Part shown: in pieces, positions 1-64,000 of the stretch
How positions within the stretch are numbered: position 1 is the first letter of the stretch
How the letters are laid out: every line of letters begins with the position of its first letter
Source of the DNA: an uncultured Acidobacteriota bacterium
GTDB taxonomy: Bacteria > Acidobacteriota > Thermoanaerobaculia > Gp7-AA8
Reading direction: 5' to 3'
Assembly: GCA_963822445.1 (NCBI GenBank)
Contig: CAWGHO010000002.1
Location: 1,760,001-1,824,000 of the forward strand
DNA: 64,000 nt
Notes under the pieces: model-generated
What the model saw: the letters and a program-made list of their open reading frames with translations, nothing else
Database searches by the model: none
What the model was told of the DNA's origin: nothing
Program-made: the position numbers and the translations under genes

Positions 1-1
1 G

Positions 2-649
2 TCGCTCTGCGATCGCGCCCTCATCTTCGACGATCATTCCGATGACGGCACGGCCGCAATCTGCCGCGCACTCGGACCGCGCGTCACCGTCGTCGAGTCG
101 CCGTTCGAAGGTCTCGACGAGGCCCGCGACAAGAACGAAATGCTTCGTCTTCTCCGGTGGGAGCTGCCGGACTGGGTGCTCTGGATCGACGCCGATGAGG
201 TACTGGAGCGCAGCGGCCCTCAGCTCCTGCGCGAGGCCACGCGCCGCGATCCGTTTGCGGCCGCCTTCGCGCTGCGCGTCGCGTACGTCTGGGACGATCC
301 GGAGCAGGTCCGTGTCGACGGCATCTTCGGGCGCTTCCATCGCGAGTCGCTGTTCCGCATGCGCGGGCAGTCCGTGGAACGCCTTCAGTTTCGGGAGCGC
401 GGTTCGGGGCCGAACCTCCATTGCGGCAACGTGCCGATGAATCTCGCCGGCCATCGCCGCCGTCTGGGCGTGCGTCTCAGGCACTACGGCTACATGACCG
501 CCGAGCAGCGGCAGAGGAAGTACGACTGGTACGTGCACGTCGATCCCGACAACGCTGCGGAAGATCACTATCGGCACATTGCCGGAGAGCGCGGGGCGCG
601 CTACGCACCCGGGCCGCCGCGATTCGTGCGATGGACGGAAGGACGGTGA
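2..649 (+). CDS. Glycosyltransferase family 2 protein (5'-truncated by window edge)
   Basis: Frame open from base 2: ...IFDDHSDDGTAAI...WVLWIDADEVL...LRHYGY; DD/DGT and DxD motifs typical of GT2. Confidence 0.8.
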   Translation, partial: SLCDRALIFDDHSDDGTAAICRALGPRVTVVESPFEGLDEARDKNEMLRLLRWELPDWVLWIDADEVLERSGPQLLREATRRDPFAAAFALRVAYVWDDPEQVRVDGIFGRFHRESLFRMRGQSVERLQFRERGSGPNLHCGNVPMNLAGHRRRLGVRLRHYGYMTAEQRQRKYDWYVHVDPDNAAEDHYRHIAGERGARYAPGPPRFVRWTEGR

Positions 650-653
650 GCAG

Positions 654-1073
654 GTGACCGCCAACCCCATTCAACTGAATCACACCCTCACGATTCTGCA
701 TCCGCTGGTCCCGGCGGCGACCGAAGCCTTCGAGCCGGCGGTCGAGGGCGTGGCCTCGCCCCCTCCCCTGACGAGCGCGGTGCTTTTCAACGCCACCACC
801 GAGGCCGTCAACTCCATCAGCGTCGGCGCGGTCGTGTCTCCGCCGGCCGGCCTGCCCGGCTTCAGCTCCAGCCAGGCCCCGTCTTCGTGCACCTGCAGAC
901 TTTCGCAGGGCGAAACCTCGCTTCAGGTCACGTTCGCGAACGGTGTGGCCTGGTCGTCGACGCTCCTCGTCGGCTCGTACGGCGGCACGGTTTCCATCTG
1001 GTGCTTCGAGAACGGATTCGTGCTCACCACCGCCTCCAATCAGCTCGCGCAGATCAGCTTCTGGTCGGAATGA
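654..1073 (+). CDS. Hypothetical beta-strand-rich protein
   Basis: GTG at 654 just after the GT2 stop, purine-rich upstream sequence, coding-like codon usage, stop overlaps next ATG (ATGA). Confidence 0.6.
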   Translation: MTANPIQLNHTLTILHPLVPAATEAFEPAVEGVASPPPLTSAVLFNATTEAVNSISVGAVVSPPAGLPGFSSSQAPSSCTCRLSQGETSLQVTFANGVAWSSTLLVGSYGGTVSIWCFENGFVLTTASNQLAQISFWSE

Positions 1074-1093
1074 AGAAGAAAGGAACGGGGACG

Positions 1094-1474
1094 ATGACAG
1101 TCGCGGTGTCGGTCTTCAACGCCAACACGGATCAGGTGAACGTGAACATCAACAACTCCTCCTCGGGCTTCAGCATCAACGGCACCACGGCGGCGCTCTC
1201 GTTCTACCCGATGACGCCCACCGCCTCTGACGCGCCCACGTTCGGAAGCCGGCCCGGGCCGAACGTGCTGGGGCCCGGGTCGAACTCACTTGCGATCACG
1301 CCCGTGGGAGTCAATCAGCCCGGACTCTTCACGCTTCAGATCCCGACCACGCAGCAGATCATCTCGCTGCAGCTTTACGTCTTCTGGGACTCGGCGACGA
1401 CGATCGGCTACGCGCTGCTCAACAACGGCCAGGTGCTGGCGATGGAAAACCAGCCGTACGGGAGCCCGTCATGA
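1094..1474 (+). CDS. Hypothetical small beta-strand-rich protein (alternative start 1070)
   Basis: MTVAVSVFNANTDQVNVNINN...; strong C/G third-position bias; ATGA overlap with next gene. Confidence 0.7.
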   Translation: MTVAVSVFNANTDQVNVNINNSSSGFSINGTTAALSFYPMTPTASDAPTFGSRPGPNVLGPGSNSLAITPVGVNQPGLFTLQIPTTQQIISLQLYVFWDSATTIGYALLNNGQVLAMENQPYGSPS

Positions 1475-2844
1475 AACGGGCCGCACTGTCCGCTCTGCTG
1501 ATGCTGATCGCGGCGCATGGCCATGCGCAGACGTGCAATCCGGCTCAGGACGACTGTACCGTCGCGCAGGCGCTCGACCATTACCGCGCGCAACCGCTCG
1601 CGGCGGCGATCGAAAGCGGCGTGCACGCCGCCAACCTTCCGGCGTCGCCATCCGCCGGCGGCATTCACAACACCTATCAGGATTTCCTCAGCCTCTTCGG
1701 CTTCGCCATCGAAAGCGTGACCGAGGAGGACAACGGGCAGGTCATGGTCGTGCGTTTCAATCCACTCCGCGCGGGACGCACGCTCCTCGGCGCGACCCTC
1801 ACGATCATCGAGCCTGCCGTCGGGCAGGTCGTGCAGCGGGCCATCCCCGAGGACGTACGCGCGGCGACGGTGTCCGGCCTGGACCAGAGCCTCGGCGAGA
1901 CGGATGACGTTACGTACTCGCTTTCGTGGTCGCCTGCATCACCCGACTGTCCCGCCGCCGAGCGAAGCGCATGTTGGGGACGTTCGCCGGCCGCCTATCG
2001 CGAGCTGATCGCAACCGTCGCCGCCGCGCACGTGCAGGAGCTCGAGCCGGCGCTCGCGGCGGCGGCCTCCGACCTGTTGCGGTACTTCCCCGGCTCCGCG
2101 GGCTCGCTCTTCGATCAGCCACTCTCTCGCGCCACCGATCGCGAGGCCTTGCTCGCCGGCCTGCGCGATCTCGCCGCGAGTGAACGAACGACGGCGCCTG
2201 TCGCGGCGACAGCGTTGCCGCGCCTCATCGACCAGCAGCCGCAGTTCGCGCTCACGACCAGCTACCGCATGCCCGGCCGCCTCGGCGGCCCTCGTCATTT
2301 CGAAGCCGCGTTCGAATTCCATTCCGGGCTGCGGAACGTCAACGGGTTGCGCCGGCGATGCCACGCCGTCGCCCGGGACAAACGCGCGGCCTGTCTCAAT
2401 GCCGCCATCACCGCGTTCGCGACGAAGGACGCCGTCGTCCACGATTTCGTCGTCCGCGCCACTGCGCGGCGCACGCTTGCCTATCGCGTCGACGACCTCT
2501 GGCTCGATCAGCCGGTCGAGGGCTTCACGCCCATCGATCTCGGGCCGGCGACATCCTTCCGCATCCGCGCGCAGGCCGGGCGGCAGTTCGCGACGCCGCT
2601 GACGGAGCAGCACATCCGCGCGGACTGGTCGCTCGAAGGGACGTTCAATGGCAGCGATGCCACGCGTCCTGCGAATCGATGGGTCTCGACGCTCACCCTC
2701 GCCGTCCCGGCCGGCGCCAGCATGACCATTCCGGTCTCGCTCACGTATGCGAGCGAGGCCGAGCTGCTCGGCGCGCAGACCGATCGCATCGGCGCGCACC
2801 TCGGCCTCACCTGGCGTCTGCCGCGTGCTCTCTCGGGGCAATGA
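1471..2844 (+). CDS. Hypothetical secreted protein, possibly beta-barrel-like at the C-terminus
   Basis: 457-aa ORF with Sec-type signal MKRAALSALLMLIAAHGHA; amphipathic C-terminal strands (GAHLGLTWRL). Confidence 0.65.
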   Translation: MKRAALSALLMLIAAHGHAQTCNPAQDDCTVAQALDHYRAQPLAAAIESGVHAANLPASPSAGGIHNTYQDFLSLFGFAIESVTEEDNGQVMVVRFNPLRAGRTLLGATLTIIEPAVGQVVQRAIPEDVRAATVSGLDQSLGETDDVTYSLSWSPASPDCPAAERSACWGRSPAAYRELIATVAAAHVQELEPALAAAASDLLRYFPGSAGSLFDQPLSRATDREALLAGLRDLAASERTTAPVAATALPRLIDQQPQFALTTSYRMPGRLGGPRHFEAAFEFHSGLRNVNGLRRRCHAVARDKRAACLNAAITAFATKDAVVHDFVVRATARRTLAYRVDDLWLDQPVEGFTPIDLGPATSFRIRAQAGRQFATPLTEQHIRADWSLEGTFNGSDATRPANRWVSTLTLAVPAGASMTIPVSLTYASEAELLGAQTDRIGAHLGLTWRLPRALSGQ

Positions 2845-2949
2845 CGCTCATGACAGGTAGGGAAATGGTCCTCAGCAGGCTCACCCAAACAGGAACAGGA
2901 ACGGCTCGCCCGCGGTGTCCTGTCCTCACGTTCTCCGGATCGGGAGCCC

Positions 2950-3447
2950 ATGTGCTCCGCGATCGGATTCTCCGACGAAATCCTTGCCGCATTGCTTCCG
3001 GTCGCGATCCGGATGGCCACGCGCTGGTGCGCATCCGCCGACGACGCGCAGGACATCGCGCAGGACGCGATGCTCCGCCTGATGCGTCAGAACCGGCCGC
3101 CTGAGAACGTCGCGGCCTGGCTGTTCGTCGTGACGCGACGTCTTTCGCACTTGCGCTGGCAGCGCGAGCGCACGCGCGCGGAGGCGGAAGCCGCGTTCGC
3201 GATGAGCGGTCTGCCGGACCTGCACCTGGAAGTGCGCATTCACGCCGACTCGGTGCTCTCGCAACTGACCCCGAAGGAGCGTGCACTGCTGCTCTTCGTC
3301 GTCGAGGGCTGGCGCACGAACGACATCGCCAGCGCCTTCGGCTGCTCTCCCGGAAACATCGGGACGATGGTCGCGCGTGCGCGGACGAGGGCCAAGGCAA
3401 TCAGTACGGGGAAGCCGCGAAGAAAACATTCATCCCGAAAGCGATAG
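2950..3447 (+). CDS. ECF-type RNA polymerase sigma-70 factor
   Basis: Region 2 DAQDIAQDAMLRL...AWLFVVTRR; region 4 LSQLTPKERALLL...EGWRTNDIASAFGCSPGNIGTMVARAR. Confidence 0.8.
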   Translation: MCSAIGFSDEILAALLPVAIRMATRWCASADDAQDIAQDAMLRLMRQNRPPENVAAWLFVVTRRLSHLRWQRERTRAEAEAAFAMSGLPDLHLEVRIHADSVLSQLTPKERALLLFVVEGWRTNDIASAFGCSPGNIGTMVARARTRAKAISTGKPRRKHSSRKR

Positions 3448-3622
3448 GGACGTCAGAAAAGGATCGCGTGGCGGCTCCTTTCGTTTTGAAGTCAGCTCGG
3501 TTGGGTCCGAGAGCTTCTAACAGAGAAAAGGGAGGTGATTCCCGAGTCCGGAACACGTGTGCGCAGCACCGCGGGCGCAGTCGAGTAGCGCAGTCAGATT
3601 TCTGAAAAGAGAGGAGAGATCC

Positions 3623-4381
3623 ATGGATGGATTCCGGTGGTGGTGCGCTGTCGCGGCGGCGCTGTTCGCCGCGAACGGTGTTGCGGCGAGCGGCGACATC
3701 GTGCAGGTCGTCGTGGTCGATTTGCCGAACTGGATCACGCACATCATCGCCGAGGACGACGGGACCAACCCGTCGAACAACATCATTCCCGTTTCCGATT
3801 GCACGTCGGGCTCGTTCGGGGCCATTCGCCTTCCCCCGGGCGGAAGCGCGATCGCCCGCCACATCGGCCCCTTGTGCGCGCTCGCCGGCGGGGCGGGCGT
3901 TTATCCCGTCGAGAATCCCGGCAGCATCGAATCGCAGCTCGTCTTCACGGAACCGGAGAGCGGCGCGCAGTCGACTCTGATCGTGCCGGCGCTCTCCGAT
4001 CCGTTGATGGCGCGCGGCGACACCGCGCGGATCAGCCGGATCTCGAACGGGAACGGTCAGCAGACGTACCTGGTCGTGTTCGGCGATCCCGGCCCGCTGA
4101 CGCTGCACGTGCTCAACGGCGAACAGCAGCAGGTCGGGATCGAATTCGTCGACGCGCCGCAGTTCCTTCATCCGTTCGCCGTGTTGTTTTACCCATTGCA
4201 GACGCCGGTGGACATCGGCTCGATCGTCGTCATCGAAGGCGACACCAGAACACCGAGCCGTGTCATCCCCAACCGCACGTATCACGGCTTCGCAACGGTG
4301 GCCGGGCCGGATGGCCGCACGCAGGTGATCCGCACCTGGAACCGCCCGCCGGAAGAGCCGGAAGCATCAGCCGACAGGTAG
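3623..4381 (+). CDS. Hypothetical secreted protein
   Basis: GAGGAG SD before ATG 3623; N-terminal signal-like AVAAALFAANGVAA. Confidence 0.65.
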   Translation: MDGFRWWCAVAAALFAANGVAASGDIVQVVVVDLPNWITHIIAEDDGTNPSNNIIPVSDCTSGSFGAIRLPPGGSAIARHIGPLCALAGGAGVYPVENPGSIESQLVFTEPESGAQSTLIVPALSDPLMARGDTARISRISNGNGQQTYLVVFGDPGPLTLHVLNGEQQQVGIEFVDAPQFLHPFAVLFYPLQTPVDIGSIVVIEGDTRTPSRVIPNRTYHGFATVAGPDGRTQVIRTWNRPPEEPEASADR

Positions 4382-4404
4382 ACAGACAACGAAAAGGAGA
4401 AAGC

Positions 4405-4656
4405 ATGGCCATCACCATCATTCGTAATCAGACACGCGGCGTTCTGGAGCTTTGGGACGCCGGGAAGAAGCTCAAGACCATTCCGGTGGGAGGTTCCCTC
4501 CAACAGGTCCCCATCACCATCACGCAGGTCACGAGATCAGGGGTCATCCTCGCCAGAAAGAAGGGCGGGTTCGCGAACGACGACTCCTACGTGGCGACGT
4601 ACGCCAACAATTCGGTCGTGTTCACCGGTAACACGAGCGTGGTGACGTTCACATAG
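4405..4656 (+). CDS. Hypothetical small protein (83 aa)
   Basis: AAGGAG SD before ATG 4405; followed by a hairpin. Confidence 0.65.
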   Translation: MAITIIRNQTRGVLELWDAGKKLKTIPVGGSLQQVPITITQVTRSGVILARKKGGFANDDSYVATYANNSVVFTGNTSVVTFT

Positions 4657-4669
4657 TCGCGGCTCGATC

Positions 4670-4699
4670 GAGGGAGGCGGACTTTCACCCGCCTCCCTC
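4670..4699. terminator. GC-rich hairpin between convergent genes (possible bidirectional terminator)
   Basis: GAGGGAGGCGG-loop-CCGCCTCCCTC, 11-bp perfect stem; no clear U-tract. Confidence 0.5.
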
Positions 4700-4756
4700 C
4701 CGGATCAGGGCTCGATGACGAAGTTGTTAATCCGGTGGTCGGAGTTCGAGCTCGCC

Positions 4757-7700
4757 CTACCTCAGCGCCGCCCGCGCCGCCTCCGGAGTCGCCCGCTCGT
4801 TGGCCTCGAACTCGGTCAACTCTCGGCGCGCTCGCTCGGCCAGCTCTCCCATGCGCACCTGCTCGTAGCAGAGGGCGCGCATCTGCAGGATCTCCTTGAA
4901 CCAGGCGGTGTGCGGCTCGAGCGCGCGGAGGGCACCGATCGTCTGTCCGTTGCACTGTCCGTCCGCCCACGTTCGCGCGACGTAAGCGACGCGGCGTACT
5001 TCCTCGAGTTGATAGGCCGCGTAGGGAACGGAAAGCGCTGCCAGCACGGGCGAGTGTTGCGTTTCGGTGGTGATCGCCGCGGCGACGGTGATCGTCGACT
5101 CCATGACGCCGCGCAGTGGCCACGGATCGTCGCGATACGCCATGAGCGCCCTTGCGATCAGATCGAGCGCCTCGCCCGAGCGTCCCTGGCGATAGCGAAG
5201 CATGCCGACGATCGCGTCGGCTTCGACCGGCTGCCACGCGCGCAACTCGTTTGCGAACTCCTCGGCGCGCGAATCGCCGGAAAGCGCGAGCACATGCGCG
5301 ACCGACGCGAGCTGCCGCGAGTTCACGGGGGTCCACGGCGCCGATTTCCAGGCAGCTGCCGCGCTGCCGAACTCCGACGCGCCATACATCAGCGCGAACT
5401 CGCTGCGTGCGCCGGCGGATGGCAGGTAGGCGATCGACGCGCGGTTTGCGTCGACGACATTCCAGTCCACCGCGCCACGAAGCCATCGCGGCCGGGTGCC
5501 ACGAGCATTGCGCGCTGCCGCGGCGATGTCCGCGGTTCCGAACGAGTCGCGTCCCAGCGATCGCGCGAATCCGAACTCGATGACCGGGCGATCGTCGGTA
5601 TTCAGTTGCGGCGCGTCCTTGCCCAACGCCGACGCCACATCCTCGTTCGCGATGAAGTGCGCGAGCACCCCCTCGGCCGACTCGACCCGCCACGCGGAAT
5701 GCGTCGCGGCGCGGAACGGCTCCTGCGCGAGACGGCGGCGGATTCCGTCGACGTCAACCTGTAGAGGCTCGCGGGACGCCAGCAGCACGATGTCGCCGGG
5801 ATTCGTCGTCCAGGTCTGCACGTGAGGAAAGACCGTGGTGAGTGTCGCGTATACCGTGCGCGCGGTCTGCTCGTCGATCGAGTACGTCTGCAACCATTGC
5901 GCGAAAACGCCGCCTCGCTCCAGGCGCGCCGCCGCGGCTTCGTAGAACTCGCGGGTGTACAGACTGGCGACGCCGGCGCGATACGGATTGGAAGGCTCGG
6001 AAAAGATGATGTCGTAGCGGGCGCGCGACACCAGCAGCGTCTCGCGTGCGTCGCCCGTCGCGACGTGCACTTTCGCGTTGTCGAGCGCACCGCGATTCAC
6101 AGCCGCGAACTCGCGCGCCATGCGAACGACCGCGGGCTCGAGCTCGACGACGTCCACGCGCTTCATCGACGGGATCGCTCCGAGCCAGCCGGCGGTGGTG
6201 CCGGTGCCGAGGCCTACGATCATTGCCGTTCGCGGATCGGGATGGAGCAGCGCCGCGATCATGCCCGCCATCACCTGCGTCCCCGCGTCGCGTCGCGCGG
6301 AACCGTCGGATTTGCCGTTCACGATCAGGCCGAGATCGTCGTCGCGCATGAGGGCGATGCTGCTCTCGCGGCCTTCAGCCTCCGCGACCAGCGTGCGCCG
6401 GACGGAGTTCATCCAGCCGCGCGCGTCCGCGGCGCTCGTCGTCTTCGGCGCGCGTCCCGCGCCAATCCCGGAGTGCCGCCAGACCGCGCTCGGTCCCGTC
6501 GCGAACAACACCGCGACGGCCGCGCCGCCGACGAGCGTCGTGTACGCGAGCTGCGACGTCCGCTGCGCTCGCCAGGCGAACACCACCGCCAGCCCGACCA
6601 GCATTGCGACGGACAGCCGCCAGCAACCGGTCGCGGTCAGCCGCGGGATGAGAACGAAGCCGCCGGCGAGTGATCCTACGATTGCCCCGGCGGTGTTCCA
6701 CGCGTACGCGGAGCCGACGTCGCGGCCGACGTCTTCTCTTCCATGCCCGAGGAGTGCGATCAGCAATGGGAACTGCACGCCGGCGACGATCGCCGCGGGC
6801 AGCACCACGATCGCGGTGACGGTTGCCCAGCCCGCGATCTGTGCGCCGAAGGTCGAGACGTCGCGCAGAGCGAGAGCGAGCAGCGCGATGCGATCGCCGA
6901 TCGCGAACGGCACGCCGACCGCCAGCGCTTCTGCGGCGAGCGCGATCCCGAGGCCGCCCGAAGTCGCGAGCGCCGCGCCGCCCCAGCGCGCGTAAAGAAC
7001 GCCGCCGATGCCGATTCCCGCCAGCGCCATCGCCAGCACGAGCGCGAACATGAACGTCGTGCCGCCGAGAAGCGGCGAGAGCATGCGGTACCAGACCAGC
7101 TCCATGAGCAGGAACACGAAGCCGGTCATGGCCGCGGCGGCGCAGACCACATTCCGTCGCAGCAAGGGACTCTTCGCACGACGAGTGCTCTTCTCCGGCA
7201 CGACCTCCGCCTCGACGCTCGCCGGTCGACTGCAGAAAGCGACGACACCGATGGCGAGGTTGATTGCCGCCGCCGCGAAGAGCGTCCCGCGGTTGCCATA
7301 GCGCTCGAGCAGAATGAACGCGGCGATGACCGCGCCCGTCACGGCGCCGGCGGTGTTCATCGCGTAGAGCAAGGCGACGCTGCGCCGGCCGGAATCACCA
7401 GCGATGCTGCGCGCGGCCGCGGGCAACGTTCCGCCCATGAGAAACGTCGGCAGACCGAGGACCAGCGCGGCGAGAACGAATCGCAGTGCGATCGAGCCGC
7501 CCGAGCCGACGTACGCGATGCGCACGAAGTCGATCAGGAGCGGCGTGAGCGCGGCGGCGATCGCGATCCCGATCTCCAGCAGGCCGTAGAAGCGGAGTGG
7601 ATGCGGGTGCGTGTCGGACTTCTTGCCGAGCACCGCCGCGCCGGCGCCGAGGCCGGCCATGAAGATGGCCAGGACGGCGGCGGCGGCGAGCGTCGACGTG

Positions 7701-7801
7701 CCGAAGACGAGCCGCAGCTCGCGCATCCAGACGGTCTGATAAACGAGGGCGCACAGGCCGGAGACGAACAGCAGCGAGGCGACTGCCGAGGTTTTCTGCA
7801 T
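4757..7801 (-). CDS. Fused multi-TM/spermidine synthase-like SAM-dependent protein
   Basis: Two hydrophobic repeats (SGLCALVYQTVW, TGFVFLLMELVW) then IVGLGTGTT, VELEPAVV, DIIFSEPSNP spermidine-synthase motifs. Confidence 0.85.
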   Translation of the reverse strand: MQKTSAVASLLFVSGLCALVYQTVWMRELRLVFGTSTLAAAAVLAIFMAGLGAGAAVLGKKSDTHPHPLRFYGLLEIGIAIAAALTPLLIDFVRIAYVGSGGSIALRFVLAALVLGLPTFLMGGTLPAAARSIAGDSGRRSVALLYAMNTAGAVTGAVIAAFILLERYGNRGTLFAAAAINLAIGVVAFCSRPASVEAEVVPEKSTRRAKSPLLRRNVVCAAAAMTGFVFLLMELVWYRMLSPLLGGTTFMFALVLAMALAGIGIGGVLYARWGGAALATSGGLGIALAAEALAVGVPFAIGDRIALLALALRDVSTFGAQIAGWATVTAIVVLPAAIVAGVQFPLLIALLGHGREDVGRDVGSAYAWNTAGAIVGSLAGGFVLIPRLTATGCWRLSVAMLVGLAVVFAWRAQRTSQLAYTTLVGGAAVAVLFATGPSAVWRHSGIGAGRAPKTTSAADARGWMNSVRRTLVAEAEGRESSIALMRDDDLGLIVNGKSDGSARRDAGTQVMAGMIAALLHPDPRTAMIVGLGTGTTAGWLGAIPSMKRVDVVELEPAVVRMAREFAAVNRGALDNAKVHVATGDARETLLVSRARYDIIFSEPSNPYRAGVASLYTREFYEAAAARLERGGVFAQWLQTYSIDEQTARTVYATLTTVFPHVQTWTTNPGDIVLLASREPLQVDVDGIRRRLAQEPFRAATHSAWRVESAEGVLAHFIANEDVASALGKDAPQLNTDDRPVIEFGFARSLGRDSFGTADIAAAARNARGTRPRWLRGAVDWNVVDANRASIAYLPSAGARSEFALMYGASEFGSAAAAWKSAPWTPVNSRQLASVAHVLALSGDSRAEEFANELRAWQPVEADAIVGMLRYRQGRSGEALDLIARALMAYRDDPWPLRGVMESTITVAAAITTETQHSPVLAALSVPYAAYQLEEVRRVAYVARTWADGQCNGQTIGALRALEPHTAWFKEILQMRALCYEQVRMGELAERARRELTEFEANERATPEAARAALR

Positions 7802-7850
7802 CCCCTCAACGTACGACCGAAGGAGAGAGGGGACTGTGACGCGTGGGCCG

Positions 7851-8294
7851 TCAGCGCACCGTCGCGCTCATGATCGTGTAGATCTCGCGGTAGCGGCGCT
7901 CGCCGGCCTCGAAGTCGACCTCCGCCCGGATGTTCAGCGGTTCCGACGGACTGAGTCCGCGCGTCGATGAGACCGCTTCGGCCAGGACCGAGAACGTCTT
8001 CGATCCGCCGGGCGGGATGACGTCGTTGAACGTCCGCACGACCGGCAGGATCTCGTAGTCCATCATCGACGGCGAGGACAGGCGGATCCTCCGCACGCGG
8101 ACCTCGACCTTCGCGGGATTGTTCACCGTGACGTCGAAGGAAGCCTGCGCGGTGCGGCTCGATCCGAACATCAGCGGCGCGCGCAGATTCACACCCACCT
8201 CAGCCTGGGCAACGTCGGCGGGTCGCACCGCCTGAGTACTGCTCGCGCAGGCGGCGAGCATCACGATGAGAAGGGCAATCAGGAAAACGCGCAT
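7851..8294 (-). CDS. Hypothetical lipoprotein
   Basis: MRVFLIALLIVMLAAC lipobox. Confidence 0.75.
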   Translation of the reverse strand: MRVFLIALLIVMLAACASSTQAVRPADVAQAEVGVNLRAPLMFGSSRTAQASFDVTVNNPAKVEVRVRRIRLSSPSMMDYEILPVVRTFNDVIPPGGSKTFSVLAEAVSSTRGLSPSEPLNIRAEVDFEAGERRYREIYTIMSATVR

Positions 8295-8332
8295 GGCGCT
8301 TTTTGCCTGCAACGTGCGTGCGCATGGCCTTC

Positions 8333-10075
8333 TTACGTGATTCCCACCCCCGAGAAGGCGTCGCTCACGGCCTGCACCTTCACGTCCTTATCCGCATCGT
8401 TGCGGAAGAGCGACCGTGCCCACTGCTCGACGGCGCGGCGGCTCGCGGCGAAGTCCGACGTTCGGGACAGGCTCTGGGTGAGGGCCAGGTAGAACATCGC
8501 CGCGACCTGGGAGGCGGTGAAGAGGAACTGGCCGCCGCGGCGCGTGGTGAGAATCGTGTGCGCGGCCTTGTTGTGGATGCCGCTGTTCCAGTGCACGCCG
8601 CCCCAGTCTCCCTCGCGCGTCTCCGGCAGGCGGCGATAGTCGTTCATGTGCGCCGGCTGATTGTGCTTGGTGGGATCGGCGAGATTGCGAATGGGCAGGC
8701 CCGTTTCGGTGAGGTCCTCGCCGAGGCGCCAGTCCCACTTGGCGAGGTTGGTCTGGTTGATGTTCGAGACGATGATTCCGAAGATGTCCGAGTAGGACTC
8801 GTTCAGCGCGCCCGACTGACCGCGATATTCGAGTCGCGAGGTCTTGTCGGTCAGGCCGTGGAAGATCTCGTGCGCGACGACGTCCTTCGCCGCGGCGTAA
8901 CTGCGCAGCCGCGTGCCGACCTTGCGCTGGCCGTACACCATCTGTTTTCCGACCCAGGCGGCGTTCTTCCACTCCTGCGTTCCGGGGCGGTCGACGCAAT
9001 TGATGGTCGAGATCACCGGGCCGCCGGCGTTGTCGAGACCGTTGCGGCGCAGCACCTTCGCCAGGAAGTCGACGACCTCCGTCGCGTTCGCGTGCGCGCT
9101 GATCGCGGCAGGACTCCACGGTTTGGGCGGCTGATTGCTCACCACCGTGCCGGGAAGGCGGCCGAACTCCGCGTTGATGTTGCGGAAACTGAAGTCGAAC
9201 GTGGTCACGTTGCGCGTCGTGTCGCGCAGCACGAAGCCGGGGCCGTTCGCGGCGCACTCGATCTCGCGCAACGCTTTCAGTTCGTCCGCCGCTTTTTTCA
9301 CCAGGGACTGCGTGCGCGGCAGCTCGTCGACCAGCTCGCCCGAGTGCGCGTCGGTCACGTAATCGTAGAGCTGCGGGATCGGGTAGTTCACCTCACTCTT
9401 CTTCTCGACGTTCTCGGTGATGTAGACGAGGCGCCAGCGGCTGACTTCGCGGTCGTAGTAGAAGTTGAGGCGCGGGATGGCGGTGAGGCGATTCTGCTGA
9501 TAGCCCGCCGCTTTGCGCACGGTGTCGAGCGCGTCGGCCGGCGACACGCGCGCGACCGGATCGATGTTCACCGGCTCGGCCAGCGACGAATCGAGCGCGA
9601 CCAGTGCGTTCTGATCGTCCAGCTCGACGGTGATGATCGAGCCGTAGACCGGCACCTTGTGAAAGTGCTGGCGGAACTTCACCGTGGTCGTTCCGGTGAG
9701 CGGCATCGTCTCGGTTCCGATCGATTTGTACTCGCCCGGCTCGCCGCTGACTTCACCGGGCATGAACGAAGGCAGGGCCTCGCTGGCGAAGGCGCGGGAG
9801 AGGTGTTGCCGCGCCGCGGTTTCCTTGTCCACACCGCTGAGACTCATCTCCGGGACGGGTGAGAAGTCGGCGGCGGCGGCCGTGGCCAGTGCGGCCATGG
9901 CCGGCCCCGAGGCCGTCTCATCGCGATGCATGGCGAAGGGACGCAAGCCCGTATTCGACGGCGGCGGTCCGGTCAGCGCGGCCACTTCCACCGTTGCCGC
10001 GGCGCGTTTGGTGGAGCTTTTCCGGCTGCTGCTCTTCTTCTTCGTTCCTCGTGAGGCCTTGCGCGTCGATGCCAT
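8333..10075 (-). CDS. M4 family (thermolysin-like) metallopeptidase with FTP/PepSY propeptide
   Basis: HEIFH zinc motif, GALNESYSD, NAAW, GGVHWNSGIHN; FRQHFHKVPVYG is FTP-like. Confidence 0.92.
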   Translation of the reverse strand: MASTRKASRGTKKKSSSRKSSTKRAAATVEVAALTGPPPSNTGLRPFAMHRDETASGPAMAALATAAAADFSPVPEMSLSGVDKETAARQHLSRAFASEALPSFMPGEVSGEPGEYKSIGTETMPLTGTTTVKFRQHFHKVPVYGSIITVELDDQNALVALDSSLAEPVNIDPVARVSPADALDTVRKAAGYQQNRLTAIPRLNFYYDREVSRWRLVYITENVEKKSEVNYPIPQLYDYVTDAHSGELVDELPRTQSLVKKAADELKALREIECAANGPGFVLRDTTRNVTTFDFSFRNINAEFGRLPGTVVSNQPPKPWSPAAISAHANATEVVDFLAKVLRRNGLDNAGGPVISTINCVDRPGTQEWKNAAWVGKQMVYGQRKVGTRLRSYAAAKDVVAHEIFHGLTDKTSRLEYRGQSGALNESYSDIFGIIVSNINQTNLAKWDWRLGEDLTETGLPIRNLADPTKHNQPAHMNDYRRLPETREGDWGGVHWNSGIHNKAAHTILTTRRGGQFLFTASQVAAMFYLALTQSLSRTSDFAASRRAVEQWARSLFRNDADKDVKVQAVSDAFSGVGIT

Positions 10076-10156
10076 GAGTTCCCTCCGTCTAATGGAGGGT
10101 ACACGGGGCGGATTTTCCTACCCAGCCCGTGCCGCCACCTGTTTTTCCGGCGAATA

Positions 10157-10185
10157 TTGACGCTCCCGGACCCGTTCACTACACT
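10157..10185 (+). promoter_or_regulatory. Sigma70 promoter of tRNA-Cys
   Basis: TTGACG-17 bp-TACACT. Confidence 0.7.
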
Positions 10186-10203
10186 CGCCAATCCTCCCGG
10201 TGA

Positions 10204-10277
<74 letters not shown>

Positions 10278-10278
<1 letters not shown>

Positions 10279-11059
10279 TATTTCCCACCCCTCCAGGCTT
10301 CCACTTCGCGGCGACCGTCGAGTCCCACGGCTGGTATCAGCTCGCGCCGTCTCGCTGGTCCCGCGAGGAGCAGGTCCTGCGGCGCAAAGAGCGCTTCGGC
10401 AACCGCACCGTCGATCTGGCGATCACCTTTCGCGACGGTGCGCTGCACGTCACCGGCGCGCCTCCTTCCGCGGAGCTGAAGGCGCGGATCGACAGGATGT
10501 TCCAGCTGAACGTCGACGTCGCGGAGTTCGTGGCGCTTGCGCGAGCATCCCCCCATCACGCCTGGGTCGAGGCCGCGGGCTTCGGCCGGTTGCTTTGCGG
10601 TGCGACGGTCTGGGAAGACGCGGTGAAGATCATCTGCACGACCAACACGATTGGCGGCAGACGGTGCGGATGGTGGAACTGCTCGTGACGAACTGCGGGC
10701 GCGGCGGCGCGTTTCCGTCGCAGAAGGACATCGCCCACTTCACGGAGCTGGAGCTGAAGGAAGACTGCCGCCTCGGCTATCGAGCGAAATCGATTCGTGC
10801 GTTGGCGGAGGTCCACGTCGCCGCCGGCGCCGACTACAAGACCTACCTCCAACTCCCCGGCATCGGCCCGTACGGCGCGGCGCACCTTCTGGCGATGGAC
10901 GGCCACCACGATTACATCGCCGTCGATACGGAATTCCGAAGGCACGTGCGCGAGACCTATCACCGCGGCAAGCAGGTCAGCGACGCGGCGATGCTGCGGC
11001 GCTACGCGAAATGGGGGCGGTGGAAGTACCTCGCGTACTGGTCGGAGCTGCACCGGTGA
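10278..11059 (+). pseudogene. HhH-GPD (AlkA/OGG-like) DNA glycosylase, frameshifted near 10650; start unclear
   Basis: SHGWYQLAP...GRLL...WEDAVKIICTTNT in one frame, continuing WRQTVRMV...LGYRA...LPGIGPYGAAHLL...VDT in another. Confidence 0.75.
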
Positions 11060-11093
11060 GCCTGTCCTGAGCGAGCGAAGCGAGTCGAATGGA
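11058..11093. repeat. Single REP-like element (CCTGAGCGAGCGAAGCGAGTCGAA type)
   Basis: Sits directly after the stop codon; resembles, from memory, a widespread intergenic repeat; only one copy in this window. Confidence 0.45.
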
Positions 11094-11163
11094 TGGCCGC
11101 CGCTTTGCAGCCGGGTGCGCGCGAGGACAAGTAGTGTACTCCGCTCGGAACGAGAGTGAAATA

Positions 11164-11192
11164 TTGACCGCGCGGCGTGCCGTTTGGATAAT
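11164..11192 (+). promoter_or_regulatory. Sigma70 promoter for the hypothetical-rlmN operon
   Basis: TTGACC-17 bp-GATAAT. Confidence 0.55.
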
Positions 11193-11259
11193 CACTCCGA
11201 GCACGTAGATCGTAAGCTGCTTGATTTTGCAATAGTTTACGTGCGGAGGGAGAGAGCGC

Positions 11260-11613
11260 GTGGACGACAAGATCAAGCAGCTTCTGCAGGACCTCGGCAC
11301 GGCGATCAACGAATCGATCTCGGGCTCGGAAGACGTCAACCAGCACATCCAGCGGATCCGCGACGAGGGTTATGACCTCTATGTCGTGCTCGACGCGACC
11401 ATCGGTCTGAACAAACAGGACGCCGACGGCGACGACGATTCCACCGCCGTGACGACCGTCAGCGAGCCGCCGAAGGAAGTGCAGTTCCGCATCAACGTGA
11501 ACGACCTGGCGCTGCTCCGCGCCCTCGGCATCGACCCAACCCGCAAGGTGCGCTCCGCTCGACGCGTCGAACAGATTGCGCAAAGCAATGTCCAGCACAC
11601 CAGCGACGACTGA
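11260..11613 (+). CDS. Hypothetical protein upstream of rlmN
   Basis: GGAGGGAG SD, GTG start, coding-like composition, overlaps rlmN start. Confidence 0.75.
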   Translation: MDDKIKQLLQDLGTAINESISGSEDVNQHIQRIRDEGYDLYVVLDATIGLNKQDADGDDDSTAVTTVSEPPKEVQFRINVNDLALLRALGIDPTRKVRSARRVEQIAQSNVQHTSDD

Positions 11614-12689
11614 GCGTCCGAATCTTTACGACCTCGAACCGAAAGCGCTCGAAGAGGCGCTCGGCCTGATCGTTTCCCCACCGTTCCGTTTCAAGCAGAT
11701 CGAAGAATGGATGCACGTGCGCGGCGTCGACTCGTTCGAGTCGATGACCAACATTCCCAAAGACGTCCGCGCCGCTTTGTCCGAGCGATTCACGCTCTCG
11801 CTGCCGCAGGTGCTGACGCGCACCGATCCCGCGCCTGACGGCAGCCAGAAATATCTGTTCAGCCTTGCCGACGCGAATCGCATCGAATCGGTCTACATGC
11901 CGATGGGTGATCGCACGAGTATCTGCCTTTCGTCGCAAGCCGGATGCGCGGTCGGTTGCACGTTCTGCGTGACCGGCTTCTTCGGCGCGGGACGCAATCT
12001 CACGCCGTCGGAGATGCTCGGGCAGTTCTTCACCATCCAGCACGAGAAGCAGATTCCCGCCGAGCAGATGAACGTCGTGTTCATGGGCATGGGCGAGCCG
12101 CTGTTGAACTTCGACAACGTCGTGACGACGCTGGAGGCGCTGTATCGCAACATGTCGCCGCGGCGGATCACGCTGTCGACATCGGGGATCATTCCGGGCA
12201 TCGAGGCGCTGGCGAGGCTCGAGCGGCGGCCGAATCTAGCGATCTCCATCAACGCGCCCGATCGCAAGCGCCGCGAGGAGATCATGCCCATCACCTCGAA
12301 GTATCCGCTCGACGAGTTGATGGCCGCGCTGAGGAGGTTCCCGCTGGAGAAGCACCGCGACATCACCATCGAATACGTGCTGCTCGCCGGCTACAACGAC
12401 TCGCCGCAGGACGCCGTTGCGTTGGCGAAGCTGATCCGCGGCCTGCACGCGAAGGTGAACGCGATCCCCTTCAACGAGGATGCGAACCTGCCGAAGTGGA
12501 TGAAGCGGCCCAAGGACGCGCGAGATCGACCGCTTCGTCGACACGCTTGTGAAGCACGGCGTGCGGGTCACGGTGCGGCGCTCGAAAGGGCGGGACATCG
12601 CGGCGGCCTGCGGCCAGTTGCGCGGGAAAGAGATCGCGAAGTCTCGCGCTACCGCCGGCTTGGAAGTTCATCCTTCGCGGGCGCGGTAG
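11588..12689 (+). CDS. rlmN: 23S rRNA m2A2503 methyltransferase RlmN (1-nt frameshift near 12521)
   Basis: CLSSQAGCAVGCTFC radical-SAM motif and MGMGEPL; the conserved C-terminal RRSKGRDIAAACGQL is recovered in the shifted frame, stop at 12689. Confidence 0.9.
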
Positions 12690-12697
12690 GTCTCGCT

Positions 12698-12793
12698 TCT
12701 GGACTGCGGCAGCAGAGCTGCCGCTCTTCCTTGCGCGAGCCGCAGCTCGCGCTGCGGTAAGTGAGAGCGGCGGCTGGGCCGCCGCAGTCCAGA
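12698..12793. repeat. Intergenic REP-like palindrome, family A (three hairpins)
   Basis: TCTGGACTGCGGC...GCCGCAGTCCAGA terminal inverted repeat; related to 54690-54746. Confidence 0.8.
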
Positions 12794-12804
12794 GAAGAGC
12801 GCCG

Positions 12805-13581
12805 CTACGGCCGGACGGCCTCTGCGTACAGCATCGGAATCCGAAACCGCAACGGGCTCGCGGCGTTGAGCTGCTCTTCGAGCCGCGCGTAAACGGCGTC
12901 GTCGTCGACCACCGTCCGCCATCCGTCGACGAAGAACTGCACGAGGTTGTGTTTGAACATGGCCGTGCCGCTGGCGAACTTCAGATAGAACTCGCTCTCC
13001 ACGACTTTGGTCATGGTGAAGCCGGCATCAGTCAGCAACTTCTCGACGCCAGCGCGCGTGCCGCGATGCTTTTCCTGCTTCGTGATCTCGGCAGCGCGCT
13101 CGGGGGCCGCGGCGCGGAAAAGGTCGTAGAGCTCGGCCATGTGGCCGGTGAGGTTCGTGGTCAGCACGATGCGTCCGCCGGGCTTCGAAACGCGGAAGCA
13201 TTCCTTTGCAACTGCCGGCGGATCGTCGAAGTTGTTGATGCCGAGGTTCGAGGTGATGAGGTCGAAGGCTTCGTTGTCGAAGGGCATGGCCGCACCGTCG
13301 GCCGCGTGCAACTCGACGTTGGTGAGGCCGTAGAAATCGCGCTTTCGGATCGCCCGGGCGATGGCCTGTTCCCACGGATCGATGCCGGTGAAGTGCGAGG
13401 AAGGTCCATGCACGTGCGCGAGCTCGAACAGCGGAAAGCCGGTCGCGCAACCGACGTCGAGGCCGCGGACGTTCGGGCGAAGCTCGAGGTTGTCGATCAG
13501 CAATGCGCCGAAGCGCGAGCTCCAGAACGAGACCTCATCGAAAACCGTGTCAGCGAAATCGGGGTGGAGATGACGGCTCAT
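12805..13581 (-). CDS. Class I SAM-dependent methyltransferase
   Basis: LDVGCATGF motif I, FDLITSNLG, RVSKPGGR; ATGA overlap with thpR. Confidence 0.85.
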   Translation of the reverse strand: MSRHLHPDFADTVFDEVSFWSSRFGALLIDNLELRPNVRGLDVGCATGFPLFELAHVHGPSSHFTGIDPWEQAIARAIRKRDFYGLTNVELHAADGAAMPFDNEAFDLITSNLGINNFDDPPAVAKECFRVSKPGGRIVLTTNLTGHMAELYDLFRAAAPERAAEITKQEKHRGTRAGVEKLLTDAGFTMTKVVESEFYLKFASGTAMFKHNLVQFFVDGWRTVVDDDAVYARLEEQLNAASPLRFRIPMLYAEAVRP

Positions 13582-14132
13582 GCCAAAGCGAATGATGCCT
13601 GAGCCGTGTGGATCGCGCCTTTCGGACTGAGCTGGCTGGAAAAGAGCGTGACCTGATCGACCACGAACGGCACCGAGCGATAGTCGCGAAAGGAGCGGCA
13701 GAACAGATCGATCGACGCCGGCGGCCAGGGATCGCGCACGCGCAGCAGCGTGAGATGCGGCTTGAACTCCACGCCGTCGAGCGCGACGCCCTGCTTCGTG
13801 ACGACGTTGCGTACGACATGGGCGATCTCGACGAACTTCGACTCCGGCTCGAGGCCCACCCAGCCCACGCGCGCGTGCCGCGGGTTCGGGAAGAAGCCAC
13901 ATCCGAACAGCGTCGCTTCGAACTTCGCGGTTTTCGCCAGCGCCTCGCGCAAGGGTCCGTCGACCTGGTCGATGATCGAGTCTTTCTGTTCGCCGAGAAA
14001 CGCCAGGGTCAGATGCTGGGTCTCGGGCCGGACCCACGACGCCGCCGGCAATCGCGGCTTGAATTGCGAGGCACGGTCGTTGAGGTCGCGGAGGACCTCC
14101 GACGGGAAGCTCGTAGCAATGAAGAGCCGCAT
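13578..14132 (-). CDS. thpR: RNA 2',3'-cyclic phosphodiesterase
   Basis: MRLFIA start and two HLT motifs (QHLTLAFLG, KPHLTLLR). Confidence 0.92.
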   Translation of the reverse strand: MRLFIATSFPSEVLRDLNDRASQFKPRLPAASWVRPETQHLTLAFLGEQKDSIIDQVDGPLREALAKTAKFEATLFGCGFFPNPRHARVGWVGLEPESKFVEIAHVVRNVVTKQGVALDGVEFKPHLTLLRVRDPWPPASIDLFCRSFRDYRSVPFVVDQVTLFSSQLSPKGAIHTAQASFALA

Positions 14133-14156
14133 TGGACGTACGGACGAGCAAGCATC

Positions 14157-15554
14157 TTACGCCTTTCGGTCGGCCTGCCCCGCAAGAAATTCGGGCGTGA
14201 AAATTTCGGCGATCTTCTCTTCGGGCACGAGGTTTTTCTCGCGCAGAAGGTCGGGAATGCGCCGTCCGGTCTTCGCCGATTCCTTCGCCAGTTCCGCCGC
14301 GGCGGCGTATCCGATCAGCGGATTGAGCGCCGTGGCCAGCGAAGGGGAGCTGATGTAGTACGCCTCGCAGCGCTCGCGGTTGGCGCCGATGCCGCGCACG
14401 CACTTTTCGATGAAGACCGGCAGGTAGTTCTTGAGAATCTCGATGGAGAAGGTGATCTCGAATGCCATGAGCGGCATCATCACGTTCAGCTCGAGCTGCC
14501 CCGCCTGCGACGCGTACGCAACCGCGGTGTCAGCGCCGATGATGTGGAAGAGCACCTGGTTCATGCACTCCAGCATCGAGGGATTCACTTTGCCGGGCAT
14601 GATCGACGAGCCGGGTTGCACGGACGGCAGAGTGATCTCGGCGAGTCCGGTCATCGGGCCCGAGGAGAGCAAGCGCAGGTCGTTGGTGATGCGCGTCAGC
14701 TCCAGAGCGAGATTGCGCAACGCCGCCGATACCGCGACGACCGGCAACTGCGACTGCATGGCCTCACGCAGATCGTCGTTCGACGACAGCTCGAGCCCGG
14801 TCGCTTCGCTGAGATGCTTCACGATCGCGAATCGATATCCGACCGGTGCGTTCATGCCCGTCCCCGCTGCCGTTCCGCCGATGCCGAGGACGCGGAGCTC
14901 TTCGCCGGCGTTGCGCAGCAGCCGCGTCGAGCGGCGCATGGCCGACGCGTAGGCTTGGAACTCCTGGCCGAGCGTCACCGGAACCGCGTCGGCGAGATGC
15001 GTGCGGCCGGACTTGATGACGTCCGCGAACTCGTCGCCCTTCGCCGCGAGTGCAGCGCTCAGCGCGTCGAGTTGCGGATGCAGTTGATCGAGCAGCAGAA
15101 GCGTTGCGATGCGGATGGCAGTCGGGAACACGTCGTTCGTCGACTGGGCCATGTTGACGTGATCGTTCGGATGCACGGGCGTGTAGCTGCCGAGTGTGCC
15201 GCCGAGGGCGACGTTGGCGAGGTTGGCGATGACCTCGTTGCAGTTCATGTTGAACGACGTGCCCGCGCCGGCCTGGAAGACGTCGACGACGAAGTGTTTC
15301 CGGTGGGCGTTGAAGTCGCTCAGGATGCGGTCGCAGGCGTCGATGATCGCGTTGGCGCGCTCCTCGTCGATCGCCCCGAGCTCGAGATTCGCGACCGCGG
15401 CGGATCGTTTCAGAAGGATGAACGCGCGGATGAAGGTGGGATGCTCGCGCAGGCCGCTGATCGGGTAATTCTCGACCGCGCGCTGCGTTTGCGCGCCGTA
15501 CAGCGCGCCGTCAGGAACGTGGACTTCGCCGAGGGTGTCTTTTTCAGTTCTCAC
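14157..15554 (-). CDS. aspA: Aspartate ammonia-lyase (fumarase/aspartase superfamily)
   Basis: GTG start VRTEKDTLG; QAGAGTSFNMN, GRTHLADAVP, GSSIMPGKVNP. Confidence 0.8.
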   Translation of the reverse strand: MRTEKDTLGEVHVPDGALYGAQTQRAVENYPISGLREHPTFIRAFILLKRSAAVANLELGAIDEERANAIIDACDRILSDFNAHRKHFVVDVFQAGAGTSFNMNCNEVIANLANVALGGTLGSYTPVHPNDHVNMAQSTNDVFPTAIRIATLLLLDQLHPQLDALSAALAAKGDEFADVIKSGRTHLADAVPVTLGQEFQAYASAMRRSTRLLRNAGEELRVLGIGGTAAGTGMNAPVGYRFAIVKHLSEATGLELSSNDDLREAMQSQLPVVAVSAALRNLALELTRITNDLRLLSSGPMTGLAEITLPSVQPGSSIMPGKVNPSMLECMNQVLFHIIGADTAVAYASQAGQLELNVMMPLMAFEITFSIEILKNYLPVFIEKCVRGIGANRERCEAYYISSPSLATALNPLIGYAAAAELAKESAKTGRRIPDLLREKNLVPEEKIAEIFTPEFLAGQADRKA

Positions 15555-16126
15555 TAGGCTTTCAATGCTGCAAGCCTGGTGCGCGACTCGTCGAAAACTT
15601 CCTGGTGCAGTGACCGCCCGTGCGAGTCCATCGTCACGATGGCCATGAAGTCCTCCACCCACAGATGCCAGATCGCCTCGGGGGACCCGAGATCCATCCA
15701 GTCGACGCCGTCGACGCGCTTGATCGACGCGGCGCACACCTGCGCGGCGCCGCCGATCGCGTGAAGGTAGACCGCGCCGTACTCCTTGCACGCGGCCAGC
15801 GTCTTGGGACCCATGCCCCCTTTGCCGATCACGCCGCGGATCCTGTAATCGCGGATCACCTCGTGCTGGTAGGGCTCCTCGCGAGAGGACGTCGTCGGGC
15901 CGGCGGCTTTGCAGACCCACTGATCGCCTTCCTTCACCATCACCGGACCGCAGTGGTAGATGATCTGCCCTTCCAGGTCGACCGGCGGTTTCACTCCTTC
16001 GTGAATGCGATGGTGGACGGCATCGCGGCCGGTGTAGAGGCGTCCGGTGATGGCCACCGTGTCGCCCACATTCAGCGAGCGGATCGTGGCTTCGTCGATC
16101 GGAGTGTTGAGTTTCACGAGCGCCAT
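15554..16126 (-). CDS. Class I fumarate hydratase, C-terminal (beta) subunit
   Basis: TGRDAVH, GPTTSSR, IGKGGM, MDSHGRSL. Confidence 0.88.
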   Translation of the reverse strand: MALVKLNTPIDEATIRSLNVGDTVAITGRLYTGRDAVHHRIHEGVKPPVDLEGQIIYHCGPVMVKEGDQWVCKAAGPTTSSREEPYQHEVIRDYRIRGVIGKGGMGPKTLAACKEYGAVYLHAIGGAAQVCAASIKRVDGVDWMDLGSPEAIWHLWVEDFMAIVTMDSHGRSLHQEVFDESRTRLAALKA

Positions 16127-17034
16127 CAGTACAGCCACTCCGTCACGTTTCCGGTCGCGTTGATGTTCGCGCCGCGGCGGCGGAAGGCCCAGCACATGTA
16201 GGCGATGGAGACGAAGAACGAGGCCGGCAGTCGATTGAGCTTGCCGATCTTGCAGGCCAGGAGGGTGGTCTTGCCGCCGAAGCCCATCGGGCCGATGCCC
16301 GATTGATTCGCTTTTTCGACGACGCGCGCTTCGAGCGCGGCCAGCTCGGGATCGGGATTGCTGTCGTCCATCGTCCGCAGCAGTTGATGCTTGGCCTCGC
16401 CGTAGCCGGTGCCGCGGTCGCCGCCGATGCAGACGCCGAGGATGCCCGGGCCGCAGCCCTGGCCCTGGGCGTTGAGGATGCAGTCGAGGATGGCGTTCTC
16501 CACGCCTTTGAGATCGCGGCCGCCAAGGTCGGGGTGGGGGAGCGAGTACTGCGCGTTCATGTTCTCGCAGCCGCCGCCCTTGAGCATGAGCTTCACTTCG
16601 ACGTAGGGCTTGCGCCACTGATGGAAGTGAAAGACCGGCGAGCCGGGTCCGGTGTTGTCGCCTGTGTTCTTGCCGGTCACGCTGTCGACGCTGTTCTGGC
16701 GCAGATAGCCCTTCTTCGTCGCGGCGCGCACGGCGTCAGTGGCGATCTCCTCGAACTCGATCTGGTCATAGCCGACCGGCGTGTGCACGTAGAAGAGGAT
16801 CGTGCCCGTGTCCTGGCAGAGCGGCAGCGAGCTGTCGCGCGCGAGCACGATGTTGCAGCCGATCACGTCGAGCGCGACGTCGGCGTTCGAGCCCTTCTCC
16901 TCCTGCTTCCGCGCGCCGGTCACCGCGGTGACGACGTCGTCCGGAAGCTGGGTGGACGTGCGGCGGATCAGCTCGAGGATGCTTTCGAAGAGGCTTGCCT
17001 GGGGGGTGGGGCTTTCGATGGGTTGAACGCTCAT
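16126..17034 (-). CDS. Class I fumarate hydratase, N-terminal (alpha) subunit
   Basis: PLCQDTG, LRQNSV, KGGGCEN, GIGPMGFGGKTT. Confidence 0.9.
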   Translation of the reverse strand: MSVQPIESPTPQASLFESILELIRRTSTQLPDDVVTAVTGARKQEEKGSNADVALDVIGCNIVLARDSSLPLCQDTGTILFYVHTPVGYDQIEFEEIATDAVRAATKKGYLRQNSVDSVTGKNTGDNTGPGSPVFHFHQWRKPYVEVKLMLKGGGCENMNAQYSLPHPDLGGRDLKGVENAILDCILNAQGQGCGPGILGVCIGGDRGTGYGEAKHQLLRTMDDSNPDPELAALEARVVEKANQSGIGPMGFGGKTTLLACKIGKLNRLPASFFVSIAYMCWAFRRRGANINATGNVTEWLY

Positions 17035-17048
17035 GGGGTTACTCCGTC

Positions 17049-17115
17049 GTGTAGTGTGGGCCTCCGGCCTACTTCTGGGTGGGGGACCAAGGTAGGCCGG
17101 AGGCCCACACTACAC
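17049..17115. repeat. Intergenic REP pair, family B (perfect 24-bp inverted repeat)
   Basis: GTGTAGTGTGGGCCTCCGGCCTAC ... GTAGGCCGGAGGCCCACACTACAC. Confidence 0.85.
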
Positions 17116-17122
17116 CGGGAGT

Positions 17123-17773
17123 TTATCCCGGTGCCAGCGCGAACCACCCCGCCACCCCGTGCGCCACGGCCAGCGGCCAGACCCTCCGCCATTTCCAGTA
17201 AACCAGCGCGAAGATGATGCCCAACGGGAGGATCGTCAGTGGTGCGATCGGTCCCTGGTAGGCGTGACAGACGAGACGGATGACGGCGCTGAGCGTCACA
17301 CCGAAAGCCATGCCGTTGTGCTCCGTCGCCCGGACGTTGTACGCGACCTCGAACGTCTCCTCGTAAAGCGGATCGATGGCCAGGAGCAGCAGCACCGCCG
17401 GCCATGTCGCTCGCGCAACGGGTGTCGTGGCATCGCCGGGATCACTGCCGGCGATGGCGATGAACAGCAGGTTGATGCCGGCGATGATCGTCGTGGCGAC
17501 GATGTACAGCGCGACGCCGCTGATGGTCAGCGGCATCGACACCTGCAACCCGAAATCGCGAAGCTTCCAGCCGCGCGCGCGAAGGATGAAGATCGCCAGC
17601 GCGCCGCCGATCAGCTCGAGAGCGACGATCGTGTAGAGCCGCCGGTCATCGAAGAGCAGGATCGTTTCGCGTCGAACGAGACCGTGAATGCTGATCGCCG
17701 CGAACGGGCCGAAGCAGATCAGGTTGATCAGCACGAGCTCCGCGCGCGGTGACAGTCGCTGAAGGATCGCCAT
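17123..17773 (-). CDS. CPBP/Abi (CAAX protease-like) intramembrane protein
   Basis: Multi-TM; PLYEETF, HAYQG, WPLAVAH motifs. Confidence 0.8.
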   Translation of the reverse strand: MAILQRLSPRAELVLINLICFGPFAAISIHGLVRRETILLFDDRRLYTIVALELIGGALAIFILRARGWKLRDFGLQVSMPLTISGVALYIVATTIIAGINLLFIAIAGSDPGDATTPVARATWPAVLLLLAIDPLYEETFEVAYNVRATEHNGMAFGVTLSAVIRLVCHAYQGPIAPLTILPLGIIFALVYWKWRRVWPLAVAHGVAGWFALAPG

Positions 17774-17840
17774 CGCGCGCGGAGTATGACGCGCGTCTTG
17801 CACGCCTCGGAATGGCGGGCAAATTTTACCGGTTAGCTGA

Positions 17841-17861
17841 TGTGAGTCCGATTGACTCAAT
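17841..17861 (+). promoter_or_regulatory. HAIR-like (HspR) operator upstream of clpB
   Basis: TGTGAGT-CCGATTG-ACTCAAT versus consensus CTTGAGT-N7-ACTCAAG; ends 14 nt before the clpB ATG. Confidence 0.6.
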
Positions 17862-17874
17862 GTGAGGTAAACCG

Positions 17875-20493
17875 ATGAATTTCAACAAGCTAACAGTCAA
17901 AGCCCAGGAAGCGGTGGTCGAGGCCCAGAACCTCGCCCGCGGCGCAGGCAACCCCGAAGTCACCCCCGAGCACCTGCTGCTCGAGCTCGTCCGGCAGGAC
18001 GGCGGGATCGTCTCCCCGATCCTGAACAAGCTCGGCGTTGCGCCGGGGACGATCGAGGCGGAAGTCGCGGCCGAGGTCGCCAAATACTCAAAAGTCGGCG
18101 GCGCGTCGGCGGAGCCGATGGTCTCCAGCTCCCTCCGCAAGGTCTTCGACTCGGCCTTCTCCTCGGCCGAAACCTTCAACGACGAGTACGTCTCCACCGA
18201 GCACCTGCTACTCGCGATCTCGGACAACAAGAACACCACCGCGTCCCAGATCCTCCGGCGTCACGGCATCGTCCCCGACGCAGTGCTCAAGGCCCTGCAG
18301 TCCGTCCGCGGAACGCAGCGCGTCACCGACCAGAATCCGGAAGACAAATACCAGGCCCTCGAAAAGTACGCCAAGGACCTGACCGCGCTCGCGCGCCGCG
18401 GCAAGCTCGATCCCGTCATCGGCCGCGATGAAGAGATCCGCCGAGTGATCCAGGTGCTGTCCCGCCGCACGAAGAACAATCCCGTGCTGATCGGCGAGCC
18501 GGGCGTCGGCAAGACCGCGATCGTCGAAGGGCTCGCGCGGCGCATTGTTGCCGGTGATGTCCCCGAGGGTCTCAAGAACAAGCGCGTGGTCTCGCTCGAC
18601 CTTGGCGCACTCATCGCCGGCGCGAAATACCGCGGTGAATTCGAGGATCGGCTGAAGGCGGTCATCAAGGAAGTCGAAGAGAGCGAAGGCGCGATCGTCC
18701 TGTTCATCGACGAGCTGCACACGCTCGTCGGCGCCGGCGCCGCGGAAGGGGCGATGGACGCGTCGAACCTGCTCAAGCCTGCGCTGGCTCGCGGCGAATT
18801 GCGCGCGGTCGGTGCGACCACGCTCAACGAATACCAGAAGCACATCGAGAAGGACGCCGCGCTGGAGCGCCGCTTCCAGCCGGTCTACGTCGGCGAGCCG
18901 ACGGTCGAGGACACGATCGCCATCCTTCGCGGTTTGAAGGAGCGGTACGAGATCCATCACAAGGTGGCCATTCAGGATTCGGCGATCGTCGCCGCGGCCA
19001 CGCTTTCCCATCGCTACATCACCGATCGCTTCCTTCCGGACAAAGCGATCGACCTCATCGACGAAGCCGCGTCGCGTCTGCGCATCGAGCTCACCTCGAT
19101 GCCCCAGGAAATCGACGAGCTCACCCGCCGCCTGACCCAACTGCAGATCGAAGAGCAGGCGTTGCAGAAGGAGAAGGACAACCCGGTCACGAAGGCGCGG
19201 CTGGACCACGTCCGCTCGGAGATCGCCGAGCTGCAGGAAAAGATCTCCGGCCTCAAGTCGCAGTGGGACGCGGAGAAGTCGGTCATCAATGACATCAATG
19301 AGTTGAAGAAGAAGCTCGACGACGTGCGCGAGGAGGCGACGCGCCTGGAGCGCGAGGGCGATCTCAATCGCGTCGCTGAGCTGCGTTACGGACAGATCCC
19401 GCAGATGCAGCAGCAGGTTGAAAAGCACACGGCGAAGCTCGCCGAGATGCAGAAGGGCGGCGCGCTGCTGCGCGAAGAGGTGACCGAGGAGGACATCGCC
19501 GAGATCGTGTCGAAGTGGACCGGCGTACCGGTCACCAAGATGCTCGAGTCGGAGATTCAGAAGCTCGTGAAGATGGAGGACAACCTCCGCAAACGGGTCA
19601 TCGGACAGGATGAAGCGGTCACGGCTGTCGCGAACGCAGTCCGCCGCTCACGCGCGGGCCTCAAGGATCCGAACCGGCCCATCGGCTCGTTCATCTTCAT
19701 GGGCCCCACCGGCGTCGGCAAAACCGAACTTGCCCGTGCACTCGCGGAGTTCCTCTTCGACGACGAGAACTCGATGGTCCGCATCGACATGTCGGAGTAC
19801 GGCGAGCGTCACGCGGTCGCACGTCTGATCGGAGCGCCTCCCGGATACGTCGGCTACGAGGAGGGCGGCCAGCTGACTGAAGCGATCCGCCGTCGTCCGT
19901 ACGCGGTGGTGTTGTTCGACGAGATCGAGAAGGCGCATCCGGAAGTGTTCAACGTGTTCCTGCAGATCCTCGACGACGGCCGTCTGACCGATTCGAAGGG
20001 GCGCCAGGTCGATTTCAAGAACACGGTGATCATCATGACGTCCAACGTCGGCTCGCAGTTCATCCACGATTTCTCCAAGGGCGAGATGGCCGAGGAGCAG
20101 ATGCGGCGGATGGTCGAAGGGGAGTTGCACCAGCGCTTCAAACCGGAGTTCCTGAACCGCATCGACGACGTCATCGTCTTCCACTCCCTCGACCTCGGCC
20201 AGATCAAGCAGATCATCGGCATTCAACTGAGGAAGCTGGCGAAGCTGATCGAAGAGCGCGGCCTCGCGATCGAGATCAGCGACGCGGCGAAGGAGCGGAT
20301 TGCCGAGGAGGGCTACGACCCCGCGTTCGGTGCGCGGCCGCTCAAGCGCGCCTTGCAGCGGCTGATCATCGACCCGCTGGCGATCCGTCTGCTGGAAGGG
20401 CAGTTCAAGCCGGGGGACACGGTGTTCGTGAACACGACGCCGGACGGGAAGCTGGAGTTGTCGCTCGAGCCGGAGGCGGCCAGCGTGAACTAG
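17875..20493 (+). CDS. clpB: Chaperone ClpB
   Basis: Two AAA modules ([16 protein letters not shown]), coiled-coil middle domain, [20 protein letters not shown]. Confidence 0.97.
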
Positions 20494-20494
20494 C

Positions 20495-20607
20495 CGGCAC
20501 GGCCGGCTGCGCTGATCGCTGCGCCTTGCGCCGGCCCGAAGCCGAATAGTTGCCGATCGCGCCGGTCGTGCCGCAAGGCGGAGCAACCAGCGCTGGCGGC
20601 CGTGCCG
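20495..20607. repeat. Long imperfect inverted repeat after clpB
   Basis: CGGCACGGCCGGCTGCGCTG...GCCTTGCG pairs with CGCAAGGCG...CAGCGCTGGCGGCCGTGCCG (about 38-bp arms with several mismatches). Confidence 0.6.
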
Positions 20608-20705
20608 CCCCATGAAATCCCCAGAACTTCCCCGAGACTCCAGCGCCTCCCGGAACGATCATTCCTCGCATGACGAGGTGCTACGATTTCGCCCTTCGCG
20701 ACAAT

Positions 20706-22814
20706 ATGGCTCTCCGCGCCCTGATCGCACTGGCGGTGATCGTTTCGTGCGCCTCCGTCAGCGGCGCGGCTGAACCGTGGCGCGCGGTCGCGACACCGCC
20801 GAAGCCCGGACTTCCGCGCGTCGAAGTCGAATGCGGGTATCCGGGCGGCTACGTCTCCTCCGCCAATACGCCCATCCGCCTGCGGGCCCGGACCGGCGTG
20901 GATGCCTTCGACGGCTACATCGGATTTCACATCAGGGCGGAGGGGCGGCAGACGATGGACGTTCCGGTGATCGCTCGGGCGGTCCTTGCACCGAATTCCG
21001 ACTGGACCTTTTCGACGTGGATCGACGTGCGCGGTACCGAAGAAGGATTGCGGCGTCTCAGCAGCCGCGAGCTGTTCATCGAATGGCGAAATCACCGTAG
21101 CGAAACGGTCGCTTTCCAGGGGATAGGCAAGCCGCCATGGAGTCTTCCGCGGCCGCTGCGCATCTCCGGCGAGGGTGAAGTCGTTGCCAGCGACGTCTAT
21201 CTCGGCGAAACGTCGGTCGTTCTTCCTCCCACCGTTCTATCTGCGGAGCCGATCTGGTACTCCGGTTTCTCGTCGGTCATCGTTTCGACGCAAACCTGGC
21301 TGACGCTCCCCCAGCGCGTCCGCGAAGCGATCTTCCGCTCCGCCATTCGCGTGCATTTCTTCGGTGTTCCCGCGGCCATGCCTGTGATGACGCCGGTCGA
21401 TCGCGCGCTTCTCCCGATCGATCTCCTGCCGCCGCCCGGTGGTCCGGTCGCGGCGCCCTGGCCGTATGTGGGCGACGCCGCCGGGGGTCCGCTCACGTGG
21501 CGAGCGAAGGCCGGCGCGCGCGTCGTCGGATCACCGTCGCTTCCGTACCTCGTCGTGAATGCCGTCGCCGTCTTCGCCGCAAGCGAGGACGCGTTGCGCA
21601 TCCCCATTCCAACGTTCGCGTATCCCGCGCAAGGCGATTACCTCGATCCCCTGGTCTGGCGCACAGGGTTCATGCGGCCCGCGGAGGTCCTGCGCGAGTA
21701 TCGCCCGTTGTTGCTCGTCATTCTGGTCGTGATGATCAGCATCGCCGGTTGGCTGGCGATGCTGCGCGCGGGCAGGACGCTGATTGTGGCCGCGTCGGCG
21801 CTGGTGCTGCTCTCACTGCTGGTCATCGGCGTTCGCGAATGGATCCGTCCGCGGGAAGGACTGCACGTTTACTCGAGCCTCACCCTGGCGGCTCCGGGCG
21901 TGGTCGACATCCGCACCGCGCGCCGGGACTACGGCGTGGCGCCGCGCGCCGTTCCGGAAGCGGACCTCGCCGGATACGCCGGACGCGTGACGCGGCGGAT
22001 CAGCTGGCATTCCGGGGAACTGCGCACCAGCGATACCCCTCCCGGCCTCGGAACGCTCCTCGGCGGCCAGTGGCGCAGCTCACTGCGGCACTCCATCCGC
22101 CGCGAACTGGCGACCCCGGCTTCGATCCGCACCGTCTCATACACGGCGGACGAATACGTGGTCGACTTCGCGTCGGACCGCCCCGTCAACTACGTCGCGG
22201 CGCAATGGACGTGGAAGGGAACGAGGCGCGAAGGCGTCGTCCGCGTCGGCTCGATCTCCCGCGGCCGTGCCGTCGTGCGCGACCGCCGCGAAGTCTGGCC
22301 GAGCATCTGGTGGTGGACGTGGATGGCGCAGGAAGTGCCGGCGAGCGCGACGCCCGAGGACTCGATGACGGGCGCGTCGCGGGTCGTGCTCTTCAACGTG
22401 AAGCGCGATGCGACGACGGTCATCCGATCCATCGATTCATCCACGGCGGTGACCGCGCCTCCGTATCGAATCGCCGCCGATCTTCATCAGGATCGCGGCC
22501 GCACACGTTCGGTGGCGATGGTCCTTCCCGGCCCGACACCCGAGCGCGCGCGAGTGCGCCTGATCCTCAGCCAGATCAGCCCCAATTCTCTGCGGCAGAT
22601 CGACGCGATCACGCTGGAGGGGCCGGCGGGATCGGCGGCGTTCGACCGGAGCACCATGAAGACGGGCCGCGGCCTCGCGGAGATCCGCGCGGAAGAGCTG
22701 CGGCGCATCGCGCCAGTGGGCGGAGTCGTGAAGTTGATCATCGATCCCGGGACGTCCGCGGCCGAGCTCTCTCGGACCAGGGCCACCCTGCTGGTATTGG
22801 AGGAGAAGCAATGA
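20706..22814 (+). CDS. Hypothetical membrane protein heading the ABC operon
   Basis: N-terminal signal peptide and a central TM hairpin; overlaps the ABC ATPase start. Confidence 0.7.
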   Translation: MALRALIALAVIVSCASVSGAAEPWRAVATPPKPGLPRVEVECGYPGGYVSSANTPIRLRARTGVDAFDGYIGFHIRAEGRQTMDVPVIARAVLAPNSDWTFSTWIDVRGTEEGLRRLSSRELFIEWRNHRSETVAFQGIGKPPWSLPRPLRISGEGEVVASDVYLGETSVVLPPTVLSAEPIWYSGFSSVIVSTQTWLTLPQRVREAIFRSAIRVHFFGVPAAMPVMTPVDRALLPIDLLPPPGGPVAAPWPYVGDAAGGPLTWRAKAGARVVGSPSLPYLVVNAVAVFAASEDALRIPIPTFAYPAQGDYLDPLVWRTGFMRPAEVLREYRPLLLVILVVMISIAGWLAMLRAGRTLIVAASALVLLSLLVIGVREWIRPREGLHVYSSLTLAAPGVVDIRTARRDYGVAPRAVPEADLAGYAGRVTRRISWHSGELRTSDTPPGLGTLLGGQWRSSLRHSIRRELATPASIRTVSYTADEYVVDFASDRPVNYVAAQWTWKGTRREGVVRVGSISRGRAVVRDRREVWPSIWWWTWMAQEVPASATPEDSMTGASRVVLFNVKRDATTVIRSIDSSTAVTAPPYRIAADLHQDRGRTRSVAMVLPGPTPERARVRLILSQISPNSLRQIDAITLEGPAGSAAFDRSTMKTGRGLAEIRAEELRRIAPVGGVVKLIIDPGTSAAELSRTRATLLVLEEKQ

Positions 22815-23743
22815 GCGAACGAGCCATCGTGGCCGCAAACCTCCTGAAGCGGTACGGCGACGTGACCGCCCTTCGCGACACCTCGTTCGAAGTGACGCGC
22901 GGAACGATCACCGGCTTCATCGGCCGCAACGGCGCGGGCAAGACCACGACGCTGAAGATCCTCTCCACGCTGATGCGCGCCGACGACGGCAAGTGCGAGA
23001 TCTTCGGCACCGACGTCCGCACCGCGCGCTACGACCTGCGCCATCGCATCGGATTTCTTCCGGACATCTTCGAGCTACCGGTCTCGCTGAGCCTGCGCGA
23101 GTATCTCGACATCTTCGCGGAGCTGTACGGAATCGCGCGCACGGACCGGCAGAAGCGGGTCAACGCGGCATTGCAGCTGACGCGGAGCGAAGACCTCGCC
23201 GATCGGCGTCTGCACGCGCTCTCCCGCGGCGAACAACAGCGGGTGGGACTGGCGCGCGCGCTGATCCACAATCCCGATCTCCTGCTGCTCGATGAGCCGG
23301 CGGCCGGTCTCGATCCTCACGCGCGCGTCGAGCTCAAGGAACTGCTTCGATTGCTGCGCGAGCGCGGCAAGACGGTCTTTCTCTCGTCGCACGTACTCGC
23401 CGACCTCGAGGAAATCTGCGACGACCTGGTCGTGATCAAGAACGGCAACGTGATCTTCTCCGGATCGGTGGGAGGTTTCCGCCGTCAGATGCGCGCGACT
23501 TCGCGCTGGCGGATCTCCACGGTCAGCGGCCCGATCACCATGCCTCCGAGCGGCTCCGCGCAGGTCGTCGCGGCGAGTAACGGGACCATGGAAGTGGAAG
23601 GCGATTTATCGCCGGCCGAACGTGCGCGGTGGATTGCGAATCTCGTCGCGCAGGGGATCGCCGTCTGCGAGTTGAGTCCGCAGCAGAGCACCCTCGAGCA
23701 GGAGTTCGCCAAAGCGGTCGAAGAAGAAGAGGCGACGGCATGA
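22811..23743 (+). CDS. ABC transporter ATP-binding protein
   Basis: GRNGAGKTT Walker A, LSRGEQQR, LLLDEP, SSH. Confidence 0.93.
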   Translation: MSERAIVAANLLKRYGDVTALRDTSFEVTRGTITGFIGRNGAGKTTTLKILSTLMRADDGKCEIFGTDVRTARYDLRHRIGFLPDIFELPVSLSLREYLDIFAELYGIARTDRQKRVNAALQLTRSEDLADRRLHALSRGEQQRVGLARALIHNPDLLLLDEPAAGLDPHARVELKELLRLLRERGKTVFLSSHVLADLEEICDDLVVIKNGNVIFSGSVGGFRRQMRATSRWRISTVSGPITMPPSGSAQVVAASNGTMEVEGDLSPAERARWIANLVAQGIAVCELSPQQSTLEQEFAKAVEEEEATA

Positions 23744-24396
23744 GAGCACTCCTGCGGTACGCGATTCTGAAGACCTCGCGCGAGCAGCTCCTGCCGGCAC
23801 TGCTGTTCGCGCCGGCGGTGGTGTTCCTCGCGCCGCTGATCGGCATAGCCGGATACAACCTGATGCGGGGAGAGGCGGTCTACCCGATGGCCCTCGACAG
23901 ACGCCTCGGCGCGCGCGGCTCGGCGGCGATGATGCTGGAAGTCGTCCTGCTTCTGACGTCAGTCATCGGCGGCGTCGCTGCCTTCCGCATGTTCCGCAGC
24001 GAAGTGAGCGCCAGAACGCTGGGCTTTTTCTACCTCGCAACCCCGCCGCGGATGGTGTCGCTGGCCATGACGCTGTATGGCGCGGTGGTCGGAACGGCGG
24101 CTTATCTGATCGCCGTGGCGATGGTCTCGATCGCGAGCGGGGTCGCGCCGCACAACTTCGGTCGAACGCTCACCATCGCCGTGATCACCTCCGCGTTCAG
24201 CAGTGCCCTCGGCTCGCTGACGCTGGCGATCTCCGACGACTTCACGATGCTCGTGCCGGTGTGCGCGGGCGGTCTGGCCGTTTCCGCCGCGCTGTCGAAA
24301 TGGAACAGCGCGGCCACACTCGGCGCGGCGATCGTCGGCATCGCTCTGGTCATGGCCATTTCTCAGATCGTGTGGGGGCGCCGATGCGTGGTTTAG
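23740..24396 (+). CDS. ABC-2 type permease-like membrane protein
   Basis: About 6 TM segments; ATGA-coupled to the ATPase. Confidence 0.7.
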   Translation: MRALLRYAILKTSREQLLPALLFAPAVVFLAPLIGIAGYNLMRGEAVYPMALDRRLGARGSAAMMLEVVLLLTSVIGGVAAFRMFRSEVSARTLGFFYLATPPRMVSLAMTLYGAVVGTAAYLIAVAMVSIASGVAPHNFGRTLTIAVITSAFSSALGSLTLAISDDFTMLVPVCAGGLAVSAALSKWNSAATLGAAIVGIALVMAISQIVWGRRCVV

Positions 24397-25169
24397 CTCT
24401 GGCCCGATACCACGTGCTTTCCAGGCTCCGCTCGTCGTCGGGCCTGTTCGCGACCGCTCTTGCGCTCGCCGCATTGCCTCTGCTGGTGTTTGGAGCCGTG
24501 CACACGAGTGCAACCGAGGACTGGCGGGAGATCGAAATGGCCCTGCCGCTTCGGGCGGCCGGCCTTCACGCCGTTTACTTCTGGCATTTGCTCGTCCTCG
24601 TCTGTGCCTGCGAACTGTTCGGCACGCCGAAGCAGACGCGGGACGGAATCCGGCGCGCCGATCTGACGGAGACCGCGCCCATCACACCGGCTGAGCGGTT
24701 TTTCGGTGATGCGGCCGGGATCTTCCAGTGCGTCGCGGCGATTCATCTCTGCGCATTGCCGCTGCTCGCTTTGGCGGTGGTTCTCAGTCCGCTGCCGTCG
24801 ACGCGGTTTTTCTGGCTGGAAGGGATCGTTCTGGCGGGCATGGTTTTCGGCAGCGCCGCCGCGTCCTGGAAACTGCGGTCGACGGGCAAGTGGATGCGCA
24901 CGCGCACGCCGCGGAGCGTGGCCCTGTTCTTCATCCTCCTGCTGGGAGTGCTCATGATGAACACGCGGTGGAAGGCCTTCGTCGAAGCGTTCCCCAACGC
25001 CATGGTTCAACCGACGACTTTGTACTGGACAGAGGTGCGGGCCGCGGTGGTCAACATGCCGATGCTGATTGGCTCGCTGGCCGTTCTGTACTTCGGCTAC
25101 ATCCTCTACTACACGCTCAGCTCGATCCGGGCCATCGATCGAGGCGAGGAGAGAACTCATGCTCTGTAA
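24384..25169 (+). CDS. Membrane protein (probable second permease)
   Basis: Multi-TM; overlaps both neighbours. Confidence 0.65.
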   Translation: MRGLALARYHVLSRLRSSSGLFATALALAALPLLVFGAVHTSATEDWREIEMALPLRAAGLHAVYFWHLLVLVCACELFGTPKQTRDGIRRADLTETAPITPAERFFGDAAGIFQCVAAIHLCALPLLALAVVLSPLPSTRFFWLEGIVLAGMVFGSAAASWKLRSTGKWMRTRTPRSVALFFILLLGVLMMNTRWKAFVEAFPNAMVQPTTLYWTEVRAAVVNMPMLIGSLAVLYFGYILYYTLSSIRAIDRGEERTHAL

Positions 25170-26253
25170 TCTCTGCGGCCGGGACAACCGCGATGCCGCG
25201 AAGTTCTGCGACCGCTGCGGCGGCTCGCTCGACGCCACGGTCACTCGCACGGGCGTCGATCCCGAGCTCGACGCGATCCGCAAGGCGTTCGACGACCGGT
25301 TCACCGTCGAATCGCTCCTGGGCCGCGGCGGAATGGGAAGCGTGTTCAAAGCGCGCGAGCTGACGCTCGACCGTTACGTCGCGCTCAAGATCGTTCCCGA
25401 CGTGCGGCGGCATGACGCGAAGTTCGTCGATCGCTTCCGCCAGGAGGCGCGCATCGCCGCGCGACTCCGCCACCCCCGCATCGTCTCCGTCCACGAGGTC
25501 GGCACGCTCGGCGGCTTCCCCTACTTCTCGATGGACTTCATCGAGGGAAGCACGCTGCGCTCGGTGATCGCCCGTCGCGGGCCTCTGCCGGCCGAGGATG
25601 CGATCTCGGTGACGGTGGAGATCTGCCGGGCGGTCGGACACGCGCATTCGAAAGGGGTCATCCACCGCGACCTCAAGCCCGAGAACGTGATGATCGACAC
25701 GGAAGGCGACGTGTTCGTGATGGATTTCGGCCTGGCCCGCGCCACGGAGGAACCAGGACTCACGCAGAGCGGCGTGATCATGGGCACTCCGTTCTACATG
25801 AGCCCCGAGCAGCTGAACGGCGAGAAGCTCGACGAGCGCAGCGACGTGTATTCGATCGGCCTGATCCTCTATCACTGCCTGACCGGCGAGGATCTGTTCG
25901 CGGCGGACGGCCTTCCGGCCATCCTCGCCAAACACGCAAGTCTGGCGGCCTCCGGCATCGCGAACCACCCGCGCATCCCGGTCAACCTTCAGGAGGTCAT
26001 CGTGTCCATGCTCGAGGAGGACCGCACCATGCGCAGCCGATCGGTGAAGGAAGTGCTGGAGAGACTGACCCTCCGGAAGATCGTCGCCCTCGGCCTGGCA
26101 GCGACGCAGCAGAGCGACCCCGACCTGCCGACGGTTCAATTCGATGACATGCGGCCGCAGGCGCTGCCGGTGGCGTTCGAGGATCCGGTGTTCAGCGCGA
26201 TGGCGGAGCGGAGGAAGACGAGGTTGCGGTCGTTGCTGGACGATATCAGTTGA
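25159..26253 (+). CDS. Ser/Thr protein kinase with N-terminal zinc ribbon
   Basis: CNLC...CDRC; LGRGGMG, VALK, HRDLKPEN, DFG, GTPFYMSPE. Confidence 0.93.
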   Translation: MLCNLCGRDNRDAAKFCDRCGGSLDATVTRTGVDPELDAIRKAFDDRFTVESLLGRGGMGSVFKARELTLDRYVALKIVPDVRRHDAKFVDRFRQEARIAARLRHPRIVSVHEVGTLGGFPYFSMDFIEGSTLRSVIARRGPLPAEDAISVTVEICRAVGHAHSKGVIHRDLKPENVMIDTEGDVFVMDFGLARATEEPGLTQSGVIMGTPFYMSPEQLNGEKLDERSDVYSIGLILYHCLTGEDLFAADGLPAILAKHASLAASGIANHPRIPVNLQEVIVSMLEEDRTMRSRSVKEVLERLTLRKIVALGLAATQQSDPDLPTVQFDDMRPQALPVAFEDPVFSAMAERRKTRLRSLLDDIS

Positions 26254-26254
26254 A

Positions 26255-26396
26255 TTTATCCCGCGCGCAGACGCGGGATCTCTCCGTGCACTGACGCGAG
26301 CTCCGCCGTGATCGCAACTGGCGGAGCTGCGGTGATCGACGATCGGTCAGTTCTTCGCGGTGTGACCGGAGATCCCGCGTCTGCGCGCGGGATAAA
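26255..26396. repeat. MITE/REP-like element with perfect 28-bp terminal inverted repeats
   Basis: TTTATCCCGCGCGCAGACGCGGGATCTC ... GAGATCCCGCGTCTGCGCGCGGGATAAA; internal hairpin. Confidence 0.8.
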
Positions 26397-26407
26397 CTTC
26401 AGAAACC

Positions 26408-27055
26408 GTGATTACCTTCGATCGCTTCGAGTTCGATCTCGAGCGCCGCGCTCTGCTCGACGGTGGTGTAGCAGTCCATCTCTCGCCGAAAGCCTTCACC
26501 CTCCTCGGGGTGCTCATCGACAACAGTCCGCGTGCGGTCTCGAAGAAGGCGCTGAGTGACGCGGTGTGGCCGCAGACCTTCGTCGAGGAGAGCAATCTCG
26601 CCAGTCTCGTCGCCGAAGTCCGCACAGCCCTCGGCGACGACGCGCGTCAACCCCGTTTCGTTCGCACGGTCCACGGGTTCGGTTACGCGTTCAGCGCCGA
26701 ACTGCAGAAGGCGGCGCCGCGGCAACGCGTGGCCGTGCTGCAGATCGGAAGCGAAGAGTTTCCGCTGTTCGAAGGCGAGAACATCCTCGGCCGCGATCCT
26801 TCCGCGCCGGTGCAGATCGATCACAACACGGTCTCGCGGCGGCACGCGTCGATCACGGTCAAGGGTGAAACGGCCCTGCTCGAGGATCTGTCGAGCAAGA
26901 ACGGGACGTTTCTGGCGGGGAACGAAGCGCGGATCGCGGGTCCCGTCACGCTCGAGGACGGCGACACCTTCGCGCTCGGCGACGTGCGGATCTCGTTCAG
27001 AAGACGAACGGGTCTGGGCTCGACGGTGACGATGGGCGGTGATCACGGCACGTAG
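26408..27055 (+). CDS. OmpR-type winged-helix plus FHA domain regulator
   Basis: N-terminal HLSPKAF...VWPQTFVEESNL...RTVHGFGY; FHA motifs LGR...VSRRHA...DLSSKNGT. Confidence 0.88.
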   Translation: MITFDRFEFDLERRALLDGGVAVHLSPKAFTLLGVLIDNSPRAVSKKALSDAVWPQTFVEESNLASLVAEVRTALGDDARQPRFVRTVHGFGYAFSAELQKAAPRQRVAVLQIGSEEFPLFEGENILGRDPSAPVQIDHNTVSRRHASITVKGETALLEDLSSKNGTFLAGNEARIAGPVTLEDGDTFALGDVRISFRRRTGLGSTVTMGGDHGT

Positions 27056-28665
27056 TACAGCCTCATTGACTTGCCGACGCGCCGGACCGGCTCGTAGCGC
27101 GTCAGCCATTCGATGCGATCGGGAAAGAAGCTGGCCGGCGTTTCGCCGATGGCGATCCAGCCGGAGACGGGATGATCGGGCAGCGGGTCGTGAGCGATGC
27201 CGTGATGCTGGAGCGCCGCCCCGGTCGAGTAACGGATCCAGACGCGCTCGATCTTCAACTCGCGCATGACCTTTTCGAGGCGGAGCACGTCCTGCCCCCA
27301 GTCGAGATTGCTGTCCGTGGCGATGCGCCACGGCTTTCCGTCCGCCGCTTCGTTGAACCAGGGCAGGTAATCGGGATGCTGCGTCGCGACACCGAGGAAG
27401 AGCCAGGCCAGGAGTGCGGTCATTCCGAGTTGCGCGAAAGGACCGCGCGCGCGCCGCCAGAGCTCGACGGTCGCGAATCCGGCGATGACCGCAAGCGAGG
27501 CGTACATCGGCAAGACGTGACGCACGCCGATGTTGATCGAGCCGGTCATGGCCACGAGGAGGATCACCATCGGAATCAATGCGTGCTCGATTCCGCGGCG
27601 CGCGCGGAAGGCGAGGAACGCGCCGACGAGCGTGAGGAGGAGAAACGGGATCGGCGTTTTGAAGAAGACGACCACCGGGAAGTAGTGCCACCAGCCCTTG
27701 GTGCCGGTCTGGCCGAGGAAGTTGGTGAAGTGGCCGTCCTTGTCGTGTTGCTTGAGGATGCCGATGCCGACCGGCAGCGCCGGCGCGGGGATGGGCACGT
27801 TGTCGGAGAAGGCCCGGACCGCGGCGCGCGCCGGCTCGGGCACCATCATCTGCACGAAGAAGGATGCGCCGGGGAAGACTTTCGAGATGGGGCGGAAATC
27901 GAATTGGTAGCCGGCCCAGGTGACGAGGAAGGCTACGAGAGCCACGGCGGGGAGCGGGCGTCCCGCCCGCACCGGCGGCGCATCGTGCGCCGCCGTAAGT
28001 ACCGCCGGGCGCGACGCCCGGCGGGTGCGCGCGAGACGCGCGCTCCCCAGCAGCACCAGCGCAGTCGCGGGAAAGAACACGAGAAATGAGAATTTCGCGA
28101 GGACGCCGGCGCCGATCGCGGCGCCGAGGAGTGCGCCGCGTTTGACCGTGGGCGATTCGAGAAAGCGATCGAGTGCCAGCAATGCCAGGGGCAAGGTCGC
28201 TGTCGCGGCCATGTCCGTGGTGATCACGCCGGCGTGGCCGAGGATGGGCGGGAGGTTCGTGAACAGCGCCGTGGCCCAGATTGCCGCGGCCTGACCGAAC
28301 GCGCGGCGGGCCTGTTCGGCGACGGCGAGAATCGCGACGATCAACAGCAATAGATTGCCGATGCGTGCGCGCGCGAGATTCTTCAGATAGCGATCGCCGT
28401 GATACAGCAGGAAGTGTCCGCGGGCCGTGTCGCCGCTGGCCGGCGGATCGGGGAGGCCGGCCATGCGCAATGGCAGCGCGCTGAGCACGCGCGCGAGCGG
28501 CGGATGTCCGAGATCGGTGTAGCTGCCGCTCAGCCACATCCAGCCCGCCGCGAGGTGCACCGGCTCGTCATTGGTCGCGTTGAGCTTGCGATGGGTCGAG
28601 GCGACGCGCACGACGGCGAGGAGCGTCAGCAGCGCGATCGCGGCGATGTAGATCGATCGCTTCAT
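27043..28665 (-). CDS. ArnT/PMT-like (GT-C) glycosyltransferase, paralog 1
   Basis: TNDEPVH, HPPL, multi-TM, GWWHYFP, DSNLDWGQD. Confidence 0.8.
   Translation of the reverse strand: MKRSIYIAAIALLTLLAVVRVASTHRKLNATNDEPVHLAAGWMWLSGSYTDLGHPPLARVLSALPLRMAGLPDPPASGDTARGHFLLYHGDRYLKNLARARIGNLLLLIVAILAVAEQARRAFGQAAAIWATALFTNLPPILGHAGVITTDMAATATLPLALLALDRFLESPTVKRGALLGAAIGAGVLAKFSFLVFFPATALVLLGSARLARTRRASRPAVLTAAHDAPPVRAGRPLPAVALVAFLVTWAGYQFDFRPISKVFPGASFFVQMMVPEPARAAVRAFSDNVPIPAPALPVGIGILKQHDKDGHFTNFLGQTGTKGWWHYFPVVVFFKTPIPFLLLTLVGAFLAFRARRGIEHALIPMVILLVAMTGSINIGVRHVLPMYASLAVIAGFATVELWRRARGPFAQLGMTALLAWLFLGVATQHPDYLPWFNEAADGKPWRIATDSNLDWGQDVLRLEKVMRELKIERVWIRYSTGAALQHHGIAHDPLPDHPVSGWIAIGETPASFFPDRIEWLTRYEPVRRVGKSMRLYYVP
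27949..28048. repeat. Family C multi-hairpin REP element, in-frame inside the GT-C gene
   Basis: GGGGAGCGGGCGTCCCGCCCGCACC ... GGTGCGCGCGAGACGCGCGCTCCCC; four hairpins. Confidence 0.8.
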
Positions 28666-30260
28666 GGCACGTAGTAAAGACGGATCGACTTCCCGACCCG
28701 TTGGTACGGCCTCCCTCGCAGCCAGAGAAAGCCGCCGTCCGGGGCGATCATCCGGTACATGTGCTCGCTCACCGCGACCCATCCCTGCGCGGGCACCCAG
28801 GGCTCGATGTCGTAGGACGGCGGAAACCCGAGCTTGTCGAAATCGTGCAGGCCCGCGGCGAAGATCCCGATCTTGTCCACCTTCTTTTCCCGCAGGACCT
28901 CGCGCAGGCGGAGCATGTCCTGCCCCCAGTCGATAGTGCTGTCGACGAAGAGACGGCCCGGTTGCCGTCCGGCGAGCTCGTTGAAGTAGGGGAAGTAGTC
29001 GGGATGAGCGATGACCGACGCGCCGGTCTGCCACACCAGCAGGGCGATGGCGGCGATGCGCATGCGCCCGCCGCGCTCGAGCATGGCCATCGCGGCCGCG
29101 GCCGCGGCGATGGACATCGGGATGTAGATCGGCAGAACGTAGCGAATGCCGAGGTCGAATGCGGCGGGCATGGTGGTGATGAGGATGGCCACGGTCGCGG
29201 CGATGCCAATCGCGAAGACCCTTCCGCGCGCGACGAAGAAGCCGATCAGTATCAGGATCAGCGTCGCCAGCGTGGTCTTGAAGAGCGTGACCGTGGGGAA
29301 ATACCACCACCAGCCGTGCTCCGTTTTCCTGCCGAACGCGTAGGAGAGATGCCCGCGCGCTTCGAGGTTGGCCAGGCTGGCGATGCCCAGCGCGAAATGC
29401 GGCGCCGGTATCGGCGTCGTCGTGTCGAGCGACGACAGCAGCCGGGCGATTCCGGTTTCCGGCGCGGGCTTGTCCATCTTGTACGACTTCAGCGAGCCGT
29501 ACGTGAATCCGTAGGTTCCCCACAACGCGATGAGCGTGGTGATCACCGCCAGTGGCAATGCGACGAGGACGCGGCGCCAGGAGCGGCGCACTTCCGCATC
29601 GGAAACGAAGTGCACGAGATAAACGGCGACACAGGCCGCGGCGGCGAAGAGCACGTTCGAGAACTTCAGTCCGATCGACAGGCCGTAGGCCGCGCCGGCG
29701 ATCAGAGCTCGCGCCGCGGTCGGCTTTTCCATCCATCGCGAGAATGCGAGCAGGACCAGCGCGACCCCGGCCACGCAGGCCACGTCGAGATTGGCTATGC
29801 CGGTGTAGCCGAGGATCACCGGCTGGGTGGTGAAAAGCAGCGTGGTCATCGCGCCGCCCGCGCGGCCGAGCTCGCGCCGGGCCAGACGCCACGTTGCGAA
29901 TGCGGCGATGAGGAAGAACGCGACGTTGCCGATGCGCGCGAGAACCAGGCTGGTCTTGTAGTGGCCCGACGAGTAGAAGAGCCAGCGCATGGTCTCGATC
30001 CATTCGCGGTTGGTGTCGAACTTCGCGCCGCCGAGATGGAGCAGGGCGCCGAACACCAGGCGGGGCAGCGGCGGATTCTCGAGCTGCCACGTGTAGTTGC
30101 CGGTCTGCACGAGCTGGATTCCAGCGGTGACGTGCAGCGGCTCGTCGGTCGTCACCGAGAAGACGGTGAGCGTCGAAATGATCCGGAGGGCGGCCACCGC
30201 GATCAGCAGACACGACACGAGATCGGCGTGCGTCGCCAGCCACATTTCTGCCGGGCGCAT
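28662..30260 (-). CDS. ArnT/PMT-like (GT-C) glycosyltransferase, paralog 2 (start 30245-30299 uncertain)
   Basis: TTDEPLH, NPPL, GWWWYFP, DSTIDWGQD; C-terminus RVGKSIRLYYVP nearly identical to paralog 1. Confidence 0.8.
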   Translation of the reverse strand: MRPAEMWLATHADLVSCLLIAVAALRIISTLTVFSVTTDEPLHVTAGIQLVQTGNYTWQLENPPLPRLVFGALLHLGGAKFDTNREWIETMRWLFYSSGHYKTSLVLARIGNVAFFLIAAFATWRLARRELGRAGGAMTTLLFTTQPVILGYTGIANLDVACVAGVALVLLAFSRWMEKPTAARALIAGAAYGLSIGLKFSNVLFAAAACVAVYLVHFVSDAEVRRSWRRVLVALPLAVITTLIALWGTYGFTYGSLKSYKMDKPAPETGIARLLSSLDTTTPIPAPHFALGIASLANLEARGHLSYAFGRKTEHGWWWYFPTVTLFKTTLATLILILIGFFVARGRVFAIGIAATVAILITTMPAAFDLGIRYVLPIYIPMSIAAAAAAMAMLERGGRMRIAAIALLVWQTGASVIAHPDYFPYFNELAGRQPGRLFVDSTIDWGQDMLRLREVLREKKVDKIGIFAAGLHDFDKLGFPPSYDIEPWVPAQGWVAVSEHMYRMIAPDGGFLWLRGRPYQRVGKSIRLYYVP

Positions 30261-30297
30261 CTTTTGCCTGACTCTTTCGCCGAAGGAGAGCTGTTCC

Positions 30298-30597
30298 ATG
30301 CGTAAGCTGATTCTGGTCTTTCTTTGCGTGATCCTGGCGGCCGCGTGCAATCGCGACCGGGTCGAGAATACTGACACTGCCGGCACCGGTACGGCCACGG
30401 CGCCCGCGGTGGACGAGACGACCACGACCATGAGTGGCACCTCGGACACGGCCCCGATTCAGGCCGTCGGGACGACGGAAGTGACCCCGACCGACACGAG
30501 CTCCACCATCGTTACACCCACGACGACAACCGCCGGGATCACCTCGCCGACGGAAACCAGTTCCACCGTGGCCACGACGACCACCCGGAATCCGTAG
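30298..30597 (+). CDS. Thr-rich low-complexity lipoprotein
   Basis: AAGGAG SD; MRKLILVFLCVILAAAC lipobox; mature part dominated by Thr/Ser. Confidence 0.8.
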   Translation: MRKLILVFLCVILAAACNRDRVENTDTAGTGTATAPAVDETTTTMSGTSDTAPIQAVGTTEVTPTDTSSTIVTPTTTTAGITSPTETSSTVATTTTRNP

Positions 30598-30598
30598 C

Positions 30599-31069
30599 AT
30601 GCGCGTCGCCGCCGCGATTTTTCTTCTGATGCTGGCCGCCTGTGGCCGCGATGAAACGGTGAAGATGACCGAGAGCACTCCCTCGCAATCGACCACCGCT
30701 TCGAGCAAGCCGCAGGATCGCCCGCCCGAGCCGAATGCGCTCAATCCTGTCGTTCCCGTCGAGAGGGACGAGCCCTCGAGCAAGGTCAAGCCGGCGCTTG
30801 CGACGCAGGAGGTTCATCTCATCGAGTACGCGATCCACATGCCGGCCACGCTCAGCGCGGGCAAGGTCGCGTTCAACGTCGAGAACGGCGGCAAGGAAGA
30901 TCACGCGTTCGAGATCGAAGGCAACGGCATCGAAGAGAAGACGCAGATTCTGAAGCGCGGCAATAGCGAATCGCTGGAAATCGATCTGCGGCCGGGCACG
31001 TACACGGTGTACTGCCCGGTCAAGGATCACGCGAAGCGGGGCATGAAGACGACGATCACCGTGCGCTGA
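30599..31069 (+). CDS. Cupredoxin-domain lipoprotein
   Basis: LAAC lipobox; H...YCPVKDHAKRGM type-1 copper motif. Confidence 0.85.
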   Translation: MRVAAAIFLLMLAACGRDETVKMTESTPSQSTTASSKPQDRPPEPNALNPVVPVERDEPSSKVKPALATQEVHLIEYAIHMPATLSAGKVAFNVENGGKEDHAFEIEGNGIEEKTQILKRGNSESLEIDLRPGTYTVYCPVKDHAKRGMKTTITVR

Positions 31070-32881
31070 CTACCAGTAGCCGTTTTCGGGCGCGAACATG
31101 ACCTCGTAAACCTTGCGCGCCCAGCTCCGCTTGCCGAACTCCACCCGCCCTTCCTGCTGCAACCATTCTTTGATGGGCAGCGTGAATCCGGTCTTCCGCC
31201 GCCCCCGAACCGCAACGGGTAAGGCAGGCCGCGGCGCGTTCGCGAGAATCTGCTTGCCCCGCTCGCGTCGCGTGACCAGCACCGGCGCGAGCTTGCGCAG
31301 CAGATGCGCGTCGACGAGCGGCACGCGCACCTCGAGGGAATGGGCCATCGACGCCCAGTCCATGTCCCGCAACAGCTGATTGCGCAGATAGAGCGAGGAC
31401 TCCAGCGCGGCGACGCGCGCGTACGGCGTCCCCGGATCGGGTGTGACCGCGCGCTCGATGATGCCGAGGATGTTCAGGCGCTCCAGACCTTCGCGAGCGA
31501 TGTCTTCGCCGAGGACGGAGGGCAGCTCGGTGGTGAGAAAGCGGCCGCGCTTCACGAGATACGCACCGGCGTACGAGCCGCCGTAGCGGACGATCTCCCC
31601 CATCTTCGGGCTGATGTGACGGCTGCGCTTCGCGAGGAACGCGTTCAGGCGATGCACGCCCGCGCCGAGGCCGGGGATGCGCGAGAGCGGCGCGGTGATG
31701 GGCATCCAGCGGGGGATGTCGCGGAAGGAGGTGTAGCCGCCGAACAACTCGTCGCCGCCGGTGCCGGACAGCGCGACTTTCAGCCCGAGCTCCGCCGCGG
31801 CCTTGCTGATGAAGTAGCTGTTGAGGCCATCGACGGTCGGCTGATCCATGGCCGCGAAGATGCGGGGGAGCTCGGCGCGGAAAACGTCGCGGCTCAGATC
31901 GCGAATGGTGTGGCGGACGTCGTATTGCCGCGCGACGAGCGACGCCAGCGGGGCCTCGTCGTTGTCGCGTCCGCGGTACTCCTCGAAGCGCAGGGTCATG
32001 GTCTGCAGATCAGTCGCGCCGCTTTCTCTGGCCAGAGCGACGATGGCGCTGGAGTCGATTCCCGCGGAGAGAAACGCGCCGACCGGCACGTCCGCGACCA
32101 TGTGGTAGCGCACGGATTCGAGCACGGCGTCATGAACCATCTCCGCCCGCTCGGCATCGCTCACACGCTGGCCGTGCTCGACGGCATCGCGCAGAGTCGC
32201 GGCGATGGAGAAGTACTGCACGGGCTCATGAACGCCGCTCGCATCGATCCAGCAGTGCGAGCCCGCGGGCAGCGCGCGGATGGCGCGATACATCGTGAAC
32301 GGCTCGGGCACCGTGCCCCGAAGAAAGAAGCCCGCCGCGGCCGCGGGATCGAACTGTTTGTCGACCTTTCCGCCGGCGATGAGCGCCTTGACCTGGGACG
32401 CGACGCGCACGCTCTTGCCGTCGTCGGCGTAGTAGAGCGGCTTGATGCCGTACGGATCGCGCGCGAGGAGCATCCGCCGCGACGCGCCGTCCCACAAGGC
32501 GATGCCGAACATCCCGCGGAGCAACCCGAACATGCGCTCGCCATGCTTGTCATAAAGCGCCAGGAGGACTTCGGTGTCGGACTGCGACGTGAAGCGCACG
32601 CCGTCGCTCTCGAGCTGCGCGCGGAGCTCGCGGTAGTTGTAGATCTCGCCGTTGAAGACGATGACCCGCTCGCCGCGCCGCATGGGCTGCCGCCCGCCTT
32701 CGGAGAGGTCGATGATCGCCAGGCGGCGATGTCCGAAGCCGACGCGTTCATCGCCACTCACCCAAACGTCGGCCGCGTCGGGCCCACGTGAGCGCATGCA
32801 CTCGCGTGATGCGATCAGCTCGTCTTGGTCGACCGGCGGCGCGTCGCTGGCGTACGCGAAGATGCCGTTGATGCCGCACAT
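31070..32881 (-). CDS. asnB: Asparagine synthase (glutamine-hydrolyzing) family amidotransferase
   Basis: MCGI N-terminal Cys, RGPD, HRRLAIID, NGEIYN, SAGIDSS, GGDELFGGY. Confidence 0.92.
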   Translation of the reverse strand: MCGINGIFAYASDAPPVDQDELIASRECMRSRGPDAADVWVSGDERVGFGHRRLAIIDLSEGGRQPMRRGERVIVFNGEIYNYRELRAQLESDGVRFTSQSDTEVLLALYDKHGERMFGLLRGMFGIALWDGASRRMLLARDPYGIKPLYYADDGKSVRVASQVKALIAGGKVDKQFDPAAAAGFFLRGTVPEPFTMYRAIRALPAGSHCWIDASGVHEPVQYFSIAATLRDAVEHGQRVSDAERAEMVHDAVLESVRYHMVADVPVGAFLSAGIDSSAIVALARESGATDLQTMTLRFEEYRGRDNDEAPLASLVARQYDVRHTIRDLSRDVFRAELPRIFAAMDQPTVDGLNSYFISKAAAELGLKVALSGTGGDELFGGYTSFRDIPRWMPITAPLSRIPGLGAGVHRLNAFLAKRSRHISPKMGEIVRYGGSYAGAYLVKRGRFLTTELPSVLGEDIAREGLERLNILGIIERAVTPDPGTPYARVAALESSLYLRNQLLRDMDWASMAHSLEVRVPLVDAHLLRKLAPVLVTRRERGKQILANAPRPALPVAVRGRRKTGFTLPIKEWLQQEGRVEFGKRSWARKVYEVMFAPENGYW

Positions 32882-32889
32882 GCGCTTGA

Positions 32890-33026
32890 GTCTATCCTTC
32901 GCGCGGGTGGGGGATGGTGGGCGCGGAGGATCTCCGGTTACACCGGCAGGGTGCCGGCCACGGGCGGCGTAGGTGCACGGGGAGATCCTCCGCGCCCCCC
33001 GTCCACCACCCGCGCGAAGGATAGAC
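32890..33026. mobile_element. MITE-like element with ~46-bp TIRs flanked by TTGA direct repeats
   Basis: GTCTATCCTTCGCGCGGGTGG...GGATCTCC and its inverse (3 mismatches); TTGA at 32886-32889 and 33027-33030. Confidence 0.7.
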
Positions 33027-33037
33027 TTGAAGAACTC

Positions 33038-35209
33038 ATGCGCAGCGTCATCGCACTCGCTCTCGCCGCCACAGTCTCAGCCCATGCCCCCATCCTCGGA
33101 TTCAAAGATCCGGGCAAGCAGCACGCGCTCGAAGCAAAGTTCGACGCACAGCTGAATCGCGACAACCTGCGCAACTGGATGAAGCGCCTCAGCGCGCGGC
33201 CGCATCACGTCGGCTCGCCGTACGGCAAGGAAAACGCGGAGTTCATGGCCTCGCTGTTCAAGTCGTGGGGTTACGAGACGACCATCGAGCGCTTCGACGT
33301 CCTCTTCCCCACGCCGAAAGTGCGCGTGGTCGAACTACTCGCGCCCGAAAAGTTCACGGCGAAGCTCGCTGAGCCGCCGCTGGCCGAAGACGCGACGTCC
33401 AATCAGGTCGACGAGATCCTTCCCGTTTACAACGCCTTCTCCATCGACGGCGACGTCACCGGCGAGCTCGTGTATGTCAACTACGGCATCCCCGCCGATT
33501 ACGAGATCCTCGAGCGCAACGGCATCGACGTCCGCGGCAAGATCGTCATCGCCCGGTACGGCGGCTCGTGGCGTGGCATCAAGCCGAAGGTCGCCGCGGA
33601 GAAGGGCGCGATCGGCTGCATCATCTACTCCGATCCCCTCGACGATGGTTACGCGGCCGGCGACGCCTATCCCAAAGGCGCGTTCCGCAGCGACTACTCC
33701 GCGCAGCGAGGCTCCGTCGCGGACATGCCGCTGTATCCCGGCGATCCGCTGACTCCCGGCGTCGGTGCGACCGACAAAGCGAAACGCCTCGATCGCGCGA
33801 ATGCGCCGACGCTGACGAAGATCCCGGTTCTGCCCATCTCTTACGCCGACGCGCTTCCGCTGCTGCGCAATCTCGCCGGTCCCGTCGCTCCGTCCAACTG
33901 GCGAGGCGCGCTACCCATCACCTATCACCTCGGCCCCGGCCCCGCGCGCGTCCACCTGAAGCTCGAATTCGACTGGAAGCTCGCGCCGGCCTACAACGTC
34001 ATCGCCCGCATGCGCGGCACCGATCTCGCCGATCAATGGATTCTCCGCGGCAATCATCACGACGCCTGGGTTCACGGCGCGCGCGATCCGATCAGCGGCA
34101 TGGTCTCGCTCCTCGAAGAAGCGCGGGCCATCGGTGAGCTGGCGAAGGGCGGGTGGCGTCCGCGCCGCACCCTCGTCTTCGCCGCCTGGGACGCCGAAGA
34201 GCAGGGCCTCCTCGGATCAACGGAATGGGTCGAAGAGCACCTCCCCGAGCTCAAAGAGCACGCGGTCATCTACATCAATTCCGATTCGAACGGCCGCGGC
34301 TTTCTCGATGCCGGCGGCTCGCACACGCTGGCGCGATTCGTCACGGAGGTTGCTCGGGATGTCGAGGATCCGCAGCGCGGTGTGTCCGTGCTCGAGCGTT
34401 TGCGCGCGCTGGAACTGACGCAGGCGAACAATGCCGAGGCGCGGCGCGAGATCCGCGATCGCTCGGTGATCAGGCTCGACGCGTTGGGATCAGGCTCCGA
34501 TTACACGCCATTCCTCCAGCACGCCGGCATCGCTTCGCTCAATATCGGCTACGGCGGCGAGGCCGAGTACGGCGTCTACCACTCGGCGTACGACTCGTTC
34601 GATCACTACACCCGGTTCGGCGATCCGAAGTTCGACTACGGAATCGCGCAGGCGAAGACCACCGGCCGGATGATGCTGCGCCTGGCCAACGCGGACTTTC
34701 TGCCGTTCGAAACGGGCGTGCTGGCGTCGACGGTCTCGCAGTACGCGAGCGAAGTCGCGAAGCTGGCGGACAACATGCGCGCGGAAACCGAGGATGAAGC
34801 GCGGATGGCTCGGGACAAGACTTTGGAGATCGCTGCCGATCCGACGAAGCCGTTCTTCGCGCCGAAACTCGATGAGGCCGTGCCGCATCTCGAGTTCGCG
34901 CCGCTGAACAACGCCGTCTCGCGATTGCAGAAAGCGGCGAAAGAGTTCGATGCCTCGAAGTCACGCGACGATCGCGCGGTGCTCAGGCTGGAGCGCGCTC
35001 TCACCCGCGACGCCGGTCTACCCGGCCGCCCCTGGTACAAACACCACATCTACGCGCCGGGCTTCTACACGGGCTACGGCGTGAAAACGCTGCCCGGAAT
35101 CCGCGAAGCGATCGAGCAGCGGAAGTGGCCCGAGGCGAACGAGCAGATCAGGATCGCCGCGAAGGTCATTGAGGGGTACGCGGCGGCGCTGGACTCGGCG
35201 CGGAAGTAG
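33038..35209 (+). CDS. M28 peptidase (glutamate carboxypeptidase II/transferrin-receptor-like, PA domain)
   Basis: Signal peptide; YVNYG PA domain; NHHDAW, DPISG, WDAEE, GSGSDY, YHSAYD. Confidence 0.9.
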   Translation: MRSVIALALAATVSAHAPILGFKDPGKQHALEAKFDAQLNRDNLRNWMKRLSARPHHVGSPYGKENAEFMASLFKSWGYETTIERFDVLFPTPKVRVVELLAPEKFTAKLAEPPLAEDATSNQVDEILPVYNAFSIDGDVTGELVYVNYGIPADYEILERNGIDVRGKIVIARYGGSWRGIKPKVAAEKGAIGCIIYSDPLDDGYAAGDAYPKGAFRSDYSAQRGSVADMPLYPGDPLTPGVGATDKAKRLDRANAPTLTKIPVLPISYADALPLLRNLAGPVAPSNWRGALPITYHLGPGPARVHLKLEFDWKLAPAYNVIARMRGTDLADQWILRGNHHDAWVHGARDPISGMVSLLEEARAIGELAKGGWRPRRTLVFAAWDAEEQGLLGSTEWVEEHLPELKEHAVIYINSDSNGRGFLDAGGSHTLARFVTEVARDVEDPQRGVSVLERLRALELTQANNAEARREIRDRSVIRLDALGSGSDYTPFLQHAGIASLNIGYGGEAEYGVYHSAYDSFDHYTRFGDPKFDYGIAQAKTTGRMMLRLANADFLPFETGVLASTVSQYASEVAKLADNMRAETEDEARMARDKTLEIAADPTKPFFAPKLDEAVPHLEFAPLNNAVSRLQKAAKEFDASKSRDDRAVLRLERALTRDAGLPGRPWYKHHIYAPGFYTGYGVKTLPGIREAIEQRKWPEANEQIRIAAKVIEGYAAALDSARK

Positions 35210-35558
35210 ACATCAACCCGTAAATGGCGCCGATCAGCGCCCCGCCGATCGCCCCGATCGGTCCGGTGAACAGGATTCCCAGCAGCGGGCCCTGGTTCGC
35301 GCCGGGCGTGAAGATGATGGGTCCAACGAAGCCGAGCACGAAGAGGACAAGGCCAAGGATCCCGCCCCACTTCAGGGCGAGGACGAGTACTCGACGGATT
35401 CTCGGCGACGTCGTGAATTCGTACAGCCACCAGATGATCGCGAGGAGCACGAACGGCGCATCGAACAAGAGGGCGATCTCGTCGAAAGCGCCGTTTCTGA
35501 TTTGAATGCCGATCAGGGCCGCGACCAGGATTGCGAAACAACCGGCGGCTACGAGCAC
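35166..35558 (-). CDS. Hypothetical membrane protein
   Basis: Hydrophobic ORF with ANQGPLLGILFTGP; directly follows ftsB. Confidence 0.6.
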   Translation of the reverse strand: MLVAAGCFAILVAALIGIQIRNGAFDEIALLFDAPFVLLAIIWWLYEFTTSPRIRRVLVLALKWGGILGLVLFVLGFVGPIIFTPGANQGPLLGILFTGPIGAIGGALIGAIYGLMSTSAPSPAPPRTPQ

Positions 35559-35560
35559 CG

Positions 35561-35884
35561 CTACTTCTTCGGCAGCATGTAGACGGTTTCGCCCTTCTTG
35601 GACATGCCCAGGTCCTCACGGGCGATGCGCTCGATGGCGTACGAGGACTTTTTCACGCTCTCGATCTCCGCGCGAAGCCGTGTGTTCTCGGCCTCGAGGC
35701 GGGCGATGTCCTTGCGCAGGTCCGCGACGCGGTTGCGCGCGTGCTGCAGCTCGGGCAGGCCGCGATCGCTGAAGACGAAGGAGATGAAGAAGACGAGCGT
35801 GAGCACCGTCGAGAGCAGGCCGACGAACTTCAGCGTCACATTCGTGGCGCGGCGCGCGTCATGGGTCGAGACCGACGGAAGCAT
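35561..35884 (-). CDS. ftsB: Septum formation initiator (FtsB/DivIC family)
   Basis: TM helix plus coiled coil plus IERIAREDLGM. Confidence 0.82.
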   Translation of the reverse strand: MLPSVSTHDARRATNVTLKFVGLLSTVLTLVFFISFVFSDRGLPELQHARNRVADLRKDIARLEAENTRLRAEIESVKKSSYAIERIAREDLGMSKKGETVYMLPKK

Positions 35885-35916
35885 TGGCAAATTAGTGTAG
35901 CGAATATAATCCCGTC

Positions 35917-37353
35917 GTGAAGCGCGATTCCGCGGCCAACCCCCTCACCGAGCGGTACGCCTCGAAAGAGATGTCGTACCTCTTCTCCTCCAACTTCAAG
36001 TTCCGCACGTGGCGGAGGCTCTGGGTGGCGCTGGCCGAGGCGGAGAAGGAGCTGGGGCTGCCCATCACCGACGCCCAGATCGCCGAGCTCCGCGCGAACC
36101 TCGAGGAGATCAACTACGAGGACGCGGAGCGCCGCGAGCGCGAGGTGCGCCACGACGTGATGTCCCACATTCACGCCTTCGGCCTCCAGGCCCCCTCCGC
36201 GAAGGGCATCATCCACCTCGGCGCCACCTCGGCCTACGTCACCGACAACACCGACATCCTGCAGATGGCCGAGGGGCTGCGCATCATGCGCGGGCGCATC
36301 GTCAATCTGATGTCCAAGCTGCGCGACTTCGCCTGGCAATGGCGGGGAACACCGGCGCTCGCGTTCACCCACTTTCAGCCCGCGCAGCTCACAACCGTCG
36401 GCAAGCGAGCCACGCTCTGGCTGCACGAGCTGCTGCTCGATTACCGCGAAATCGAGTTCCGCCACTCCCAGCTCGCCCTCCTCGGCGTGAAAGGCGCGAC
36501 CGGGACGCAGGCCTCGTTTCTCAACCTTTTCGACGGCGATGAATCGAAGGTCAATCGCCTCGAGCAGCTCGTCGCGGAGAAAGTCGGGCTGAAACGGAGC
36601 TATCCCGTTTCCGGCCAGACCTACTCCCGCAAAGTCGATTCGCAGGTCGTCAACGCGCTCTCGGGCTTCGCCCAGTCGGCGTCGAAATTCGGGTACGACA
36701 TGCGGCTGCTGCAGCATCTTCGCGAGATCGAAGAGCCCTTCGAACAGGACCAGGTCGGCAGCTCGGCGATGGCGTACAAGCGCAACCCGATGCGCGCGGA
36801 GCGCATCGACGGTCTGGCCCGGCACCTGATCATCAACGCGCTCAATCCGGCGATGACCGCGGCCACGCAATGGTTCGAACGGACTCTCGACGATTCAGCA
36901 AATCGGCGGATCGCCATTCCGGAGGCGTTCCTCGCCGCGGATGCGATCGCGTTGCTGTACGACAACGTGGTCGGCGGACTGGTCGTGCACGAGGAAGTGA
37001 TCGCGGCCAACGTGCGGCGCGAGCTGCCGTTCATGATGACCGAGAATCTGATGATGGAAGGCGCGCGGCGCGGCGGCGATCGGCAGGTGCTCCACGAGCG
37101 CGTGCGCATCCATTCGCAGGCGGCCGCGGACGCGATGAAAGGCGGCGCGGCGACGAACGATCTCTTCGAGCGCATCGCCGCTGACCCGATTTTCGGCATC
37201 GATCGCGCGGCCATCGAAGAGCTGGCCCGTCCGGAGAATTACACCGGTCTGGCGAAGCAGCAGACCGAACGCTTCCTGATCGAAGACGTCGATCCGATTC
37301 TCGAGGCGGAGCGCGCCTTCATCAGTTCCGAAGTGGGCGAGGTGCGCGTTTGA
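35917..37353 (+). CDS. purB: Adenylosuccinate lyase
   Basis: RHDVMSH, HLGATS, FTHFQPAQ, GSSAMAYKRNPM. Confidence 0.95.
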   Translation: MKRDSAANPLTERYASKEMSYLFSSNFKFRTWRRLWVALAEAEKELGLPITDAQIAELRANLEEINYEDAERREREVRHDVMSHIHAFGLQAPSAKGIIHLGATSAYVTDNTDILQMAEGLRIMRGRIVNLMSKLRDFAWQWRGTPALAFTHFQPAQLTTVGKRATLWLHELLLDYREIEFRHSQLALLGVKGATGTQASFLNLFDGDESKVNRLEQLVAEKVGLKRSYPVSGQTYSRKVDSQVVNALSGFAQSASKFGYDMRLLQHLREIEEPFEQDQVGSSAMAYKRNPMRAERIDGLARHLIINALNPAMTAATQWFERTLDDSANRRIAIPEAFLAADAIALLYDNVVGGLVVHEEVIAANVRRELPFMMTENLMMEGARRGGDRQVLHERVRIHSQAAADAMKGGAATNDLFERIAADPIFGIDRAAIEELARPENYTGLAKQQTERFLIEDVDPILEAERAFISSEVGEVRV

Positions 37354-38366
37354 AGGGGAGTGGCCGTCTCGGCCGCGTCTGCTGGGCGTCGCGCCCGGCA
37401 GTCTCGCTCGGGGCGGGACGCCCCGAGCACGCGGGCGGGACGCCCGCTCCCCGCATCATTGCCCTGGCGCTGATCGCGTTCGTGATGGCCTGCGCCAGCA
37501 CGGCGCCGCCTCCGCCGAAAGTCGCCGAGGTGATGGAGGGGGTGGCGAGCTGGTACGGCGAGGAGTTCGCCGGACGAACGACGGCGAACGGCGAGATCTT
37601 CGATCCGCTGCAGCTCACCGCGGCCCATCGCACGCTGCCGTTCGGAACGGTCGTCGACGTGACCAATCCCAAGACCAAGCAAAGCGTGCGCGTCCGCGTG
37701 AACGATCGCGGGCCGTACATCGGTGGACGAGTGATCGATCTCTCGTATGCCGCGGCGCAGCGAATCGGGTTGATCGAGCCGGGCATCGGCGAGGTGCAGA
37801 TTGCCGTGGTGAAAGTCGGCAGCGGCGATCGCGAACCGCCCGCACCGCTCGAAGTGACGATCGCCGAAGCGCCGAAGACCGCGCCCGTCGCAGGCGATCC
37901 GCCGCCGGTCGCGTTTCCCGTTCCCGCGGCTTCTGAATCGACGGTCGAGCAGATTCCGGTGGTCGTCGATCGCGTGGAGATCGTCGAGAACCGCGGCGGC
38001 GTCGACACGCGACGGCAGGTCTCGGCAGATGGAAAAACGATCGAGAACGTCCCCGTCGACGGAGGGCCGCCGGTTCCTTCGTCTCCCGGGCACAGTTCAG
38101 CCGAAGCGCTCGATCGCTCGCGCCGCATGGCGCCGCCACCCGTGCGCACGAAAGGTCAGTACGTGGTGCAGGTCGGCGCGTTCGCGGTGGAAGAAAACGC
38201 GAAGCTGCTGCAGGAGCGTCTGGTGAAAATCGGGCAACCCGCGTGGATCGATCGCGACGATCTCTTCCGCGTGCGCCTCGGTCCGTTCGCCACGAGGGAC
38301 CAGGCCGTGGCGGCCCGGTCCTCGCTCGAGGCGAACGGGATCAGTGCAATCGTCTTGGCCGAGTAG
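37350..38366 (+). CDS. rlpA: Septal ring lytic transglycosylase RlpA with SPOR domain
   Basis: GVASWYG, TAAHRTLPFG, VNDRGP, IDLS; C-terminal YVVQVGAF SPOR domain; lipobox VMAC. Confidence 0.9.
   Translation: MKGSGRLGRVCWASRPAVSLGAGRPEHAGGTPAPRIIALALIAFVMACASTAPPPPKVAEVMEGVASWYGEEFAGRTTANGEIFDPLQLTAAHRTLPFGTVVDVTNPKTKQSVRVRVNDRGPYIGGRVIDLSYAAAQRIGLIEPGIGEVQIAVVKVGSGDREPPAPLEVTIAEAPKTAPVAGDPPPVAFPVPAASESTVEQIPVVVDRVEIVENRGGVDTRRQVSADGKTIENVPVDGGPPVPSSPGHSSAEALDRSRRMAPPPVRTKGQYVVQVGAFAVEENAKLLQERLVKIGQPAWIDRDDLFRVRLGPFATRDQAVAARSSLEANGISAIVLAE
37355..37452. repeat. Family C REP element inserted in-frame in the rlpA signal peptide
   Basis: GGGGAGTGGCCGTCTCGGCCGCGT ... ACGCGGGCGGGACGCCCGCTCCCC. 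Confidence 0.8.
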
Positions 38367-38367
38367 C

Positions 38368-38784
38368 CTAAACGAGCTCCGATTCCGCGAAGAAGAAGCC
38401 GATCTCGATCTTCGCGTTCTCATCCGAGTCCGAGCCGTGAATGGCGTTCTGCTCGATCGACTCGCCGAACTCTTTGCGGATCGTGTTCGCGTCGGCTTTC
38501 GCGGGATCGGTGGCGCCCATGACCTGGCGCAGCGTGGCCACGGCGTTTTCGCGCTCGAGCGCGGCGACGTAAACCGGGCCGGAGGTCATGTACTCGACGA
38601 GGCTGCCGAAGAACGGTCGCTCGCGATGAACAGCGTAAAACGCTTCGGCCTCGCGGTGGCCGAGCGCGACTTTCTTGAGGCCGATGACGCGGAATCCCTC
38701 GGCTTCGAGACGGCTGATGATCTTGCCGAAGTTCCCTTTGCGGACGGAGTCCGGCTTGATGATGGTGAAGGTGCGATTGGACAT
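38368..38784 (-). CDS. ndk: Nucleoside diphosphate kinase
   Basis: [17 protein letters not shown]. Confidence 0.97.
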
Positions 38785-38849
38785 CTGGTTTCCTTTGCGG
38801 GCGGTATTAGGGCGGCGGATTATAACGGCAGTACGCCGCTGCGCGGCTC

Positions 38850-38934
38850 GCAGTAGGCAGTAGGCAGTAGGCGGGAGAACGCCATGAAACGTCGTGGTTG
38901 GGCGGCGGTCCCCCGCCTACTGCCTACTGCCCAC
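38850..38934. repeat. Inverted arrays of heptamer GCAGTAG/CTACTGC
   Basis: (GCAGTAG)x3 then an inverse array; the inverse array supplies the His-kinase stop codon. Confidence 0.75.
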
Positions 38935-41046
38935 CGGGAGGCGCGCAGCGCCGAGGGCCGGGGGCTGCAGGGCCTCGTTGTAGTCCAGAGGCAGGAAAAG
39001 GCTGAACGTGGAGCCGAGGCCGGGCGTCGATTGGACCTCGATCTTGCCGCGGTGCAGCTCGACGAAATTGCGGGTGAGGGAGAGGCCGAGGCCGGTGCCG
39101 CCTTTGCGGGCGCGGCGGCCGTCTTCGGTCTGGTAGAACTCGACGAAGATCCGCTGCAGCTCGTCCTGAGGGATGCCGATGCCCTGGTCCTTCACGTCGA
39201 TCCGCACCGTTTCCACGCCGATCGGCGAATCCGCGGCCGGCACTCGCTTGCAGGTGATCGCCACCACGCCGCCGTGCGGCGAGAATTTCACGGCATTCGA
39301 AAGGAGGTTGAAGAGGATCTGCTTCAGCCGCCCTTCGTCGAGCCGGACCTGCGGCAGCGACGGGTCGACGCTCGACACGATCTTGATCCGCGCCTCGGCC
39401 GCAAAGCCCTTCATCACCCGCTCGACCGCGGCGAGGGTCTCGCGCAGGTCGAAGAGATCGGTGCGCAGCTCCATCTTCCCCGCTTCGATCTTGGAGAGGT
39501 CGAGGATGTCGTTGATCAGCTCCAGCAGGTGATTGCCGGCCGCGTGGATGTTCTCGAGGAAGCGATGCATCCGCTGTTGCATCACGCCGCGCGCTGACTC
39601 GATCAGCACGCTGGAGAAACCGATGATCGAGTTCAGCGGCGTGCGCAACTCGTGGGACATGTTCGCCAGGAACTGATTCTTCGACCGATCGGCGGCGAGG
39701 AGGCGCAGGTTGGTCTCGCGCAGCTCGTTCGTGCGCTCCATGACGCGCTGTTCCAGCGCGTAGGTCAATCCTTCGAGATCGCGATAGAGGTAGGCGTTCT
39801 CGATGGCCACCGCGGCCTGATTGGCGATCGCGGTCAGGAGGATCAGGTCGTCGGCGGTGAACGCGTTTTTGCGGTAGCTCTCGACGGAGATTACGCCGAT
39901 GACGCGATCGCGGGCGATCATCGGGACACCGAGCCACGACTCGGTCGGCTTGGTATCCGCGACCGACTGCAACCCGAATCGCCGCTCCTCGGCCAGGCTC
40001 GCGAGCAGCAGCGGCTGATGGCGGGTCACGACCCAGGAGTTGAGCCCTTCGCCGACGGCAATGCGCTCTTTCGGCAGGATCACGTCATTGCGCACGTCGA
40101 GCTCGAACGACAGTTCGTTCGCGGACTCGTCGAGCAGGGCGATGGAGAAGAGCGAGCAGTCGATGACGGCCTTGCATTCTTTGTAAATCGCCATGAGCAA
40201 CTCGTCGGTCGTGAAGCGGAGGGAGATCGTCTTACCGATCGAGGTGAGTGACGCGAGCCGCTGCACGACCTGCTCGCTGTTCGCGCGGGTCAGGGCGAGG
40301 CTGCGGGCGATGTAGTTGCCCATCGCGCCGGTGAACGCGAGCGCGAGGACGGCGCCCCAGCCGAGCGCGTGATACGAGAGCGCCGTCACGACGGCGTAGG
40401 GCAGCGTCAGCAGATAAATCGACGCATCGATGACATCGAGCCTGGCGATCTTCTGCAGCGAGTAGCCGTACGCGCGCGCCGGACGGAACATGATCAGCAG
40501 GTTCGTGCCGATCATCACCAGCCCGCAGAGCGCGATCAGCGCCGCCGATCGAACGGTCGATTCACTGACCGGCACCGTGCCGCCGAGCCAGCTGTAAAGA
40601 GTGCCGGCGAGAGCGACCGGGATGCCGTACGTTCCGAAGAGGCCGAACGTGCGGGCCAGCTCAGTGCGGCGATCGCGCGCGATGCCGGCCGTCGGCCCGA
40701 TTGATCGCATTCCCAGGATGCGCGTGACCATCGCTACGGTGACCGCGAGCCAGGAGGTAATCACCACGCCGAGAAGCGGCGCGAAGACGAAGTAGGCGGT
40801 CATGCTCAGCGAGACGAAGATCAGGTCGGTGAGCTCGAACTTCATCAGCGCCAGGATCATGGCGAAGACGATGAAGATGGCGATGAGGATCGGCGCGTCG
40901 GTGCCGAGAGTGCGGAGGATCCGGACCGTTTCGTCGCGGCGGAGCCAGGTCAGCCAGAGAACGACGCCGAGTCCGGCCACACCTTGGACCAGAAACACCG
41001 TGATCACGCGCCGCCGCGCGTCCGAAACGGGGTCGCCAGTCGCCAT
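38917..41046 (-). CDS. Membrane GAF-domain sensor histidine kinase
   Basis: Multi-TM N-terminus, GAF (SWLGVPM), H-box FLANMSHELRTPLN, N/G boxes NLLSNAVKF and GTGLGL. Confidence 0.92.
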   Translation of the reverse strand: MATGDPVSDARRRVITVFLVQGVAGLGVVLWLTWLRRDETVRILRTLGTDAPILIAIFIVFAMILALMKFELTDLIFVSLSMTAYFVFAPLLGVVITSWLAVTVAMVTRILGMRSIGPTAGIARDRRTELARTFGLFGTYGIPVALAGTLYSWLGGTVPVSESTVRSAALIALCGLVMIGTNLLIMFRPARAYGYSLQKIARLDVIDASIYLLTLPYAVVTALSYHALGWGAVLALAFTGAMGNYIARSLALTRANSEQVVQRLASLTSIGKTISLRFTTDELLMAIYKECKAVIDCSLFSIALLDESANELSFELDVRNDVILPKERIAVGEGLNSWVVTRHQPLLLASLAEERRFGLQSVADTKPTESWLGVPMIARDRVIGVISVESYRKNAFTADDLILLTAIANQAAVAIENAYLYRDLEGLTYALEQRVMERTNELRETNLRLLAADRSKNQFLANMSHELRTPLNSIIGFSSVLIESARGVMQQRMHRFLENIHAAGNHLLELINDILDLSKIEAGKMELRTDLFDLRETLAAVERVMKGFAAEARIKIVSSVDPSLPQVRLDEGRLKQILFNLLSNAVKFSPHGGVVAITCKRVPAADSPIGVETVRIDVKDQGIGIPQDELQRIFVEFYQTEDGRRARKGGTGLGLSLTRNFVELHRGKIEVQSTPGLGSTFSLFLPLDYNEALQPPALGAARLPVGSRQ

Positions 41047-41075
41047 GGGAGTGAACGGATGGTACCGCTAACGGC

Positions 41076-42062
41076 TCAGATGCGGGTGATGACCAGACCG
41101 TCACGGCGCTCGTACTTCGCGTCCGCGGGGATGGCGGAATCGTCGAGGCTGATCAGCGCGCCGTTCAGCTCGAGCGGGCCTTTGACGGTGACGCCGTGCG
41201 CGACGATGCACCGTTCCAGCCGCACCTTCTCGCCGATGTTGCAGTCCTCCCAGACCGCGCAATCGCGAAGTTGGCCATCGACGACGCTGCGCGCGCCGAC
41301 GGTCGAGCGCTCCACCGTTCCGTGAATGCGCGAGTCCTGGGCGATAGCCGCCGGTTTGGCGACGTCGGCCGCGAGCAGGCCGAGCATGGCCGAGAGGTAG
41401 CGCTGCGGCGTGCCGATGTCGAACCACAAGCCGTCGTCGACGATCCCGCCGAGCGTTTCCGTTCCGGCATCGAGCAGCGGCTGGTAGACCTCGTCGACGA
41501 TTCCCGAGAATTCCTTGTCGGGCAGGTAACGAAAAATGCGCGAGCTGATGACGTGCGAGCCGGAGAACATCAGCGCCTCGCCGCCACCCTTGCCGAAGCC
41601 GGTCACCAGTCCGTTGTCGAGGAACACGGGCGTGAAGCGGTCGTGCGCCGGTGGGTGGCGGAGGGTAATTGCAGCGAGGGAATCACGCTTGCGGCGCGCC
41701 TCGACGAGCTCGTTCCACCGCGGAAACTGCACGGTGTCGCCGTTCACCAGAAAGAACTCGGGCTCATTCTCGAGCTGCGGCCGCACGCGTCGCACACCGC
41801 CGCCCGTGCCGAGGATCTCTTGTTCGAAGGAGAAGTGGAATGTTGCCCGCCCTTCATAGCAAGCGATCAGATACCGCTCAAGCGCCTCGGGCAGATGATG
41901 CAGATTGACGATGATCTCGTTCGTCCCCGCGGCGAGCAGCGAGTCAACGGCCCAGGCGATGAGCGGCTTGTTGAGCAGCGGCACCATCGGCTTGGGCAAG
42001 GTGTAGGTGACGGGCCGGAATCGGGTGCCGAATCCGGCGGCGAGGATCATGGATTTGGTCAT
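41076..42062 (-). CDS. Sugar-phosphate nucleotidyltransferase (NDP-sugar synthase family)
   Basis: ILAAGFGTRFRP...PKPM, LGTGGG, NGD, WFDIGT; short beta-helix-like tail. Confidence 0.88.
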   Translation of the reverse strand: MTKSMILAAGFGTRFRPVTYTLPKPMVPLLNKPLIAWAVDSLLAAGTNEIIVNLHHLPEALERYLIACYEGRATFHFSFEQEILGTGGGVRRVRPQLENEPEFFLVNGDTVQFPRWNELVEARRKRDSLAAITLRHPPAHDRFTPVFLDNGLVTGFGKGGGEALMFSGSHVISSRIFRYLPDKEFSGIVDEVYQPLLDAGTETLGGIVDDGLWFDIGTPQRYLSAMLGLLAADVAKPAAIAQDSRIHGTVERSTVGARSVVDGQLRDCAVWEDCNIGEKVRLERCIVAHGVTVKGPLELNGALISLDDSAIPADAKYERRDGLVITRI

Positions 42063-42509
42063 GGCGTAGCACTCTTGCTGCAACTCGCCAACCAACTCGC
42101 GGAGAGGATTGACGCCAGTCGCACGCACCGGAATCGCGGGTCAAAGCAGTAACGCACCGCACTATTGGGACAAAAAGCGCCCGTGAACGTCCTTGCGATA
42201 AGGAGTGAGGAACGCGCATCTTTCCGTGATGCTGTAAGTGGCCGGCATCGATGTACTTTTGAAGAAACCGTACGTTTGCCTCGACCTGATCACGCAGCAA
42301 CCCTGAGCCGAAGACGGTGATCAGTGCCGTGTACACGTTGTTGATATCGTCCTCGGTCGGGAAGTGGCGGAGCAATGCGAAGGACCTGGCGTATTTGGCG
42401 GACCTCGCCTGTGGTTGGTGGTCGCTGGTCTCGATGCGAGACGTTGTTCGCTCGCCAGGTCGGTGAAGTTAGACGCTTCAGCCGCTCACAGTCTCGTCAG
42501 TGATGGATC

Positions 42510-43077
42510 CTATTTTCCGCCCAATTCCTCTGGCGCGAACACCATGTGCTCAGGAAGATCAGCGCGTGTGCGGCGGTGTTGTCGGTAAAGATCGAAGTAG
42601 GTCTGGCGTATACCAGCCTCCATACTCATTCCTAACTCGTCCGCGATGGTGCGGATCACCTCTAGTGCGCCTTCGATTTCGAAGTAGTCGCCGATTGGAG
42701 TCCGGTCCAATACGACTTCAACTTCGCGCAATCTCCAGACTTCGCGGAACTTCTGATACCTAAATGTGGGCTTGAATCCCGAGCGCGTCGAGGAGCTGGA
42801 TGGCGAGCTCGAAGCTCTCCACGCCGGTCTGCACCTCGTCGCGTTTCTTGACGTTGCCCTCGAACGCCATCGGCCCTTTGAACGTGGCCAGCGCGTAGCG
42901 GCCGAACTTTCGGACGCGCAGGAGCGCGCCGCGCGTGCGCAACTCTCCGCGGCGGTCGAGCACGATGTTGTCCTCGAACGTCTCCGCGTACAGACGCTGC
43001 GCGCCGAGGTCGTGCAGTTTCTGCACGAGCGCCGCGCGGTCGCGGAGGGGGAATTTGATCTCGATTTCCTGGGCCAT
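42510..43077 (-). CDS. CYTH-domain (class IV adenylate cyclase-like) protein, frameshifted near 42779
   Basis: EIEIKF start, LRVR, TFKGP; the shifted frame continues FRYQKFREVW...LDRTPIGDYFEIEG. Confidence 0.8.
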
Positions 43078-44270
43078 TACGTTCGAAGAACTTCGACGCC
43101 CGGCAAGCTCGCTCCCGAAATGAACTCCAGCGACGCCCCGCCGCCCGTCGAGATGTGGGTGATGCGATCGGCGAAGCCCGAGCCTTTGATTGCTTCGACG
43201 GACTCGCCGCCGCCGACGACGGTGATCGCTTCGGCGTTCGCGACGGCGCGGGCCATGGCTATCGTGCCTTTCGCGAACTCCTCTTTCTCGAAGACGCCCA
43301 TCGGGCCGTTCCAGAAGATCAGTTTCGCGTCGCGGAGCGCGGCCTCGTAATTGGTGATGGTCTTCGGGCCGATGTCGAAGGCTTTCTCTTCGTCCGTGTA
43401 GCCGTCGCTCACATCGGCGTCCCAGTCGATTTCGGTCGGGTTGTCCAGCGAGTCGGCGACGACGAGATCAACGGGCAGGATCAGTTCCGCGCGGTACTCG
43501 CCTTCCATGATCCGCTGCGCGACATCCATCGAATCCTTGTCGACGAGCGACCCGCCCATCGGGACGCCGCGCGCGGCGAGGAACGTGTTGGCCATGCCGC
43601 CGCCGATCAGGACCGTGTCGGCCAGCTTGACCAGCGCTTCGAGGGGCTCGATCTTGCCGGCGATCTTCGCGCCGCCCATCAGCGCTACGAACGGGCGCTC
43701 GGAAATGTCCGTGACTTTCTGCAGGAACTCGATCTCTTTCGCGAGCAGCAGGCCGCCGGCGATGTTCTCTTTCGGGAAGAGCCGCGGCAGCGCATCGATC
43801 GACGCGTGTGCTCGATGCGAGGCGCCGAAGGCGTCGTTCAGATAGAAGTCGGCGAGCTTCTTCAGTTGCTCGGCGAAGGCGGGATTGTTCTTCTCCTCGC
43901 CGGCGTGGAAGCGGAGGTTCTCGAGCAGCAGGACTTCGCCGGCTTTCAGTGCAGCGGCCTTCTTTTCGACGTCCTGGCCCACGCAGTCATCGGCCCATTG
44001 CACGTCGGTCCCGAGCAACTCCGCGAGCTTGTCGCGGACCGGCTTGAGCGAAAACTCGCTGTTGCGCGTGCCTTTCGGGCGGCCGAGGTGGGAGGCGATG
44101 ACGACGGCGGCTCCGGCGCCGCGGAGGAACTGCAGGGTCTTCAGCGTCTCTTCGATGCGGGTCGCGTCGCTGATGGTCGTTCCTTCGAGCGGAACGTTGT
44201 AGTCGACACGATAGAAAACGCGGGAACCGGAGGTGAGCGGGAGACGATCGAGCGTTCTGATACTGATCAT
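43077..44270 (-). CDS. pgk: Phosphoglycerate kinase
   Basis: RVDYNVP, SHLGRP, LENLRF, NGPMGVFE, STGGGASLE. Confidence 0.97.
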   Translation of the reverse strand: MISIRTLDRLPLTSGSRVFYRVDYNVPLEGTTISDATRIEETLKTLQFLRGAGAAVVIASHLGRPKGTRNSEFSLKPVRDKLAELLGTDVQWADDCVGQDVEKKAAALKAGEVLLLENLRFHAGEEKNNPAFAEQLKKLADFYLNDAFGASHRAHASIDALPRLFPKENIAGGLLLAKEIEFLQKVTDISERPFVALMGGAKIAGKIEPLEALVKLADTVLIGGGMANTFLAARGVPMGGSLVDKDSMDVAQRIMEGEYRAELILPVDLVVADSLDNPTEIDWDADVSDGYTDEEKAFDIGPKTITNYEAALRDAKLIFWNGPMGVFEKEEFAKGTIAMARAVANAEAITVVGGGESVEAIKGSGFADRITHISTGGGASLEFISGASLPGVEVLRT

Positions 44271-45292
44271 GCCGGTTGCAGCGACGCTTTCTTCACGCTT
44301 GCGACGTGCGCGATGAGGTCGAGAACGCGGTTCGAGTAGCCCCACTCGTTGTCGTACCAGGCCAGGACCTTGTGCATTTGCGGATTGACCGAGCGGGTGA
44401 AGGTCGTGTCGACGATCGAGGAGTTGGGGTTGTGGTTGAAGTCGATCGAGACCAGCTGCTCGTCGGAGTAGGCGAGGATGCCTTTCAGATCGCCGTTCGC
44501 CGCTTCGCGAATGACGTCGTTGATCTCCTCGACGCTCGTCGACTTCTCGGTGTGAAAGGTGAGGTCGACCAGGGAGACGTTCGGCGTCGGCACGCGGACG
44601 GAGATGCCGTCGAACTTGCCTTTCAGCTCCGGCAGGACGAGGCCGACGGCCTGCGCGGCGCCGGTGCTCGTGGGGATCATCGAAAGTGCCGCGGCGCGTC
44701 CGCGGCGCAGATCCTTGTGCGGGAGATCGAGGATCTCCTGATCGTTCGTGTACGAATGGATGGTGGTCATGATGCCCATGGTGATGCCGAACTTCTGATG
44801 GAGCACCTTGGCCACGGGCGCGAGGCAGTTGGTCGTGCAGGACGCGTTGGAGATCACGGTGTGCTTCGACGGGTCGTACTCGTCTTCGTTGACGCCCATG
44901 CAGAACGTGGCGTCGGCGTCTTTCGACGGCGCGGAGATGATCACCGTGTGCACGCTTTTCTTCAGATGAAGGGAAGCCTTCTCTTTCGTGGTGAAACGTC
45001 CCGAGGACTCGACCACGATCTCCACGCCATGCTGGTCCCAGGGGATGTCCGAAGGGTTGGGCTGGGAGAAGACGCGCAGCTCTTTGCCGTCGATGGTGAT
45101 GCCGTTCGCCGAGGCTTTGACGTCGTTGCTGATCTGGCGGTGGACTGAGTCGTATTTGAGCAGGTAGGCCAGCGTGTCGGGGCCGGTGAGGTCGTTCACC
45201 GCCACGAATTCAATGTCCAGTTTCTTCTCGAGCGCGGCCCGGACCACGTTGCGTCCGATGCGTCCGAATCCATTTACGCCAACCTTCACCAT
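44267..45292 (-). CDS. gap: Glyceraldehyde-3-phosphate dehydrogenase, type I
   Basis: [30 protein letters not shown]. Confidence 0.97.
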
Positions 45293-45351
45293 TTCAAGTG
45301 CCTCCGAGAGCGGTCGATATACTACCGCGCGTGATTCCGACTGCGAGTTCC

Positions 45352-46332
45352 ATGCAAGTAACGCCCCTGCGCTGGGACGGTAACTCATTGTTTCTGCTCG
45401 ATCAGCGGCTCCTCCCGCGAGAGGAGAGGTGGCTCGAGTACCGCGATGCATCAGGCGTTGCTGAGGCCATCAAAACCATGGTCGTGCGGGGCGCGCCGGC
45501 CATCGGCGTTGCGGCGGCGTTCGGTATGGCGCTGGCGGCTTTGCGGGGTGATGATTTGAACGTTGCCGCGGAGGAGTTGAAGCGTGCGCGGCCGACGGCG
45601 GTCAATCTGGCCTGGGCTGTCGATCGGATGCTGTCGCAACGCGACGGTGATTTGATCGCCGAGGCTGAAGCGATCAACCGCGAAGACCTCGCCTCCTGCA
45701 TGGCCATCGGCCGCCACGGCGCGGCACTCCTCGGCGCAACCTCCACCGTCCTCACCCACTGCAACGCCGGCGCGCTCGCCACCGCCGGCTACGGCACAGC
45801 CCTCGGCGTGATCCGCGCGGCCATCGAAAGCGGGAAGAAAGTCGCGGTATTCGCCGATGAGACCCGTCCCTACCTCCAGGGCGCGCGGCTGACTGCGTGG
45901 GAGTTGCAGAAGGACGGCATCGACGTCACCCTCATCACCGACAACATGTCCGGCCACTTTTTCCAGGAAGGGAAGTTCGATGCGGTGGTCGTCGGCGCGG
46001 ACCGGATCGCCGCGAACGGCGACGCGGCGAACAAGATCGGGACGTACACCGTGGCCGTGCTCGCGAACGCGCACGGCATTCCTTTCTACGTCGCCGCGCC
46101 GGTCTCGACGATCGATCCCAACTGCCCGAGCGGGAAAGAGATCCCCATCGAAGAGCGAAGCGCGCAGGAAGTCGTGGACATCTTCGGCTCGCGCGTCGCG
46201 CCGGAAGGCATCAACGTGCGCCATCCCGCATTCGACGTCACGCCGGCGCGGTTGATCACGGCGATCATCACCGAGCGCGGCGTGCTGCGCGCGCCCTACG
46301 AGGAGGCCATACGATCGCTCTTTCCCGCCTGA
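45352..46332 (+). CDS. mtnA: Methylthioribose-1-phosphate isomerase
   Basis: [43 protein letters not shown]. Confidence 0.95.
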
Positions 46333-46739
46333 TCGCCGCGCTCTGGTTCGGCAGCGCTGTCTTCCTGATGCTCGCCGCCTCGGCGGCTTTCCGCTCGTCG
46401 CCGAATTCGACTGTGGCCGCGGACGTCGTCGGCGCGATGCTCAATCGCTGGCACTACATCGCCCTCGCCGCGCCGCTGGTGTTGTTCGCGCTCGAAATGC
46501 GACACGCCCGGCGTCTCGTGCTGATCGTCCTGTTCGCCGCGACCGTGATCGCCGCCGCGCAGACGTTCGTCGATCTGCGCATCCGCTCGATCCGCACTTC
46601 CTCGGCGGTGGCGATGTCCGACTTACCGAAGACGGATCCGCTGCGGCGCCGCTTCGGCGCGTTGCATGGCGTGTCGATGATGCTGCTGCTCGCGCAGGCG
46701 ATCGCGGCCGCGGTGGTCGTTGCGGCGCGCGATCGCTAA
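46329..46739 (+). CDS. DUF4149-like membrane protein (start uncertain)
   Basis: ALWFGS...AFR...[11 protein letters not shown] pattern; no canonical start found. Confidence 0.55.
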
Positions 46740-47476
46740 CAACCGCACACGCCTCCGTGATTGCTGCAGCAGCCTCGCTTGTCCGCGCAGTTCGTGCAGG
46801 TGGGCGAGCGCGTGCCGTCACAGCATCGCAGATAGCCGCTGCCTGGCGGCGGTGGTGGCGGAGGCGGAGGCGGATTCGAAGTGCTCCGCTCGACGATCAC
46901 GCTGGCAGAGCGCGCGACGGTGAAGCCGCACTTGCCGGTGCACTGGAGGAGGATGCCGTCGGTACCCGCGATCGTCGGGCTGTACGTCGCGGTATCGCTT
47001 CCGATTCCGCTGTCGGGGAAGATCGAATTTCCGAGCGCCGACGTAGCAACCCAATGAGCGTTGTCGGAAACCGTGAACTGCAACGTCGCACTATTGCCCT
47101 CGCGGATCGTAGTCGGTGCCGAGATCAACGCGATTGGTGGTGCGGGCGTCTCCACCGCGACCGTCGCATCGACGCCGCGGCCGCAGGAGTTGATCGCGTA
47201 CGCGCTGAACGTCCGCCGCCCGTTCGTGATCCGCGTTGAGCCGGTGCTCGAGAGATTGTTGCCCACGCCTTCGATCGTCACGATCGCGCTTCGATCCACC
47301 GTGTGCCAGGAAAGCATCACCGACTCAGCAGGACACGCAACGCGCGGGCTGACCGACAGCGTCAATGTCGGCGCGGCGCAGGGCGCCGACCGAACGGAAC
47401 GCCGTCGCGCACCGATCCCGAACGTGACGGCGACGACGGCGAGAACGAGCGCGAGTGCGGTCCTGTGCGTCCCCAT
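46736..47476 (-). CDS. Secreted protein with C-terminal Cys-rich (DUF3761-like) domain
   Basis: Signal peptide, beta-rich body, poly-Pro linker, CCDGTRSPTC...GCCSNHGGVC. Confidence 0.65.
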   Translation of the reverse strand: MGTHRTALALVLAVVAVTFGIGARRRSVRSAPCAAPTLTLSVSPRVACPAESVMLSWHTVDRSAIVTIEGVGNNLSSTGSTRITNGRRTFSAYAINSCGRGVDATVAVETPAPPIALISAPTTIREGNSATLQFTVSDNAHWVATSALGNSIFPDSGIGSDTATYSPTIAGTDGILLQCTGKCGFTVARSASVIVERSTSNPPPPPPPPPPGSGYLRCCDGTRSPTCTNCADKRGCCSNHGGVCGC

Positions 47477-47512
47477 ACTGATCAGGGACACCAGGACGGT
47501 GAATTTGTGGCG

Positions 47513-48886
47513 CTACGCCACCGCCACCATGTTGCCGTCGATGTCGATCTCGCTGACCGGAAGGCCGAGGGTGCCGAGGGGCTCGCGGATGTCCCTCGCG
47601 TTTCCGACGATTACGATCAGTAGGCGGTCGGGATCGAGATACTTCTGCGCCACGCGGGCAATGTCTTCGCGAGTGACGTTGGCGATGTTCTCGCGGTACT
47701 TGTCGAAGTAATTCTCGGGCAACCCGTACAGCTCCATGTCCACGAGACGGCTGGCGATGTCGGACGCGGTCTGCACGAGCGCCGGGAAGACGCCGATCAG
47801 GTAGTTCTTCGTGTCGTCCATCTCCCGGTCTTCGATGTCGCCGGTGCGGATGCGGCGCAGCTCCTCGATCATTTCGGAGACTGATTCGCGCGTGACTTCG
47901 TTACGCACCGGCGCGGCCACGACGAACGGGCCGGCCTGCCGCCGGAACGCGAACTGCGATCGCGCGCCGTACGTGTAGCCATGCTTCTCGCGCAGATTGA
48001 GATTGATGCGCGAGTTGAAGACGCCGCCGAAGATAGCGTTCATCACCGACAGCGGGAAGTAGTCCTCGCAGGAGCGGGGAACGCCTATGTGGCCCACGCG
48101 GATCTCGGACTGCACGGCCTGGGGGCGATCGACGACGTAGATGCGGCTCACGTCGATGTTGTTCGGGGACACGGTCGGCCGCGGCGGCTCCGTGCGCGAA
48201 GTCCAGTTGCCGAGCGCTTTCGTGACCAGTTCGATGGCCTGATGGCGGTCGATGTCGCCGCTGATCACCACCGAGCTGTTGTTCGGAATGAAGTGCTCTT
48301 CGTAAAAGCGCTTCACATCAGCGAGCGTGATTCGGGCGACGCTGTCGGGATTTCCGCTGACGGAATTGCCATACGCGCCCGTCCCGTAGAGCAGGTTGGC
48401 GAAGCGCTTTCCGGCGATCGCGGCCGGTTCGTTGCGTTGCTGGAGGAGGTCGTTCAGCCGCTCGGCGCGAACGCGCTCCAGCCCGTCCTCCGGCAACGTC
48501 GCGCGAGCGCTGACGTCGCCGAAGATCTCGATCGACGGCTCGGCGTTGCGGCTCAGGACATCGAGGGAGATGTACGACGCATCCCAGTCAGCGCCCGTCC
48601 CAAGAGACGCGCCGAGCAGCCCCACATCCTCGGCCAGCTTGATCGCGTCGCGCGACCCGGCGCCTTCGTCGAGAAGATCCGCGGTGACCGAGGCCAGGCC
48701 GGCGGTGTTTGCGTCGTCGTGATCGGCGCCGGAGCGCACGAGGCCGCGAATGGAAACGAGCGGCGCGTTGTGGTTCTCGGCGACGAGGATTCGCAGGCCG
48801 TTGGGCAGCGTGGCACGGGCGATGTGCGGAAAGTTGTACGGGCGAGGCTCGGAAGGAAGCGGCGCGTTCGCGCGATCGACGGTCAT
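47513..48886 (-). CDS. M16 peptidase family protein, non-catalytic subunit
   Basis: LPNGLRI, LREKHGYTYG; no HxxEH motif. Confidence 0.88.
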   Translation of the reverse strand: MTVDRANAPLPSEPRPYNFPHIARATLPNGLRILVAENHNAPLVSIRGLVRSGADHDDANTAGLASVTADLLDEGAGSRDAIKLAEDVGLLGASLGTGADWDASYISLDVLSRNAEPSIEIFGDVSARATLPEDGLERVRAERLNDLLQQRNEPAAIAGKRFANLLYGTGAYGNSVSGNPDSVARITLADVKRFYEEHFIPNNSSVVISGDIDRHQAIELVTKALGNWTSRTEPPRPTVSPNNIDVSRIYVVDRPQAVQSEIRVGHIGVPRSCEDYFPLSVMNAIFGGVFNSRINLNLREKHGYTYGARSQFAFRRQAGPFVVAAPVRNEVTRESVSEMIEELRRIRTGDIEDREMDDTKNYLIGVFPALVQTASDIASRLVDMELYGLPENYFDKYRENIANVTREDIARVAQKYLDPDRLLIVIVGNARDIREPLGTLGLPVSEIDIDGNMVAVA

Positions 48887-50145
48887 GCCGCGCTCCGATC
48901 GGGTACGAAGAGGCTGGTCACGCGATTCTCCGGAATGAGGTACTTGCGCGCGACGTGGGCGAGATCGTCGGCCGTCGCTGAGCGATAGGGATCGAGCCAG
49001 CGCTCGATGAGATGCGGATCGTCGAAGTAGGTCGACATCATGCCCAGGAGGTCGGCGCGTGCGTCGAAGGTCTCCAGTTGATGCGCATAATCGACTTCCG
49101 CACGATTCTTCGCCCGCGTCAGCTCATCCTCGGAGATCCCGGAAACGGCCACGTTCGCAATCTCTTCATCGATCGCCGATTCGATCGCTTCGATGGTCAC
49201 GCCTTCGCGCGCCGTGGCCTGCAGCAGCAGCAGTCCCGTCGCTTCGGTCGGCAGCACGTACATGGCCACATCCTGGGCGATCTGTTTTTCGTGCACGAGG
49301 ATGCGATCGAGACGGCTCGCTTTGTCGGAGGCGAGGATGGTGCTGAGGAGGTCACTGTGGATCCAGTCCCGCTCGCCCATCTTCGGCAGGTGATAGAGCC
49401 GGTAGATGCGCGGGAGCTGGACCGGTGACTCGAACGTCTCGCGCTTTTCGTGAGAGGCGGGCGTGCGCGTCGCTTCGAATTTCGGGAACGAGCCGCCGGG
49501 CTGGATGTCGGAGAAGTACTGGTCGACGAGTCGCTTCGCTTCGTCAGGCGAGAAGTCGCCGACGATCGTCAAGGTCGCGTTGTCGGGGCGATACCAGGTC
49601 GCGAAGAACTCGCGGATGTCGTCGAGCGATGCCGCGCCGAGGTCTTCCATCGAGCCGATGGTCGGCCAGTGGTAGGAGTACTCGGGATCGAACGCGAGAT
49701 GCAGCAGGCGCTCGAAGGCCGTGCCGTACGGAACGTTGTCGTAGCGCTGCCGCCGCTCTTCCTTGACGACCTCGCGCTGTATGTCGAGCTTCTCCTGAGT
49801 CAGCGCGGGGAGAAAGAAGCCCATGCGATCGGACTCGAGCCAGAGGCCGAGGGCGAGGTAATTGGAGGGAAGGGTCTCGAAGTAGTTGGTGCGGTCGAAG
49901 AAGGTCGTGCCATTGAGCACGCCGCCGACCGACTGCACGTAGCGGAAATGCTCGTTGTTGCCGACGTGCTCGGAGCCGGAAAAGAGCATGTGCTCGAACA
50001 GGTGCGCGAAGCCGGTGCGGCCGGGCCGCTCGTTCTTCGAGCCGACGTGGTACCAGAGGTTGACGGCGACGAGCGGGGCGGAGTGGTCTTCGTTCAGGAC
50101 GACGCGGAGGCCGTTGTCTAGTTTGTAAGTGTCGAGCGAGAGCAT
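48883..50145 (-). CDS. M16 (pitrilysin) peptidase, catalytic subunit
   Basis: GFAHLFEH inverted zinc motif, EERR. Confidence 0.92.
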   Translation of the reverse strand: MLSLDTYKLDNGLRVVLNEDHSAPLVAVNLWYHVGSKNERPGRTGFAHLFEHMLFSGSEHVGNNEHFRYVQSVGGVLNGTTFFDRTNYFETLPSNYLALGLWLESDRMGFFLPALTQEKLDIQREVVKEERRQRYDNVPYGTAFERLLHLAFDPEYSYHWPTIGSMEDLGAASLDDIREFFATWYRPDNATLTIVGDFSPDEAKRLVDQYFSDIQPGGSFPKFEATRTPASHEKRETFESPVQLPRIYRLYHLPKMGERDWIHSDLLSTILASDKASRLDRILVHEKQIAQDVAMYVLPTEATGLLLLQATAREGVTIEAIESAIDEEIANVAVSGISEDELTRAKNRAEVDYAHQLETFDARADLLGMMSTYFDDPHLIERWLDPYRSATADDLAHVARKYLIPENRVTSLFVPDRSAA

Positions 50146-50166
50146 CGGTCGGGGTTTTTATCACGA

Positions 50167-50247
50167 GGAGTCGCAAAGTCTCAGAGTCTCAAAGTCTCAA
50201 AGGAGGTTCTTCTCTGCGACTTTGCGACTTTGAGACTCTGAGACTCC
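50167..50247. repeat. Inverted arrays of octamer AGTC(T/G)CA(A/G)
   Basis: GAGTCGCAAAGTCTCAGAGTCTCAAAGTCTCAAAG ... CTCTGCGACTTTGCGACTTTGAGACTCTGAGACTC. Confidence 0.75.
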
Positions 50248-50269
50248 CATCGTTTATCCTTCCGCCCGC

Positions 50270-50914
50270 GTGAGTACATCGCTCCCATGGCGCCACGTCG
50301 CCATCGAAGGTCCCATCGGAGTCGGCAAGACTTCGCTGACCAACCTTCTGGCCAAGCGCTTCCGGGGGACGAAGGTGCTGTCGGACGTTGAGAATCCCTT
50401 TCTCGACGACTTCTACAAAGACAAGCGCGGGGCGGCGTTCCGGACGGAGCTGTACTTCCTGCTGTCGCGGTTCGATCAGCAGCGGCACATGACCCAGCGC
50501 GACCTGTTCACCGAGCTGATCCTCGCGGACTACACCTTCGCCAAGAGCAGGATTTTTGCGTATCTGACGCTCGATGACTCGGAGCTGATGATCTACAACC
50601 GGATGTACGACCTGCTCTCCGAGCAGGTGCCCAAGCCGGACCTGGTCATTTATCTGCAGGGCAGTCTTGATACACTGTCGAAGCGCATCAAGAAGCGTGG
50701 GCGGGCTTACGAAAAAGCGATCTCGCCCTCGTATTTACAGGAGCTCAGCGAGGCGTACTCGCACTACTTTTACCGGTACGACGAGACGCCGTTGCTGGTT
50801 GTGAATACGAACGAGATCGATTTCGTTAACACGCCCGAGCATTTCGACCAGCTCGTCGAGCAGATCGGAAAAGCTCAAAAGGGAACTCAGTACTACGTAC
50901 CGCTTGGATCCTGA
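50270..50914 (+). CDS. Deoxynucleoside kinase
   Basis: IEGPIGVGKT P-loop, NPFLDDFY, KPDLVIYL; usual position upstream of panB. Confidence 0.88.
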   Translation: MSTSLPWRHVAIEGPIGVGKTSLTNLLAKRFRGTKVLSDVENPFLDDFYKDKRGAAFRTELYFLLSRFDQQRHMTQRDLFTELILADYTFAKSRIFAYLTLDDSELMIYNRMYDLLSEQVPKPDLVIYLQGSLDTLSKRIKKRGRAYEKAISPSYLQELSEAYSHYFYRYDETPLLVVNTNEIDFVNTPEHFDQLVEQIGKAQKGTQYYVPLGS

Positions 50915-50994
50915 GTAGACGGACCGGGACGAGAACGTGGGCAACGCGGGCGCCAGCCCGCCTACCCGCTCCTTCTCCCTGTCCAGAAGGAGCG
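50896..50994 (+). ncRNA. panB leader: pan-motif-like stem plus SD-sequestering hairpin
   Basis: CGCTTGG(A)TCC/GGACCGGG(A)CG stem with two bulged A; CGCTCCTTCT/AGAAGGAGCG 10-bp stem covering the SD. Confidence 0.6.
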
Positions 50995-50996
50995 AG

Positions 50997-51887
50997 ATGA
51001 ACCCGAAGAAGAAGGTCACCGTCCCGGCGATCCGCGCCATGAAGTCGAAGGCGCGCATCGGAATGCTCACGGCATACGACTACCCCTCGGCCAAGATCGC
51101 CGACGCGGCGGGCGCGGACATCCTCCTGGTCGGCGATTCGCTGGGCATGGTCGTTCTCGGCTATCCCGACACGCTCAGCGTGACCGTCGAGGACATGCTC
51201 CATCACACCCGCGCGGTCGTCCGTGGCGCGAAGACCGCGCTGATCGTCGGGGACATGCCCTATCTCTCGTACCACGTGTCGCTCGAGGAGTCCGTTCGCA
51301 ACGCCGGCCATTTCATTCAGGCCGGCGCGCACGCGGTGAAGGTCGAGGGCGCGAAGGCTTCGCGGATCAAGACCATCGAAGCGATTCTCGACGCCGAGAT
51401 CCCGGTCATGGGCCACATCGGTCTCACACCGCAATCGGTCAACGCTCTCGGCGGATTCAAGCTGCAGGGAAAGAACGCCGACGACGCGCGGCGCCTGCTC
51501 GACGAGGCCGTTGCTCTCGAGCGCGCAGGCTGCTTCTCGCTCGTGCTCGAATGCGTCCCGACCGAGCTCGCGGCGATGATCACCGAGCAGATCACCATTC
51601 CCACCATCGGCATCGGTGCCGGCCCGTCCTGCGACGGGCAGGTCCTCGTCTACCACGACGTCCTCGGCATGTACGACGGCCACACGCCCAAGTTCGTGCG
51701 CAAATACGCGAATGCCGCGGTTGACCTGCAGAAGGCGCTCGAAGCGTTTCTGTCCGATGTGCGCGACGGCAGCTTCCCGAATGACGACTCGGAGTCTTTC
51801 CACATGGCCAGCGATGAAGAGCTGAAGCGACTCTACGCGGCGCGTGACGAGGGCGGCGTGGTCGTGGAGATGCCGAAAGCGAATTGA
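50997..51887 (+). CDS. panB: 3-methyl-2-oxobutanoate hydroxymethyltransferase
   Basis: MLTAYD, LVGDSLGM, GHIGLTPQ, IGIGAG, DGQVLV. Confidence 0.97.
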   Translation: MNPKKKVTVPAIRAMKSKARIGMLTAYDYPSAKIADAAGADILLVGDSLGMVVLGYPDTLSVTVEDMLHHTRAVVRGAKTALIVGDMPYLSYHVSLEESVRNAGHFIQAGAHAVKVEGAKASRIKTIEAILDAEIPVMGHIGLTPQSVNALGGFKLQGKNADDARRLLDEAVALERAGCFSLVLECVPTELAAMITEQITIPTIGIGAGPSCDGQVLVYHDVLGMYDGHTPKFVRKYANAAVDLQKALEAFLSDVRDGSFPNDDSESFHMASDEELKRLYAARDEGGVVVEMPKAN

Positions 51888-52735
51888 TGCGGGTTGCGAC
51901 GACGATCGAGGAAACGCGCCATGCCGTACGCGTCGCGCGTACGCACGGCGCGACCATCGGTTTCGTGCCGACCATGGGCTTTCTGCATGCGGGTCACATC
52001 TCGCTGATCGACGTCGCCCGCGAGGCCGGTGCGACGTTCATCGCCGTGTCGATCTTCGTGAATCCGAAGCAGTTCGGGCCGACCGAGGACTTCAGCCGTT
52101 ACCCGCGCGACGAGGAACGCGATCGCGCGCTGCTGGAGAAAGCCGGCGTCGACCTGCTGTTCCTGCCGCCGGTCGAAGTGATGTATCCGGCCGGCGCGGC
52201 GACGACGATCTCCGTTTCGACGGTGGCAAAGCCGCTGGAAGGCGAGCGGCGTCCCGGGCATTTCGACGGTGTGGCCACGGTCGTGGCGAAGCTCTTCAAC
52301 ATCGTGCAGGCCGACGTGGCCGCGTTCGGACGGAAAGACGCGCAGCAGTGCGCGGTGATCGAGCGGATGGTGCGCGATCTCGATCTGCCGGTGCGGCTCA
52401 TGTTCGGCGAGACGCTGCGCGAGCACGACGGCTTGGCCATGTCCTCGCGGAACAGCTATCTGTCGGCCGAAGAGCGGGGGAAGGCGCCGGTTCTGCATCG
52501 GGCGTTGCGCGCGGGAGAAGAAGCCATAACGCACGGGATTCATGAAGTGGCAGGGGTCGAGAAGCTGATGAATCGTGTGGTCAGTGAAGAGGGTGGCGTC
52601 GAGGTCGACTATCTGGCGGTCGTCGATCCGCTGACGTTCGAAGCGCCGCAGGATTTCGATCGCGAAGTGTTGCTCGCCGGCGCGGTGAAGATCGGCCGGA
52701 CGCGCCTGATCGACAACATCCGGGTGCGCGCATGA
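51887..52735 (+). CDS. panC: Pantoate--beta-alanine ligase
   Basis: VPTMGFLHAGH, RPGHFDGV, GLAMSSRN, RLIDN. Confidence 0.96.
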   Translation: MRVATTIEETRHAVRVARTHGATIGFVPTMGFLHAGHISLIDVAREAGATFIAVSIFVNPKQFGPTEDFSRYPRDEERDRALLEKAGVDLLFLPPVEVMYPAGAATTISVSTVAKPLEGERRPGHFDGVATVVAKLFNIVQADVAAFGRKDAQQCAVIERMVRDLDLPVRLMFGETLREHDGLAMSSRNSYLSAEERGKAPVLHRALRAGEEAITHGIHEVAGVEKLMNRVVSEEGGVEVDYLAVVDPLTFEAPQDFDREVLLAGAVKIGRTRLIDNIRVRA

Positions 52736-53070
52736 TGCGGCGCCTCGTTCGCGCCGCGGTTCAGAACGCGACCGTGACGCACGGCAGCGCGCTCACCCTG
52801 CGCATCGATCCGCTGATTCTGCGCGCCGCGAACATCCTGCCGCTCGAAGAAGTGGAGATCGTCAATCACGCGACCGGTGAGCGGGTCACCACGTTCGCCG
52901 AAGAAGCAGCCGGCGGTGAAGTGCACGCGCCGCGGATGCGAGCCGGCGACGTGATCAGCATCGTCTCCTGGGGCGTGCTGCACGATGGGCAGACGCTGAA
53001 TCACAGCGCAAAGCTGGTGACGCTTGACGGGAAGAACGAAGTGACGGTTATCGACGAGCGAAATCGATAA
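52732..53070 (+). CDS. panD: Degenerate aspartate 1-decarboxylase homolog
   Basis: Follows panC; aligns with PanD (ATVTH, ID, AANILPLEEV, GERVTTF, GDVISI) but lacks most catalytic motifs. Confidence 0.7.
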   Translation: MMRRLVRAAVQNATVTHGSALTLRIDPLILRAANILPLEEVEIVNHATGERVTTFAEEAAGGEVHAPRMRAGDVISIVSWGVLHDGQTLNHSAKLVTLDGKNEVTVIDERNR

Positions 53071-54520
53071 AGCCGCGCTCCACATCGACGTCGAGCAGCT
53101 TCACCTTCACCCGGTCGCCGATATCCAGCCCCTTGCCGCCGCGCACGACCTTCCCTTCGACCGGCGGATGGAAGACGCGGACCCAGGTGCCCTTCGCGGA
53201 CGCGCCGGTGACCACGCCCTCGAAATGGTCGCCGATGCGGTCGCCAAGGAGACAGGCGGCGGCGGATTTGCGAACCTGGCGCTCGACTTTGTTCGCCTCG
53301 TCTTCCTGATCGGTACAGTGCTGCGCGAGCTCGGCCAGCTCGTCGAACGTGTACGGCGACGGTTTGCCCGCGAGAGCCGCTTTGACCATCCGGTGGGTGA
53401 TCAGATCGGGATAGCGGCGGTTCGGTGCCGTGGAGTGCGTGTAGTCCTTCACCGCGAGACCGAAATGGCCGGTGGGCTTCTGATCTGCTCGCTCCACGAC
53501 GTACTCACCGGCGCCCATGGCCTTGACCACCGACAGCGAGAGATCGGGAAAGCGCATCGGATCGGCTTTGCGCTGCCTGCGCAGGAACTCCTCCAGCGCC
53601 TTCGCATCCGGCTCCGGCGGCAACCGCTCGCCACGATCCTCGGCGATCTTCTCGATCCGATCCCAGCGCTCCGGCGACCGCACGACGCGGCGGATGCTGG
53701 GCAGTTTGTGCTTCACCAGGAACCGCGCGGTGGTGCCGTTCGCGGCGATCATGAAGTCTTCGATGAGCAGGCGGGCGTTGTTGCGGCGGGCCTGCTTCAG
53801 CTCGACGACCTTGCCGTCGACGATGACCGGACGCGCTTCGATGGTTTCCAGATCGAGCGCGCCCTGTTCGTGACGCAGGTCGCGCATGCGATCGGCGGTG
53901 CGGTCCTGCAGGCGTAGTGCTTCCGCCAATCCTTCGACTCTCGTGACTTTTTCCGGCTCGTCCTGTTCGCCGTCGAGCCACGCCGCCACGCGGTCGTACG
54001 CCAGCTTGGCGTGGTTGTGCACGAGCGCGCGAAAGACTTCCCCCTGTCCGATCGAGCCGTCGTCGCGCACGAGCATCTCGATGACCAGGGCCACGCGATC
54101 TTCGCCTTCGTTGAGCGAGGTGAGATCGGTGGAGAGCCGCTCCGGCAGCATGGGGAAGACCTTCGCCGCCGTGTAGATCGAGGTGGTGTTGTGCTTCGCG
54201 TGGCGATCGACAGGCGTGTCTTTCTTCACCAGCGCGTCGACGTCGGCCACGGCGATGTAGATGCGGACGTTGCCGCCGCCCTCGTCCTTGGCCCAGGTGA
54301 GCTGGTCGAGATCGCGCGAGTCGTCGTTGTCGATCGAGCACCAGCCCCAGTCGCGCAGATCGCGGATGGTTGGGTCGGTTTCGTGCGCGGGGCCGCGAAT
54401 GCCGGCCACCTGTTTTTTCACGTCGTCGTCGAACTCGTGGAGCAGGCCATGCTCGCGCATGGCGTCATTGGCGATGTCGACGAGAAAGTCTTCCTGCCTG
54501 CGATCCCTATTGCGATCCAT
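53048..54520 (-). CDS. RNB-domain exoribonuclease (RNase II/R-like)
   Basis: SIDNDDSRDLDQ, AVADV, HSTAPNRRYPDL, C-terminal S1-like domain. Confidence 0.9.
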   Translation of the reverse strand: MDRNRDRRQEDFLVDIANDAMREHGLLHEFDDDVKKQVAGIRGPAHETDPTIRDLRDWGWCSIDNDDSRDLDQLTWAKDEGGGNVRIYIAVADVDALVKKDTPVDRHAKHNTTSIYTAAKVFPMLPERLSTDLTSLNEGEDRVALVIEMLVRDDGSIGQGEVFRALVHNHAKLAYDRVAAWLDGEQDEPEKVTRVEGLAEALRLQDRTADRMRDLRHEQGALDLETIEARPVIVDGKVVELKQARRNNARLLIEDFMIAANGTTARFLVKHKLPSIRRVVRSPERWDRIEKIAEDRGERLPPEPDAKALEEFLRRQRKADPMRFPDLSLSVVKAMGAGEYVVERADQKPTGHFGLAVKDYTHSTAPNRRYPDLITHRMVKAALAGKPSPYTFDELAELAQHCTDQEDEANKVERQVRKSAAACLLGDRIGDHFEGVVTGASAKGTWVRVFHPPVEGKVVRGGKGLDIGDRVKVKLLDVDVERGFIDFARR

Positions 54521-54544
54521 GTCCGGGGACGTTATCACCGTGTC

Positions 54545-55696
54545 GTGAAAATCGTTCCGGCCGGGGACAACGCGGTGCTGATGGAGTTGGGGGACGTGAC
54601 CGCGGCGGAGTTGCATGCGCGGGCAGCGGAGATGCGGTCGAAGCCGGGAGTGCTCGCCGTGATTCCGGGGCACTCGTCGCTGTACGTTTTGGAGTGCGGC
54701 GGCAGAGCCGCCGCTTTCAAAGCGGCAGCAGAGCTGCCGCACTCCATCCATCGAGTCAAAGTCAGGTTCGACGGTCCGGATGTGCCCCCTGGCTTCATAC
54801 CCCGACCAATAACGCTCACCGTCCGCTACCTCGGCTTCCGCGGCGGCTTCGGCTACCTCGACGGCTGGCCCGAGGAATGGGCAATGCCCCGAAAATCCAC
54901 CTCGCGACCGGTGAGCCGCGGCTCGTTCGCCATCGCGGGCAATGTCGCCGGCTTCTATCCCATCGACTCGCCCGGCGGCTGGAACATCCTCGGCCACACC
55001 GATTACGACGTCGCCTACGCGCTCGCGCCTGGCGACACGATCGAGATCGAGCCGACCGATGAGCCGCTGGCGTTGCCGCCGTTGCGCGAGATCTCACGCC
55101 CCTCACTGCACACGCCCGTGTTTCCGCCGGACTGGTCCCGCGTGCAGCGCGGCATGCCGCCGGGCGGTCCGTTCGATGACGTGGCCGCGGCGATGATCGA
55201 CGCCCCGGAGCTGATCGAATGCGCGATGGTCTGGCCGAAGCTCGAGGGTGTGTGGGTGGGGCCGGATCTGCGAACGGGCTACGTCGTACCGACTGGGAAA
55301 ATTGAAGGCGGGTTGCGCGGGTATGTCGGGTGTGGTGCAGGCCTCCGGCCTGCCCCAGCGCTACCACGTGGCGATCGCTTCACCATCCAAGCCATGCGCG
55401 GCCCGCACGACATCGGTCTGGATCGCATCGAATGTGAAGTAACGCCGCAGCTCGATCGCGTCGGAATCCGCTTGCGACCGTTGATGCCGATCGCCAACAA
55501 ACCGCCGGCCGACCTGAAATCGATCGGCATGCAATGCGGGACGCTGCAGCTGCATCCCGACGGCAGCGTCGTGGCCATGGGACCGGATCATCCGGTCACC
55601 GGTGGTTACCTGCAGCCGATGACGGTCATCACCACGGAACGGTGGAAGCTCGCCCAGCTTTCTCCGGGCGAGCGCGTCACCTTCATCGCGATTTAG
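54545..55696 (+). CDS. Compact PxpB-PxpC (5-oxoprolinase/allophanate hydrolase subunit) fusion
   Basis: PAGDNAVL, GFRGGFGYL, YPIDSPGGWNILG (PxpB); PPGGPFD, DRVGIRL, GPDHPVTGGY (PxpC). Confidence 0.8.
   Translation: MKIVPAGDNAVLMELGDVTAAELHARAAEMRSKPGVLAVIPGHSSLYVLECGGRAAAFKAAAELPHSIHRVKVRFDGPDVPPGFIPRPITLTVRYLGFRGGFGYLDGWPEEWAMPRKSTSRPVSRGSFAIAGNVAGFYPIDSPGGWNILGHTDYDVAYALAPGDTIEIEPTDEPLALPPLREISRPSLHTPVFPPDWSRVQRGMPPGGPFDDVAAAMIDAPELIECAMVWPKLEGVWVGPDLRTGYVVPTGKIEGGLRGYVGCGAGLRPAPALPRGDRFTIQAMRGPHDIGLDRIECEVTPQLDRVGIRLRPLMPIANKPPADLKSIGMQCGTLQLHPDGSVVAMGPDHPVTGGYLQPMTVITTERWKLAQLSPGERVTFIAI
54690..54746. repeat. Family A REP pair, in-frame inside pxpBC
   Basis: TGGAGTGCGGCGGCAGAGCCGCCGCTTT-C-AAAGCGGCAGCAGAGCTGCCGCACTCCA, 57 nt. 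Confidence 0.85.
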
Positions 55697-56751
55697 GAAC
55701 CGGCCTGGTACCCCGAGCGCGCGGTCACGCGCAGGTCGGGCTGATTGCGGATCGAGACCTGGACCCTCTGGAACTGTCCCGCCTTCGGATTGCGAACGCG
55801 ATACGAGAGCAGGTAGTAGCCGGCGTTGAGGTCGTCGATCTTGTCGAGGGCCGGCACGAAGTTCGTGTTGAAGCGGAAATAGTGGCCGCCTGTGGACTGC
55901 GCGAACTCCTCGAGCCGCTGGTGGTACGCCGGCGGCAGGGTCGGGTCGCTCTGCAGCTGCATCGCGTAGACCGAAACGTTGGCCGCGTTCAGCGCCTCGA
56001 TTGCCGGATCGAGATGACGGCTGCGGTTGAAGATCATGTCCGCGCGGACGTCTTCGCTGTGCTCGATGATTCCCGGCGAAAAGAGCAGCAGGTTCTTGCG
56101 CGCGCGGATCGGCCGCACGGCATCGCCGAGCAGGTCGAGGGCCTGGTAGACCGTGCCGGTCTTCTTCATCATCGCGTTCGCGTCGATGTTCCGGAGAATC
56201 GAAGTCTCGGGAGCATCTTTCGGCGCTTTGGTCAGACCCTTGTGCCAGTTGGTGGCGTCCGTGAGCGCGCGCTCGAGCTTCTTCACGTCATTGGTGAAGT
56301 CGCTGTAGACCTTCAGGCGGAAGTCATGACCGGCGACGGCCAGCAGATCGCCTTCCTTCATCTCCTCGCGAATGAAACGGAGCATGGCCTGGCGGGCGAG
56401 GTAGAGCTGATTGTTGAAGACGCCCGGATCGACCGGCTTGTCGAAGAAGGCGATGAAGTAACGCTCTTCGCGGACGCGCTCGACTTTGAACGGCGCGTTC
56501 TCCTCGCGCTGGTCGAGAAGGCGGCGGTTGGTGAAATAGTCGAGCGACTCGACGGGCTGCTCGAGGCCGTTCTCCTTCACCACGAAGTCGTCCTTGCTGA
56601 GGCCGAGGATCTGGTTGCCTTTGTTGTCGGTGACGATGGCGTCGAGGAGAACGACGTTGACGTCGATGCGCTCCTGGATGGCCGGCTGCTGCTGCGCAAA
56701 CGCGGGAACCGCGAGCGCGAGGATGGAGAGGGCTGCTGCGAAGTGCTTCAT
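55693..56751 (-). CDS. VWA domain protein (Acidobacterial VWFA-related type)
   Basis: Signal peptide; VNVVLLDAIVTDNKG...GLSKDDF, STGG, YYLLSY. Confidence 0.82.
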   Translation of the reverse strand: MKHFAAALSILALAVPAFAQQQPAIQERIDVNVVLLDAIVTDNKGNQILGLSKDDFVVKENGLEQPVESLDYFTNRRLLDQREENAPFKVERVREERYFIAFFDKPVDPGVFNNQLYLARQAMLRFIREEMKEGDLLAVAGHDFRLKVYSDFTNDVKKLERALTDATNWHKGLTKAPKDAPETSILRNIDANAMMKKTGTVYQALDLLGDAVRPIRARKNLLLFSPGIIEHSEDVRADMIFNRSRHLDPAIEALNAANVSVYAMQLQSDPTLPPAYHQRLEEFAQSTGGHYFRFNTNFVPALDKIDDLNAGYYLLSYRVRNPKAGQFQRVQVSIRNQPDLRVTARSGYQAGS

Positions 56752-56824
56752 GGGCAGTCAAACGGTCCGCGGAGCGGCCGAAATCCTCGCCGTGACAACG
56801 GAATGAAAACCTCTCGACCCCCGT

Positions 56825-56854
56825 TTGACCGGCCAGCGCGAAATCACCTAGAAT
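56825..56854 (+). promoter_or_regulatory. Sigma70 promoter of tRNA-Pro
   Basis: TTGACC-18 bp-TAGAAT. Confidence 0.6.
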
Positions 56855-56898
56855 CCGCGCTCTTTGCCGCTGGCGCCTGTCGGCGGCGAGTTCTAAAT

Positions 56899-56975
56899 CG
56901 GGGCATAGCTCAGCCTGGTAGAGCGCACGGTTCGGGACCGTGAGGTCGGAGGTTCAAGTCCTCTTGCCCCGACCA
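56899..56975 (+). tRNA. tRNA-Pro (CGG)
   Basis: CGGGGCA/TGCCCCG acceptor stem, anticodon arm CACGG-TTCGGGA-CCGTG, GGTTCAAGTCC, CCA end. Confidence 0.96.
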
Positions 56976-57042
56976 TTTAGAACTCCTTCCCTACCACACC
57001 ACTTTTCGAGCCGTCGCTTGTGCTGTCCGGCTAGCTGGAATT

Positions 57043-57052
57043 TGTGTACACA
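57043..57052. promoter_or_regulatory. Palindrome TGTGTACACA, putative TA operator
   Basis: Perfect 10-bp palindrome ~45 nt upstream of the antitoxin ATG. Confidence 0.4.
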
Positions 57053-57097
57053 CCTGTGCGCTATTTGTGCGAAGAAGGGCTCAGTTGGAGGCACATC

Positions 57098-57361
57098 ATG
57101 AAGACAGCGACGATTCGTGAATTCCGCAGCAACATCGCCGAACTACTTGCAGGTGATGAGTCCGTTCTCGTCACGAAGCACGGAAAACCAGCCGCGGTGG
57201 TCTACCCCCTTCATGACCCCAAAACGATCCCGATCGAGGTCCGGCGGAAGCTCTACCTGGCCATGACCGGAGAGATCGCAAAGCAGCTTGACACGCAAGG
57301 GGTATCGGAAGAGCAGGTCGAGCGTGAATTCAACCAACATAAAAAGGGTCGCCGCCGATAG
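57098..57361 (+). CDS. Phd/YefM family antitoxin
   Basis: GGAGG SD; MKTATIREFR...VLVTKHGKPAAV. Confidence 0.88.
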   Translation: MKTATIREFRSNIAELLAGDESVLVTKHGKPAAVVYPLHDPKTIPIEVRRKLYLAMTGEIAKQLDTQGVSEEQVEREFNQHKKGRRR

Positions 57362-57742
57362 CAACGTGTTGCTCTCCGCCGTCGCGGGTAGAGCTGCGCG
57401 TCGAGTCTTTGGGAGTACCGGACTGACCGTTGTCACCACGCAACAGAATGTGGCGGAGGTCAGAGAGTACATACCGGAGTTTGCTGCAAGGTACGAACTT
57501 CCCGAAGCGTTACTGCTGGAGGTTCTCGAGCTGCTACGATCACGGTTCACGAGGACCATGAGTACGCCGGAAGGATCCCAGCGGCGCACGATCTGCTCGG
57601 AAAGCGCGACGAGGACGATGTGGCGCTCGCAGCTCTCGCGCTGACCCTTGACATACCGATCTGGTCAAACGATCGAGATTACGAACACTTCCCCACGGGA
57701 ATCGTTACGACGGCTGCGCTGCTAAAGATTCTTGGAGTCTGA
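57324..57742 (+). CDS. PIN-domain toxin (1-nt frameshift near 57537)
   Basis: ADSNVLLSA...E in frame 1; RDEDDVALAALAL...IWSNDRDY in the shifted frame. Confidence 0.78.
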
Positions 57743-57771
57743 GCCGGGGCCTCGCCGGAGCTCACAGTGAC

Positions 57772-58287
57772 CTAACGTTTCGTCCAGGGAACGTCCGCCA
57801 CGCCCGCCTTGTGATTCGCGAAGCGCGCCGCCACGAACAGATAATCCGAAAGCCGGTTCAGATAGGTGATCGTGGACTGCGTGGCCGGTGAGCCATCCTC
57901 CAGCGCGACCACGCGCCGCTCCGCGCGGCGGCAGACGGTGCGGGCGATGTGCAGTTGCGCCGCGGCCGCGCTTCCACCCGGCAGGATGAAAGTCGTGAGC
58001 GGCGTCAGCGCGCTCTCCATTGTGTCGATCGCCCGCTCGAGATCCTCGATGCGCGACGCATCGACTCCCGGAAACCGGCTCGTGCCGGGCGAGGCGAGGT
58101 GCGCGCCGATCTCGAAGAGGTCCGATTGAATCGCGGGGATCTCGGCAACGTCGCTGACTGCGCCGAGGAAGGAGCTCAGTTCGTCGACGGTGCCGTAGGC
58201 TTCGATGCGCGGGTCATTCTTGGCGACGCGCGTCCCGCCGAAGAGAGACGTCTCACCGCGATCGCCGCCACGCGTGTAGATCTTCAC
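57772..58287 (-). CDS. Cob(I)alamin adenosyltransferase (PduO-type)
   Basis: MKIYTRGGDRGET, AYGTVDEL, ARTVCRRAER, YLNRLSD. Confidence 0.93.
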   Translation of the reverse strand: MKIYTRGGDRGETSLFGGTRVAKNDPRIEAYGTVDELSSFLGAVSDVAEIPAIQSDLFEIGAHLASPGTSRFPGVDASRIEDLERAIDTMESALTPLTTFILPGGSAAAAQLHIARTVCRRAERRVVALEDGSPATQSTITYLNRLSDYLFVAARFANHKAGVADVPWTKR

Positions 58288-59894
58288 GCTTCCGATTCGA
58301 GCTGCCGGATCCTCTCCTTGACCACCACCTCCGCCAGGTCGGGGATGACCTCCCAGGCGATGTTGCGCACGACCTGATCGGACATCAGCTCCACCACGCG
58401 GCGGGCGATGCGATCGACCTGCTCATCGGAGAGGTCGCGCGAGATGGGGATGGAGGGCTCGGAGGACGAGGCCAGCGCGGACGATGCTGCTGCCTGCGGC
58501 TCCTCGGGCTCGGGAGCGGTCGGGGACCAGGAGGGCTGCGGGACCGACTCCGGCTCGGGAGCGGGAAGCTCTTCGAGTGCCGGAGCAGCGGCTTCGGTGC
58601 TGGCGAATGGCGAATCCTGCGGCGAGTCGAGCGAGAAGGCCGGCTCGGGCTCGCTCGGCTCTTCGATGACGGGCGGCGCGGACGGAGCCTGTTCCTCTTC
58701 CTCGGGCGACCACGCCGGAGCAGACGGCGACGCGGCCATCTGCTGGAGGTCGTCGAAGCTCATCTTCGGGAAGGCGCGGGTCTCGCCGCTGAACGCGGCC
58801 GGTTCTGCCGGCTCGTCCCACGGCGAAGCATCGGGCGCGGCTGGCGCGGCCGGCTCCGGCTCGGGCGGAAGGGTCTGCGAGGCCGCGAGCTGCTGGAGGT
58901 CGTCGAAGGACATCTTGGTGAAGGCGCGAGTCTCGCCGCTGAACTCTTCGGCGGGCGGCGGCGCGCCGAACGGCGCATCGGCTTCGGGCTCCTCCGCGGA
59001 CGGCGTGCTGTCGAAGGCCGGCGCGTCGAACATCGGCGCCGCGGTACCAAACGACGATGCGGAAGGCGGCGGTGCGGGCTCGTCCCACGGCGACGGCTCG
59101 GGCGGGGGGGGCGGCGGGGCCTGCGGAACCGGCGGCGGCTCGGGAGCGGATGCACCGGAGGCCATTGCGCGCATCTCTTCGAAGCTCATGCGCGGGAACG
59201 CGCGCGTCTCACCGAACTCTTCGGCCGGTGCAGGTCCGCCGAACGGATCGGAAGACTGATCGGCCGGCTGGGCGGCGGGTGTTTCGAACGGCATGTCGGC
59301 AGGCGCGGCCTGCGACGGCGCGGCGCCGAAGATGTCGTTGTCATGCGTGTACGGCAGATTGAGCGCCGGCACGGCCTCGGTCGCACTGCTGAACGGCGAC
59401 AGCGGCGCGGGGCGCGAGGCCGGTGGCGGCGGAGCCGGGGTTGGTGTTTCGTCGAGCCACGGCGAGGCCGCCGGCTCCGGAGCGGAGGGTGCGGCGGCAG
59501 GCGCGGCGGCAACGGGAGCGCTCTGGGCCTGCGAGATGAGTTCTTCGACTTTGTGAATGAGGCTCTGCGACTCGAACGGCTTGGTGACCACCGCGTCGCA
59601 TCCGGCCTTCTCCGCGCGATCGGGATCGAACGGCTCGAACGTGCCCGTCAGCAGGATCACCGGGATGGAACGGTACTCAGGATGCGACTTCACGTACTCA
59701 CAGACTTCGTACCCGTTCTTCTCCGGCATGATGATGTCGGAGAGGATGATGTCGGGTCGCATCTCGGCCAGTTTCTGTACCGCTTTCGCGCCGTTGTTGA
59801 CGGCGGTGACTTCGTAGTCGCCGTCCGAAAACGTCAGCTCGACCACTTTTTGTATGGTGATACTGTCATCCGCAAGAAGGATCTTTTTCGGCAT
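58284..59894 (-). CDS. RomR-like response regulator (receiver, Pro/Glu-rich linker, conserved C-terminal helix)
   Basis: ILLADDS...DIIMP...KPF receiver; C-terminal IAWEVIPDLAEVVVKERI. Confidence 0.8.
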   Translation of the reverse strand: MPKKILLADDSITIQKVVELTFSDGDYEVTAVNNGAKAVQKLAEMRPDIILSDIIMPEKNGYEVCEYVKSHPEYRSIPVILLTGTFEPFDPDRAEKAGCDAVVTKPFESQSLIHKVEELISQAQSAPVAAAPAAAPSAPEPAASPWLDETPTPAPPPPASRPAPLSPFSSATEAVPALNLPYTHDNDIFGAAPSQAAPADMPFETPAAQPADQSSDPFGGPAPAEEFGETRAFPRMSFEEMRAMASGASAPEPPPVPQAPPPPPPEPSPWDEPAPPPSASSFGTAAPMFDAPAFDSTPSAEEPEADAPFGAPPPAEEFSGETRAFTKMSFDDLQQLAASQTLPPEPEPAAPAAPDASPWDEPAEPAAFSGETRAFPKMSFDDLQQMAASPSAPAWSPEEEEQAPSAPPVIEEPSEPEPAFSLDSPQDSPFASTEAAAPALEELPAPEPESVPQPSWSPTAPEPEEPQAAASSALASSSEPSIPISRDLSDEQVDRIARRVVELMSDQVVRNIAWEVIPDLAEVVVKERIRQLESEA

Positions 59895-59960
59895 TGATCT
59901 GGCTCCGATGATTTCGAAGCAAGCTACCACGTTAACCAATGCCCGACAAGCGGTTACGGG

Positions 59961-60629
59961 ATGTCTGAACCCTTCCTGATCTTCGGTCATCGGGGTGCTC
60001 CGAAGCGGTTCAAAGAGAACACGCTGGCGGCCTTCGAAGAGACCATTCGCGTAGGCGCCGACGGCTTCGAAACCGACCTCCGCCTGCTCTTCGATCGCAC
60101 CGCCGTGCTCTTCCACGACGATGAGCTTTCGGAGGCCGACATCGAGTCTCTGACCTTCTCCCAATGCGCCGAGCGGGGAGCAACGGTCGAGCGGTTGTCG
60201 GACCTGGCGCGGTTCGCTGGACGGACGACGATGATCCTCGAGGTGAAGCGCGCGAAGTGGGAGGAAGCGCTGCTCGAAGAGGTGAGCGCGTGGCCGGACG
60301 TCGTGATCGCGTCGTTCGATCACTCGGTGGTCACCACCTTGCGGGCCCGAGGCGCAGCGATCCCCCTCGGCATCACCTTTCACGGCTACATCGTCGACGT
60401 TGCCGAATACGCGGCGCGCATCGGCGCGAGCTGGTGCTTTCCGAACTATCACTACGTCAGCGCGGAGATGGTCGACTCACTGCACCAGCGCGGCATCAAG
60501 GTCGTTCCCTGGACCGCGAATCGGACACACGAGTGGGAGCGATTGCGCGACGCCGGCTGCGACGGGATCATCACCGACTACCCCGGCGAGGCTGTCGAAT
60601 GGCGAGCGGGTCTGCCGTCATCGCCTTGA
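59961..60629 (+). CDS. Glycerophosphodiester phosphodiesterase family protein
   Basis: GHRGA, ENTL, ETD, HD, LEVK, WTAN, DGIITDYP. Confidence 0.92.
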   Translation: MSEPFLIFGHRGAPKRFKENTLAAFEETIRVGADGFETDLRLLFDRTAVLFHDDELSEADIESLTFSQCAERGATVERLSDLARFAGRTTMILEVKRAKWEEALLEEVSAWPDVVIASFDHSVVTTLRARGAAIPLGITFHGYIVDVAEYAARIGASWCFPNYHYVSAEMVDSLHQRGIKVVPWTANRTHEWERLRDAGCDGIITDYPGEAVEWRAGLPSSP

Positions 60630-60687
60630 ATTTGCTACACTTCGCAACCTTCACCACAACATCGCAGCCGTGAGGGAGGGTGCGGAC

Positions 60688-60882
60688 ATGAAGACCTGGG
60701 AATACAAGATCATCAACGTCCGGTCGGAGAATTACTCGATGGACCCGCGGCGCGCCGAAGAGCTGAACCGCCTCGGCGATGAAGGGTGGGAGCTGGTGAG
60801 CATCACCTCCATCAACTTCAAAACCGGCGCGACCGACCACATCGGCATGGTCTTCAAGCGAGAGAAAGCGGCCGCGCACTAG
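60688..60882 (+). CDS. DUF4177 small protein
   Basis: WEYK...LNRLGDEGWELVS...FKR. Confidence 0.85.
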   Translation: MKTWEYKIINVRSENYSMDPRRAEELNRLGDEGWELVSITSINFKTGATDHIGMVFKREKAAAH

Positions 60883-60984
60883 TCGCTAGTCGTTACTGGC
60901 TAGTCGTTAGTAGTAAGTTCGTCGCTCGAAGCTCGTCCGGTTCGGTTCTACTAACGACTAATCACTAACGACTAACGACTGACT
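60879..60984. repeat. Inverted arrays of heptamer TAGTCGT/ACGACTA
   Basis: TAGTCGCTAGTCGTTA... and CTAACGACTA...CTAACGACTAACGACT. Confidence 0.72.
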
Positions 60985-60985
60985 G

Positions 60986-62518
60986 ATGCCCCGCCCCTTC
61001 CTGATTCTCATCGTTCTCGACGGCTTCGGCTGCCGCAGCGAGCGGGAGTTCAACGCGATCGCGCAGGCCGAAACGCCGCGTTTTTCCCGGCTCTGGCACG
61101 AGCACACCTGGACCACGCTCGAAGCGTCCGGCCTCGCCGTGGGGTTGCCGGAAGGGCAGATGGGGAACTCCGAGGTGGGGCATCTGAACATGGGGGCGGG
61201 GCGGGTCATCGATCAGGACATCGTCCGCATCTCCAAGTCCATCCGCGGCCATGAGCTCGAGACGAACGCGACCTTCGTCGATGCGGTGAAGGGCTCGCGC
61301 AACGTGCATCTCACGGGACTGCTCTCCGACGGCGGCGTGCACTCGCTGCAGGAGCACCTGCACGGAATGATCGACGCCGCGCTGGCCCTCGGCGCGGAAA
61401 ACGTGTTCGTTCACGCCATCCTCGACGGCCGCGACACGCCACCGAAATCAGCAGAGCGTTACCTCGGCCATCTGCTCGCGCACATCAAAGACAAGCCGAA
61501 GGCGCGGCTGGCGACGGTCATCGGCCGCTACTTCGCCATGGACCGCGATCATCGCTGGGAGCGCGTCCAGCGCGCGTACGACCTGATGACCCTCGGCGTC
61601 GGGACGGAAACGAAAGACCCGATCGAGACCATGCGCCGCTTTTACGAACAGGGCGTGACCGACGAGTTCATGGAGCCGATCTCCGTCATCACCCCGGAAG
61701 GTTCGCATCTCGGCCGCGTCGAAGACGGCGACGCGCTGCTCTTCTTCAACTTCCGCGCGGACCGGATGCGCCAGATCGTGATCGCCTTCAAAGACGAGCA
61801 CTTCACGCCGTTCAACCGCGCCGTGCATCCGCGGACGCGCGTGGTGACGATGAATCAGTACCACGAGAAGTTCGACCTTCCCGTCGTCTACCCACCCGTC
61901 GCATGCATCAACAACCTCGGCCAGGTGATCTCACGCGCCGGGCTGACGCAGCTTCGGATCGCCGAGACCGAGAAGTACGCGCATGTCACGTTCTTCTTCA
62001 ACGGCGGGTCCGATCTGAAGTTCGACGGTGAAGATCGCATCCTCGTCCCCTCGCCGAAAGTCGCGACGTACGATCTCAAGCCGGAGATGTCGGTGTTCGA
62101 AGTGACGGACAAGGTCGTCGAGGCGATCGCGGCGCGAAAGTACGACGTGGTGATCATGAACATCGCCAACCCCGACATGGTCGGTCACACCGGCGTCATG
62201 GATGCCGCGGTGAAGGCCGTTCGCGACACGGACATCGCGGTCGGACGGATTCTCGATTGGGTAGAGAAAGTTGACGGCGTGGCGTTGATTACGGCAGACC
62301 ACGGAAACTGCGAATTGATGTTCGACACGGCCACGGGCCAGCCGCACACCGCGCACACGACGAATCCCGTGCCGCTGATCCTCGTCGATGCGAAGAAACG
62401 GTTCGGAACGCTGCGCGGCGGCGGCGTGCTGTCGAACGTGGCGCCGACGATTCTCACCATTCTCGGCATCGACAAGCCGGCGGAGATGACTGCCGAGTCG
62501 CTGCTGGTGCCGGCGTGA
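60986..62518 (+). CDS. gpmI: 2,3-bisphosphoglycerate-independent phosphoglycerate mutase
   Basis: LDGFG, GQMGNSEVGH, DGGVHS, AETEKYAHVTFF, NPDMVGHTG, TADHGN. Confidence 0.97.
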   Translation: MPRPFLILIVLDGFGCRSEREFNAIAQAETPRFSRLWHEHTWTTLEASGLAVGLPEGQMGNSEVGHLNMGAGRVIDQDIVRISKSIRGHELETNATFVDAVKGSRNVHLTGLLSDGGVHSLQEHLHGMIDAALALGAENVFVHAILDGRDTPPKSAERYLGHLLAHIKDKPKARLATVIGRYFAMDRDHRWERVQRAYDLMTLGVGTETKDPIETMRRFYEQGVTDEFMEPISVITPEGSHLGRVEDGDALLFFNFRADRMRQIVIAFKDEHFTPFNRAVHPRTRVVTMNQYHEKFDLPVVYPPVACINNLGQVISRAGLTQLRIAETEKYAHVTFFFNGGSDLKFDGEDRILVPSPKVATYDLKPEMSVFEVTDKVVEAIAARKYDVVIMNIANPDMVGHTGVMDAAVKAVRDTDIAVGRILDWVEKVDGVALITADHGNCELMFDTATGQPHTAHTTNPVPLILVDAKKRFGTLRGGGVLSNVAPTILTILGIDKPAEMTAESLLVPA

Positions 62519-62521
62519 GGA

Positions 62522-62624
62522 CGTACGGCGGGCGTCCCGCCCGCTTCGCGCGGCGCGTCACGCGCCGCGCTGATCCCGCCGGGCCAGCGGCCCGTCGCAA
62601 AGCGGGCGAGACGCCCGCCGTACG
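62522..62624. repeat. Intergenic family C multi-hairpin REP element
   Basis: CGTACGGCGGGCGTCCCGCCCGCTT ... AAGCGGGCGAGACGCCCGCCGTACG. Confidence 0.82.
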
Positions 62625-62636
62625 CGGAGGGCACCC

Positions 62637-63233
62637 GTGACCCGCCAGCTCATCCTCGTCCGCCACGGCGAGACGCTGCACAACGTCGCGGGGATCGCCC
62701 AGGGCTGGAACGACAGCGAGCTCTCCGATCGCGGCAAGCAGCAGGTCAGCAAGCTCGCGGAGCGGCTGCGCAAGTACAACCCCGACGCGCTGTTCTCCTC
62801 ACCCCTCGGCCGCGCGTTGTCCACGGCGACGGCGATCATGGACATCCTGAAGATGGAGATCCAGGTTCTCGAAGATCTTCGCGAGATGAGCTACGGGGGC
62901 TGGGAGAACCGGTCCTTTCTCGACATCCGCCGCGACGAGCCCAGCGTCTACGAGAGCTGGATCGCCGATCCGGACGCGCCCAGCCCCGACGGCGAGTCCC
63001 ACAATCACGTTCGCGCGCGCATGGAGCGGGCTTTCGAGGCCGTTGCTGCGGCGGAACGTCCGGTGCTGGTCACACACGGAACGGCCATTCGCATCGCCGC
63101 GACGGCGCTGCTCGATGTGCCGGTCATGACCTCGCGAAACTTCGCCCAGGACAACGCGGCCATCAACATCTTCAACTGGCGCACCGACCGCTGGGTCCTG
63201 AAAATCTGGAACGACACGACGCATTGCGGATGA
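62637..63233 (+). CDS. Histidine phosphatase family protein
   Basis: RHGET, SSPLGRA, LREMSYGGWE, VTHG. Confidence 0.9.
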   Translation: MTRQLILVRHGETLHNVAGIAQGWNDSELSDRGKQQVSKLAERLRKYNPDALFSSPLGRALSTATAIMDILKMEIQVLEDLREMSYGGWENRSFLDIRRDEPSVYESWIADPDAPSPDGESHNHVRARMERAFEAVAAAERPVLVTHGTAIRIAATALLDVPVMTSRNFAQDNAAINIFNWRTDRWVLKIWNDTTHCG

Positions 63234-63236
63234 TGA

Positions 63237-64000
63237 ATGATTCTCGAATCGATACACGAAGAGCTGACTGAAACCCTCAAGACGCGCGTGCTGACGATGT
63301 TCGGTCACGCCATCGACCGGCTCGTGCTGCAGGCGCCGCCGAAGTTGAACATGGGCGATCTGGCCACGCCGGTCGCGCTGGAACTGGCCAAGGCGTTGAA
63401 GCGCAAGCCGCGGGAAATCGCCGAACAGCTGTCCAACGGCATGCACCTTCCGCTGTTCGTCGAGCGGGTCACGGTCGAGGGGGCGGGCTACCTCAACTTT
63501 CACTTCGATCGCGGTGCGTTCACCGCCCAGCATTTCCGCAACGTCATGGCCGCGCCGCCACCGACCGGCACGCGCGTCATCGTCGAGCACACGAACATCA
63601 ATCCCAACAAAGCCGCGCACATCGGTCACCTCCGCAACGCCGTCCTCGGCGACACCTACGTCCGCTGCGCGAAATGGCTCGGCGACCACGTCGAGACGCA
63701 GAACTACATCGATGACACGGGCGTGCAGGTCGCGGACGTGGTGGTTGCGTTCGAGCGGCTGGAAAAGAAGTCGTATGCCGACGTGCAGCGGCTGATTGAA
63801 ACGACCGAGCGCTTCGACTATCTGTGCTGGGACGTCTACTCGAAGATGGCCCAGTACTACGCCGATCATCCCGAGGCTCAGGAGTGGCGGAAAGAGACCC
63901 TGCATAAGGTCGAGAAGCAGGAAGGGGAGACGGCGCAGCTCGCGGCGCTCATCGCCCGGAACATCGTCCATCGCCACCTGAAGACGATGCTGCGGCTGGA
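63237..64000 (+). CDS. argS: Arginine--tRNA ligase (3'-truncated by window edge)
   Basis: Manual translation: MILESIH...GDLAT...GAGYLNF...VEHTNINPNKAAHIGHLRN (HIGH motif)...YIDDTGVQ. Confidence 0.93.
   Translation, partial: MILESIHEELTETLKTRVLTMFGHAIDRLVLQAPPKLNMGDLATPVALELAKALKRKPREIAEQLSNGMHLPLFVERVTVEGAGYLNFHFDRGAFTAQHFRNVMAAPPPTGTRVIVEHTNINPNKAAHIGHLRNAVLGDTYVRCAKWLGDHVETQNYIDDTGVQVADVVVAFERLEKKSYADVQRLIETTERFDYLCWDVYSKMAQYYADHPEAQEWRKETLHKVEKQEGETAQLAALIARNIVHRHLKTMLRL

Follow-up and report, generated by a model that had tools for sequence, protein, structure and literature searches.

A REPIN-type palindromic repeat lies in frame within the predicted lipoprotein signal peptide of rlpA in an uncultured member of the Thermoanaerobaculia

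Results

The purB-rlpA junction

The window analyzed here is a stretch of 64,000 nucleotides from an uncultured member of the Thermoanaerobaculia. It carries purB and, overlapping its end, an open reading frame (ORF) that runs for 338 codons with neither a stop nor a frameshift (Table 1). The predicted product of this ORF is RlpA, with a DPBB and a SPOR domain behind a lipoprotein signal: the Pfam models score 85.8 bits (DPBB_1) and 58.3 bits (SPOR), and the NCBIfam rlpA profile, TIGR00413, scores 145.4 bits against a cut-off of 82.15. A second DPBB-domain locus is found elsewhere in the genome (G000:C2:1850805-1851221, E 1.7e-20), with one TAA within the match.

The TGA of purB (37351-37353) shares bases with the TTG of rlpA at 37350. 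This arrangement is conserved: in all 19 same-genus relatives purB precedes rlpA and the rlpA start codon, ATG in each case, overlaps the purB stop. Shine-Dalgarno-like hexamers comparable to the one listed in Table 1 occur at the equivalent position in the purB ends of the relatives. The change from ATG to the weaker TTG could equally mark relaxed selection. A scan of 37000-37700 returned no promoter-like sites and no terminators. Between the TTG and Cys48, the only in-frame ATG, GTG or TTG codons are GTG45 and ATG46, immediately 5' of Ala47-Cys48, in keeping with the original prediction that no ATG or GTG would be encountered until the last residues before the cysteine. A downstream start had been named as the alternative to watch for; we find no canonical one that keeps the hydrophobic core.

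Table 1. Features of the purB-rlpA region, other copies of the repeat in the window, and the transposase gene (positions are those of the window unless a contig is named)
Feature	Position	Strand	Basis or remark
purB (adenylosuccinate lyase)	35917..37353	+	ORF; Pfam Lyase_1 and ADSL_C; upstream of rlpA in 19/19 relatives
GAGGTG, Shine-Dalgarno-like, within the end of purB	37339..37344	+	GAGG 7 nt 5' of TTG; putative ribosome-binding role
rlpA (septal lytic transglycosylase family)	37350..38366	+	Pfam DPBB_1, SPOR; NCBIfam TIGR00413
TTG start codon	37350..37352	+	sole canonical start retaining the signal peptide; ATG in 19/19 relatives
Predicted lipoprotein signal peptide, 47 residues	37350..37490	+	translation; lipobox rule
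REPIN copy, minor GGGGAG-foot type	37355..37452	+	fold; nhmmer family; covariation alignment, columns mapped by hand
Foot stem (GGGGAGT / GCTCCCC)	37355-37361 with 37446-37452		
Hairpin 1 (REP unit)	37362-37374		
Hairpin 2	37379-37401		
Hairpin 3	37406-37428		
Hairpin 4 (inverted REP unit)	37433-37445		
rlpA codons from the element: 32, Gly3-Pro34	37356..37451	+	missing in 16/19 relatives and in a metagenome contig
DPBB domain of rlpA	~37536-37802	+	Pfam
SPOR domain of rlpA	~38151-38357	+	Pfam
Second window copy	27946..28051	-	in frame in a PMT_2-family membrane glycosyltransferase ORF, in a loop flanked by hydrophobic segments
Third window copy, major GTACG-foot type	62519..62625	+	intergenic; nhmmer
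RAYT-like Y1 tyrosine transposase gene	G000:C2:~1610850-1611454	-	Pfam Y1_Tnp; NCBIfam REP_Tyr_transpos

A nested palindrome within the signal peptide

A 98-nt GC-rich nested palindrome, in frame and stop-free, separates codon 2 of rlpA from the Arg that precedes the hydrophobic core. The gene reads TTG, AAG, 96 nt (37356-37451, 32 codons without a stop), then CGC ATC ATT, which matches the original reading to the letter; the foot stem widens the element to 37355-37452. The palindrome exceeds chance, the minimum free energy of the RNA being -92.3 kcal/mol as compared to -70.6 +/- 3.7 for shuffled sequences (z -5.8; 0 of 200 shuffles as good). The four hairpins that had been proposed are borne out by covariation among 39 copies (see below). 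Stable structure starts 2 nt past the rlpA start codon, and a structure of -92 kcal/mol at this distance should hinder initiation. The element lacks a T-tract and does not qualify as a canonical terminator. An Rfam search of 36800-38000 in evalue mode gave chance-level matches only (MIR1858, 27 bits where the gathering score is 137; P10, 16 where it is 37).

The predicted signal peptide has an n-region spanning residues 1-35, with basic residues at Lys2 and at Arg6, 9, 15, 24 and 35, an h-region from Ile36 to Ala47, and the lipobox V-M-A-C, whose Cys48 is encoded at 37491-37493. The lipobox pattern corresponds to PROSITE PS51257, and the PROSITE rule expects the cysteine within the first ~35 residues of a lipoprotein precursor. 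Judged from its translation, the precursor would thus have the lipobox, the hydrophobic h-region and the basic n-region of an Lgt/LspA substrate, but its cysteine, at residue 48, falls outside the ~35-residue rule; in 16 of the 19 relatives it is residue 18. Predictors that demand a cysteine within ~35 residues would overlook such genes, and gene callers may move their starts.

Empty sites and other inserts among relatives

The signal peptide is short (18 residues) and free of the insert in 16/19 relatives, or in 15/18 if the unpublished genome G002 is left out. A 691-nt metagenome contig, ~93% identical to the locus, provides an empty site: it bridges 37354 to 37467 with 19 nt between, thereby skipping 112 nt and holding 19, which leaves it 93 nt (31 codons) shorter on balance. 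In the ortholog alignment that had been suggested as a check, the 96 nt are missing from the 16 relatives and from the empty-site contig, and no similar long N-terminus is found there. Relative to these sequences, rlpA has gained 30-31 codons. Among DNA contigs from four metagenome runs (related organisms), no piece spans 37376-37409. The insertion is young, so the intact ORF downstream of it is not proof of a working gene.

Two congeners carry a different, unrelated hairpin repeat of 26 codons, in frame, at the same site of rlpA. One of these palindromes is already degraded as a hairpin (z -1.4) and its frame is still open. The insert of genome G015 was ruled out as a palindrome (fold z -0.05), as was L085, in the beta-lactamase loop of G014, which looked palindromic by eye (z 0.06).

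A dispersed repeat family with conserved structure

The 21-mer named in the original prediction occurs three times in the window at up to 3 mismatches where 0.08 are expected, and nhmmer confirms as real the two other window copies, one in a coding sequence and one intergenic (Table 1). A search of the whole 6.0-Mb genome yielded 112 nhmmer matches, which merge into 57 loci, and 68 exact 17-nt hairpin cores. The 18-nt REP core, allowing up to 1 mismatch, occurs 65 times in this genome as against 0 for the reversed control; at the same threshold 23 of 41 genomes contain it, and five congeners hold 80, 27, 12, 9 and 7 copies.

A unit of the family comprises a pair of conserved REP hairpins in inverted orientation and, between them, two hairpins that vary; a foot stem closes the whole. 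Alignment of 39 genome copies gave 37 pairs, and compensatory changes occur in 24 of these; paired cells amount to 96.3%, versus 80.2% after shuffling (0/500 as high) and 33-45% when the structure is slid. In the classification of Di Nocera et al., REPs bear a GTAG or CGTC tetranucleotide at one end. Here the six bases preceding the commonest REP hairpin end in GTACG 43 times and in GTAGG 6 times, with the GGGGA(G) foot found 8 times. The copy beside the transposase gene carries GTAGG, and the head tag of the family is GTAS, not strict GTAG.

On average the element is stop-free in 4.74 of the 6 frames. Foot-to-foot lengths divide 10, 15 and 15 modulo 3 among 40 measurable copies; those of the in-gene copies (106, 101, 100, 98 and 99) are, so measured, not as a rule multiples of three. 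A modulo-3 test on element length, as originally suggested, is uninformative in this form, because each boundary could shift by a few bases and the net size of an insert must come from orthologs.

Copies inside coding sequence

The family is mostly extragenic: by crude codon-score classes, 48/57 loci do not lie within an ORF that looks coding to either side of the repeat alike. The third window copy is an example; it begins 1-5 nt past the stop of the iPGM gene (60986-62518) and ends 12 nt before a histidine-phosphatase gene (62637-63233). By the same crude classes, nine of the 57 loci appear to lie in coding sequence, codon-score placement being ambiguous for the partial copies C2:2068408-2068457 and C3:26362-26418. 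All nine are in frame and open. Five are mid-gene copies, spanned by one Pfam domain or lying in one ORF with domains on both sides; the copy in a PBP gene accounts for exactly 96 nt extra relative to 7/7 orthologs, and the PMT_2 copy in the window makes for 111 nt between anchors where 5/7 relatives have 54-57 nt. Another three are placed at the 5' ends of genes whose orthologs reveal no alternative usable start. A dispersed family with nine probable coding loci is in line with the precedent originally invoked, that of the palindromic elements of Rickettsia.

A RAYT-like transposase gene flanked by copies

Four Pfam Y1_Tnp matches were found in the genome, and one of them is flanked by family copies, a partial one at 1610786-1610848 and a full one at 1611474-1603 (G000:C2). 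The protein scores 27.4 bits against the Y1_Tnp cut-off of 23 and 64.8 bits (E 7e-18) with the NCBIfam model REP_Tyr_transpos, below the curated cut-off of 80. The HVH and Y..NP motifs are present, and no stop interrupts the ORF for ~360 codons. Because copies flank this RAYT-like gene, the family can be assigned to a REPIN/RAYT system, with which its dispersed copies and its inverted REP units with a covarying spacer agree; the original prediction had not recognized this system. Filled and empty sites among relatives bear indirectly on mobilization by the RAYT.

Discussion

REP-type repeats usually settle right behind stop codons. We envision that a REPIN-type mobile repeat, whose spread in trans relies on a RAYT-like tyrosine transposase encoded at another genomic locus, inserted recently in this lineage at the region of the four-base overlap between the purB stop and the rlpA start; since no intergenic space exists between the two genes, the copy would have ended up inside rlpA. 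Such an insertion would survive because the net gain is divisible by three and stops are scarce in all frames of the element, and also because the length of the n-region is loosely constrained and the n-region is removed by signal peptidase II. With the n-region cut off, mature RlpA would therefore be unchanged. Thus, going by the sequence, we consider it likely that translation of the element adds 30-31 residues to a cleaved n-region, probably by ribosomes that have just finished purB. Translation from the TTG would most likely occur by termination-reinitiation of the purB ribosomes, which must already open the 5' arm of the structure. The extended signal would then be translated and functional, and its start would depend on purB translation. 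The locus offers testable material on how structured RNA beside a start codon is tolerated via translational coupling, and it suggests a rule for selfish hairpins in tight operons, namely that they may persist where a stop/start overlap adjoins the n-region of a signal peptide, which the protein can spare.

One could also imagine that the insertion crippled rlpA, which would now be either strongly down-regulated or a pseudogene, too young in both cases to have decayed. The hairpin block by the start and the 35-residue n-region would in this case block efficient translation or export, and the very stable structure 2 nt past the start, the TTG where all 19 relatives have ATG, the recent date implied by the ~93%-identical contig that is missing the insert, and the second DPBB-domain locus are all consistent with such an outcome. 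We nevertheless think it unlikely. The frame is kept exactly through 338 codons without a stop or frameshift, whereas a dead gene should show out-of-frame or stop-bearing insertions at least as often. The eight other probable coding loci of the family are all open, and the in-frame 26-codon palindromes of the two congeners, one of them degraded yet open, argue for long-term tolerance at this very site.

It is rather improbable that the element is untranslated, forming an intercistronic RNA structure between purB and rlpA, and that rlpA starts later, at ATC 37455, ATT 37458, a CTG, or GTG45/ATG46. REP-type elements are typically found right after stop codons, as is the copy at 62519-62625, and many NH2-terminal REPs have been argued to be extragenic repeats behind a mis-set start (PMC3733652, as excerpted). 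Here, however, the position of the ancestral start is fixed by 19/19 relatives, and the only ATG, GTG or TTG codons downstream are GTG45 and ATG46, so close to Cys48 that initiation there would delete the whole signal peptide of a periplasmic enzyme. Starting at the ATC or ATT would leave an n-region without a basic residue; the ATC, ATT and CTG candidates have no Shine-Dalgarno-like motif ahead of them, and the region 37000-37700 has no promoter-like site.

Of the two outcomes that the original prediction left standing, translation as an n-region extension is thus favored by the open frame and the lack of another start, and removal or bypass at the RNA or translation level finds no support. 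Bypass of the phage T4 gene 60 type depends on a landing codon that matches the take-off codon, and on a stop directly behind the latter. That the 96 nt are excised from the mRNA or bypassed in this manner, to give a short canonical signal, is extremely improbable: the neat in-silico deletion and the strong hairpin are all that speak for it, whereas the block is open and in frame so that removal is unneeded, no Rfam family reaches its gathering score, neither a stop nor a matched pair of codons is seen at the borders (AAG GGG ... CCC CGC), and the family appears to be read through at no fewer than five mid-gene positions with differing flanks.

A broader idea, which we put forward as a doubtful one, is that unrelated palindrome families repeatedly land in the same few-codon gene spots across species of the genus. 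The recurrent spots proposed are codon 2-3 of rlpA, a loop of a beta-lactamase-fold enzyme and a loop of a PMT-type glycosyltransferase, and the families at these spots include a RAYT-type REPIN, hairpins of tandem 8-mers, and others. If targeting rather than survivorship were responsible, genes would hold heritable "landing pads" for hairpin elements; these could be stop/start overlaps, hairpin-prone DNA or relics of earlier palindromes. On this view, if true, the copy in rlpA would also tie synthesis of the septal hydrolase strictly to ribosomes finishing purB.

Returning to the preferred reading, that of a translated REPIN, the element can be set beside several known systems. The REP/BIME elements of E. 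coli consist of palindromic units in alternating orientation that form composite elements behind stop codons, a build that the present repeat shares. BIMEs, by contrast, lie outside genes and contain defined linker motifs along with sites for IHF or gyrase, and REP/BIME elements likely affect mRNA stability and the termination of upstream translation; REPs near stop codons reportedly lower upstream translation, an effect ascribed to Liang and Deutscher. The Rickettsia palindromic elements (RPEs) were reportedly described by Ogata et al. in 2000. A search of a limited literature collection turned up no article about REP-type repeats within signal peptides.

Bertels and Rainey (2011; PMC3116915), as excerpted, define REPINs as REP doublets that form hairpins and go with a RAYT. 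The present family resembles theirs in its inverted conserved REP units, its hairpin spacer with compensatory changes, its tens of copies per genome, its Y1 (HUH) transposase gene flanked by copies, and its patchy counts among congeners. In contrast to the REPINs portrayed in that excerpt, the spacer here is made of two well-formed hairpins, and a foot stem of 6-7 bp closes a cloverleaf-like unit of ~100 nt. Also unlike them, the family has two co-varying kinds of foot, GTACG/CGTAC and GGGGAG/CTCCCC, and the head is mostly GTAC rather than GTAG. The coding share, put at 9/57 loci by our codon-score classes, compares with 14 out of 1,067 16-mers overlapping genes in P. fluorescens SBW25 in the same source.

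According to the available text of Di Nocera et al. (2013; PMC3733652), intragenic GTAG/CGTC REP dimers encode 20-30 extra residues, often at the NH2 terminus, and most NH2-terminal cases are suspected of being annotation errors. The argument made there, that terminal insertions need not harm the protein, applies equally to rlpA. Unlike in those cases, 19 orthologs fix the start here and none is available downstream, so that this copy is most likely truly coding; the host, an uncultured member of the Thermoanaerobaculia, and the site, a lipoprotein signal peptide, differ as well. The rlpA copy thus provides an ortholog-anchored case of a 5'-end REP-type repeat that is most likely coding and not misannotated, a point left open in the literature, to go by the same text.

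The RPEs, in the excerpt of a MITE review (PMC10969869), are ~150 bp long, have no known transposase and show a far higher share in genes. RPEs sit in frame in unrelated genes and are read as peptide. Like them, the present elements are palindromic selfish repeats that survive at structurally permissive places; they probably sit in frame in unrelated genes too, and would be translated there. Compared by description with the account in that excerpt, the family here differs in its length (~100 nt), its GC content (~80%) and its link to a RAYT-like gene, and sequence homology to RPEs appears unlikely from base composition and host. The REPIN in rlpA belongs with the known intragenic REPs and RPE-like elements, to which it contributes a family that is linked to a RAYT and comes from a little-studied phylum, with a cloverleaf-like unit, two foot types and what seems to be an unusually high coding share.

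The repeat in the rlpA signal peptide

The adenylosuccinate lyase gene purB (Pfam Lyase_1 and ADSL_C) ends in a TGA that is overlapped by a TTG opening a 338-codon ORF. The product carries DPBB_1 (residues 63-151) and SPOR (residues 268-336) domains in Pfam and scores 145 bits against the RlpA family model TIGR00413 (cut-off 82). The original prediction had read TTG AAG, a 96-nt palindrome and then CGC ATC ATT, and the sequence itself bears this out: the insert is a nested, GC-rich palindrome of 32 stop-free codons, followed by a 12-residue hydrophobic core and the lipobox V-M-A-C. The RNA of 37340-37470 folds at -92.3 kcal/mol; 200 dinucleotide shuffles give -70.6 +/- 3.7 (z -5.8), and not one of them folds as well. 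As read from the TTG, the precursor would have an n-region of 35 residues, with Lys2, arginines at 6, 9, 15, 24 and 35 and one Glu; the h-region and lipobox are normal. GAGG lies 7 nt 5' of the TTG, and a scan for promoter-like and terminator-like sites near the rlpA start returned none. About 53 kb downstream of rlpA there is another locus with an RlpA-like DPBB domain, the match to which includes one TAA.

Features of the rlpA locus and of the repeat family (plain positions, window; C1-C3, contigs of the window's own genome, G000)
Feature	Position	Remark
rlpA ORF	37350-38366	
purB stop codon	37351-37353	TGA
rlpA element with foot stem	37355-37452	
RlpA Cys48 codon	37491-37493	
PMT_2-family gene copy	27946-28051	mid-gene
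Intergenic copy	62519-62625	
Class A PBP copy (L026)	C1:1349219-1349325	within transglycosylase (GT51) domain, Pfam; mid-gene
Beta-lactamase-fold/NamZ fusion copy		within beta-lactamase domain; mid-gene
HI0933-like oxidoreductase copy		mid-gene
Double M16 peptidase copy		in linker; mid-gene
Methyltransferase copy (L030)	C3:728891-728996	GGGGAG-foot variant, in frame, after codon 2
GT4 glycosyltransferase copy (L031)	C3:780407-780513	GGGGAG-foot variant, in frame, after codon 3
Chromate transporter (ChrA) copy (L032)	C1:269253-269355	at gene 5' end
Tandem array	C1:1304313-1304588	
RAYT-like ORF (L023:349-2052, -)	C2:~1609751-1611454	
Second DPBB-domain locus	C2:1850805-1851221 (-)	

Age of the insertion

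RlpA orthologs were present in all 41 genomes searched, and the 19 best same-genus rlpA loci, one of them from the unpublished genome G002, were compared. All 19 keep the purB-rlpA synteny and have an rlpA ATG overlapping the purB TGA, where G000 has TTG instead. The signal has 18 residues ending in A-Y-G-C in 16 of the 19 (15/18 without G002); the cysteine of G000 is residue 48. A 691-nt soil-metagenome contig differs from the window at 30 positions over 36901-37354 and at 6 over 37467-37556. Because it skips the intervening 112 nt, with 19 other letters in their place, it provides an empty site in a relative of about 93% identity. In the rlpA frame this contig encodes a signal of 17 codons, starting M-K-Q-R, whose hydrophobic core and lipobox are those of G000; on balance it is shorter by 31 codons (93 nt). 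These alignments show that the element entered rlpA recently, and they identify the start used before it did.

Probable translation of the extended signal

The TTG at 37350 is the favoured start, since its position is fixed by the 19 orthologs, the frame from it is open, and the next canonical start would delete the entire signal of a periplasmic enzyme: the only in-frame ATG, GTG or TTG codons downstream are GTG45 and ATG46, immediately 5' of Ala47-Cys48. The hairpin structure begins 2 nt past the start codon, where it should keep free 30S subunits from binding. By the time a ribosome terminates at the purB stop that overlaps the TTG, it must have unfolded the 5' arm, which would make termination-reinitiation, by analogy with translational coupling, a plausible route to rlpA initiation. 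Signal peptidase II removes the signal peptides of lipoproteins; it would cut off the whole extended signal, element-encoded residues included, so that mature RlpA would be unchanged.

The repeat family and its putative transposase

A profile built from the three window copies was run on the whole G000 genome (6.0 Mb, 64.5% GC, three contigs). It gave 112 matches, on both strands because the element is a quasi-palindrome. They collapse into 57 loci, of which 41 hold a full-length copy (100-112 nt). The consensus fold (RNAalifold) of 39 of the 41, leaving out the atypical L101 and C3:1096830-1096942, is a foot stem of 6-7 bp closing four hairpins. Hairpin 1 is a conserved REP unit and hairpin 4 the same unit reverse-complemented; the sequences of hairpins 2 and 3 are variable, with pairing kept. 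Both-sided changes occur in 24 of the 37 pairs, and standard pairs fill 96.3% of 1,440 cells. Shuffling the partners lowers this share to 80.2 +/- 0.6% (0/500 as high), and shifting them by 1-3 columns to 33-45%. The foot stem exists in two co-varying versions, a major one (GTACG/CGTAC) and a minor one (GGGGAG/CTCCCC), the latter found in the rlpA copy. The sole tandem array seen consists of three elements head to tail, one partial and two full, with foot sequences shared.

The distribution of the REP core across congeners is patchy, with 65 copies in G000, 80, 27, 12, 9 and 7 in five other species and 0-4 in the remaining genomes searched. Two short contigs of metagenome run X3 match window 37411-37447 (hairpins 3 and 4 only) before passing into unrelated sequence, so other soil organisms have related REP units.

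Only one of the four Y1_Tnp matches in G000 is surrounded by element copies, a full one 20 nt before the ATG and a partial one behind the 3' end. Its protein passes the Pfam Y1_Tnp cut-off (27.4 bits; 23 required) and has HVH and Y..NP motifs; its top NCBIfam match is REP-associated tyrosine transposase (E 7e-18), at 64.8 bits below the strict cut-off of 80. The ORF has no stop near the expected end (about residue 205); it passes through the partial REP copy and continues for some 360 codons, antisense to the 3' end of uvrA. Either insertion of the repeat cost the gene its stop codon, or decay of the gene is under way.

Other copies probably in coding sequence

On average, 4.74 of an element's 6 frames contain no stop. 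With one third of random insertions falling in frame and about 0.8 of these free of stops, roughly one in four would leave the host gene open. Our own codon-score scheme, which is crude, followed by a Pfam check of the candidates, leads us to infer a coding location for nine of the 57 loci (16%). Five loci are mid-gene. The PBP gene has 117 nt where seven of seven orthologs have 21, a gain of 96 nt or exactly 32 codons; this copy is atypical, with three hairpins plus one extra hairpin. Three further loci resemble the rlpA case. Orthologs of the methyltransferase start M-x-(H/Y)-Y-R-D-D-L, and G000 reads ATG ACC, the element, then CAT TAC. In the GT4 glycosyltransferase an ATG within the element could serve as a rescue start. 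Upstream of the element in the ChrA ORF we looked for ATG, GTG or TTG and found none; ahead of the conserved N-terminus a start is possible only at two GTGs, both inside the element, so that the start codon seems to come from the repeat.

Other palindromes at the same sites

The rlpA site of two relatives, G013 and G021, holds a 26-codon in-frame insert of a different kind, a hairpin with tandem 8-mer arms. It folds at -58.8 kcal/mol in G013 (z -5.4) and is degraded in G021 (z -1.4); G013 has 111 occurrences of its unit pattern and G021 has 955, while G000 and G015 have none. The loops that hold the REPIN in G000 carry hairpins in two of seven relatives examined for the beta-lactamase (L082, L083) and three of seven for the PMT gene (L066, L069, L070), all different repeats, in frame, and several made of tandem 8-9-mers. 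Shared sites may reflect pure survivorship at permissive places or some form of targeting. In relative G015 (L019) the RlpA cysteine is at 36, with a longer n-region. Its 18-residue extension is ruled out as a palindrome (z -0.05), which indicates that n-region length varies even without a recognisable repeat.

Comparison with published systems

Bertels and Rainey (2011, PMC3116915) define a REPIN population with its RAYT by two inverted REPs, both conserved, and a spacer that is under selection to form a hairpin and shows compensatory changes. The G000 family shares these features and, by anatomy, is a REPIN population with its putative RAYT. For P. fluorescens SBW25 the same paper gives 14 of 1,067 16-mers as overlapping genes, compared with the nine of 57 loci assigned to coding sequence here. 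Intragenic REPs have already been published: Di Nocera et al. (2013, PMC3733652) describe dimers encoding 20-30 residues. Many of these lie at the NH2 terminus, and the authors suspected that most such cases were mis-annotated starts; they also state that Rickettsia proteins decorated with RPE-1 are expressed. Rickettsia palindromic elements are described in a MITE review (PMC10969869). The rlpA case thus belongs to a known class; its merits are a start pinned by orthologs, a host site in the signal peptide of a lipoprotein where stop and start codons overlap, and a family with a four-hairpin unit and two foot types.

Follow-up and report, generated by a model that had tools for sequence, protein, structure and literature searches.

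A single-hairpin pan-type leader and a clade of PanD pseudoenzymes, probably of independent evolution, in the pantothenate operon of Thermoanaerobaculia

The pantothenate operon of a soil-type acidobacterium of the class Thermoanaerobaculia (Acidobacteriota) carries two real and separately interesting features, both of which we regard as new: a variant of the pan RNA motif upstream of panB, and a PanD homologue, here termed PanD', that belongs to a clade of PanD pseudoenzymes. In the account that we favor, and that we consider probable as a whole, the leader represents the pan RNA motif in a single-hairpin form peculiar to this lineage, PanD' is a non-catalytic protein that is not an obligatory partner of the hairpin, and the two features evolved independently.

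In the window (the whole stretch of 64,000 nucleotides that was analyzed) the gene order on the plus strand is dNK-panB-panC-panD'. The deoxynucleoside-kinase-family gene dNK (50270..50914) matched PF01712 with 140.1 bits, panB (50997..51887; ketopantoate hydroxymethyltransferase) matched PF02548 with 377.9 bits, and panC (51887..52735; pantoate-beta-alanine ligase), whose start overlaps the panB stop, matched PF02569 with 336.2 bits. The panD' gene (52732..53070) was assigned from profile, alignment, fold and tree to a PanD-fold protein devoid of the self-cleavage site and catalytic residues; it codes for 112 amino acids. An earlier note on this DNA had described an intact panD reading frame coupled to panC, and indeed the ATG of panD' overlaps the panC stop (ATGA); likewise, every other sequence feature that it reported for the leader and the PanD homologue is present where it was placed. 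The dNK-hairpin-panB order was found at 20/20 and 29/30 fetched loci. A promoter scan of positions 50000-53400 returned 0 sigma-70-like sites.

RNAfold resolved the leader (50890-51002; -49.3 kcal/mol) into exactly three hairpins, which correspond to the bulged-A stem, the 50946-50961 hairpin and the 10-bp hairpin described in the earlier note. The fold has a z of -2.94, and 1 of 200 shuffled sequences was equally stable. The first hairpin, P1 (50893..50940, plus strand), has a core of 11 pairs (50901-50931) formed by the arms 50901-50911 and 50921-50931, with bulged adenosines at A50908 and A50929, and an outer helix in which 50893-50898 pairs with 50935-50940. Its 5' arm is made up of the final four dNK codons (P-L-G-S), and its loop (50912-50920) opens with the dNK stop TGA (50912-50914).

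The same hairpin was aligned by cmscan to positions ~60-88 of the Rfam pan model (RF01749). The consensus arms and both bulged adenosines were reproduced, A50908 and A50929 falling on the two unpaired positions of the model. The score was 18.1 bits (E = 1.5) against a gathering score of 36.2, and only the second hairpin of the model was convincing. The claim of a pan motif in this leader therefore stands for the bulged-A stem upstream of panB, which is real, but not at the level of the Rfam threshold. None of 41 related genomes reached the gathering score either (best, 27.5 bits). In 17 of the 20 genus genomes with a match, G000 included, the match was limited to the second hairpin (~60-88), and sister families gave 24-27 bits across the full model. 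The region that cmscan aligned to the first RF01749 hairpin (50845..50870, plus strand) was rejected as a first tandem hairpin: it is part of the dNK coding sequence, and its pairing is poor and includes non-standard pairs. The leader thus has one hairpin, and not the tandem arrangement of most pan motifs.

Pan motifs are reportedly found in Chloroflexi, Firmicutes and Deltaproteobacteria. The original description (Weinberg et al. 2010, PMC2864571) gives three phyla for the motif, and the host of the window is an acidobacterium. Both the known motif and the window leader consist of a stem with two conserved bulged A and near-consensus arms, and both lie upstream of panB/panC/panD operons. However, the known motif is usually tandem, whereas the window leader is a single hairpin below the gathering threshold; moreover, the 5' arm and loop of the latter extend over the 3' end of the upstream dNK gene, stop codon included, and P1 is followed by a hypervariable hairpin and then by a ribosome-binding-site hairpin.

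The variable hairpin P2 (50946..50961, plus strand), delimited from the folds of 20 leaders (19 fetched relatives and the window), is 6 bp long here and up to ~30 bp in relatives, where it often contains short tandem repeats. P3 (50967..50994, plus strand), obtained both with RNAfold and in the leader folds, is a perfect 10-bp helix between an anti-SD strand (50967-50976) and 50985-50994; it sequesters the panB ribosome-binding site AGAAGGAG (50985-50992), and the panB ATG lies at 50997. Of 61 long panB leaders, 58 had at least 75% of the ribosome-binding site paired to an upstream strand, versus 194 of 398 other genes of the genome, so that about half of the ordinary genes in this G+C-rich genome are also paired in the test; with a dG of -13 kcal/mol or lower as a further requirement, the counts were 48/61 for the panB leaders, which are related sequences, and 100/398 for the control genes. 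When the leaders were compared by eye, neither the pan hairpin nor its linker showed an alternative pairing with the anti-SD strand that was conserved across genomes. Four genera have the ribosome-binding site and start codon within 2-10 nt downstream of the pan hairpin, so that a factor bound to the hairpin would directly occlude both. From the structure, conservation and position of the hairpin we infer that a trans-acting factor, most likely a protein, may use it as its operator, with control exerted at translation, and that P3, by holding the panB ribosome-binding site, would provide a default-low translational platform.

The second feature, PanD', is a PanD by homology and by fold. It matched PF02261 with 50.1 bits (cut-off, 25), but the panD equivalog TIGR00223 with only 42.4 bits (cut-off, 106). 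The AlphaFold model (pLDDT 95.9) shows the PanD double-psi beta-barrel, and its top Foldseek matches are unprocessed PanD chains (TM 0.86-0.91). PanD' also shares with PanD (for example PDB 1ppy, 2c45 and 1vc3) the operon position after panC. The residues Lys9, His11 and Tyr58 and the Asn72-Gly-Ala-Ala-Ala loop form part of the PanD active site, and they are conserved in the 9 class relatives that have an intact motif set (out of 11 non-degenerate rows, two of them partly eroded). Self-cleavage at Gly24-Ser25 gives rise to the pyruvoyl group (PMC4537548). When PanD' was aligned with the solved PanD chains and the canonical relatives, Ala was found at the position of Lys9, Gln at that of His11 and Phe at that of Tyr58; Tyr22 is lost through a 3-residue deletion, Leu-Thr aligns with Gly24-Ser25, and a 5-residue deletion takes out the N-G-A of NGAAA, so that two loops are shortened. 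Apart from Tyr22, these are the absences that the earlier note had listed, and the alignment bears them out. The catalytic set is missing from all 120 representatives of the close homologues (clusters at 90% identity; at least 71% identity): Ala9 is present in 118/120, Gln or Arg occupies position 11, Phe55 is present in 119/120, and the loop is deleted in 120/120. Counterparts of Arg54 and Thr57 are kept (R51 in 116/120 and T54 in 117/120). The suggested search of the host genome for a canonical panD yielded PanD' as the only PF02261 match.

The dN/dS comparison proposed in the earlier note was carried out as well, and it revealed purifying selection: the median pairwise value is 0.28 for panD', against 0.14 for panB, 0.20 for panC and 0.09 for dNK. 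With neither cleavage site nor catalytic residues and with a dN/dS of this order, the proposal that PanD' is a pseudoenzyme is supported by the sequence data, namely as a conserved pseudoenzyme for pyruvoyl-dependent aspartate decarboxylation. A search of literature other than subscription journals found no relevant report of catalytically dead PanD homologues.

All 28 degenerate sequences fall on one side of a branch with 100/100 support, and within the family an erosion series runs from canonical PanD, through loss of residues with the loops intact, to deletion of the loops. From the tree, PanD' is one old clade of single origin within the family, and its members diverge down to ~40-50% identity across many genera. 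PanD' would thus derive from a canonical PanD native to the lineage, with a single loss of the residues for pyruvoyl formation and catalysis early in the family, which would make the family a natural series of a self-processing enzyme eroding into a conserved pseudoenzyme. The gene has also been lost: of 35 genus genomes, 14 have no PF02261 match, and of 111 family genomes, 37 lack a match to PanD'. In G003, G013, G017, G053 and G264 it has dropped out between panC and the convergent RNB gene; it is replaced in G024, and reduced to a 45-amino acid open frame in G063. Because it was lost repeatedly, PanD' is dispensable. We propose that purifying selection maintains its fold for an accessory but dispensable role; that this role is a ligand-binding or regulatory one in pantothenate synthesis is a guess.

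The losses and short remnants could also mean that PanD' is a functionless relic heading for loss, with conservation as a mere time lag. That panD' has a dN/dS above those of its neighbors, and that the positions conserved at 90% or more in the family-wide clade belong mostly to the fold core common to canonical PanD, would fit such a relic; these positions hardly point to any new active or binding site. However, its dN/dS is far under 1, hardly any of the 74 family matches has an internal stop, the 120 clusters share one signature, and a clade this old and divergent still has a confidently predicted fold. We consider a relic unlikely, albeit the least unlikely of the alternatives.

If PanD' is unable to make beta-alanine, as its sequence suggests, the supply may come from a reductive pyrimidine pathway whose genes lie in another part of the genome. 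A dihydropyrimidinase scored 637.5 bits, over the cut-off; a CN-hydrolase gene, which scored under the equivalog cut-off, lies directly 3' of it, a PreA-like dehydrogenase (312.6 bits, under the cut-off of 335) is nearby, and a class-III aminotransferase and an NCS1 transporter are encoded in its vicinity. The dihydropyrimidinase was found in 23 of 24 genus genomes, and it was over the cut-off in 4/4 non-genus relatives without PanD versus 3/12 with canonical PanD. Gene content makes this cluster a plausible source of beta-alanine; the four or five group II PLP decarboxylases of the genome are alternative sources. In Rhizobium etli (PMC7142369), beta-alanine is derived from uracil degradation, and that bacterium likewise has panB, panC and a reductive pyrimidine pathway with no working panD. 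There, panD is simply absent, whereas the Thermoanaerobaculia host retains a dead copy. The R. etli amidohydrolase is of the AmaB type, but an AmaB-type carbamoylase was rejected here in favor of the CN-hydrolase beside the dihydropyrimidinase, because the TIGR01879 matches were weak (best, 35.6 bits; cut-off, 204); the host route is a prediction from gene content.

The pyrimidine route also bears on a further explanation, to which we assign a low probability: the ancestral PanD might have had a second, non-catalytic job (hairpin binding, or assembly with PanB/PanC), of which PanD' would be the remnant once pyrimidine-derived beta-alanine had made catalysis redundant. If so, the pan RNA motif, an orphan since 2010, would have its missing trans factor in PanD-fold proteins, and in lineages without panD' that control would have disappeared or been rewired. 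Enterobacterial PanD-PanZ(PanM) (PMC4410942, PMC3398536) is a precedent for the PanD fold in non-catalytic regulatory protein-protein contacts, but in that system PanD itself is active and is regulated by a protein of the GNAT fold, whereas PanD' has no catalytic residues.

A little less probable still is the model put forward in the earlier note, in which PanD' senses a ligand, binds RNA and regulates its own operon through the pan hairpin. Purifying selection on a protein without catalysis, the retained Arg54 and Thr57 equivalents, and the position of panD' behind the hairpin, usually in translational coupling with panC, are all in its favor. A dimeric protein has been proposed as the ligand of the pan motif (PMC2864571), and a search for later work on the motif, in literature other than subscription journals, found nothing relevant. 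However, the motif is not tied to degenerate panD. The hairpin is older than PanD', and it also lies 5' of panB in genomes of several families with a fully canonical PanD (G025, G026, G067, G100, G128, G222 and G300). It is found, furthermore, in at least 13 family genomes without a PanD homologue, and it is kept at loci where a clean deletion has removed panD' from between panC and the gene that follows; among the family genomes without a PanD' match, 11 have the exact hairpin and 3 more a one-base variant. In G079, panD' is 13 kb away from panBC; the neighbors there (an overlapping 331-amino acid ORF without Pfam match, an SLT domain, DPBB_1, a peptidase S51 and a Clp ATPase) gave no functional hint. 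PanD' is acidic (median pI 5.9, net charge -3), the same as its canonical relatives, and no shift to a basic, RNA-binding composition was seen relative to them. We know of no RNA-binding member among PanD-type double-psi beta-barrels. A dedicated pairing of hairpin and PanD' is thus not supported by the genome comparison, and we return to the independent evolution of the two features as the preferred reading.

The conservation of the hairpin was followed by pattern search. Exact copies of the P1 arms, one per genome, were found in 89 of 301 class genomes, and for the family the count is 64 of 72; a reversed control pattern gave 0 matches in the same search. The hairpin lies directly 5' of panB at 20/20 loci and at 28/30 class loci fetched by pattern, and panB is downstream at 5/7 loci from other families of the class and at 1/6 loci fetched outside the class. 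Both bulged adenosines are invariant in 62/62 aligned relatives, most such columns being fixed by the search pattern, and 8 of the 11 pairs never vary in this alignment, collected with a pattern that fixes most paired columns. For this reason the covariation statistics are uninformative (59/500 shuffles matched the score in the pattern-selected sample of 62 sequences). Pairing of P1 is nevertheless maintained in natural variants: one pair alternates between U-A, U-G and C-G, a G-C to G-U change outside the pattern was found in 5 genomes, and in G176 a U-G pair has turned into G-U, its congener G149 having the intermediate, mismatched state.

It is quite improbable that this hairpin is a side effect of selection on dNK coding or a site that acts at the DNA level (an operator, or the dNK transcript end). 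In keeping with such an origin, most genomes have coding sequence in the 5' arm, the stop codon invariably falls in the loop, and little covariation was seen. However, coding constraint does not explain the conservation, because the same arms are present without dNK upstream at L123, L125 and L128, with panB still downstream. The third base of the Pro codon (alignment column 22, not fixed by the pattern) is invariant in 62/62, whereas the third bases of codons further upstream vary. No T-run was found after the P1 stem, and the sequence is close to the Rfam pan consensus. The G-U pairs, both invariant and derived, are strand-specific, and they fit an RNA on this strand rather than a DNA palindrome. 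The hairpin would then impose an overlapping RNA-structure/coding constraint, which fixes where the stop lies, and which four codons precede it, in the unrelated upstream dNK gene. Being minimal (31 nt) and nearly invariant, it has a distribution among the class genomes that is suited to phylogenetic profiling for the trans factor.

Finally, the GS dipeptide (G18-S19) that had been noted upstream of the aligned Leu-Thr is not a displaced cleavage site, because it is not conserved: position 19 is E in 45, D in 32, N in 17 and G in 15 of the 120 representatives. That PanD' is still an aspartate decarboxylase, self-processing at Thr22 or at G18-S19, is very improbable: Thr occupies the Ser25-aligned position in 109/120 close homologues, but A, S or N is also found across the clade, none of Lys9, His11, Tyr22, Tyr58 and the Asn72 loop is present, the TIGR00223 score is far below its cut-off, and an E. 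coli Ser25Thr mutant was deposited as a single uncleaved chain (1pqh_A, 143 residues). Public sources label PanD'-type proteins as aspartate 1-decarboxylase, a name that favors an active enzyme; with this label, metabolic reconstructions of Thermoanaerobaculia will wrongly assign PanD activity if PanD' is the pseudoenzyme that we propose.

The panB leader lies in a four-gene operon on the forward strand, dNK (50270-50914; Pfam dNK, 140.1 bits), panB (50997-51887; Pantoate_transf, 377.9 bits), panC (51887-52735; Pantoate_ligase, 336.2 bits) and panD′ (52732-53070; Asp_decarbox, 50.1 bits), the last coding for PanD′, a 112-aa PanD homologue that lacks the catalytic residues. Stop and start codons overlap at both the panB/panC and the panC/panD′ junctions. 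A promoter scan of 50000-53400 revealed no sigma-70-like promoter. A gene for an RNB-domain exoribonuclease (RNase II/R type; 53048-54997, reverse strand) converges on panD′; its stop codon is at most 23 nt from that of panD′, hence the 3′ ends of both genes overlap. The genome (6.0 Mb, three contigs) is rated 94.7% complete, and the sources of the close PanD′ homologues are named Thermoanaerobaculia and Acidobacteriota.

As revealed by RNAfold, 50890-51002 folds into three adjacent forward-strand hairpins (−49.3 kcal/mol, z = −2.94; 1 of 200 shuffles was as stable). P1 (arms 50901-50911 and 50921-50931) has 11 pairs and bulged A50908 and A50929, with an outer helix in which 50893-50898 pairs with 50935-50940; P2 (50946-50961) has 6 bp; and in P3 (50967-50994), a perfect stem of 10 bp, the panB ribosome-binding site forms the 3′ arm. 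The stem with two bulged adenosines, the small hairpin and the ribosome-binding-site hairpin described in the earlier note were all recovered. The sole notable Rfam match, to the pan model (RF01749), covers 50845-50935 and scores 18.1 bits (gathering cut-off 36.2, E = 1.5). The model's second hairpin was matched nearly base for base, both unpaired A included. The score is low because the segment aligned to the first hairpin falls within dNK coding sequence, where its pairing is poor, and because the model's A/U-rich linker has no counterpart. As described in PMC2864571, pan RNAs are mostly tandem, which suggests a dimeric protein-binding motif, and sit 5′ of panB, panC or aspartate decarboxylase operons. 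By that description P1 counts as one pan RNA, whereas by RF01749 it is sub-threshold and no called member. We conclude that the leader carries the pan motif in a new, single-hairpin form, which overlaps a stop codon and occurs in Acidobacteriota.

RF01749 gave a match at E ≤ 10 in 26 of 41 related genomes, and over the cut-off in none. Within the genus 20 genomes have a match (the window's own included), which in 17 of them covers model positions about 60-88 only; whole-model matches of 24-27.5 bits were obtained in G025, G026, G027 and G035, three genomes from sister families in the order and one from another family of the class. When 301 class genomes were searched with an exact pattern (both P1 arms, loop of 3-14 nt), the arms were found in 89, nearly always in single copy, and in 64 of 72 family genomes; a reversed control pattern gave 0 matches. 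All 20 loci fetched round RF01749 matches have the order dNK-hairpin-panB, and panB is directly downstream of the hairpin in 28 of the 30 fetched round pattern matches, the remaining two being one at a contig edge and one (L084) without a pan gene. Of 7 matches fetched from other families of the class, 5 precede panB; the other two (L124 and L126) are without the conserved CCGC prefix and resemble chance matches. A relaxed pattern, applied outside the class, matched 9 further genomes, with dNK-hairpin-panB-panC in only one of six fetched (G395). Genome G126 carries two hairpin-panB loci (L075 on contig C34, L114 on contig C98), one with dNK and TGA in the loop, the other with a different loop, panC and a partly eroded PanD; these may represent a panB duplication or contamination. 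Five genomes flagged as unpublished (G002, G041, G030, G202 and G164) enter the RF01749, PF02261, arm-pattern, PanD′-protein and dihydropyrimidinase tallies, and L078, from G202, is one row of an alignment (A2); conclusions rest on no unpublished genome alone. Because most genomes are metagenome assemblies, "no match" denotes not found in assembled sequence.

Such conservation could mark an RNA hairpin or a DNA palindrome. Eight of the 11 P1 pairs are invariant, and the observed covariation score is equalled or exceeded by 59 of 500 shuffles; pairing columns that were fixed by the search pattern are unable to yield covariation. One pair alternates between U-A (44), U-G (16) and C-G (2); a G-C pair has become G-U in five family genomes missed by the exact pattern (G008, G053, G119, G168 and G264); and in G176 a U-G is flipped to G-U, with the uncompensated intermediate held by its congener G149. 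Since G-U pairs are strand-specific, RNA pairing is favoured and a DNA palindrome disfavoured. The dNK stop codon of the family always falls at the start of the P1 loop. It is mostly TGA; in G053 one extra codon (Lys) precedes TAA, and in G100 and G300 an additional Arg codon precedes TAG or TAA. The P1 arms also occur without dNK upstream (L123, L125 and L128), and therefore it is the RNA that constrains the C-terminus of dNK, and not dNK that constrains the RNA.

Almost every genome has a P2 of different sequence and length, often made up of short tandem repeats, a variation that looks like rapid slippage expansion. In relatives such as those at L032 (861-1010), L036, L037, L038, L043 and L045, P2 frequently forms an extended, nearly perfect stem of repeat units, purine-rich in the 5′ arm (GAUGAAC or GGAUGA-like) and pyrimidine-rich in the 3′ arm; the arms resemble ribosome-binding-site and anti-SD sequences. 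P3 is widespread: in 51-nt segments ending at the start codon, at least 75% of the ribosome-binding site was paired to an upstream strand in 58 of 61 long panB leaders (54 of 57 distinct loci, four having been fetched twice), against 194 of 398 other genes of the window's genome with a recognisable site; with ΔG ≤ −13 kcal/mol in addition, the figures were 48 of 61 and 100 of 398, an enrichment and not a test, because the leaders are related. Four loci (L065, L069, L074 and L119) lack P2 and P3 and have the start codon 2-10 nt after P1, and in three of them GGAGG overlaps the P1 base. An invariant, sequence-specific hairpin adjoins panB, and the panB ribosome-binding site is sequestered. We infer that P1 would serve as the operator for a putative trans factor, and that control would act on the translation or the fate of panB mRNA; where the leader is short, the bound factor would directly cover the ribosome-binding site. 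No conserved P1-P3 alternative pairing was found in the long leaders. Ribosomes completing dNK would have to melt the predicted P1, so that dNK translation may matter as well.

The earlier note took PanD′ for a pseudoenzyme, and the losses that it listed are borne out by alignments to solved PanD chains and canonical relatives. Relative to E. coli PanD, Ala9 replaces Lys9 and Gln11 replaces His11; Tyr22 is removed by a three-residue deletion; Leu21-Thr22 stands in place of Gly24-Ser25, and Phe55 in place of Tyr58; and the N-G-A of NGAAA is removed by a five-residue deletion. The panD equivalog model TIGR00223 gives 42.4 bits (cut-off 106). The degenerate state is common to all 120 cluster representatives (71-100% identical) among the matches listed, from 337 in all: Ala9 is present in 118, Phe55 in 119 and both deletions in 120. 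At the position aligned with Ser25 these representatives have T (109), N (4), S (3) or A (3), and proteins further out in the family A or S, so the nucleophile is not conserved. The Gly-Ser pair noticed upstream is present in the window (G18-S19), but unconserved among the representatives listed. A deposited E. coli Ser25Thr PanD mutant (1pqh_A) is a single uncleaved chain. The fold is predicted to be intact: an AlphaFold2 model from a 69-row alignment reached pLDDT 95.9 and pTM 0.87, and its best Foldseek matches are unprocessed PanD chains (TM 0.86-0.91, rmsd 1.4-1.9 Å). With catalytic residues and cleavage site gone and the ORF conserved where kept, the pseudoenzyme reading is, on sequence grounds, well supported.

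A PF02261 search for a canonical panD returned PanD′ as the only copy in the window's genome. In the genus, PF02261 matched in 21 of 35 genomes (17 of 25 at ≥90% completeness and ≤5% contamination). The PanD′ protein query matched in 74 of 111 family genomes, 61 matches being of the degenerate type by identity band (39-100%, four partial included) and 13 at ≤37%. Four of these 13 were inspected: G067 and G141 are fully canonical, and G126 and G071 partly eroded. In the latter two (L114 and L115) Lys9 is Arg, His11 is Glu or Asp, Gly24 is lost and Ser25 kept, and the NGAAA loop is altered in G126; they pair with 96/96 support among the canonical sequences of the tree, and represent a second, independent partial erosion within the family. 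In a maximum-likelihood tree of 39 sequences, the 28 degenerate ones lie on one side of a 100/100 branch (total length ~1.3 changes/site), the groups having been set by identity to the query, which correlates with the degenerate feature. Erosion is graded in the family: genus g23 proteins have no catalytic residue and keep both loop lengths, others are intermediate in length, and both deletions are present in the window's genus. The median pairwise dN/dS of panD′ within that genus is 0.28 (NG86; 11 sequences, 55 pairs, median dS 0.75), compared with 0.14 for panB, 0.20 for panC and 0.09 for dNK. Positions conserved at ≥90% in 28 family-wide PanD′ proteins are mostly the fold core common to canonical PanD, with Arg24, Thr48 and an H-x-G-Q-T-L motif (partly in the nearest canonical relatives) as clade-specific additions.

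PanD′ is also lost. In G003, G013, G017, G053 and G264 only 60-150 nt separate panC from the convergent RNB gene; short remnants exist, such as a 45-aa frame in G063, and in G079 panD′ lies 13 kb from panBC. Thus PanD′ is dispensable, though conserved where kept, and we conclude that the group is an old clade of catalytically dead PanD proteins, annotated as the enzyme in public sources. The G003 gap is filled by an inverted-repeat element of ~150 nt, MITE- or REP-like (L036, about 2795-2940). In G024 (L047, 2708-3121) a 137-aa ORF begins at the old panD′ start, where ATGATG (M-M-R-R) overlaps the panC stop, and the remainder of the ORF encodes an unrelated hydrophobic protein. The unlinked panD′ of G079 has its stop overlapped by 4 nt by a 331-aa ORF without a Pfam match (L121, 128-1123, minus strand), and translational coupling to that ORF is possible. 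Among 1.84 billion 50%-identity representatives, PanD′ had 76 matches at E ≤ 0.001; in an approximate alignment of 62 of them (95-200 residues), 21 are without Lys9, 19 of these also without the Gly-Ser pair, and 17 of the 21 keep the Arg54 equivalent. Dead homologues of PanD thus form a diverse group, of which no description was found in the literature searched.

The further proposal that leader and PanD′ form an RNA-protein regulatory pair is unsupported by their distribution. The hairpin precedes panB alongside canonical PanD in eight genomes (G025, G026, G067, G100, G128, G222, G300 and G141). Among family genomes covered by both the hairpin-pattern and PanD′-protein searches, 11 combine the exact hairpin with the absence of any PanD-type match (G014, G024, G052, G075, G083, G191, G209, G309, G313, G317 and the unpublished G002), and G008, G053 and G264 have a one-base hairpin variant and no PanD match. 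It follows that the function of the hairpin is independent of PanD′ and did not originate with it. PanD′ is acidic (median pI 5.9, net charge −3), as are its canonical relatives; distribution and charge still leave room for PanD′ binding to the hairpin.

A gene set that appears to encode reductive pyrimidine degradation, ending in β-alanine, spans 2266970-2289400 on contig C2 of the window's genome (loci L057 and L060). It includes a dihydropyrimidinase (TIGR02033, 637.5 bits, cut-off 393) and, directly downstream, a CN-hydrolase nearest to N-carbamoylputrescine amidase (248 bits, below cut-off). Also encoded within 10 kb are an NCS1 nucleobase transporter, a class-III aminotransferase and a PreA-like dihydropyrimidine dehydrogenase subunit, the last at 312.6 bits where the cut-off is 335; an aldehyde dehydrogenase gene lies about 19 kb from that for dihydropyrimidinase. 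Only residues 5-314 of the 459 in the aminotransferase ORF match its families, which suggests a frameshift or assembly error. According to PMC7142369, this pathway supplies β-alanine in PanD-less Rhizobium etli, and it may do so in the window's genome. Of 24 genus genomes, 23 have dihydropyrimidinase. In 16 relatives from outside the genus, the enzyme was over the cut-off in all four without a PanD match (one being the unpublished G030) and in 3 of the 12 that have canonical PanD, G025 and G026 from sister families among them. This pattern, in kin that are not independent, fits redundancy first and loss of PanD catalysis second. The window's genome also encodes four or five group II PLP decarboxylases.
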